Of a stretch of DNA of 33,592 nucleotides, positions 1 through 33,592 are shown piece by piece (the stretch's first letter is position 1; each line of letters starts with the position of its first letter). Origin of the DNA: a virus (taxonomy: Duplodnaviria > Caudoviricetes). The notes below the pieces were generated by a model that saw nothing but the letters and a program-made list of their open reading frames with translations, ran no database searches and was not told where the DNA came from. The position numbers and the translations under genes were made by a program. The stretch is from the IMG/VR virus record IMGVR_UViG_3300037310_000514, positions 1 through 33,592 of that record, one strand, 5' to 3'.

Positions 1-1
1 G

Positions 2-853
2 CCCGAGGGGTTCTTCTGGAGGGCGTTCCGGCCCCATTCGGGATTCAGGGTCTTTCACGTTCCCTGCCATGCGTCGTCCCGCGTGTCTCCCGCCTTCTTC
101 GACACGATGCGGCGGTCGTTCGGCGAGGGCAGCGAGCAGTGGCGGGTAAGAGTTCTGGGGGAGTTTCCCGGTACCGCTTCCGATTCGCTGATCGACGCCG
201 CCGCCGTCGATGCGGCGGTGAAGCGGGACGTCGTCGTTCCGCCTATCGGTGCGGTATGGGGGCTGGATGTGGCCCGCTTCGGGTCCGCGTCGTCGAGCCT
301 GTGCAAGCGGTTTCCGCGCGGCGTGATCGAGCCTCCCCGCGTCTGGAACGGGCTGAGCACGATGGATTTGTGCGGGCGGATTCTGAACGAGTGGTCGAAC
401 ACGCCGGAACGCGAGCGTCCGTCGGCGATTTTCGTCGATGCGATAGGGGTGGGCGGGGGCGTGGCCGACCGATTGTTCGAACTTGGGCTTCCGGCGGTGG
501 GGGTCAATGTCGGCGAGAGCCCGGCGTTCGCCGATCTGAACTGCCACCGGCTGCGGGACGAACTGTGGTTTTCGGCGGCGCGGTGGCTGGAGCGCGGCGA
601 CGTGAAGCTGCCCGGCGACGCCCGCCTGATCGAGGAACTGATCTGTGTACGGAAGAAATATTCGTCGGCCGGGAAGCTGATGGCCGAATCCAAGGCCGAT
701 CTGACGGCGCGGGGTCTTCCGTCGCCGGACGTGGCCGACGGTTTCTGCCTGACCTTCGCCTTTCAGCGGGTGGAGGCGGGTATCGCCGTTTCCGGGCGGT
801 GGGGCGCCAGCGATTGGACGAAGCCGCTGACCAGGGGCGGTTCGTACGTGTAG
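2..853 (+). CDS. terL: Terminase large subunit, C-terminal nuclease part (5'-truncated by window)
   Basis: Frame open from position 2 to TAG at 853. RNase H-like nuclease motifs WGLDVARFG, IFVDAIGVGGGVADRL and SPDVADGF; directly upstream of portal. Confidence 0.9.
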   Translation, partial: PEGFFWRAFRPHSGFRVFHVPCHASSRVSPAFFDTMRRSFGEGSEQWRVRVLGEFPGTASDSLIDAAAVDAAVKRDVVVPPIGAVWGLDVARFGSASSSLCKRFPRGVIEPPRVWNGLSTMDLCGRILNEWSNTPERERPSAIFVDAIGVGGGVADRLFELGLPAVGVNVGESPAFADLNCHRLRDELWFSAARWLERGDVKLPGDARLIEELICVRKKYSSAGKLMAESKADLTARGLPSPDVADGFCLTFAFQRVEAGIAVSGRWGASDWTKPLTRGGSYV

Positions 854-864
854 GCGGCCGTCGA

Positions 865-880
865 TGTTTCACGTGAAACA
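865..880. promoter_or_regulatory. parS: parS centromere-like site (ParB/Spo0J binding site), chromosomal consensus
   Basis: TGTTTCACGTGAAACA, an exact match to the widespread bacterial chromosomal parS consensus. The palindrome extends to 18 bp (864-881). Intergenic between terL and portal. Confidence 0.92.
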
Positions 881-890
881 TGGGAGCCCT

Positions 891-920
891 CTTGCCAACC
901 CGGCCGTTTTCGGTCTATCT
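891..920 (+). promoter_or_regulatory. Putative alphaproteobacterial sigma70-type promoter for the morphogenesis operon
   Basis: CTTGCC(891-896)-N18-CTATCT(915-920) resembles the rhizobial CTTGAC-N17-CTATAT consensus and lies 30 bp upstream of the portal ATG. Confidence 0.45.
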
Positions 921-950
921 CTTCCGCCCGTCCGTTTCAGGCTGCAGGCC

Positions 951-3161
951 ATGGCTCCGTTCGCCTTGAAGATCGTCGCGCCCGACCCCGAGAGCACCGC
1001 CGGTCTCTACGAGGTCGGCGAGAGCGCCGCCCCGCTCCGGCCGATGGACGAAACGGCCGTTCGCAACGCGCTTGCCGCCGCCATCGACGATGCCGTGAAC
1101 TTTGCCGAGAGCGAGCTGAGCGGGCCTCGGCGACGGGCCGACCGGTACTATCGCGGCGAAACCGACATTCCCTTCGAGCCCGGCCGCAGCCGGGTGGTCG
1201 TTTCCAAGGTCCGCGACGGCGTTCAGGCCGTTCTGCCTTCCCTGGCCCGTATCTTCACCCAGTCGGACACGATTGCGGAATTCGTTTCCGACGATGAGGA
1301 AGACGCGAAATTCGTTTCCGAGGCCACCGCGTTCTGCAACGGCGTTTTTCACAAGAACGGCGGCTACACGGCGCTCATCCAGGGCTGCACCGACGCCTTG
1401 AAGGCCCGTATCGGTACGATAAAGGTTTCGCTGGTGGAGGCGCCGGTTCCCCGGCATCTGGAGCTTGTCCCCGGAGAGCCGGTGCCGGATGGAACGGCGG
1501 TTACCGAAACCTCGGCCGAGACGGTGGTCGTCACCCAGTCCCCGATCCGCCGCATGTGGAAGCTGGAAGCCGTTCCGCCCGAGGAATTCATCGTCTCTCC
1601 CGACGCCTCCTGCGCCGCCGACGCCCGGCTTCTGGCGCATCGCCGGAACGTCCCGATCTACGAAGCCGTCGCCATGGGCTACCCCTACGAGCGGCTGAAG
1701 GACCTTTCCGCCGACGAAGACGGCATGGCGGACATCGAGGACATGGAACGGCGCGGGTATGCCCGTTCCGGCCGCGATGCGACCGTTCCCGGCGATCCGA
1801 CCGCGCGGCTCGTTCTGCTGACCGAGTGCTATTTCCGGATCGATGCCGACGGCGACGGCATCGCCGAGCTGCGGCGGATCGTGGCGGGCGGCGGCCGGTA
1901 TGAGATACTGTCCGACGAACCCGTCAACTACGCGCCTTACGCGGTCTTCCGGGACGATCTTCAGCCCCACGTCTTCCATCCCATCTGTCTGGCCGAAGAC
2001 CTGATCCAGGATCAGGACGTCCAGACCGCCCTTCTCCGGGCCATCGTGGACAACACGGCGCTGACCAATTCGCCGCGCACCGTCGCCAACGAGCAGATGG
2101 TCAATCTCGAAGACCTCAAGAACGGCCGGATCGGCGCCATCGTACGGGTCCGGGCCATGGGCCAGGTGGAAGAGCTCGCGACGCCGTTCGTGGCCGGTCA
2201 GACCCTTCCCGTCCTTCAGTACCTTCAGGACGTGAGCGAGCAGCGTTCCGGGATCACCAAACTGTCCCAGGGGCTCGACCCCGACAGTCTGCAGTCCACC
2301 GCCCGCATGGCCGTCAACGCGGCGATCAGCGCCAGCGACGCGCGTATCGAGATGCGCGCCCGGAATCTCGCCGAAACGGGTTTGAGCGAGCTGTTTCTGT
2401 GCATCCTGCGGACCGCCCGCGACCGGCTCCGGGGACCGATCCAGCTGAAGACCCCGACCGGCGGGTATACGTCCGTCAATCCGCAATGGTGGCACGATCT
2501 GGTCGGCGTTCGCGTCAACGTCGGTCTCGGCAGCGGCCGGATCGACGAAAAGAAGCAGGCCCTCGCCGGGATTCTCCCGATCCAGCGGGAGATTCTGCAG
2601 GCTCTCGGCCCGGCCAATCCTCTGTCTTCGTGGGAGAACGTGCGCGAGACGCTCAAGACCCTTCTGCGGCTCTCCGGGATTCACGATATCGGCAATTATT
2701 TCCCCAGCGTGCCGCCACAGGTCGTCGGGGAAATCGACCGGCAGATGAAACAGGCCGCCGCCGCCCAGCAGAGCGGCGGGGAGGGGGCTGCCGCCGCCGC
2801 CGCTCTGGTGAAGGCCGAAGAGATAAAGGCGCAGGCCAAAATCCAAGTGGACGGCGCCAGGCTGCAGTCCGAGCGGCAGATCGAGGCGGTCGAGATGCAG
2901 GCCGAACGGGAGAAGGCGCTTCTCGAAGCCCGGATGAAATACCTGTCCGAGGTTGCCGGGTTGCGGGCCGAAATCGCCGCGCTGAAAGCCAAGCTCGATC
3001 TGGAGCGGCAGAAGATGCTTCTGGAGGACGACCGCCTCCGCGACAAGCAGGCGCAGGACTTCGCCGCCGAAGCCGCCAGGGTCCAGATGGATGCGCAGAC
3101 GAAACGGGCCGTGGCGGCGGAGACGGCGAGAACGCGCGGAGGGGAGGAACGGACGCAATGA
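951..3161 (+). CDS. Portal protein (podovirus, P22/SU10-like family)
   Basis: Follows terL. Motifs RYYRGE...GRSRVVVSKVRD, VPPEEF and RIDADGDGIAELRRI; coiled-coil C-terminal barrel. The ORF-track start at 864 is the parS palindrome (MFHVKH); ATG 951 is more plausible. Confidence 0.88.
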   Translation: MAPFALKIVAPDPESTAGLYEVGESAAPLRPMDETAVRNALAAAIDDAVNFAESELSGPRRRADRYYRGETDIPFEPGRSRVVVSKVRDGVQAVLPSLARIFTQSDTIAEFVSDDEEDAKFVSEATAFCNGVFHKNGGYTALIQGCTDALKARIGTIKVSLVEAPVPRHLELVPGEPVPDGTAVTETSAETVVVTQSPIRRMWKLEAVPPEEFIVSPDASCAADARLLAHRRNVPIYEAVAMGYPYERLKDLSADEDGMADIEDMERRGYARSGRDATVPGDPTARLVLLTECYFRIDADGDGIAELRRIVAGGGRYEILSDEPVNYAPYAVFRDDLQPHVFHPICLAEDLIQDQDVQTALLRAIVDNTALTNSPRTVANEQMVNLEDLKNGRIGAIVRVRAMGQVEELATPFVAGQTLPVLQYLQDVSEQRSGITKLSQGLDPDSLQSTARMAVNAAISASDARIEMRARNLAETGLSELFLCILRTARDRLRGPIQLKTPTGGYTSVNPQWWHDLVGVRVNVGLGSGRIDEKKQALAGILPIQREILQALGPANPLSSWENVRETLKTLLRLSGIHDIGNYFPSVPPQVVGEIDRQMKQAAAAQQSGGEGAAAAAALVKAEEIKAQAKIQVDGARLQSERQIEAVEMQAEREKALLEARMKYLSEVAGLRAEIAALKAKLDLERQKMLLEDDRLRDKQAQDFAAEAARVQMDAQTKRAVAAETARTRGGEERTQ

Positions 3162-3409
3162 CGGCGGAATCGGGCTACGACGCCGAAGCGATAGGCCATC
3201 TTCGCAAGTTCATGGACGGCCCGATGTGGGAGCCCACGGTCGAGCGCATCCGCCGCGAGATAGGGGATGCGGCCATCGCCGAGCCGTCGCGGGAGATGCG
3301 GGACGAACTGTTCTACGAGTACAAGGCTCTGGACCGGATCGTCGGGCGTCTTACGGCGCTTGTGAACGGCGCCCGCATGTCCGATCCGCGGACCGGGAGG
3401 ACGGGTTGA
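3158..3409 (+). CDS. Small conserved-type phage protein between portal and scaffold (83 aa)
   Basis: ATGA overlap with portal stop, GGAGG SD upstream. Helical sequence MTAESGYDAEAIGHLRKF...; typical position. Confidence 0.7.
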   Translation: MTAESGYDAEAIGHLRKFMDGPMWEPTVERIRREIGDAAIAEPSREMRDELFYEYKALDRIVGRLTALVNGARMSDPRTGRTG

Positions 3410-4422
3410 CAAAGGCCGAAATCTCCAGGGGTAGCGCCGAAACCGACGTGCCGGAAGACGTCGTTTCGTCGATCCTCTCCGTCGTTTCGAAGAAATCGAC
3501 GCCCGAACCGGAGCCGGAAACCGCCGACGACCGCAACGAGGATGGAATTTCGCCTGCCGATCTCGAAGGCGAGCGAGAGGGGGTGGCAGGCGAAGGATCG
3601 GAGGAGAGCGGCGGCACTACCCCGTCTCCGTCGCTCTCCGACGATTTCGAGCTCGACGTGACCGTCGAGGGCGAAACCAGGAAAGTCAGGCTGGCCGATC
3701 TCAAGTCCCGGTACTCGGGCGAAGGGGCTATCGAGAAACGGCTTCAGGAGGCTTCCCGGTTTCGCCAGGCGGCCGAGGATGAGGCCCGGAAGTACTACGA
3801 GGCCCTGCAGGAGCAGGACGAACGTCTCAAGCGGCTGGACGGCGTGCTGACGCAGGTCGCCGATTCGGGCCGGGTCGATTGGGACGAACTCAGGGCCAAA
3901 GACCCGCAGCGCTACCTTCTGGAACGCGACAAGCAGCGCGACGCCGAGCACAGGCGCGCTCTGGTGGCCCAGGAGCGGCGCCGGATCGACGAAGAGCAGG
4001 CCGAGCTTCGCGCCAAGGCCTTGGAGCGGTATGCGAACGATCAGGCGGCCCTTCTGACCGAGAAGCTTCCCGATCTGCGGGACCCGGAGAAGGCGCCGAA
4101 GGTCGTCGAAGGTCTTTCCAGGGCCGCTTCCCATTACGGTTTCACGCCGCAGGAGTTCGCCGCCGTGGTCGATCATCGCGCCCTTCTCGTACTGCGCGAC
4201 GCGGCGGCGTACCGGCAGCTTCTGGCCAGAAAGGCGGCGGCGGGCAGGACCGCCCAGCCGGTGACGCCCAAACCGCTCCTGCGGCCGGGCGCGAACGCGG
4301 CGGCCGGAAACAAGGTTCAGGAGGCGAAAGCCGAAAAGGCGATCCTCGACACGGCCAGGAGGACCGGGAAACCGGAAGACGTGGCCAGAACGCTTCTGAC
4401 CCCGGCGCGGCGCAGGCAGTAG
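3406..4422 (+). CDS. Capsid scaffolding protein
   Basis: TTG start with GGGAGG SD, overlapping the upstream stop. Acidic N-terminus, VTVEGETRKVRLADLKSRY, DWDELRAKDPQRY, DHRALLVLRDAAAY; precedes the capsid gene. Confidence 0.85.
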   Translation: MTKAEISRGSAETDVPEDVVSSILSVVSKKSTPEPEPETADDRNEDGISPADLEGEREGVAGEGSEESGGTTPSPSLSDDFELDVTVEGETRKVRLADLKSRYSGEGAIEKRLQEASRFRQAAEDEARKYYEALQEQDERLKRLDGVLTQVADSGRVDWDELRAKDPQRYLLERDKQRDAEHRRALVAQERRRIDEEQAELRAKALERYANDQAALLTEKLPDLRDPEKAPKVVEGLSRAASHYGFTPQEFAAVVDHRALLVLRDAAAYRQLLARKAAAGRTAQPVTPKPLLRPGANAAAGNKVQEAKAEKAILDTARRTGKPEDVARTLLTPARRRQ

Positions 4423-4427
4423 TCCGC

Positions 4428-4445
4428 GACCCCGAGGTCTTTTTT
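4428..4445 (+). terminator. Weak putative intrinsic terminator after scaffold gene
   Basis: GACC-CCGA-GGTC followed by T6; the stem is only 4 bp. Confidence 0.3.
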
Positions 4446-4448
4446 CTT

Positions 4449-4616
4449 CGCAAACCTTGCAAGCGGGGTTTGCGCATCGGCCCGGCGGACGACAGCCGTC
4501 GAGTTAGCCCCGGTAAGGCCGATGTTCGCGACCGGCCATCCGACCTCCTTAGGGAGAGGATGTTGTTCGTCGGCTTGAACGGACGACCTCAACCCACGCT
4601 CCGGGAACGTTCCCGG
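4449..4616 (+). ncRNA. Putative structured RNA leader upstream of major capsid gene
   Basis: Consecutive stems, several with G-U pairs: 4449-4474; 4475-4482/4517-4524 enclosing 4483-4488/4496-4501; 4537-4562; 4562-4570/4579-4587; perfect 16-bp palindrome 4601-4616. Confidence 0.45.
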
Positions 4617-4633
4617 TATAAGGAGACACGACC

Positions 4634-5608
4634 ATGGCCGTAGCCGCCAACGCACTCGAAACCTACGACAGCAAGACCATCCGGGAAGACCTTCAGGAGG
4701 CGGAGAACATGATTTCTCCGACCGAAACCCCCTTCTACTCGATGATCGCCGGACGGATGAAGGCGACAAGTACGCTTCACGAATGGCCGTTATTGGAACT
4801 GGCCGCCGTCAATTCGTCCAACCGCGTGGCGGAAGGCGAAGACGCTCCCACCGTCTCCGCGCCGGATGTGGCGATGCGGCGTTCCAACTACACGCAGATC
4901 AGCTTCAAGAACGTCAAGGTGTCCTCGACCGCCCAGGCGGTGGACGGTGCAGCCGATATCGAGAAGCTGGCCAAGCAGGTTTCGTACAAGCTCAAGGAGC
5001 TCAAGCGCGACAAGGAGCAGATGCTTCTCGACAATACGGCGGCCGATCCGGGCGCCGCAGCCGGCGCGACGGTCAGGAAAGCGGCCGGACTCCCGGCGTT
5101 TCTCATCACCAACGCTTCCCGCGGTACCGGCGGTACCGCCCCCACTCTTTCGGGGACGACCAACGGGTATCCGAACGGGGCGGCGGGCGACGGAACGTTG
5201 CGGGACCTCACCGAGGACCTGCTCAATACGGTCATCCAATCGGTGTGGACGCAGGGCGGCGATCCCAGGTACTGTCTGGTGTCGCCGATCAACAAGAGGG
5301 TTATTTCCACAACTTTTAACGCCTACGCTACCAAATACAAGGATGCCGACGATAAGAAGCTCGTTACTTCCGTAAATGTCTATGAAAGCGATTTCGGCAC
5401 GGTGCAGATCGTTCCGAACCGCTTCCAGCGCGGCCGCGACGTTTTCGTCATCGACCCGGACTACGTGGATATCGCCGAGCTTCAGCCCACTAAGCAGGAG
5501 CCTCTGGCGAAGACGGGATTGACCGACAACCGGCTGATCTCGTGCGAGTACACGTTGCATGTGGGCAACGAAAAAGCGCAGGGTATCGTCGCCGACACGA
5601 ACGGCTGA
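4634..5608 (+). CDS. Major capsid protein (DUF5309/SU10-like HK97-fold family)
   Basis: Strong TAAGGAG SD. Motifs REDL..ISPTETPF, HEW, LKRDKE, YESDFGTVQIVPNRF, LAKTG; 324 aa, after scaffold. Confidence 0.92.
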   Translation: MAVAANALETYDSKTIREDLQEAENMISPTETPFYSMIAGRMKATSTLHEWPLLELAAVNSSNRVAEGEDAPTVSAPDVAMRRSNYTQISFKNVKVSSTAQAVDGAADIEKLAKQVSYKLKELKRDKEQMLLDNTAADPGAAAGATVRKAAGLPAFLITNASRGTGGTAPTLSGTTNGYPNGAAGDGTLRDLTEDLLNTVIQSVWTQGGDPRYCLVSPINKRVISTTFNAYATKYKDADDKKLVTSVNVYESDFGTVQIVPNRFQRGRDVFVIDPDYVDIAELQPTKQEPLAKTGLTDNRLISCEYTLHVGNEKAQGIVADTNG

Positions 5609-5614
5609 TCCGAC

Positions 5615-5689
5615 ATGCGGCGGTACAATTCCCTCGTACCGTCCGCATAGAGGGGATGGGGGCCGCCTTCTCATCCGGCTCCCATCCCC
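5615..5689 (+). other. Tandem RNA hairpins downstream of capsid gene (mRNA stabiliser, attenuator or processing site)
   Basis: 12-bp stem with one bulge at 5615-5648 and 14-bp stem at 5652-5689; no U-tract. Confidence 0.55.
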
Positions 5690-5709
5690 GCCAACCGGGG
5701 AGATGCGAA

Positions 5710-5940
5710 ATGCTGATCAAGACCGTCAAGAGCGTCATCGATCCTTCGAGCGGAAAAATGGTTTCCGCCGGAGGCGTTTTCGACTTGGAATGGAACGCCG
5801 CGAGCTACGCGGTCAGGATGGGGACGGCCGTGCCGGTCGAATCGCCGCCGGAGGCCGAAGACCTGCCGTACCGGGACGAAGACCCGTCGGCGGCGCTCGG
5901 CAGGAAACCGAAGAAGATCGATCCTTTCGGACGGAGGTGA
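5710..5940 (+). CDS. Hypothetical protein (76 aa), possible capsid-associated
   Basis: GGGGAG SD upstream; MLIKTVKSVIDP...; phage-like codon usage. Confidence 0.7.
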   Translation: MLIKTVKSVIDPSSGKMVSAGGVFDLEWNAASYAVRMGTAVPVESPPEAEDLPYRDEDPSAALGRKPKKIDPFGRR

Positions 5941-5942
5941 CG

Positions 5943-6104
5943 ATGCCTAAGAAATACGAAGCCGTGCGCGACAGCCTGATGAAATCGGGCTACAGCGAGA
6001 AGCGCGCCAAGGAACTGGCGGCGAGAACGTACAATGCGCGCCGCAAGCCGGGGCAAAAGCCGGTGACCGGCGGGCACAAGAGCGGATCGGGAAAGTTCAA
6101 ATGA
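5943..6104 (+). CDS. Small basic protein, ChaB-like (53 aa)
   Basis: GGAGG SD. KYEAVRDSLMKSGYSEKRAKELAARTYN resembles the YEHIK..SE.RAKEIAARTVN pattern of small ChaB-like proteins; Lys/Arg-rich tail. Confidence 0.65.
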   Translation: MPKKYEAVRDSLMKSGYSEKRAKELAARTYNARRKPGQKPVTGGHKSGSGKFK

Positions 6105-6123
6105 CGTCCGCCGAGCCCGTCGC

Positions 6124-6402
6124 ATGAAAACGGTCGTCGAGAAGATGGAAGACGGCGTCTTTTATCGCCTGATCGAAGAGGACGTGGAGCCGCTGCTCGA
6201 CCGCGTCGCGCGCGAGCGCAACGACAACCCCACCGGCTTTTCGCCTTCCGGGAACTGGCGGAAGATCGGCGAAATACCGCTGATCGTGATCGACCGGTGG
6301 TTCCACGAGGGCTTCAACGCCTTCGACGGCAACAACGCCGCCGAGCTGAAACGGCGGCTCAACGAGTTCTCCAAGTTCAGGACGACCGACAAACCGGTAT
6401 AG
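6124..6402 (+). CDS. Conserved-type phage hypothetical protein (92 aa)
   Basis: Clean ORF. The DVEPLLD...WRKIGEIPLIVIDRW...LN..KFRT pattern is typical of small genes after podovirus capsid genes. Confidence 0.75.
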   Translation: MKTVVEKMEDGVFYRLIEEDVEPLLDRVARERNDNPTGFSPSGNWRKIGEIPLIVIDRWFHEGFNAFDGNNAAELKRRLNEFSKFRTTDKPV

Positions 6403-6414
6403 GGAGAAAGACCG

Positions 6415-6675
6415 ATGGCCGACTATTTCATCCGTCCCAACAGTACCGGATTGCAGGGTTCGCACCGGTTCGCGGCGGTGACGCCGCACGACACGAACCG
6501 TCTGACGTACCGGACGCGCGCCCTGTACGTCGGCGGCGCCGGAAACGTCGTTCTCGACAACATCGACGACGTCGCCGTGACCTTCGCGGTTGCCGCCGGG
6601 ACGTTTCTGCAGGTGGAAACCGACAGGGTGCGGTCCACCGGCACGACCGCGACCGGCATCGTCGCGTTCTACTGA
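6415..6675 (+). CDS. Head-spike base protein, RcGTA Rcc01079-like
   Basis: AAVTPHD...TRALYVGGAGNV...VTF...GTFLQV...RVRSTGTTATGIVA matches the Rcc01079 spike-base signature; GGGAG SD. Confidence 0.85.
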   Translation: MADYFIRPNSTGLQGSHRFAAVTPHDTNRLTYRTRALYVGGAGNVVLDNIDDVAVTFAVAAGTFLQVETDRVRSTGTTATGIVAFY

Positions 6676-6678
6676 CCG

Positions 6679-7401
6679 ATGCGCGGTATCGGCATAGGCG
6701 TCGGCCTGTCTTTCGGAAAGCCTGCGGCCGTCCCCACCGGTTCCGGCGGGATGCTGACCGCCGAAACCTCCGGTATCGCTTTCGATTTCACCGACGGCAC
6801 GATGACGGTGAAGCAGACCGGCACCCTCGTTTACGACGGCCCTATTATCGGCGGTCCCGCCACGATCGTCGGTACGCTGACTTTCGGCGCGAACGGTTCG
6901 TTCATGAACGCGAGCAACAACCTCAATGCGGCGCTCGCCACGCTCGGAGCTACGAGCGACTACAGGACGGCCGCCACGGTTTTCGGGACGTTCAGAAGAG
7001 CCGATCTGGTTGCGGCCGTTCACACAGGCGCGGTTCTGGACAACAACGGCAACAACAACGAGCACAAGATCGTCGCGCACACGAGCGGTCCCGACGCCCC
7101 GCGTTTTCAGGTCCTCACGGGAGGCGTTACCGAAGCCAACATAGGCGGCACGGGCTGGACGGCCATTGCGACCGACACGAACTACAAGGTCGCCGGAGCC
7201 GTTCAGCTCAACAGCGCCAACGCCGCCCTGAACGGCACGATCAACGTTGCGGATACCGCCGTCGCGCTTCCCGTTGCGGTCACCCATCTGCGGATCGGCG
7301 TCCGGGTGGGAGGGACCGCTCCGCTGGACGGCAACGTTCTGCGCGCCATGTTCCTGCCGCGCCGCATGAGCGACGCCGAACTGCAGACGCTGACGACGTG
7401 A
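6679..7401 (+). CDS. Head fibre, RcGTA Rcc01080-like N-terminal anchor plus lectin-like (ConA/LamG-type) domain
   Basis: N-terminal MRGIGIGVGL anchor peptide (cf. MIALGLGLGL) immediately after the spike base; beta-rich body ending ...LDGNVLRAMFLPRRMSDAELQTLT. Confidence 0.75.
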   Translation: MRGIGIGVGLSFGKPAAVPTGSGGMLTAETSGIAFDFTDGTMTVKQTGTLVYDGPIIGGPATIVGTLTFGANGSFMNASNNLNAALATLGATSDYRTAATVFGTFRRADLVAAVHTGAVLDNNGNNNEHKIVAHTSGPDAPRFQVLTGGVTEANIGGTGWTAIATDTNYKVAGAVQLNSANAALNGTINVADTAVALPVAVTHLRIGVRVGGTAPLDGNVLRAMFLPRRMSDAELQTLTT

Positions 7402-7408
7402 GGCGCCG

Positions 7409-9994
7409 ATGGCCTGGCCCACGACATATCAAGGCTGGATAGACGCGGTCACCGACTGGCTGGATATCGCGACCCTGCCGTCGGTCGCCTTCGACACCTT
7501 CCTTTCCGCCGCGACCGCGCGCCTCAACCGGGAGCTCGATTCCCAGCACATGGAGAAGCGGGTCGCCGTCGTCTTCGACACGGCCGGTGCGGGAGGCCCC
7601 GTCAACCTTCCGCTCCTGATTCCGGATTTCAACCGCGTCAAGCTGGTGAACGTCGCGGGCTTCAAGTCTCTCGACGCCGTCACGATAGACGAAATGGTCG
7701 ATTTGCGGGCCGAAGGGACGACCGGCGACGCGTCGTTCTACTGCATCGACGCGAACGAGCTCTACATTTATCCGCAGCCTTCCGACGGCACGTCCGTCGA
7801 AATCCGCTACTACCAGCAGGTGCCGGACATTTCGACGGCGCTCAACGCCAACGTCTTCACGTCGAGGCATCCGGACCTTTTCCTCTATGCGGCGTTGACC
7901 GCAGCCGAGCTCTACGTTGTGGAAGACGAACGTCTCCCGGTCTGGCAGGCGCAATACCGGACGTTCCTGGACAGCGCGAACGTCAATGCCAAGCAGTCCA
8001 AGTACGGATCGACGCCGCTGGTCCGGGGGGTTTTTCCGAAAGCCGTTTCGACCGGCGGAGGCGGCGGCGGAGGCGGCGTCTCCGTGGCCGGATTCTACTA
8101 CGCCGTCGTGGACGTGTCCGGCGCGGGGGACTACACGCTCGTTCCCGGCAACGTCACGGCTTTCAGGCTGATCGGGACTCTGACCGGCAACCGCGTCGTT
8201 CTGGTGCCTCCGGCAGCGCGGCAGTTCTGGTTCGACAACCGGACCGTCGGACCGTACACCCTGCACATCGACACCTCGACCGGCAGCGCGAACAAGGTCC
8301 TTGTCAATCAGGGCAAGGCCGCCATCACGTATACCGACGGGGCCGTTGCGGTCCTGGCCGAAACCGACGATCTCATCGGCACTCTTTCCTTCCTGGTCGG
8401 CGACCGCGGAGACGTTCTGGTGGACGCCACCGGGCTCGACTGGTCGCGGGAACGCACCGGCAGCGCCAAGGGAGACGGCGTCTCCGACGATACGGCCGCC
8501 CTCCAATCGGTCCTCGATTCGGGCCGTACCGTCGTTCTGGGCTCGGGGAAGAGCTATTTCATCAAGTCCCGGCTCGTCATCTCCGCCGACGGCACCGGGA
8601 TCGTCGGCGACGGCTCTCCGCTCATCGTCATGGGTTCGGACGTCGGAGAGTTCGACAACATCGACAGTTCCGCCGCCGCCCGCTACGGGGCGAACGGCGT
8701 GGGCGTCTACGCGTCCGGCATCGCCCGGCCGACGGTCAAGGGCGTCCGCATCAGGTACGAAACGCAGGTGGACGACCGCTACGTCCGGGCGCTGGCTTTC
8801 GAGGACTGCACCGACATAACGGTCGAGAACGTCGAAGCGTGGAATTTCACCAAGGGTTTCGGCATTCTCGCTTTCAACGACTGCATCCGCGGTTCGGTGT
8901 CGTTCAACCACGTCCACTCCTGCACCACCGACAGCATTACGACCGGCCAGATCACCGGCATCGGTTTCGATTACGATGCGCAGGTGGGCTGCTCCGGCAT
9001 CGCGGCGATAGGCAACCGGATTCACGACATTACGGTCGGCCCGAATTTTCTCTCGCTTTACGGCTACCAGACCGACGGCATCAATCTGGCCGGGGGTTCC
9101 GGCAAGAAAACGGCGTTCATGCAGGTGGCGAACAACTGGATATCCAATGTCGGCGAAGGCATCGACACGTTCGGCGACGACAGCACGATCGTCGGCAACA
9201 CCGTCGATAAGTGCTACATCTACGGCCTCAAGTTCGTCCACGGCGCCAGCCGCAACGCCGTCCACGGCAACGTCGTGACGCATATCGGGTTCGGCGGCAT
9301 CGTGCTCGCGGGGACGTCGATCCACACTCAGGACACCGCCGACAATCTGATTTTCGGGAACGTGATCCGGTCGATCAATCCCGACGGCGCATGGGCGGCG
9401 AGCTCGACCTTCGGCGTGGGATTCTTCTCCAACGGCGGCACGGCCTATCTGGCCCGCCGCAACAAGATATGGAACAACCACATCGACGGCGGCGGAACCG
9501 GAGCCAACGGGGTTCGCGTCGATGCCAACAGCGGCGACGCGAACTCGCTCAACTCGCTGCGCGGCAACCACATTCTCAACGTTACGACGAACGAATACCT
9601 TCTCAACGACGCGGACACGATTTCCGATCTCGTGAAATACGCCTCGCCTCTCCAGAACGAAGCGACCGCCAACCTCGCAACCGGCTTCACCGAAACGGCT
9701 CTCGACCTCGGAACCGTTACCGGCGGCACGGTCGTGCCGGACGCCTCCGCCCGGCAGATGCAATATTACGTCAACAACGGCGCCCATACTCTGGCGCCGC
9801 CGACCGGGAGTCCCGGCAACGGCGCTTCCGTCGTGGTGGACGTGGTCAACGGCATCTCCGCCGGAACCGTCTCCACCGGAGGCTTCGACAAGGTGACGGG
9901 CGACGCTTTCGCCGTTCTGAACGGAAACGCCTACCGGTGCTACATCAACGTAATCGGCACCCGCTCCCACCTCCATGTGGTGGCGCTGCAATGA
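7409..9994 (+). CDS. Head-tail adaptor (tail tubular A-like) fused to fibre and beta-helix tailspike/depolymerase domains
   Basis: aa 1-~208 adaptor-like (TTYQGWIDAVTDWLD, ARLNREL, IYPQPS, YYQQVP, HPDLFLYAAL). Then a Gly8 linker, a fibre domain, the pectate-lyase-3-type AKGDGVSDDTAALQ motif, Asn-ladder beta-helix repeats and a C-terminal fibre-tip domain ending HLHVVALQ. Confidence 0.82.
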   Translation: MAWPTTYQGWIDAVTDWLDIATLPSVAFDTFLSAATARLNRELDSQHMEKRVAVVFDTAGAGGPVNLPLLIPDFNRVKLVNVAGFKSLDAVTIDEMVDLRAEGTTGDASFYCIDANELYIYPQPSDGTSVEIRYYQQVPDISTALNANVFTSRHPDLFLYAALTAAELYVVEDERLPVWQAQYRTFLDSANVNAKQSKYGSTPLVRGVFPKAVSTGGGGGGGGVSVAGFYYAVVDVSGAGDYTLVPGNVTAFRLIGTLTGNRVVLVPPAARQFWFDNRTVGPYTLHIDTSTGSANKVLVNQGKAAITYTDGAVAVLAETDDLIGTLSFLVGDRGDVLVDATGLDWSRERTGSAKGDGVSDDTAALQSVLDSGRTVVLGSGKSYFIKSRLVISADGTGIVGDGSPLIVMGSDVGEFDNIDSSAAARYGANGVGVYASGIARPTVKGVRIRYETQVDDRYVRALAFEDCTDITVENVEAWNFTKGFGILAFNDCIRGSVSFNHVHSCTTDSITTGQITGIGFDYDAQVGCSGIAAIGNRIHDITVGPNFLSLYGYQTDGINLAGGSGKKTAFMQVANNWISNVGEGIDTFGDDSTIVGNTVDKCYIYGLKFVHGASRNAVHGNVVTHIGFGGIVLAGTSIHTQDTADNLIFGNVIRSINPDGAWAASSTFGVGFFSNGGTAYLARRNKIWNNHIDGGGTGANGVRVDANSGDANSLNSLRGNHILNVTTNEYLLNDADTISDLVKYASPLQNEATANLATGFTETALDLGTVTGGTVVPDASARQMQYYVNNGAHTLAPPTGSPGNGASVVVDVVNGISAGTVSTGGFDKVTGDAFAVLNGNAYRCYINVIGTRSHLHVVALQ

Positions 9995-10725
9995 CCTTCC
10001 CCCATCCCATCTTCCTGCCGCAGGCGCCCGGAGGCGATCCCTACTGGGACTACGTCCTTCTGCTCCTGCAGTTCTACGGCACCGACGGCGCCACCGCGAC
10101 GACCGACCTCAGCAAATACGCCAGACCGGTAACCTTCAACGACAACGCCCAGCTCGACGAAACGCAGAGCAGATGGGCGGGCAGCTCCCTGCTCTGCGAC
10201 GGGAGCGGCGATTACGTTTCGGTCCCCGACAGCGACGACTGGACCTTCTCCGGGCCGTTCACGGTCGAAGCGTGGGTCCGGTACAACGTCTTCGGCGGCG
10301 CCTACCAGCAGATAATCAGCCATTACGGCGTCACCTCCAACTCTTCCTGGAGCCTTCGCACCCGGCAGAACATCGACGACGGTTTCACGTGGTGGGCGAG
10401 CGTGGACGGAACCGGCAACGATATCGGCATATCTCCCGGCAGCGGACCCATCGTCGCCGGGCAATGGTTCCATTTCGCCGTGGACCGCGACGCGGGCGGC
10501 GTTCTGCGGAACTACATCGACGGCGTCATGCAGGAAAGCGCGACCCAGCCCGGCACGTATTTCAATTCCACCGTTCCCCTGACCATCGGCAGAAGCGGCA
10601 ACGCAGGCGTCATGGAGAGCTTCAACGGATGGATCGACAGCGTACGGATCACCGGCGGCGTGGCGCGCTATGCGTCCTCTCCCGGCTTCCAGCCTCCCAC
10701 CGGGCCGTTTCCGACGGGGCCGTGA
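9991..10725 (+). CDS. LamG/concanavalin A-like domain protein (putative fibre-tip adhesin)
   Basis: ATGA overlap. DPYWDYVLLLL, FTVEAWV, WFHFAV, LTIG, FNGWIDSVRIT.GVARY, F.PPTGPFP. Confidence 0.85.
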   Translation: MTFPHPIFLPQAPGGDPYWDYVLLLLQFYGTDGATATTDLSKYARPVTFNDNAQLDETQSRWAGSSLLCDGSGDYVSVPDSDDWTFSGPFTVEAWVRYNVFGGAYQQIISHYGVTSNSSWSLRTRQNIDDGFTWWASVDGTGNDIGISPGSGPIVAGQWFHFAVDRDAGGVLRNYIDGVMQESATQPGTYFNSTVPLTIGRSGNAGVMESFNGWIDSVRITGGVARYASSPGFQPPTGPFPTGP

Positions 10726-10949
10726 ACATGAACATGACGGCTGCGGCGTTCTTTCTGGTGGCGGCGACGATAGGGACGCAGCTGGCCGTTACGCTGGCGG
10801 TGACCGGGAACTGCATCTATCGTTCCTCCGAGCTCATCGCCGCCAACAGGGACTGTCTCTCGGGCGAGGCCCGCGAAGCTTTCGTCCAGCTGCTCGCTTC
10901 GGCTCTGGCCGCCGCTCTGGGCTTCGCAAACATGGATGGGAAGAAATGA
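10722..10949 (+). CDS. Putative holin-like membrane protein
   Basis: Two hydrophobic segments, basic C-terminus (GKK), overlaps the endolysin start. Alternative starts GTG10722, ATG10728, ATG10734. Confidence 0.55.
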   Translation: MNMNMTAAAFFLVAATIGTQLAVTLAVTGNCIYRSSELIAANRDCLSGEAREAFVQLLASALAAALGFANMDGKK

Positions 10950-11476
10950 TCGATTTCGACAAGCTGCGGTCGATGTTCGGCGGCAGGCTCAAGCGGGAGC
11001 AAGTCGATGGCATTAAGTTTTTGGTCGAAGGCCTTTCGGATTGGCCGAAGACCCATGTCGCCTATGCCCTCGCTACGGTTTTTCACGAGACGGGAAGAAC
11101 GATGCAACCGATCCCCGAATGGGGTTCTCAGTCTTATTTTCGTAAGTACGACGACAGAAAAGACTTGGGAAACGTCGAACCCGGAGACGGTTTCAAGTTT
11201 CGAGGAAGGGGCTACGTGCAGCTTACCGGGCGTGCGAATTATACAAAATACGGCCTCGCCGAAAATCCTGGTGCTGCATTGGAACCGGATGTCGCATTGA
11301 GAATTCTTAAAACCGGAATGAGTCGGGGTTTGTTTACCGGCAGGAAGCTTTCCGACTACGACAGGCCGGATGGGGGATACGATTTCGTCAACGCCCGCCG
11401 GATTGTCAACGCTCTGGACCGGGCGAAACTGATCGCCGGTTACGCCGAAGAATTCAAGGAGGCTCTCCATGCCTGA
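10946..11476 (+). CDS. Endolysin, glycoside hydrolase family 19-like
   Basis: AYALATVFHETG, LGN..PGDGFKFRGRGYVQLTGRANY and ARRIVN..DRA motifs of GH19-type phage lysins. Confidence 0.9.
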   Translation: MIDFDKLRSMFGGRLKREQVDGIKFLVEGLSDWPKTHVAYALATVFHETGRTMQPIPEWGSQSYFRKYDDRKDLGNVEPGDGFKFRGRGYVQLTGRANYTKYGLAENPGAALEPDVALRILKTGMSRGLFTGRKLSDYDRPDGGYDFVNARRIVNALDRAKLIAGYAEEFKEALHA

Positions 11477-13019
11477 CACCGTCACGCCCAACTACGGCTT
11501 CACGAAGCCGGAAGAATTCGGCTCCACCGATACGTGGGGCGGGAAGCTCAATACGGATTGGGATATTGCGGACACCCAGATCAAGGTGCAGGCCGACGCC
11601 GCCGCGGCCGCGAACGCCAACGCGAACACCCGCGTCCTGAAAGCCGGGGACACGATGACCGGCCAGCTGACGCTTCCTTCCGGGGGCGCCTCCGCCGCGC
11701 TCAACGCGGCTTCCCTGGCGCAGGTCCAGACGGCCGCAGCGTCTCAAGCCGTGTCGGTCGGCGGAACCGCCGATGCGCTTACGCTCACCATGGCTCCGCC
11801 GGTCGCCGCCCTCGTTACCGGCCAGGTGGTCCGCTGGATTTCCTCCGGCCCCAATACCGTTACTACGCCCACAATCGCCGTGGACGCCACGGGCGTGAAG
11901 AACTTGCGCAAGGAAAACAGCGCCGTTCTCGCCGCCGGAGACACCGGCGCTTCCGGCCGCATCTGCGAGGCCGTCTACAACGGCACCTCGTTCCTGCTGC
12001 TCAATCCGGCCGTCAGCACGGCGTCGTTCCTGACCGCTCCGGTTTCCGACGTCTCGATCCTGCACGGCACCGACTACCGGCAGGCCGTTCAGAACGCCGG
12101 TTTCACCGAAGGCGATTTCGGCTACACGAAAGGCACAGGCTGGGCCATCGCCGCCGATTCCGCCAATGCGCTTATCGGGAATTATGTCGCGGTCTGCACC
12201 AGCACATCCGGCACGGCGACCGCTCTCACCGCCGGTACGTTGGCCGAAGCCGTCCAGTGCGAACCGGGGGACGAAGCCTACGTGGAAGCCTATCTGAAAG
12301 TTGCAGGCTGGACCGGCACCGTGCTGCGCGGCGACATTCTCTGGCTCGACAAGGACTTCGCAACGATCGTATCGTCCAACGGAAACAACGTCTCTCCCGG
12401 GTCCGGCAGCTACACCGTTTCGTCCGTCAGCGGCACGGCTCCGGCAGGCGCCGCCTTCTTCAAGGCCCGCGCCGTCGTCACGATGACCGCCGGTACGGCC
12501 TATTGCGGCATGCTGCGGGCGTACAAGAAGATCGACGCGGCCAAAAACATCAAGCCCGCCTCGATAACTTCCGAGCTTCTCGCCCCCGGCGCCCAGGCCT
12601 CCCAGGTGGCGATACGCGAAACCTCGAACACCATCGTCAGCAGCACGACCCTGACCGCCGACGCCGTGCTCAGGTTTCCCATGGCGGCCAACACCAAGTA
12701 TTCCTTTGCGGCTCTGGTCGCGCTGAATCCTGCGGGAGGCGGCATCAAGTACGGGGTGACCGGTCCGGCCTCGCCCACCGTCGTTCAGGTCAATTCCGGC
12801 CGCACGGGCACGGGCAACGTGGACGCTTCGTTCACCACGTCTTACGGGCAGCTGGAAAGCAATTCCGCCAACGATCCCAGCACCGTCAACATTTACGGGT
12901 TCATCAGCAACGGCGCCGTCGCCGGGGACCTGGCGTTGACCTTCGCGCAAGACACCTCGAACGCCGCCGGTACGCAGGTACGGGCCGGTTCGCAGATCGG
13001 CTGGAGGGCCGTTTCCTAG
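11469..13019 (+). CDS. Tail fibre protein
   Basis: N-terminal attachment motif TPNYGFTKPE...DTWGGKLN, KAGDTMTGQLTL repeat-type motif, Ala/Thr/Gly-rich, central CBM-like segment (NAGF..G..W). Confidence 0.8.
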   Translation: MPDTVTPNYGFTKPEEFGSTDTWGGKLNTDWDIADTQIKVQADAAAAANANANTRVLKAGDTMTGQLTLPSGGASAALNAASLAQVQTAAASQAVSVGGTADALTLTMAPPVAALVTGQVVRWISSGPNTVTTPTIAVDATGVKNLRKENSAVLAAGDTGASGRICEAVYNGTSFLLLNPAVSTASFLTAPVSDVSILHGTDYRQAVQNAGFTEGDFGYTKGTGWAIAADSANALIGNYVAVCTSTSGTATALTAGTLAEAVQCEPGDEAYVEAYLKVAGWTGTVLRGDILWLDKDFATIVSSNGNNVSPGSGSYTVSSVSGTAPAGAAFFKARAVVTMTAGTAYCGMLRAYKKIDAAKNIKPASITSELLAPGAQASQVAIRETSNTIVSSTTLTADAVLRFPMAANTKYSFAALVALNPAGGGIKYGVTGPASPTVVQVNSGRTGTGNVDASFTTSYGQLESNSANDPSTVNIYGFISNGAVAGDLALTFAQDTSNAAGTQVRAGSQIGWRAVS

Positions 13020-14597
13020 ATGAGCGGGCGGACCCAGGCCATCGTCAACATACCGCCGGGCATCGTCCGCGAAACCTCCCGTTTCGCGGCGCAGGGCCGC
13101 TGGTTCGACGGCAATCTGGTCCGGTGGATTTCCGACGTCCTCTATCCGGTCGGAGGATGGACGCGCGTACTCGCCTTTCCCGATCAGGCCCAGCCGTTCC
13201 GTTCGACGTTCTCGTGGCGCGACAACAGCTATCTGTCGTGGGCCGTGTTCGGTTCCGCCGACAAGGTATGGGCGGTGAAGATCGCCGATCCGCTCGACAG
13301 CAACAAGTACGATATCACGCCCGTCGATCTGGTATGGGGAACCGGACCCAAGAAGGGCTACGGCGCCGGACGGTACGGGCTCGCCCAGTACGGCCGGGAT
13401 CAGATCGACAGCGGTCTGGCGGTGGATATCGAGGCCATCTGGAGCTTCTACAATTTCGGGAAGCTTCTCATCGCCGTCCACTCTCAGGACGGCAGGCTGT
13501 TCTCGTGGGACCCGGAAAATCCGGGCACGCCCGCAACCCCCACCAAGCTCGCTCCGGTCGCGAACGCCCCGACCGGCAACCGGGTCTGCATGGTTTCCGA
13601 CGAACGCTTCGCTTTCGTCTTCGGCGGCAAGACCCACCCCCGCCGGATCAAGTGGTGTTCGCAGGAGAACCTCACCGAATGGACACCGGCCGAAACCAAC
13701 ACCGCAGGCGGCTTCGATCTGGAAACCGCCGGGATCATCCGGGCCGTATGCAAGGTGCAGAACGGCATCCTCATCCTGACCGATATCGACGTGCATCTTC
13801 TGGAATACGTCGGCGTGCCTCTGCTCTACGGCGTCCGGCGCATCTCCGACGTCACCGGGGCGCTCGGTTCCAACGCGGCGATCTCTTTCGCCGGTTCGGC
13901 CTTCTGGATGAGCAACTCGAATTTCTGGAAATACGACGGCAACGTCGTCAAGGTCCCGTGCGACATTCGAGCCGACGTCTTTTTCCTGTCCGATCTCACC
14001 AAGGATTACGCCGTCCACATGGGCGTCAACGAGGAAATGCAGGAAATCTGGACGTTCTATCCGGCCAGGGGGGACAGCGAATCGACCAGAGTGGCGATCT
14101 ATTCCTTCGCGTCGCAACCGTGGTGGTCGAAGGGAACGCTGTCGCGTTCGTGCATCCTCAACCCGATATGGGATACGCGGCCGCTGATGGCGTACAAGAG
14201 CGGCACGTCCATGTACGTCGATCAGCACGAGGTCGGCTGGCTCGACAACGGCAACCCGCGTCCCGGCATTCAGGCTTCGAGCGGCTTCCTGGCTCTCGAA
14301 GAAGGCGGGCGGAACCTGCGTTTCGACCGGGTGACGCCCGATATCGTGGACATTCCCGCCCAGTCGGAAGAACGGACCTACGCTACCGAACCGCTGCCCT
14401 ACGAGCTTGAGTTCGAACTGCGGAATTCTCCGCAGGGAACGTCCCACATCTACGGTCCGGTCGGGTTCGACAACGTCGGCTACAAGTCGGTCCGGTTCAT
14501 GGCCAAGCTGATCGCCATCACCGTGAAGCAGATCAGGGACGAAAGCTGGGGACTCGGGAAGCTCACGTTCCGCACCAAGGCGGGAGGCGGAAGATGA
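13020..14597 (+). CDS. Tail nozzle / tail tubular protein B-like (beta-propeller)
   Basis: IPPGIVRE....GRWFDGNLVRW....P.GGW N-terminus, WS..NFG..L, IKWCSQEN..W.P...NTAG, FWMS, EIW.FYP. Confidence 0.8.
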   Translation: MSGRTQAIVNIPPGIVRETSRFAAQGRWFDGNLVRWISDVLYPVGGWTRVLAFPDQAQPFRSTFSWRDNSYLSWAVFGSADKVWAVKIADPLDSNKYDITPVDLVWGTGPKKGYGAGRYGLAQYGRDQIDSGLAVDIEAIWSFYNFGKLLIAVHSQDGRLFSWDPENPGTPATPTKLAPVANAPTGNRVCMVSDERFAFVFGGKTHPRRIKWCSQENLTEWTPAETNTAGGFDLETAGIIRAVCKVQNGILILTDIDVHLLEYVGVPLLYGVRRISDVTGALGSNAAISFAGSAFWMSNSNFWKYDGNVVKVPCDIRADVFFLSDLTKDYAVHMGVNEEMQEIWTFYPARGDSESTRVAIYSFASQPWWSKGTLSRSCILNPIWDTRPLMAYKSGTSMYVDQHEVGWLDNGNPRPGIQASSGFLALEEGGRNLRFDRVTPDIVDIPAQSEERTYATEPLPYELEFELRNSPQGTSHIYGPVGFDNVGYKSVRFMAKLIAITVKQIRDESWGLGKLTFRTKAGGGR

Positions 14598-15199
14598 CCG
14601 CCAAGACCGCCGTCGCCCGCGTTCTGCTGCCGCAGCCGCCGGAGAGATACGATCCGGCTTCGGAGCGCAATCGCAACCGGGAAATCGAGAGGCAGCTGAA
14701 CGGCAAGCTCGGGCGTACGGAACTGCCGGTATTCGGCGGAATTCCGTTTACCGCCGTCCGGGGCCTCAACCCGGCGTTCATCGTACCCCCCGGCCCGTCG
14801 CCGACGCTTCTGCCGTTCAACGTCCTGCTGGAGGAAACCGATCTCGACATAACTTTCGATCCCGCCGACTACACCATGCGGGCGAATTTCACCGTGGACG
14901 TCATGATGTTCGTACGCATCCGCCATGCCGGAACGGGCGGAGGCGGCGTGTCGGTCGATTGGACGCTCCACGGTTTCCTCAACGGGGCGGAAATCGACAC
15001 GTTTGCGACCTCGACGCGGATCGGAGGCAATTTCGACATTATGGCCACGTTCATGGCCGTCAACGCCCCCGTGAACCAGCGGCTCGACCTGCGCATGTCC
15101 CACACGCACAACGCCGATGTGCCTTTCGACATGACCAGATCGCGCTGGTGGCTTACCCGCATTTCGCCCGATCCGCGCGTATTGGAGAGCAGGCTATGA
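14594..15199 (+). CDS. Putative tail-associated protein
   Basis: ATGA overlap; LPQPPERYD...NREIERQL N-terminus typical of genes following the nozzle. Confidence 0.65.
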   Translation: MTAKTAVARVLLPQPPERYDPASERNRNREIERQLNGKLGRTELPVFGGIPFTAVRGLNPAFIVPPGPSPTLLPFNVLLEETDLDITFDPADYTMRANFTVDVMMFVRIRHAGTGGGGVSVDWTLHGFLNGAEIDTFATSTRIGGNFDIMATFMAVNAPVNQRLDLRMSHTHNADVPFDMTRSRWWLTRISPDPRVLESRL

Positions 15200-15684
15200 A
15201 CCGTTTCGACCGGTTCGCGGCCGACACGGCTCCGGCGGACATGCCCGAACCGGAAAGCGCCGAAAACCCGAAAGCCGACGATGCCGCCGACTACAGACCG
15301 GCGCTTCTCTGCAACATGCTCGTGCGCCGTCCCCAGATCGAGAAGGCGCTCAAGCACGACACCGAAGGCTGGACGTTCGAGCTGGTTTTCGTCGCGGTCG
15401 CCTCCGGCCGGGCCTTCTTCTTCTGGAACGACACATCGTGTGCGGTGCTCGAACCGCGCAAGTACCCCGCCGGAAACGCCCTCCACGTGTTCCTGGCGGC
15501 CGGGACGCTCAAGGGACTGCTTGAGCTTTACGAGAATGTGGCGCAATGGGGAAGGCAGGCCATGGACCTCAGGCGGATGACGACGCTCGGGAGACGCGGA
15601 TTCAGGCGGGCGCTGAAGAGACACGGCTGGAAAGAGCCGCATGTCTGGCTGGTGAAAGACATTGAAGGCGGAGAACTGCAATGA
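15196..15684 (+). CDS. GNAT-fold-like virion assembly protein (T7 gp13-like position)
   Basis: YP....LHVFLAAGTL..L......WG......MT..GRRGF.R.L...GW pattern; lies between tail and ejection genes. Confidence 0.65.
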   Translation: MNRFDRFAADTAPADMPEPESAENPKADDAADYRPALLCNMLVRRPQIEKALKHDTEGWTFELVFVAVASGRAFFFWNDTSCAVLEPRKYPAGNALHVFLAAGTLKGLLELYENVAQWGRQAMDLRRMTTLGRRGFRRALKRHGWKEPHVWLVKDIEGGELQ

Positions 15685-16208
15685 GCGGCGGCGGTGGAAA
15701 AGGCGGCAGCCAGACGACCAAGATCGAGCTCCCGGAGTGGTACGAGAGCGCCGCCAAGAAGGCTCTTGCCCTCGGCGAGGCGAAGGCCAAGGCGGGTTAC
15801 GTCCCCTACATGGGGCCGGACGTGGCGGCTTTCTCGCCCCAGCAGGTGCAGGGGATGCAGACCGCCAACGATTTTGCCGCCGCTTTCGGGATGGCGCCGC
15901 AGACCGATATCGCTTCGACGCTTCCGCCCGCCCAGGAATTCGCCGGAGGGGTAAGAGGCTATTCGTCCTTCCCGCTGTACAAGCAGGCGCTCGCAGCGCT
16001 GGATACCGAGTACCCCGGCCTCTCCGGCTATCTCAAGCAGTTCTTCATCGATCCGACGACCGGGAAGCTCCCGACGCCCAATGTGTGGGACCCGCTGGAG
16101 AAGAAAAAGGACGGCGACCGGTCCGGGTCCTCGACCGACAGGGAGTGGGACCCGTACGAATACGGCTCCGACGCCTATTTCAGCCGCAATCGCGGCCTCA
16201 ACCGATAG
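15681..16208 (+). CDS. Putative ejection/internal virion protein
   Basis: MSGGGGKGGSQTT..LPEWY...GYVPYMGPDVAAFSPQQ pattern of podovirus internal proteins. Confidence 0.72.
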   Translation: MSGGGGKGGSQTTKIELPEWYESAAKKALALGEAKAKAGYVPYMGPDVAAFSPQQVQGMQTANDFAAAFGMAPQTDIASTLPPAQEFAGGVRGYSSFPLYKQALAALDTEYPGLSGYLKQFFIDPTTGKLPTPNVWDPLEKKKDGDRSGSSTDREWDPYEYGSDAYFSRNRGLNR

Positions 16209-16219
16209 GAGATGCGCAT

Positions 16220-17029
16220 ATGGGCCTCAGCAATCCCCAGTTCGGTTCCAATCCCTTCGCCGGACAGAAGCTCTCCGAGCAGACTGCAGGCGCTTTCACG
16301 GGTGCGCTCGGCGGCGCCAATCGGATGGGCGGACTGGCCCAGTCGATCGTGAACCGGTACACGCCCGGCACCGTCGTGCCGCAGACTTTGGCAGGCACCG
16401 ATCTCCAGCCCTACATGAACCCGTTCACGCAGAGCGCAATCGGTTCGACGATGAGGGAGCTCGGCCGTCAGGAGCGGATGCAGCAGAACGCGCTCGCCTC
16501 CCAGGCCCAGGCCGCCAACGCTTTCGGCGGGGATCGCTTCGCCATTCAGCAGGCGGCCATGAACCGGGATTACGACGCGCTCCGGGCGGATGCTCTGAGC
16601 AGGCTCAACATGGCGAATTTCGCCCAGGCCCAGGCCGGAGCCGTCGGGGATATCGGCCGCAATCTTGCCGCCCAGCAGGGCAACCAGCAGATGCAGCAGA
16701 ACATGTTCGGCCTCGGCTCGCAGATGGGCCAGAACGCCCAGGAGGCCATGGCCCGCATGGCGAGCATGGGCTGGGGAATGGGGCAGGACATTCAGAACAA
16801 CCAGATGCTGGCCGGTGCGATGCAGCGGCAGCAGCAGCAGCAGCTGATCGACGCCGCCAAGGGCCAGTACGGCGGATACGTGAACGCCCCGTCTTCCGGG
16901 CTTGAGACTTTCCTCCAGTCGGTTCTATCGCCGGGCAGCGCCGGAACCCAGACCGTTTCCAGCAAGCCGGGGGTTTTCGACATGCTGGGCGGCGGGATCG
17001 GCGCACTCGGTTCGCTGTTCCTGAAATAG
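16220..17029 (+). CDS. Putative ejection (DNA transfer) protein
   Basis: AGGAG SD; Gln/Ala/Gly/Met-rich; YMNPFTQ and AFGGDR motifs; hydrophobic Gly-rich C-terminus. Confidence 0.75.
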   Translation: MGLSNPQFGSNPFAGQKLSEQTAGAFTGALGGANRMGGLAQSIVNRYTPGTVVPQTLAGTDLQPYMNPFTQSAIGSTMRELGRQERMQQNALASQAQAANAFGGDRFAIQQAAMNRDYDALRADALSRLNMANFAQAQAGAVGDIGRNLAAQQGNQQMQQNMFGLGSQMGQNAQEAMARMASMGWGMGQDIQNNQMLAGAMQRQQQQQLIDAAKGQYGGYVNAPSSGLETFLQSVLSPGSAGTQTVSSKPGVFDMLGGGIGALGSLFLK

Positions 17030-17041
17030 GAGACACCGGAG

Positions 17042-17794
17042 ATGATCGGCCTTCCATCCGTCCAGACAATGGAAGCCTACATCCGGCAGGCCGCCCGGGA
17101 ACGCGGGATCGATCCGGATGTGGCGGTGCGGGTGGCCCGCTTCGAAGGCCTGCGGGAGAACACATGGCAATCGTATGTCATGCAGCCTTACGGACGCGAG
17201 CGCTCGTACGGTCCCTTCCAGCTTCATGTCGCGCCGAAAGGCCGCCCGCAGGGACTGGGCAACGCCTTCATCCGGCAGACCGGCCTGGACCCTTCCGATC
17301 CCGCGACCTGGCGGCAGGGGGTCGATTTCGCCCTCAACAGCGCCTTGCGGAGCGGCTGGGGACCGTGGTTCGGAGCCGGGAAAGCGGGCGTGGGAAACTG
17401 GACGGGGATTAAGCCCGGGGCCGCTCCCGTCGCGCTTCTGTCGGCGTCCTATGCCCGGCCTCCGGCTCCGGTGCCCGGAATCCGGCCCAGTCTGGAATCC
17501 GCCATGCCGATCCCACTCCCGCAGGCCCGTCCGGCACCCATGTCTTTCATGGACGGAATCCGGCAGACTTTCGTTCCGCAGTCTGCGGGCCGGGCCGGGA
17601 CGCTGGGTGGCCTGCTCGGAGCGCTCGGCAGGATGGGCGGGGACAGCCGGATGCCCGGTCCGGTGCCCATGCAGCCGATCCGGAACGCACCGGCGTCCAT
17701 TCCCCGCCAATGGGCCGGAGCGGCCTCCCCGTATCCGGAAAACGGCGTTCTGCAACGGTTGCTGGACCGGCTCGGGATTCAGGAACAAGGATAG
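17042..17794 (+). CDS. Virion-associated lysozyme-fold / lytic transglycosylase-like protein
   Basis: YIRQAARERGIDPDVAVRVARFEG...SYGPFQL...GWGPW (catalytic Glu plus G.FQL motif); Pro-rich C-terminal tail. Confidence 0.78.
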   Translation: MIGLPSVQTMEAYIRQAARERGIDPDVAVRVARFEGLRENTWQSYVMQPYGRERSYGPFQLHVAPKGRPQGLGNAFIRQTGLDPSDPATWRQGVDFALNSALRSGWGPWFGAGKAGVGNWTGIKPGAAPVALLSASYARPPAPVPGIRPSLESAMPIPLPQARPAPMSFMDGIRQTFVPQSAGRAGTLGGLLGALGRMGGDSRMPGPVPMQPIRNAPASIPRQWAGAASPYPENGVLQRLLDRLGIQEQG

Positions 17795-17800
17795 ACCTCC

Positions 17801-19687
17801 ATGGCTCTCTACGATCTCTTCCGCGACGATCCGCACTTTGCCGATCCGCGCGCCTCCGTGCTTGCCCGTGCCGCCGGGCAATCTTCCGGCCGGGATGGAG
17901 GGCTTCTTTCGTCTCTCGGCGGGGAAGGCGGGATGCCGCTTGGGATGCGGATACTGATGCTCGGATCGGCCATCCAGTCCATGGGCGGCCGCCAGAACGG
18001 CACGATACCGCAGATTCTGCAGCTGCACTGGCAGAACGCGGCGGCGCGGGAACGGGGTGTGCAGGAGGCGCAGGAACGGGAACGCGCTCTTCGGTCGGCG
18101 CTCGCTTTCGCGGAAAAGACCGGGAACCGGGAACTGATTGAGGGATTGCAGAGCGGTGCCATCGACCCGTCGGCAGTCGTCAAGATCGGCATCGACATGG
18201 TTTTCGACGCCTACAGGAAATCTCTGGAGCCTCCGCCTCCCGCAGATGCGCAGCAGGAGATGTTCGAACGGATGCTGGGAGGCGCCGGAGGGACCGGAGA
18301 AGCCGCGCCTCCGGTTTCCTCCGGAGGTGCCGCGCCTCCGGTTTCCTCCGGAGGCGCCGAAGCCGCCGGGCCTCCGGTTTCCTTCGGCGGCATCGAATTT
18401 CCCCTTCCCGGAGAAGCTCCTTCGTTCGAAGACGCTTTCGCATCCGGTCCTTCGCTCACGGCTCCCGTTCCCGAGACGCGGGCCGAACCGGAAGACCCCC
18501 AGCTCGCCCAGGCGCGGGAGAATCTCCGGATTCCCGATCTCACGAGCGAGGAACTCTTCGATCTCCGGCTCGGCGGCGCGAAGAACCTTGGGGAGAACGT
18601 GGCGAAGCTCAGGGAAAAGCGCCGTGCGGCCGCGGAAGAAGCGCAGGGTCTGTTCCCCGGAAACTCCTTCGAGGCCAGCGTGTACAACTGGCTGATTTCC
18701 AAGGAAGGCGCGGACCCCACGAAGCTCCGGCAGTTCGCCCTCACCAAGACGTTCACGGACGCGAACGGCGTCTCGTATTTCATTTCTCCGCCCATGTCGG
18801 ACAGCGACCGGGGGAGCGTCCGCGTCACCGACAGGGAGGGCAACACGAAGACCATGTCCCTCGAAGAGCTTGCGCGGAATTTCGGCGCGGATGCCGGAAC
18901 GCCTCCGGCCGGAGAGGCGCGGATTCCCGCCGGAGAGGCGCAGGCTCCGGCTGCGAAGACGTTCGACGATTGGGCCGTCAAGGAAACGGCCGTCAACCCG
19001 GCCGTCCCAAAAACCGCAGACGCGATGGAAGCTCTCGCCGACGATTTCATCCAGCTTCGGAAGCTGCCCGCGAGCCGAAGAAGCGCCACGGCCGAGGAAG
19101 CCAAAGGCCGGGCCATATGGGCCGGATCGTACCGCTCGTTCCCGGCTGCGCTGGAAAATTTCGACGCCCTTTCCGAGGCGCGGAACACCTATCCGATGAT
19201 GGTGAGGGACAGGCTCCCGGAAGGGATGCAGCTTGAACGGTTCGCGATGAGCGAGAGGGGGAAAAGGGCGACCGACGCGATCAAGAACGTCGTCATCGCC
19301 TATACCTTCGCCCTCTCCGGCGCCCAGACCCCGGAGAAGGAATGGGAACGCAACTTTCAGCTTGTCATGCCCCATCCGGCCGACGGACCGGAAGTCGTTG
19401 CGGCGAAGAAGGAAATCCTGAAAGGCTTCATGGACACGATCAAGATGCGGACCGTCCGGGACATACCGTTCTCGGAAGCCATGGCCCCCATCTTCAACCC
19501 TGAAGAGGTGCTCGCGAACGCGGGAGCCGCGCAGCCCGGCAGGAAACCGGAAGTCGCGATGCCGCCGGGCGACACCATGCCCCCGCCGGAAGCCTTCGAG
19601 TTTCTCAGGAAGAACCCGGACAAAAGACGGCTTTTCGACGAACGGTACGGCGCGGGCTGGGCGGATTATGTGCTGGGCCGGGAGTGA
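17801..19687 (+). CDS. Putative ejection/internal virion protein (628 aa)
   Basis: Position in the ejection cluster, helical composition, C-terminal FLRKNPDKRRLFDERYG. Confidence 0.7.
   Translation: MALYDLFRDDPHFADPRASVLARAAGQSSGRDGGLLSSLGGEGGMPLGMRILMLGSAIQSMGGRQNGTIPQILQLHWQNAAARERGVQEAQERERALRSALAFAEKTGNRELIEGLQSGAIDPSAVVKIGIDMVFDAYRKSLEPPPPADAQQEMFERMLGGAGGTGEAAPPVSSGGAAPPVSSGGAEAAGPPVSFGGIEFPLPGEAPSFEDAFASGPSLTAPVPETRAEPEDPQLAQARENLRIPDLTSEELFDLRLGGAKNLGENVAKLREKRRAAAEEAQGLFPGNSFEASVYNWLISKEGADPTKLRQFALTKTFTDANGVSYFISPPMSDSDRGSVRVTDREGNTKTMSLEELARNFGADAGTPPAGEARIPAGEAQAPAAKTFDDWAVKETAVNPAVPKTADAMEALADDFIQLRKLPASRRSATAEEAKGRAIWAGSYRSFPAALENFDALSEARNTYPMMVRDRLPEGMQLERFAMSERGKRATDAIKNVVIAYTFALSGAQTPEKEWERNFQLVMPHPADGPEVVAAKKEILKGFMDTIKMRTVRDIPFSEAMAPIFNPEEVLANAGAAQPGRKPEVAMPPGDTMPPPEAFEFLRKNPDKRRLFDERYGAGWADYVLGRE
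18302..18391 (+). repeat. 27-bp in-frame tandem repeat (AAPPVSSGG x2 plus a degenerate third copy)
   Basis: GCCGCGCCTCCGGTTTCCTCCGGAGG at 18302 and 18329, with a degenerate copy ending near 18391. Confidence 0.85.
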
Positions 19688-19692
19688 CGGCG

Positions 19693-21471
19693 ATGGCCGA
19701 AGAGAAAAACCCTTTCGACGCGTGGGAGCCGGTTTCCCGCGCCGCCAATCCCTTCGACGCATGGGAGCCGGTTCTCCGGCAGCTTCCCGACAGGGAGCGG
19801 AACGTCGTCCGCTCCGTTACGGATTTCTTCGCGCGCAAACCCAGGCAGCTGGCAACCGGCGTAGCGAAAGCCGCGCTGGCCGCTCCGGAAATCCCCCAGG
19901 ACCTCATGTGGCTTCTCGCTTCCGGGCAGAACCAGCTCAGGCGGCTTTCCGATCCCGATCCGGAAGCCTACAAAGACCGGCAGCGGAAGATCGATGAGGA
20001 ATTCGAGGCCCTCGCATCGTCGTCCTACAATCCGGCGAGCTACACGCGGGGATTCCGGCAGGAGCTTTCGGAAGGCTACCTTCCTCGACCGAAAGACCCC
20101 ATCGACGTGGGGCTCCAGACCGCCGGAGAGTTCCTCGGGCCGGGACTGGCGGGGAAGGCTGCCGCCCTCGCCAAAGGCGGAAGGGCCGCCAGGGAGCTCA
20201 TACCGGCCCTGAAATCGGCCGGATGGGGGGCGGCGGGATCGGAAGCCGCCGGGCTCGCTTCCGAGGCGTTCGGCCTCGATCCTGCGCAGGAAGCCGTCGC
20301 CCGTGCGCTGAGCGGCGGTATCGCCCCTGCGATTTCGGTCCCGAGAGCGGTACGCCGTACCGGCGAACTTCCGTTCGCGGAGATGCGGAGAGCCGCGCCC
20401 ACGCCGGAAGCGCTCAGGGCCGAACGCAACCGGCTCTACACCGAAGCCGACAGGAACGCCGTCGAGGTTCCCGGCAACCGGATTCTCGATCTCGCACGGA
20501 ACATCCGGAAGGAATGGACGGCCGGGAACTACAATCCGGACCGGATCGCCCCGGCGGAAAAAGCCGTCCGCAAGATGGAGCGGGAGGTGACAACCCGCCA
20601 GAAGCTTCTCGACAAGGCCGTAGAAGCGGCCGAGAACAGGGCCGTCCGCATGAACGCGCACGCCACCCGTGCGGAGAACGCCGGGTGGAAGACCGCACCG
20701 AAAATCCGGGCGAAGGCCAACGACCTCTATGCCGACTACGACGCCGCGAAAAACGCCGCCAGGGCGGGACCTTCCGTTTCCACCGACATTCTCGAACAGC
20801 GGCGCCAGACGCTCAGCAGGGCGTCCGTGCATCCGGAGCCGTCCACCGGCGCGGCGGCCGGGATAGCCGTCCGGGAGCTCGACAAGTTTCTCGATCCCCT
20901 GCCGTCCACGCCGATCTACCGGGCGGCTCGCGAGACGGCGGTGCGGGAGATGCTGGACAGGAAGATCGGGAAGCTTGTCGAGAAGAAGATACCGACGTCG
21001 CAGATCGGCGAAGAGCAGGGCGGCCGGGCCGCCGCCGCCGCCGCTCTGACCCGGTTCGGGGAACGTCTGCCGCCGCAGGTGAACGAGCTTCTGCGCAGGG
21101 CGGTATCCCGCGAAGGTCCGATGGAAGCGATTCGCGTGCATTGGCCGGGACAGCTGCTGCGCCGGGCCACCGTACCGGTCGCCACGGCGGTCGGCAGCGT
21201 CATGGGCGGTCCGATAGGCGCGATTGCCGGTCTTGAGGTGGGCGGCAAGCTCACCGAACGCCTGCGCCGTGCCGGTGCCGCGAAGACGCGGAAACAGATC
21301 GAAGCCGCGCGCAGCACCCTGCGGGCCGGGGAACCGGCCTACCGGCGCGCCGAGGCGCTCAAACGACAGCGGCAGGAGCGGTTGCGCACGATACTGCGCA
21401 ACGAGCGGATCGCCGGAGGTGTCCTCGGCGCGCTGCTCGACCGCGAAGAAGAGTACGGCGGTCCGCGCTGA
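19693..21471 (+). CDS. Putative large ejection/internal virion protein
   Basis: GGGAG SD; N-terminal NPFDAWEPV duplicated; Ala/Gly-rich hydrophobic segments; last gene of the structural operon. Confidence 0.72.
   Translation: MAEEKNPFDAWEPVSRAANPFDAWEPVLRQLPDRERNVVRSVTDFFARKPRQLATGVAKAALAAPEIPQDLMWLLASGQNQLRRLSDPDPEAYKDRQRKIDEEFEALASSSYNPASYTRGFRQELSEGYLPRPKDPIDVGLQTAGEFLGPGLAGKAAALAKGGRAARELIPALKSAGWGAAGSEAAGLASEAFGLDPAQEAVARALSGGIAPAISVPRAVRRTGELPFAEMRRAAPTPEALRAERNRLYTEADRNAVEVPGNRILDLARNIRKEWTAGNYNPDRIAPAEKAVRKMEREVTTRQKLLDKAVEAAENRAVRMNAHATRAENAGWKTAPKIRAKANDLYADYDAAKNAARAGPSVSTDILEQRRQTLSRASVHPEPSTGAAAGIAVRELDKFLDPLPSTPIYRAARETAVREMLDRKIGKLVEKKIPTSQIGEEQGGRAAAAAALTRFGERLPPQVNELLRRAVSREGPMEAIRVHWPGQLLRRATVPVATAVGSVMGGPIGAIAGLEVGGKLTERLRRAGAAKTRKQIEAARSTLRAGEPAYRRAEALKRQRQERLRTILRNERIAGGVLGALLDREEEYGGPR
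19708..19773 (+). repeat. Duplicated NPFDAWEPV-coding segment (39-bp period)
   Basis: AACCCTTTCGACGCGTGGGAGCCGGTT at 19708 and AATCCCTTCGACGCATGGGAGCCGGTT at 19747. Confidence 0.8.
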
Positions 21472-21477
21472 ACGCCG

Positions 21478-21738
21478 CTACCGCCCGGTCGGTTTGGACA
21501 GGTAGACCAGAAATTCGACAAAGGCTATCGTACCCATGACGCCGAAAAAGGCGTAGCCCAGAACGAGCTTTGCGGTTTCCGGATCGTAGAGCCAGTAGCC
21601 GTAGCCCACCAGCCCCACGACGGCGGCCGCCAGGAGAGCGAGCAGCCAGAAAAGGATGAGAAGCAGCCCCCGATGGAAACGAAGGATGAAAAGAAGAGCG
21701 AACGCTCCCAGTACGATTCCGCCAGCTATCTCAAACAC
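21478..21738 (-). CDS. Small integral membrane protein (86 aa, ~3 TM)
   Basis: GTG start with AAGGAG SD; almost entirely hydrophobic (FEIAGGIVLGAFALLFIL...). Confidence 0.75.
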   Translation of the reverse strand: MFEIAGGIVLGAFALLFILRFHRGLLLILFWLLALLAAAVVGLVGYGYWLYDPETAKLVLGYAFFGVMGTIAFVEFLVYLSKPTGR

Positions 21739-21778
21739 GGTTCTCTCCTTGCATCGCCTGTATGGCCGTTTCCAACGT

Positions 21779-22987
21779 TCACGTATCCGGGTCGGCGTCG
21801 TCGGCGTCCCGGAATTCTTCGATAGCCGCCTGCGTCGGCACCCATTCCGGACGCGGATCGTCCTTGTGGACCGCAATCGGTCCGCTCGTTTTCACGACCA
21901 CCGCCCCGGCGGCCGCCAGCTCCTTCATCGCCTTCCGTCCGAGAACCGCTTCGCTCCTGGCCGGAGACAGCAGGACCGTTTCGGAAATCGATTTTTTCAC
22001 GCTTTCCGGAAGCTTCGTTTCGTCCCATTTCCGGATGCCCCGTTTCAGAACGAGCTTCCAGTCCGGGACGGTTCTTCCTTCGGTCATGCGGGTCAGGGCT
22101 TCGAGCTTCACGGCGCCGACCCATTTTTCGAAGACCGGCAGGCGGGACAGAACGAAGCTCAGATCGGCGTCGCTCAGTTCCTTCGGCGGTATGGGGTCTT
22201 TCGGCGCATCGACCTCCGCGAACTCGGCCGCGGCCAGCATCGCGTTGCGTCTCGCGAGCTCGGGACACCGGCCCGCCAGCGGGCAGAACCGGCAGTGTTC
22301 CCCGGAGACGTACCCGCCTTTCCCCGCCGCGATGCGTTCGACGGCTTCGACGATTTCGTCGCCGAAGGCGAGAAGCGCTTTCTGCGAATATTCCATCCGG
22401 CGCACGAAGCCGTCCTTGTGGGGCGCGCGGGGCTGGACGACATGCGCGACGACGCGGATTTTTTCGTCCGCTCCGGCGGCCAGCCATGCGGCGAGGCCGT
22501 AGAACCTGAGCTGCGGGGACGACGCTTCGACCGGCACGCCCGCTCCGTATTTGAAATCCACGACATGGAGGAATTCTCCGGCGCGAACGACGGCATCGGC
22601 GGTTCCGAACATGGGTTCCGGCATGTCCCGGCCGACAAGGTCGAAGAGCGGTTCCATGGACACCGGCCGCTCGATCTGCACGGTTCCCCGGCCGGGGCCT
22701 GCGATGAGCAGTTCGATATAGTCGATGGCCGTCTTCGCCGCGTCGATCATGTCCGGGCCTATCGGGATGTGGAACCCGTCCAGAACGGCGGTTTTCCCGA
22801 GCTGCGACGCGGGGTCGTCGCCGTGTTCGAACCAGTTTTCGACCAGCGCGTGGGCGACGGTTCCTTCGGCGGCATAGACGGACCCCGCCCCGGAAGGCAG
22901 GGTGCGCATCTTCCGGCCCGCCTCGGCGCAGTTCAGCCAGATCGAGGAATTGGAAGCCCCGAGATGCGCGTGCGCGTGCGCAACCAT
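21779..22987 (-). CDS. DUF2800 family PD-(D/E)XK (Cas4-like) exonuclease
   Basis: HA.LGAS...WLNC, AAEGTVAH, FGTAD, VVDFKYGAG, QLRFYGL, GEHCRFCP....CP (Fe-S cysteines). Confidence 0.9.
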   Translation of the reverse strand: MVAHAHAHLGASNSSIWLNCAEAGRKMRTLPSGAGSVYAAEGTVAHALVENWFEHGDDPASQLGKTAVLDGFHIPIGPDMIDAAKTAIDYIELLIAGPGRGTVQIERPVSMEPLFDLVGRDMPEPMFGTADAVVRAGEFLHVVDFKYGAGVPVEASSPQLRFYGLAAWLAAGADEKIRVVAHVVQPRAPHKDGFVRRMEYSQKALLAFGDEIVEAVERIAAGKGGYVSGEHCRFCPLAGRCPELARRNAMLAAAEFAEVDAPKDPIPPKELSDADLSFVLSRLPVFEKWVGAVKLEALTRMTEGRTVPDWKLVLKRGIRKWDETKLPESVKKSISETVLLSPARSEAVLGRKAMKELAAAGAVVVKTSGPIAVHKDDPRPEWVPTQAAIEEFRDADDADPDT

Positions 22988-22988
22988 G

Positions 22989-23588
22989 CTATACCCCCAT
23001 CGCCCGGAGACCGGCGTTCACGTCGGCGGCGAATTCGGCGGCCCGCTCCAAAGCGATTTCGTTGAAGCGCTTCACGCCGTACTTGCGCAGGAGCTCGCTC
23101 ACCAGTTCCCGGCCGCCGGGCTGGGCGTAGCTGGCGGCCAGCCGGTCCTTGGCGTCGGAAACGACGTCCACCGGACTCCTGGCTTCGGCCGGAGCTTCGG
23201 GTTTGGCCGGAGCCTCGGGTTTAGGCTTCGCCGCCTCCGCGTCTTTGCGCGGGCGCCCGATCTTGCCGCGAGGCTCCGCCGCCGGAACGGCGACAGCGGA
23301 GGATGGAATATCGGCCGGAGATGCGACGGCGGGGGACGGAATATCGACCCGGACGGCGGACGGAACGCCGCGCGTCTCCGGAGGTTCCGCCGCCGGAGCG
23401 GCGATGGAGGACGGAATATCGACCCGGACGGCGGACGGAACGCCGCGCGTTTCCGGGGGCTCCGCTTTGGGTTCGGCATCCGGGACGTTTTCCGGAACCC
23501 CGAACCCAGCCGTCATGCTCAGCAGCTGGAGCAGCTGCTGCCGCAGTTCGGTTGCACCGGAAGCTTCGACGGTCAAAACGATGGACAC
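22989..23588 (-). CDS. Pro/Ala-rich protein of the kind accompanying DUF2800/DUF2815 modules
   Basis: GTG start with GGGAG SD; low-complexity middle with GRPRK; C-terminal ELLRKYGVKRFNEI helical domain. Confidence 0.75.
   Translation of the reverse strand: MSIVLTVEASGATELRQQLLQLLSMTAGFGVPENVPDAEPKAEPPETRGVPSAVRVDIPSSIAAPAAEPPETRGVPSAVRVDIPSPAVASPADIPSSAVAVPAAEPRGKIGRPRKDAEAAKPKPEAPAKPEAPAEARSPVDVVSDAKDRLAASYAQPGGRELVSELLRKYGVKRFNEIALERAAEFAADVNAGLRAMGV
23301..23465 (-). repeat. 75-bp in-frame tandem duplication (AEPPETRGVPSAVRVDIPS) plus partial copy
   Basis: GGACGGAATATCGACCCGGACGGCGGACGGAACGCCGCGCGT at 23334 and 23409; partial copy at 23301. Confidence 0.85.
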
Positions 23589-23606
23589 GGTTTTTCTCCC
23601 TTGCGT

Positions 23607-24995
23607 TTAAACGAATATCTCGGCGATTTCGTCCGTCTTACGGGCCAGCACGCGCGCCACCCGTTCGTCGAGAGAGTTCTCGACGCTCATGAATGTGGCT
23701 ACGACGGTTCGCTTCTGCCCTATCCTGCGACACCTTGCCGCAGCCTGGTGGTTCTCCGCCGGAACCCACGACGCTTCCACGAAGAGCGCGTGTCGGGCGG
23801 CATGGAGGGAAACGGCGGTCCCGCAGGCGGTTATCTGCCCGACGAACGCCCGGTTGTCTCCCTCCTGGAATCCGGCTACCGCCTTCGCCCGCGCGGCATC
23901 GCCGTCGCGGCCGTCGATCTTCACGGGTTTCCACTGTGCGAGAACCCGCATCAGAGCGTCGAGCACCGCAATGTGCCAGACGAAGACGACAAGCTTGGCC
24001 TTGGGGTCCGGGGCGAGAATCTCTTCCGCGTATTCCAGAGCCGGAGCCACCTTGAGAAGCCCCAGCGCCTGCCGCGCCTGCGACACATGGAGCCCCCCGC
24101 CGGACGGCGCAAGCGCCTGCCGCATCCGGGCCAGAAACGCGTCGTCCGACTCGTATCCGCCCACCGGCAGCGCTCCGGCGATCCGGTAGGCTTCGGGGAT
24201 GAGATTTCCATCGACCGCCACCGGAAGCGTTCCCGTCAGCAGCGGCGGCATGTCCTTCACGACCTCGGAGAGCTTTCGGCGCAGCATGAGGCCCTTGAGC
24301 ATGGCGGTCAGCCTGGCTCCGTTGCGGGACCCGGAAATCGTCCGCACCCGGCGGCCATCCACCGGGATTTCCCGTACGACGCAGAATTCATCCTCGAACT
24401 CGCGGCGGGACATGTATCCCATGTCCGTGCAGACTTTCCGGACCGGAAGCCGCTCCGGCCAGAGATACCGGAGCATGGGATAGAGCTCCCCGTAATGGTT
24501 GGGCACCGGCGTGCCGGTGAGCATCCACATGCGCAGAGTCATGCTCTCCAAGGACAGGACTTCGGTCGTCCGATTGGCGTCCAGCGATTTGAGGTAATGG
24601 GCTTCGTCGCAGACGATTGCGTCGAACCGGGCCTTGATGAGGAACAGCCGCTCGCGAATGGCGGAGAGCCGTGCCCGGCCCTTCTGCGAGAAAAGGTCGT
24701 AGGAGCAGACGAAGACGCAGGGCTGCGCGGCCAGCGAAAGAGCTCTCACATCGGCCTGCGTCCGGACGACCTCGACGCGCCAGTCGAGGCCCATCCATCT
24801 CGGCCATTCGGTCTTCCATACGCCGCGCGCGACGGCCGGGCATACGACAAGGACCTTCATGGCTCCGGCAAGACGGCAGGCTTCGATGGCGGTGGCGGTC
24901 TTTCCGGTCCCCATTTCGTCGGCCAGGATCGCCCGGGCGTTCCGGGCGAGCCAGGCGGCGCCGGAAATCTGATGGGGCATGAGCTTGAGGGTCAT
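23607..24995 (-). CDS. SNF2-family (SF2) helicase
   Basis: LMPHQ, ILADEMGTGKT (Walker A), CDEAH (Walker B), LTGTP, QAAARCRRIGQ; ATGA coupling to the ruvC-like gene. Confidence 0.92.
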   Translation of the reverse strand: MTLKLMPHQISGAAWLARNARAILADEMGTGKTATAIEACRLAGAMKVLVVCPAVARGVWKTEWPRWMGLDWRVEVVRTQADVRALSLAAQPCVFVCSYDLFSQKGRARLSAIRERLFLIKARFDAIVCDEAHYLKSLDANRTTEVLSLESMTLRMWMLTGTPVPNHYGELYPMLRYLWPERLPVRKVCTDMGYMSRREFEDEFCVVREIPVDGRRVRTISGSRNGARLTAMLKGLMLRRKLSEVVKDMPPLLTGTLPVAVDGNLIPEAYRIAGALPVGGYESDDAFLARMRQALAPSGGGLHVSQARQALGLLKVAPALEYAEEILAPDPKAKLVVFVWHIAVLDALMRVLAQWKPVKIDGRDGDAARAKAVAGFQEGDNRAFVGQITACGTAVSLHAARHALFVEASWVPAENHQAAARCRRIGQKRTVVATFMSVENSLDERVARVLARKTDEIAEIFV

Positions 24996-25474
24996 CGCGT
25001 TTTCCGCTCGTACAGCCACAGCGCGATCAGCGCCGCCTCGGCCGAACCGTGATCCTTCCTGCGCGAGAATCCGTCCGCGCGGGACGGCCACACCCGCATG
25101 GCGAGCAGTCTGCTTTCGTCCTTGTTCTTGCCGAGCTTCATGTCTTTCTTCCAGACTGCCGGAGGCACTCTGACGACGGGAATCCCCAATCCCGCCAAAA
25201 TGCCGCAGACCGTACCGTAGGCCATGCCGAAAGTGAAAGTCGATGCGACGCCTTGCCGCGGCATGGCCGACGCCTCTTCGACGGCCGCCGTATCGACGAA
25301 CGGAGCGAGCTCCGAAAGCTTCCGGGCCAGCAGAACCTCGGCGACGACCGTCCGTTTGCGGGACTTGTCCACGTTCACGGACGGAACGGGAAAAACCTCG
25401 ATGAGTTCTCCCCGCGTATCGAGCAGAGCGAAAGCCCCGGAAACGCCGGGATCGACACCGAGAATCGCACCCAT
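24992..25474 (-). CDS. ruvC: RuvC-like Holliday junction resolvase
   Basis: ILGVDPG, VEE...MP.QGVASTFTFG..YG, P..WKK, D...EAALIA. Confidence 0.88.
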   Translation of the reverse strand: MGAILGVDPGVSGAFALLDTRGELIEVFPVPSVNVDKSRKRTVVAEVLLARKLSELAPFVDTAAVEEASAMPRQGVASTFTFGMAYGTVCGILAGLGIPVVRVPPAVWKKDMKLGKNKDESRLLAMRVWPSRADGFSRRKDHGSAEAALIALWLYERKTR

Positions 25475-25499
25475 CGAAACCGTTCCTTTTGCGCGGACG

Positions 25500-26000
25500 T
25501 CAGAACCGCAGACGTATCGTCCGTTTCGGGTCCACGGAGAGCTTCCTGTGCGCCGGGCAATAGCTTTCGCCGAACCGGGTGGTCCGGCCGCAGAACCGAT
25601 GCCCGGCGGGCGGAGCGCGATGGGAGGTCGTCGCGAAGCGGCACTGGCGGACGCCCAGATCCAAGATGCCGAATCTTCCGGGCGGAAGCGCAGGCTTCGG
25701 CGGAGACGCGGGCGCAGGCGCAGGCTTCGGCAGGAGAAGCTTTGAAAAGCCGGGTTCCGCGACCTTCGGCGCGATCTTCGGCGCGGAAGGTTTCAGCACC
25801 CGCTTTCGGGGCTTCCTGAGCTCCATCCTCCGTCTTTCGGCCGGAGCCGCGCCGTACGTCATTCCCTCCCGCGACCGGTTCGCCACGCCGATGACGGCGT
25901 TCCGCGTCGTCCCGGTTTCGTCGGCGATCTGGGAGGCGGAGAAACCCTCGCTCCACAGAACGAGAATCCTCCGGTTGCGCTCGGACAGATCGGGGCGCAT
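25500..26000 (-). CDS. gcrA: GcrA cell-cycle regulator homologue
   Basis: N-terminal LWSEGFSASQIA..GTTRNAVIG..NR (GcrA HTH), Pro/Lys linker, C-terminal ILDL...QCRF....FCG......YCPAH. Confidence 0.9.
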   Translation of the reverse strand: MRPDLSERNRRILVLWSEGFSASQIADETGTTRNAVIGVANRSREGMTYGAAPAERRRMELRKPRKRVLKPSAPKIAPKVAEPGFSKLLLPKPAPAPASPPKPALPPGRFGILDLGVRQCRFATTSHRAPPAGHRFCGRTTRFGESYCPAHRKLSVDPKRTIRLRF

Positions 26001-26300
26001 CTACGGCCTGCGATCCCGGTCGGCTGTTTCCGGCGCTTTCGGAAGCTCGGAAGGCTCGAATTCCGGACCGATCAGGCTTGCGACCCGAAAATGGACGTCC
26101 CGGAAATGCCGTTCCAGCGCGACATTCAGCCCTTCCAGAGCCTCGCTGAGCAGCCGGAAAGCGTCCGTCGCCGACCGGTAATCGTCGGCCGTCTGCGCCG
26201 CCAGATCGACGGCGGCATTGCGCACGTCCATAAGCGCTCCGCCCAGCGCGTCGATACCGGTCGGATAGGCGTCGTTCTTCATCGGTTCGTTCCCTTCCAT
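26001..26300 (-). CDS. Hypothetical protein (alternative start 26282)
   Basis: Clean ORF tightly packed between neighbours; helical composition. Confidence 0.6.
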   Translation of the reverse strand: MEGNEPMKNDAYPTGIDALGGALMDVRNAAVDLAAQTADDYRSATDAFRLLSEALEGLNVALERHFRDVHFRVASLIGPEFEPSELPKAPETADRDRRP

Positions 26301-26301
26301 T

Positions 26302-26649
26302 TCAGGTTTCGCCGTTCTTCGTCAAGGCGCGGATCGCAGGTCCGGCAAGGCCGTGTCCGCCGCGGATCGAGTGCAGATCGATCATGATGGCCAGAGACGC
26401 CATGGCGTGAGCGAGATGCGGAAGACCGCTTTCCGGGTCGATGAGCTCTCCGTCCCGCCACGCCAGCAAATGCCGCAGACAGGCGTCGTAGTAGGTCGGC
26501 GGCCGCGCATCGCTCTCCCGCCAGTTCAGCGGCCCGTACTTGCGGGCGCCGTGGCGCAGGACTTCACCCAGCAGAACGAGAGCCACGGGCGGAACGGCGA
26601 ACACGCCGGGCTTGCGGTCGCCGGAAGCACGTTTGGGGTCGTCGGTCAT
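26302..26649 (-). CDS. dATP/dGTP diphosphohydrolase N-terminal domain-like (DUF5664) protein
   Basis: ATG 26649 with GGAGG SD; KP....VPP.AL.....GARKYG..NWR...YY.A..RHL.AW..GE..DPESGLPHLAHA. Confidence 0.88.
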   Translation of the reverse strand: MTDDPKRASGDRKPGVFAVPPVALVLLGEVLRHGARKYGPLNWRESDARPPTYYDACLRHLLAWRDGELIDPESGLPHLAHAMASLAIMIDLHSIRGGHGLAGPAIRALTKNGET

Positions 26650-26680
26650 CGCCGGTTTTCCTCCATGCACAGCGCCCGCG

Positions 26681-26708
26681 AGGATATGCGGTCCGCCGCG
26701 GAACGCAA
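26681..26708 (-). promoter_or_regulatory. Putative leftward sigma70-type promoter
   Basis: Minus strand TTGCGT-N16-TATCCT, about 30 bp upstream of the leftward operon start. Confidence 0.5.
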
Positions 26709-26712
26709 GAGG

Positions 26713-26731
26713 CTGCGGCATAACGCCGCAG
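26713..26731. promoter_or_regulatory. Palindromic operator candidate between divergent promoters
   Basis: CTGCGGC-ATAAC-GCCGCAG, 4-5 bp from each -35 element. Confidence 0.5.
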
Positions 26732-26736
26732 GCGTC

Positions 26737-26765
26737 TTGACAGGCGCCCGCGGGATGTGCAGCTT
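26737..26765 (+). promoter_or_regulatory. Putative rightward sigma70-type promoter
   Basis: Perfect TTGACA, N17, then CAGCTT (-11A and -7T kept), upstream of the SSB gene. Confidence 0.5.
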
Positions 26766-26827
26766 CCCGCCCGCACGCGAACCCGCAAACCCGCGATTCC
26801 GCGAAATACGCAAAACAGGAGAACCCC

Positions 26828-27424
26828 ATGCCCGCCGTCGCATCCGCCCCCGCCCGCAAGTTCGCCGTCACGCCGCCCGGCATCCTGAGCTACCCGGCAT
26901 TGTTCACGCCGCGCGCCCCGATGCCCGGCTCGACGCAGACCGACCCGCGGTTTCAGGCCAGCCTCATTCTGTCCCCGGAAACGTTCAAGACGCCCTCGTT
27001 CAGAGAGCTTGTCGCGCTCATCGAATCCGCCGCGCGGGAAAAGTTCGGCGCGAAAATCGCGATGAACGCCCTGCGGCTCCCGCTGCGCAAGTGCGCGGAG
27101 AAGGAGAGCATGGCGGCCGTCGATCCGAACGGCGCGTTCTTCGCCTGCTGGAGCAAGACCCGGCCGCAGGTGATCGGCCCGGATTTCGCTCCCATCGCCG
27201 ATCCGGCCGCCGTGTGGGCCGGACAGACCGTCCGGCTGTCGGTCCAGCCGTTCGCCTACGAGCAGAGCGGAAACCGGGGCGTCTCCCTAGGGCTCCGGAA
27301 CGTCCAGATCCTGCGCACCGACGGCCCCCGGCTGGACGGACGCGCCAGCGCCGAAGCGGATTTCGAGAACGTCCCGCTGCCCGAGGGCTTCGCGGCGGCG
27401 AACATGGACGATCTGCCGTTCTGA
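26828..27424 (+). CDS. Single-stranded DNA-binding protein, DUF2815 (T7 gp2.5-like)
   Basis: AGGAG SD; LSYPALFTP, P.R, AY...GNRGVSLGL.NVQ....G..L.G..A..DF, acidic DDLPF C-terminus. Confidence 0.92.
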   Translation: MPAVASAPARKFAVTPPGILSYPALFTPRAPMPGSTQTDPRFQASLILSPETFKTPSFRELVALIESAAREKFGAKIAMNALRLPLRKCAEKESMAAVDPNGAFFACWSKTRPQVIGPDFAPIADPAAVWAGQTVRLSVQPFAYEQSGNRGVSLGLRNVQILRTDGPRLDGRASAEADFENVPLPEGFAAANMDDLPF

Positions 27425-27446
27425 CGGACCGGCCCCCGCACGACGG

Positions 27447-27480
27447 CGGCCCGTGCGCGGTTCCCGCGCACGGGCCGTTT
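27447..27480 (+). terminator. Strong hairpin, likely intrinsic terminator or attenuator between ssb and polymerase
   Basis: Perfect 14-bp stem CGGCCCGTGCGCGG-TTC-CCGCGCACGGGCCG followed by TTT. Confidence 0.6.
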
Positions 27481-27500
27481 CCGCAGAAGGACCGGCCCCC

Positions 27501-29540
27501 ATGTACAAGATCGTCATCGATTTCGAAACCCGCTCGGCCGTCGATCTGAAACGCGCAGGCGTCTACCGCTACGCCGAAGACCCCTCGACCGAAATCCTGT
27601 GCCTCGGCTGGGGCGGCAACGACCTGAGCCTCGCCCGCAAGCAATTCGCGATCCCCGGACCGGTTTCGGCATGGATTCCGTCGCGCGGCGGAGAATTCCC
27701 GCAGGCGATCATCGACCACATGGGCCGGAGCGGCCGCTTCGCCGCCCACCATTCGATCTTCGAGCTGGAGATATGGAACCGGGTCCTGCGCCGGGACCGC
27801 CCGGAAATCCCCAGGCTCGAACCGAGACACATCCTCGGCCACGACACTATGCTGCGATGCGCGATCTGGGGTCTGCCCCAGTCCCTCGACGCAGCTGCGG
27901 AGGCGCTCGGATGCAAAGAGCGCAAGGACCCGAACGGGCGGGCGCTCCTGGCGAAACTGTGCAGGCCCAAAGCGCGGGACGGAACCGCACCGGCCTTCCA
28001 CGATCCGTCTCCGGCCGAGCTCGACGCGCTCGCCGCCTACTGCGCCCAGGACGTGCGCGTCGAACAGGAGCTCGACGCGCTCCTGCCGCTGCCCTTCCTG
28101 ACCGTCATGGACGAAGCCCTGACCGCGGAACGCATGAACCGGGAGGGGCTGCTCATCGACGGCCTCAGGCTGAAGCGGCTCCGGGACATGATGGAGGCGA
28201 CGGTCCCGATGCTGGACGCGCGGATGCGCGAAATCACCGGCGGCAAGGTCGGATCGGCCAGGGCCGTGACGGCGCTCCTGGCGTGGCTCAGAAGCGAAGG
28301 CGTCGAGGGCCTCGAAAGCGTGGCGCGGAAGGACCTGGAAGAGGCGCTGGAAGGGCTCGCGGAAGACGGAGGGGGCTCGCCGAGAGCGCGGGAGGCGATA
28401 GCGACGCGCCTCGCCGCCGCCAGGAGCTCCGTCGGCAAACTGGCGGCTTTCGACGCCATGGCCGGAATGTGGGACGGCCGGATACGGGGGGCGTTCACGT
28501 TCTACGGCGCCGGAAGAACCGGACGGTACGCGGGCTCCGGGGTGCAGCTGCAGAACCTGCCGCGGCCCTCGGAGAGCGGCGAGGCCCTGGAAAGGCGGCT
28601 GAAGCGCATCGAAGACGGCCGGGAACCGCCGACGCTGGAAGCGGTATCGAACGCGCTCAGGTCGCTGATAATCCCCCGGCCCGGCTGGGATGCGGCTGTC
28701 ATCGACCTGAGCCAGATCGAGGCGCGGGTTCTGGCCTGGCTGGCAGGCCAGGACGACCTGCTCGGCGCGTTCAGGCGCGGCGAAGACGTCTACACCTACG
28801 ACGCGAAAGGCGTGGGAAGCGACAACCGGCAGCTGGGAAAAACGCTCAGGCTGGGCCTCGGCTACGGCATGGGTGCGGCGAAATTCATGGAGACGGCGGC
28901 GAGCCGCGGCGTCGCGCTGCACCCGGAGGAAAGCGCCGCCATCGTCGCCGCATGGCGCCGGAACAATAAGGCCATCGTGGACTGGTGGTGGAAACTGGAA
29001 GCCGGATTCCGCCGCAGCACCGAAAACCCCGGAGCCTGGGGGCCTTGGGACCCGCGCCTGCCGAAGGTCCGGTTCGGAACGTTCCATCGCCCCGACGGAT
29101 CGGGCAGGGAGGTCGCGACGCTCTACGTCCAGCTGCCGTCCATGCGGTGGATCGCCTACCGCGACCCGCTCTCGCGGCGGGACGAAAACCCGAGCTATCT
29201 CGGCGTGAACCCGGTCACCCGGAAATGGGAGCGGATCCCCACTTGGGGCGGCAAGCTCGCCGAGAATATCGTGCAGGCGGTGGCCCGGGACGTGCTCTGC
29301 GTCCTCATGACCCTGATCCGAAAATACGACGCAGACGTAAGAGCGATCCTGTGCGGATGCGTCCACGACGAAGTGATCGTCGAAACTCATCCAACGATTT
29401 CAAAGACTTTCCTGGCGGACATGACAGCCGTACTAAGGGAAGGCAGTATCCGGAAACACAGCAGGATGAAGCTTCCGGAATGGATGGCCGGACTTCCACT
29501 CGACGCAAGCGGAAGGATTTGCGACCGGTATGGAAAGTAA
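27501..29540 (+). CDS. polA: DNA polymerase, family A (APSE-like), with 3'-5' exonuclease domain
   Basis: ExoI IDFETRS, ExoIII YCAQDV, TGRYAG..VQLQNLPR, motif A DLSQIEAR, motif B RQLGKTLRLGLGYG, motif C VHDE. ATG 27501 chosen over the ORF-track start. Confidence 0.93.
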   Translation: MYKIVIDFETRSAVDLKRAGVYRYAEDPSTEILCLGWGGNDLSLARKQFAIPGPVSAWIPSRGGEFPQAIIDHMGRSGRFAAHHSIFELEIWNRVLRRDRPEIPRLEPRHILGHDTMLRCAIWGLPQSLDAAAEALGCKERKDPNGRALLAKLCRPKARDGTAPAFHDPSPAELDALAAYCAQDVRVEQELDALLPLPFLTVMDEALTAERMNREGLLIDGLRLKRLRDMMEATVPMLDARMREITGGKVGSARAVTALLAWLRSEGVEGLESVARKDLEEALEGLAEDGGGSPRAREAIATRLAAARSSVGKLAAFDAMAGMWDGRIRGAFTFYGAGRTGRYAGSGVQLQNLPRPSESGEALERRLKRIEDGREPPTLEAVSNALRSLIIPRPGWDAAVIDLSQIEARVLAWLAGQDDLLGAFRRGEDVYTYDAKGVGSDNRQLGKTLRLGLGYGMGAAKFMETAASRGVALHPEESAAIVAAWRRNNKAIVDWWWKLEAGFRRSTENPGAWGPWDPRLPKVRFGTFHRPDGSGREVATLYVQLPSMRWIAYRDPLSRRDENPSYLGVNPVTRKWERIPTWGGKLAENIVQAVARDVLCVLMTLIRKYDADVRAILCGCVHDEVIVETHPTISKTFLADMTAVLREGSIRKHSRMKLPEWMAGLPLDASGRICDRYGK

Positions 29541-29595
29541 AGCGGCGATTCTACGGGTAGCGAGTCCGGCGGAAACGTCCACCACCGGTAGCGGC

Positions 29596-29624
29596 TTGAC
29601 AAAAAGGAAAACGGCGGCGAAGCT
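29596..29624 (+). promoter_or_regulatory. Putative sigma70-type promoter for primase gene
   Basis: TTGACA-N17-GAAGCT; two GANTC sites just upstream (29547, 29562). Confidence 0.45.
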
Positions 29625-29723
29625 GAAACTCCGCCGCCGCCCAGCGAGCATCCTCAAACGGCCGCAGAACAGTCAACAGGGAAGCCGACAGGAAAACCAC
29701 GGCTGAACGAAAGGCACTCTCGC

Positions 29724-32018
29724 ATGTCCACGTCTACCCCATTCCCACCGGCTCTGCAACCCCTTTCCGAAGCCGCCCTGCACTACGCCCGCAGAGGCAT
29801 ACCGGTCTTCCCCTGCGAACCGGGAGGCAAGAGGCCCCTCACCGCCCACGGGTTCAAGGACGCCTCCGCAGACCCGGAAACGGTCAAAGCATGGTGGCGG
29901 TCGTACCCGAACGCCAGCATCGGGATGCCGACGGGAGAAGCTTCCGGCATCGAAATCGTGGATATCGACGTCAAGCGCGGCGAAAATGGCCTGAAGGCGC
30001 TGATCTCGGCCCTCGGCCGCGGCGGAACGTCCATCCCGGAACTCGAAACCTGCGCCGCCTGCTCAACCCCCTCGGGCGGTACGCATTTCTGGCTGAAATG
30101 GGACGGAAGCGAACGGAGAAGGTCGAGAGCGAACGTACTCCCGGGCGTGGACCTGCGCAGCGCCGGAGGCTACGCCATCGTCCCGCCATCCCCCGGATAC
30201 ATAGGAAATTCCCTATCGGCCGGGACCTGGACGGAAAGCCTCAAACGGATCTTCCGTTCCTGCCGCTCCGGTCCCGGCGCTTCCGGCCTACCGGCGTCCA
30301 CACCCCCCGAATTCGCACTCCCTCCGGACCGCCTGCGCGAACTGCTCGAAACCCTGCCGCCGGAACGGGTCGAAAGCTACACGCCCTGGATCGAAACCGG
30401 AATGGCCGTCCACCACGCCACGGGGGGAAGCGAAACGGGCCTGGAAATCTGGGACGCATGGTCGCAAGGATCGGTCTTCGGCAAGTACCCCGGCCCAAAC
30501 GTCCTGCGGGACAAATGGCTGAGCTTCGGAAGGGAAAGAGGAAATGCCCAGCCGGTCACCTTGAGGTCGCTGACGAAAGCCGGACTCTCGGCCGCCGACG
30601 GAGGTACGCTGGGGGAGGCAAAGCACGCGGAGCTCCTGGCGGCGCTGAAAACCCAGCTGGCCGCCGAGGACTTCCGGAACGCAGGCCCGCCATCCCCCTC
30701 CTTCCGGAAAGGGAACGGCGAAGCGGCGGCCTATCCATCGCCATCGCCACCGGCAGCGGCCACGGGGCTCGAAGCGGGCGTCTCTTCAGGCTGGACCGAA
30801 GACGCCGCAAAGATACCCGGCAGGGACTGGCTCGATCCGAGAAAGCTCTGGCTCAGAGGCGAAACCGCAGCCCTCGCCGGACGCGCAGGCGTCTCCAAGA
30901 GCACCCTCATGCTCGGCCTTGTCTGCGACTGGATCGCCGCCCAAGCGGCGGAGAAGAAAAAGGGAACGGCCGTCTGGCTCTCCGCCGACGACGATCTCTT
31001 AACGGCCAGGCGGCGCGTCGCAGCCTGGCGCCTCCACCGCGGCAGCACCGGCGAAGAGCTCGAAGGCCGCCTGCACGTCCTTACCCTCGAACACGGGCTC
31101 GGAGGCCTGAACCTGAGCTCGGAAGCGGGGCTGGACCGGCTGGCGCGCGAGGTGGCGGCACGGCAGGCGGACCTCCTGGTCGTGGACCCGCTGGCCAATC
31201 TCTCGGGACTCACGGACGAAAACTCCAACGCCCAGATGGCCCGGCTCGGAATGGGCCTCAAGGCCCTGGCCCTGAAATGCGCCTGCGCCGTCGTCCTCCT
31301 GCACCACGTCCGCAAAGGCGCCGCCGGGAACGGAGGCGCACCGCCGGCCACCGGCGGGACCGGCGGAAGGGCCGGAGTGAAAAGCGCCGCCGTGAGCGAT
31401 GAGGACATGAGAGGCGCATCGGCGCTGATCGGCACGGTCCGGAGCGTCCGGACGCTCCGCGACGCCACCCCGGAAGAAGCCGAAACGCTCGGCGGGCCGG
31501 GAGCGGGAGCGGACGCCTGGCGCTGGAAGGTCCTGGAGCACGCCAAGGCGAACTACAGCGGGATGGAAGACACCCGCTATTTCCGCATCGAAACGCCCAC
31601 CGTCGGCGCGGGCGGCGAAAGCGAACCGGTCCTCTCCGAAACCGCCGGTATCGCGATCAAAGGCGCATCGGCCCCCGTCACCGCCACCGAGGTCCAGACG
31701 CTCCTGAACGCGGTGGCTTCGTACATCGCCGACAACGGCGGAACGCTGGCGGGAGAATTCCACCAGGCGGGATCGAGATACATCGGACGGATCGCCGAAA
31801 CGTGCCTGAGAGGCCGGGACGCGGCCGGACGCCGGAAGATCGCCGAGGCGTGCCTCGACAGCCGCCTCCTGGTCCGGGAGGCGTTCACGACGGCCGGACG
31901 GCACACGAGAGAAGGACTGCGCCCGGCGCCCGGCGCCATCTCGCCCAGCAGCGGCACTCCCTCACCGGCAGTGCTCGAACGCTTTCCACCCGCCACCGCC
32001 GCCGGGGACCCAGAATGA
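29724..32018 (+). CDS. Primase-helicase: Prim-Pol (bifunctional primase/polymerase) + PriCT-2-like + AAA_25/RepA-like helicase
   Basis: PVFPC..GGKRPL..HGFKDAS, IGMPTG, VDIDVK, TPSGGTHFW; W...GMAVH...W..WS; Walker A GRAGVSKS, Walker B LLVVDPL, LLHHVRK, RGASAL. Confidence 0.92.
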   Translation: MSTSTPFPPALQPLSEAALHYARRGIPVFPCEPGGKRPLTAHGFKDASADPETVKAWWRSYPNASIGMPTGEASGIEIVDIDVKRGENGLKALISALGRGGTSIPELETCAACSTPSGGTHFWLKWDGSERRRSRANVLPGVDLRSAGGYAIVPPSPGYIGNSLSAGTWTESLKRIFRSCRSGPGASGLPASTPPEFALPPDRLRELLETLPPERVESYTPWIETGMAVHHATGGSETGLEIWDAWSQGSVFGKYPGPNVLRDKWLSFGRERGNAQPVTLRSLTKAGLSAADGGTLGEAKHAELLAALKTQLAAEDFRNAGPPSPSFRKGNGEAAAYPSPSPPAAATGLEAGVSSGWTEDAAKIPGRDWLDPRKLWLRGETAALAGRAGVSKSTLMLGLVCDWIAAQAAEKKKGTAVWLSADDDLLTARRRVAAWRLHRGSTGEELEGRLHVLTLEHGLGGLNLSSEAGLDRLAREVAARQADLLVVDPLANLSGLTDENSNAQMARLGMGLKALALKCACAVVLLHHVRKGAAGNGGAPPATGGTGGRAGVKSAAVSDEDMRGASALIGTVRSVRTLRDATPEEAETLGGPGAGADAWRWKVLEHAKANYSGMEDTRYFRIETPTVGAGGESEPVLSETAGIAIKGASAPVTATEVQTLLNAVASYIADNGGTLAGEFHQAGSRYIGRIAETCLRGRDAAGRRKIAEACLDSRLLVREAFTTAGRHTREGLRPAPGAISPSSGTPSPAVLERFPPATAAGDPE

Positions 32019-32037
32019 CGATGGGGAAGAAAAGAAC

Positions 32038-32208
32038 TGCGCCACAAGGTCTTGTGGCGCAAACCCTTGCGTCGCAAGCAGCGCAAGCGATGGGAGGGGA
32101 GCGGAGCGGCGAACAGCCGTCCCTGTCTGCGCCGCAAGCTGCGTCGCAAGGGTGCCCTACTTCATGGGCGCCTTGCGGCGCAGCGGCGCAGGGACGGCTG
32201 TTCGCTGC
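32038..32208. repeat. Iteron-like direct/inverted repeats and long hairpin; putative replication origin
   Basis: TGCGYCRCAAG forward at 32038, 32068, 32128, 32140 and inverted at 32051, 32172. 20-bp arms 32106-32125/32189-32208. Non-coding, directly after the primase-helicase. Confidence 0.7.
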
Positions 32209-32302
32209 CCGCGTGGGGAACTTGAGAGTGGGCGGAAAAGGTTGCGCCGCTGCCCGCGCCGGTGCATGAGGCAGAATGGCGCGGGAAGGCGCCGGAAGAG
32301 AC

Positions 32303-32325
32303 AAGAGAAGAGAAGAGAAGAGAAG
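32303..32325 (+). repeat. (AAGAG)4.6 microsatellite running into the Shine-Dalgarno
   Basis: AAGAG AAGAG AAGAG AAGAG AAG then GAG, about 10 nt before ATG 32335. Confidence 0.85.
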
Positions 32326-32334
32326 GAGACTGGA

Positions 32335-32886
32335 ATGGACGAACATCGGAAGACGAAGAAAAGCCGTCCGGCGAACGGCGGCTCCGGCAGACCGCCGCGG
32401 CTCCGCACGGCGGCGAAAAACGGGTACACCGAAGCCTACGTGGAAAAGCAGATCGAGTTCTGGGACGGCTGCGGATACGGTCTGAGGTTCAGCTACCGCC
32501 TTGCTTTCTGGACTCCGGAAGGCGGGCTGCATCCGGTCCTCCCGCCCTCCCGCGAACTGGCCGCCCGGCCCTGCCACGCGCGGGTCGGACTCCACCTGGC
32601 GGAACGCTGGGCCGAACGGCGGCCGGGGCCGGACGGAGACGACGCCAGCTGGACCACCCCGGCACGGCTCGCGGCGGCGTGGGGCACCGGGACCGGCGGA
32701 GGGCTGAGAGGCGCCGTCGAGTTCCTGCGCGGCCTCGGCTGGCCGATAGAGACCGGCTATCGCACGCTCGCCGGAACGTGGACAGCCGAGCGTCCGGCGC
32801 GCGGCGCGTGGGAGCCCCACCAGAAGAATGTCGGCTACAGGCTCACGGAGCCGGTCGAGTTCGAACGGACCGGCGGCCGCTGGTAG
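32335..32886 (+). CDS. Putative winged-HTH DNA-binding protein, paralogue 1
   Basis: AAGGAG SD; SWTTPARLAAAWG...LRGAVEFLRGLGWPIETG...GYRL resembles HTH_11-type wHTH; clearly paralogous to the next gene. Confidence 0.65.
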   Translation: MDEHRKTKKSRPANGGSGRPPRLRTAAKNGYTEAYVEKQIEFWDGCGYGLRFSYRLAFWTPEGGLHPVLPPSRELAARPCHARVGLHLAERWAERRPGPDGDDASWTTPARLAAAWGTGTGGGLRGAVEFLRGLGWPIETGYRTLAGTWTAERPARGAWEPHQKNVGYRLTEPVEFERTGGRW

Positions 32887-32939
32887 CCGGTTCCGGTTCC
32901 GCCCGGTGCGGGAAGGCATGGAAAAGAGGGAGAACGAAA

Positions 32940-33506
32940 ATGGATGTAGAACCGGCGTTGAAAGCAAGCCGTCCGGCAAACGGCGGTCGCGGTGGAAGGC
33001 GCTTTCGGCCTTCCCCGGTCCTGCCGCACAGGCTCGACGACACGGCCGCGGCAAGAGAGCTCGCGTACTGGCTCGAAGCCGACTGGGCGTTTCACTTCCG
33101 GTTCCGGATACCGGCGGAAGGATGCGAAGAGCCGGGGAGGCGCCAGCCCTGGCGGTACATGGTGGCCCGGCCCTGCCACGCACTGGTCGGGCTGTACCTG
33201 GCGGAGCGGTGGGCCGAGCGGCAGCTGGCGCCGGCTGCCGGTGCAGCCGGGGACGGCGGCGCAAGCTGGGCTACCCCGAAGCGGCTCGTGGCGGCTTGGG
33301 GCATCGGAAGCGGCAGGGGGCTGTACGGCGCCGTCTGCTTTCTCTCGACGCTCGGCTGGCCGATAGAGACCGGCTACTGCACGCCCGGCGGGGTGTGGAC
33401 GACCGAGCGGCCTAAAGGGTTTAAAGGAAAGCAGCTGTCCGAAGAGGTCGGGTACAGGCTCGCCGGTCCGGTCGAGTTTGAGAAAGCCGGAGGTCCCTGG
33501 TACTGA
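32940..33506 (+). CDS. Putative winged-HTH DNA-binding protein, paralogue 2
   Basis: GAGGGAG SD; shares SRPANGG, ARPCHA.VGL.LAERWAER, SW.TP.RL.AAWG, LGWPIETGY and VGYRL..PVEFE..GG.W with 32335-32886. Confidence 0.65.
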   Translation: MDVEPALKASRPANGGRGGRRFRPSPVLPHRLDDTAAARELAYWLEADWAFHFRFRIPAEGCEEPGRRQPWRYMVARPCHALVGLYLAERWAERQLAPAAGAAGDGGASWATPKRLVAAWGIGSGRGLYGAVCFLSTLGWPIETGYCTPGGVWTTERPKGFKGKQLSEEVGYRLAGPVEFEKAGGPWY

Positions 33507-33592
33507 TTCTCCCCTCTTGAAAGCCCTAGGAAGCCCACATAGCGGCGTCGGCCGGTCCGGGGGGGGGTACTCCCATACGACCGGCCCACGCC

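What the first reader, a model, noticed from the sequence alone, without database searches (positions are those of the whole stretch)
864..881. Perfect host-chromosome parS centromere in a phage genome with no visible ParAB
Seen: the intergenic palindrome TGTTTCACGTGAAACA (18 bp with flanks) sits between terL and portal. It is an AT-rich exact 16-mer in GC-rich DNA; chance of a given 16-mer in 33.6 kb is about 1e-5 at uniform composition. No parA/parB gene is seen in the window. Known: this is the chromosomal parS consensus bound by ParB/Spo0J, including in Caulobacter-type alphaproteobacteria, where ParB-parS is pole-anchored and recruits MipZ and SMC. Bacillus phage phi29 uses host Spo0J-parS to enter the forespore. 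Inference: this phage loads host ParB to segregate or pole-target its DNA, or titrates ParB/MipZ to disturb host division. I know of no description of this for an alphaproteobacterial podovirus, but could not search.
Basis: partly seen in the sequence, partly recalled or inferred. Interest (0 to 1): 0.92.

Follow-up and report, generated by a model that had tools for sequence, protein, structure and literature searches.

The report
Host centromere site in alphaproteobacterial podophage
An uncultured freshwater phage, probably of an alphaproteobacterium, carries one exact copy of the bacterial chromosome's centromere sequence (parS) between two packaging genes and no partition gene in the part of its genome we hold, so it likely loads its host's ParB protein, a trick found in print only for Bacillus phage phi29.

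Summary
The site is real. TGTTTCACGTGAAACA lies at 865-880 in a 97-bp non-coding spacer between terL and the portal gene, whose likely start is 951. Contigs from two runs span it unchanged. The window encodes GcrA but no ParA, ParB or integrase; about 5.7 kb is missing.

Chance is unlikely: about 5,700 IMG/VR stretches hold exact parS, against 39 for a centre-swapped control. The exact 16-mer is the consensus that Caulobacter ParB binds.

The site is not conserved: 0 of 40 related virus records carry a perfect copy. In 25 of 38 close relatives terL abuts the portal gene, so this spacer looks like a lineage-specific insertion. One relative has a near-consensus site just before its likely terS.

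Best reading: host ParB loads here during lytic growth, and replicated phage DNA competes with the chromosome's centromere. Binding is likely; the function is untested.

Host-type parS is common in phages, and this scan noted it before on other DNA (78 findings). In 10 paper searches I found it described only for phi29 and Nf. Cultured Ruegeria phage RpAliso (three sites, no ParB hit) makes the alphaproteobacterial case testable.

The parts
865..880 (.). Exact chromosomal-type parS consensus (16 bp; 18-bp palindrome at 864-881)
   Evidence: It equals the consensus parS in PMC7383237, and 863-882 matches 19 of 20 bases of the duplex co-crystallised with Caulobacter ParB.
854..950 (+). 97-bp non-coding spacer between terL and portal, a likely lineage-specific insertion
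   Evidence: 25 of 38 scored close relatives have a gap of 10 bp or less; 13 of 38 have longer gaps largely filled by small ORFs; codon use is non-coding-like.
891..920 (+). Possible alphaproteobacterial sigma70-type late promoter, CTTGCC-N18-CTATCT (inferred)
   Evidence: Only match in the window to a pattern I wrote after seeing it (post hoc). The consensus is recalled. The E. coli-type scan found 0 promoters in 700-1100.
2..853 (+). Terminase large subunit, C-terminal part (cut by the window start)
   Evidence: phrog_2, E 4e-14
951..3161 (+). SU10-type portal protein, 736 aa
   Evidence: PF23899, E 2e-139; database gene call of 736 aa; start supported
4634..5608 (+). SU10-type major capsid protein
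   Evidence: PF17236, E 4e-82
25500..26000 (-). GcrA-like cell-cycle regulator; marker of an alphaproteobacterial host
   Evidence: PF07750, E 1.3e-16; Atlas neighbours are mostly viral GcrA clusters
26828..32018 (+). Own replication genes: SSB, family A DNA polymerase, primase-polymerase/helicase
32332..33506 (+). Two paralogous small proteins, possibly helix-turn-helix; the only unexplained candidates in the window for a phage-encoded reader of the site
   Evidence: 41-47% identical to each other; no Pfam hit; weak HTH_36 lead in the Atlas

Best explanation
The phage carries an exact host-type parS between terL and portal, and the host's ParB likely loads there during lytic infection, so that replicated phage genomes would compete with the chromosome's centromere for ParB and ParA and would stall host segregation and division. 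Shown: the site, its spacer position, no par genes in the 33.6 kb held, and strong enrichment of parS in phages. From literature: Caulobacter ParB binds this sequence, spreads about 2 kb from one site, and extra-chromosomal parS copies are toxic. Inferred: the host class, binding in this host (about 0.8), and the benefit to the phage (an undivided cell, with phage DNA positioned by ParA).
For: (1) Exact consensus: all 17 ParB proteins tested preferred this parS over NBS, and Caulobacter ParB was co-crystallised on a duplex matching 19 of 20 bases of 863-882 (PMC7383237 passages). (2) About 5,700 IMG/VR stretches hold the exact site (estimate from 2 of 64 parts) against 39 for the centre-swapped palindrome. 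Viral parS lies in an ORF of 150 aa or more in 21 of 61 loci against 31 of 35 control loci (p 2e-7; loci under 2,500 bp dropped; loci are not independent). (3) No ParB_N, HTH_ParB or AAA_31 match in the window. (4) Plasmid-borne strong parS reduces Caulobacter viability about 1000-fold, attributed to plasmid segregating instead of chromosome (PMC5815017 passages); that cost would not matter to a lytic phage. (5) Alphaproteobacterial parallels: relative G007 has TGTTCCACGTGAAACG in the gap just before its likely terS, near a GapR-like gene; Ruegeria phage RpAliso has 1 perfect and 2 one-mismatch sites and no ParB_N hit. (6) The phage also encodes GcrA, which fits cell-cycle interference.
Against: No perfect site in any relative examined: 0 of 139 portal-pattern loci, 0 of 40 whole records, 0 of 78 capsid loci. 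None of the 5 GcrA-bearing relatives among 25 tested has one. Of the 4 near-matches, 3 lie in or overlap ORFs. There is only one site, and PMC5815017 notes that single-parS chromosomes segregate poorly. About 5.7 kb is unseen, and 9 of 25 relatives have an integrase match, so a purely lytic life is not shown. The host is unknown, and no binding or phenotype data exist.
Confidence: 0.45

Rival explanations
1. Host ParB binds the site but acts as a transcriptional timer: its spreading would occlude a late promoter in the spacer and delay the head-gene operon until genome copies outnumber ParB.
For: A promoter-like sequence begins 11 bp after the site (post hoc pattern). G007's near-parS ends 8 bp before the ATG of its likely terS. 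Among viral parS loci I did not class as phi29-like, 11 of 54 have a terminase gene within 1.5 kb against 1 of 39 controls (p 0.012). ParB spreads about 2 kb from one site (PMC5815017).
Against: The promoter is unverified and the E. coli-type scan found none. With portal genes included the association weakens to 16 of 54 against 5 of 39 (p 0.08). Several loci in both sets are related. RpAliso's sites lie within 9 kb of the genome end; the two in the region I read lie among small hypothetical genes.
Confidence: 0.2
2. The site partitions a quiescent, non-integrated phage genome to daughter cells or to the pole through host ParABS (carrier state), as the first reader proposed and as phi29 does for spores.
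For: Precedent: phi29 has five parS sites and uses Spo0J for segregation into the prespore (PMC2731898 passages). No integrase match in the window. No provirus of the close clade among 120 GTDB pattern hits; the single portal hit is a stand-alone 42,943-bp contig.
Against: Plasmid-borne strong parS is toxic in Caulobacter. Only 33 of 72,556 plasmid records matched a 30-mer around the site against 439 of 50,697 phage records (queries offset by 2 bp and effective score thresholds differ, so indicative only). There is one site only. No repressor or plasmid-type replicon was identified in the window.
Confidence: 0.15
3. The site is read by a phage protein: a ParB in the missing 5.7 kb, or the two HTH-like paralogs at 32332-33506.
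For: The record is 85% complete. 2 of 40 relatives have a ParB_N match. The paralogs have a weak HTH lead.
Against: Those two ParB_N proteins are fusions to a DPPW-motif methyltransferase (family label recalled). G017, with the strong ParB_N hit, has no parS-like site; G007, with the weak hit, does have one. None of the 11 relatives at 90% or more complete has ParB_N. An unrelated regulator is unlikely to need the exact host consensus.
Confidence: 0.1
4. The site is a neutral by-product: chance, or a scrap of host origin-region DNA with no benefit to the phage.
For: It is absent from relatives, and the junction takes up foreign DNA easily (13 of 38 relatives have inserts).
Against: The control rate implies under 1% of viral perfect sites are chance (39 against about 5,700). 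Outside the palindrome the spacer had no extended match in the fetched loci, and matches among GenBank phages centre on the palindrome. A run whose contig differs from the window at 9 positions elsewhere keeps the site intact. Host chromosomes were not searched with the spacer.
Confidence: 0.1

Closest known systems
Host-type parS sites of Bacillus phages phi29 and Nf, read by host Spo0J (PMC2731898, passages read; the primary study it cites was not read)
   Same: A phage carries the chromosomal parS and relies on the host ParB-family protein.
   Different: phi29 has five sites and uses them for entrapment in spores. Here there is one site, in an SU10-type podovirus of a probably alphaproteobacterial, presumably non-sporulating host, at the terL-portal junction, so the purpose must differ.
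Caulobacter chromosomal ParABS centromere (PMC5815017, PMC7383237, bioRxiv 2021.03.08.434431; passages read)
   Same: Identical 16-bp consensus. A single strong site nucleates ParB and about 2 kb of spreading.
   Different: The chromosome has a cluster of sites near ori with its own parA and parB. The phage has one site and no par genes in the part held.
Phage- and plasmid-encoded ParABS systems such as P1, N15 and RedRock-like mycobacteriophages (recalled, not from a call)
   Same: A centromere-like site on extrachromosomal DNA.
   Different: Those encode their own ParA and ParB and use their own site sequences. No ParA or ParB was found here.
Ruegeria phage RpAliso (OR257569.1), cultured on R. 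pomeroyi DSS-3
   Same: Alphaproteobacterial phage with host-type parS (1 perfect, 2 with one terminal mismatch) and no ParB_N hit.
   Different: 149-kb genome, three sites within 9 kb of the right end. The sites are not annotated in the region read, and no function is reported there.

Membership tests
Chromosomal-type parS site | Match to the 16-bp palindromic consensus | tested here: met
   16 of 16; consensus as given in PMC7383237
Chromosomal-type parS site | Bound by a chromosomal ParB, with CTP-dependent spreading | not testable with these tools
   Literature shows binding of the identical 16-mer by Caulobacter ParB; the real host is unknown
Host-ParB-borrowing phage (phi29 type) | Site is part of the phage genome, not chimeric host DNA | tested here: met
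   Contigs of two runs span terL-site-portal with 0 differences
Host-ParB-borrowing phage (phi29 type) | No cognate ParB in the complete genome | tested here: inconclusive
   None in 33.6 kb; about 5.7 kb unseen; attempt to reach it failed
Host-ParB-borrowing phage (phi29 type) | Several sites, kept among relatives | tested here: not met
   One site; 0 of 40 related records have a perfect site, 4 of 40 have one at up to 2 mismatches
Host-ParB-borrowing phage (phi29 type) | Sporulating host and spore entrapment | tested here: not met
   GcrA points to an alphaproteobacterial host; the host is inferred, not identified
Self-encoded phage or plasmid ParABS | parA and parB genes next to the site | tested here: not met
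   Neighbours are terL and portal; no AAA_31, ParB_N or HTH_ParB match in the window
SU10-type podovirus head module | SU10 portal, major capsid and adaptor proteins | tested here: met
   PF23899, PF17236, PF24175

The most novel reading that the evidence does not exclude
Phages of alphaproteobacteria use a bare host parS as a protein-free weapon against the host cell cycle. Each replicated genome captures ParB, and with it MipZ and ParA, which blocks chromosome segregation, CtrA activation and division; the phage's GcrA rewires the same cycle. Such sites are gained independently near packaging genes and genome ends across unrelated phages.
Probability: 0.25. Interest if true: 0.75.

Novelty: new variant of a known kind. 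Interest (0 to 1): 0.5.

Why it matters
Borrowing of host ParB by a phage appeared in my searches only for phi29-like phages, where it serves spore entrapment. The counts here (about 5,700 viral stretches against 39 controls; 439 GenBank phage records) say the site is widely selected, including in phages of hosts that do not sporulate, so its usual purpose is an open question. In Caulobacter-type cells ParB-parS is tied to division through MipZ and to CtrA activation through chromosome translocation, so a phage-borne site could be a DNA-only way to halt the host cell cycle. This window is a weak single example: one site, not conserved, uncultured and incomplete. It does point to a cultured test case, RpAliso on Ruegeria pomeroyi.

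Tried and rejected
Portal as a single-protein query in viral contigs: no relative confirmed.

Terminase fragment in metagenome contigs, to reach close relatives or the missing 5.7 kb: only 3 distant loci at 29-34% identity. The missing part stays unread; one run contig extends about 1,760 bases past the window start but its letters are not returned.

GTDB scan for proviruses and a host: 1 of 120 pattern hits was a portal, on a stand-alone 42,943-bp contig with no parS at up to 2 mismatches. No host was assigned.

GcrA against GenBank phages: no match.

CtrA boxes (recalled pattern): none in the window.

Portal start at 864 with parS in the first six codons: considered and disfavoured. The ribosome-binding-site check in that call did not favour 951 (-3.8 against -8.2 kcal/mol for 864), so 864 is not fully excluded.

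Chimera with host origin DNA: rejected.

Near-parS enrichment in relatives: 3 sites at up to 2 mismatches in 1.38 Mb against a mean of 0.38 for 60 shuffled palindromes, 1 of which reached 3. Weak.

No RNA holder listed.

Paper searches gave no description of host parS on phages beyond phi29 and Nf. The library lacks most subscription journals, and I read no supplements.

Full report
Observation. TGTTTCACGTGAAACA lies at 865-880, extends to an 18-bp palindrome (864-881), and is the only match in the window at up to 3 mismatches. Markov models expect 1-3 x 10^-6 copies. One contig in each of two sequencing runs spans it with no differences, so it is not a chimera; both runs may be sources of this DNA. 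One run differs from the window at 9 positions in 25,000-33,551 yet keeps the site.

Anatomy. The window is an IMG/VR-type virus record, 85% complete. It encodes the end of terL (2-853), SU10-type portal, capsid and adaptor proteins, tail and lysis genes, a GcrA homolog, an SNF2 helicase, an exonuclease, SSB, a family A polymerase and a primase-polymerase. GcrA points to an alphaproteobacterial host; this is inferred. Six-frame searches found no ParB_N, HTH_ParB, AAA_31 or tyrosine integrase. The same portal protein is on record on a 39,346-bp contig, so about 5.7 kb between the window end and the start of terL is unseen. I could not reach it.

Is the site intergenic? An ATG at 864 is in frame with the portal gene. 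Codon use over 864-950 is non-coding-like (4 of 212 coding windows score as low; GC3 0.62 against 0.93 after 951), and that start would push a conserved motif past its position in all 108 of 120 portal proteins that have it. The ribosome-binding-site check favoured 864, so the case is not closed, but 951 is the likelier start. The site then sits in a 97-bp spacer. A promoter-like CTTGCC-N18-CTATCT follows at 891-920; I wrote that pattern after seeing it, the consensus is recalled, and the E. coli-type scan found no promoter.

Relatives. No perfect parS was found in 139 portal-pattern loci (137 with a portal hit, 64 of them at 42-56% identity, some duplicated), in 40 whole records (chosen because their contigs were longer than the loci held) or in 78 capsid loci. 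Four of the 40 have a site at up to 2 mismatches, against 0 for the reversed control. Three of these lie in or overlap ORFs. The fourth, G007's TGTTCCACGTGAAACG, lies in the gap just before a likely terS gene, near a GapR-like gene. Among 43 distinct close relatives, 38 could be scored: in 25 the terL stop is within 10 bp of the portal start, and in 13 the gap is longer and largely filled by small ORFs. The junction therefore takes up inserts, and the parS spacer looks like a lineage-specific gain. Of 25 relatives tested, 5 have GcrA and none of these has a perfect site; 9 have an integrase match, so the family includes temperate members. Two of 40 have ParB_N domains fused to a methyltransferase-like domain (label recalled).

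Background in phages. About 5,700 IMG/VR stretches hold the exact site (estimated from 2 of 64 parts) against 39 for the same palindrome with its central CG swapped. Viral parS avoids long ORFs (21 of 61 against 31 of 35 control loci). I scanned the two longest ORFs around 75 of the 139 parS loci; 59 had too little DNA, one was short, three were overlapping duplicates, and one had no ORF of 100 aa. I classed 21 as phi29-like from their PHROG families (label recalled). Of the other 54, 11 have a terminase gene within 1.5 kb against 1 of 39 controls (p 0.012); with portal genes the contrast falls to 16 of 54 against 5 of 39 (p 0.08). The loci are not independent, so this is a lead. No listed PHROG hit for those 143 ORFs was named ParA or ParB. 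Among GenBank phages, 439 of 50,697 records match the 30-mer around the site, mostly phages of Listeria, Clostridium, Microbacterium, Bacillus, Arthrobacter and Gordonia. One of the 40 rows shown is alphaproteobacterial: Ruegeria phage RpAliso, with one perfect and two one-mismatch sites within 9 kb of its right end and no ParB_N hit.

Literature (passages only; no supplements read). PMC2731898: phi29 has five parS sites and uses Spo0J for segregation into the prespore. PMC7383237: this 16-mer is the consensus, all 17 ParB proteins tested preferred it to NBS, and Caulobacter ParB was crystallised on a duplex matching 19 of 20 bases of 863-882. PMC5815017: Caulobacter ParB spreads about 2 kb from one site, and a plasmid-borne strong site lowers viability about 1000-fold. 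bioRxiv 2021.03.08.434431: MipZ binds ParB-parS, and chromosome translocation is needed for CtrA activation. Ten searches found no account of host parS on phages beyond phi29 and Nf; most subscription journals are outside the library. This scan's earlier notes list 78 findings in at least 71 genomes for my first word query and none holding all words of two queries naming alphaproteobacteria. They are unchecked and are not counted as support.

Mechanism. Host ParB very likely can load at this site (about 0.8). What the phage gains is untested. I favour lytic-phase capture (0.45): each genome copy carries a strong site, would compete with the chromosomal centromere, and would stall segregation and division while ParA positions the phage DNA. 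The toxicity that makes parS costly for a stable episome in Caulobacter would cost a lytic phage nothing. Rivals are timing of late transcription by ParB spreading (0.2), carrier-state partition (0.15), a phage-encoded reader (0.1) and neutrality (0.1).

Verdict. It works like the phi29 parS sites but fails two features of that case (several conserved sites; sporulating host), so I class it as a new variant of a known kind. Interest is 0.5: the general phenomenon is strong and testable in RpAliso, but this example is a single unconserved site in an incomplete, uncultured genome.

Noticed in passing
window 7409-9994 (+): The SU10 head-tail adaptor domain (residues 5-197) is in one 861-aa ORF with a beta-helix, pectate-lyase-like region; five relatives match only its first 206-208 residues. 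It may be an adaptor-tailspike fusion.
   Followed up: no
window 25500-26000 (-): Phage-encoded GcrA homolog; 5 of 25 relatives tested also carry one.
   Followed up: partly
window 32332-33506 (+): Two tandem paralogous genes (41-47% identical) with a weak helix-turn-helix lead and no Pfam family.
   Followed up: partly
window 29027-29064: One run's contig has 8 substitutions within 38 bp of the polymerase gene and only one other difference in 8.5 kb; possibly a recombination patch.
   Followed up: no
whole window: GANTC (CcrM site, recalled) occurs 59 times against about 86 expected from shorter words.
   Followed up: no
window 4601-4616 and 31440-31459: Other perfect palindromes: 16 bp just upstream of the capsid gene, and 20 bp inside the primase-polymerase gene.
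   Followed up: no
L283 1821-2864 and 499-1824; L284 319-1401 and 1456-2598: Two relatives share a two-gene block: a roughly 350-aa ORF followed by a ParB_N domain fused to a DPPW-motif methyltransferase-like domain.
   Followed up: partly
GenBank phages; L009, L039: 21 records named Microviridae, and two IMG/VR loci with replication-initiator and virion-protein hits, match parS. Host parS on small ssDNA phages is unexplained.
   Followed up: no
L579 (OR257569.1 140695-148102): Ruegeria phage RpAliso carries three host-type parS sites near its right genome end and has no ParB_N hit.
   Followed up: partly
terL-portal junction of relatives: 13 of 38 scored relatives have small, varied ORFs inserted here, so the junction looks like a hot spot for accessory genes.
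   Followed up: partly
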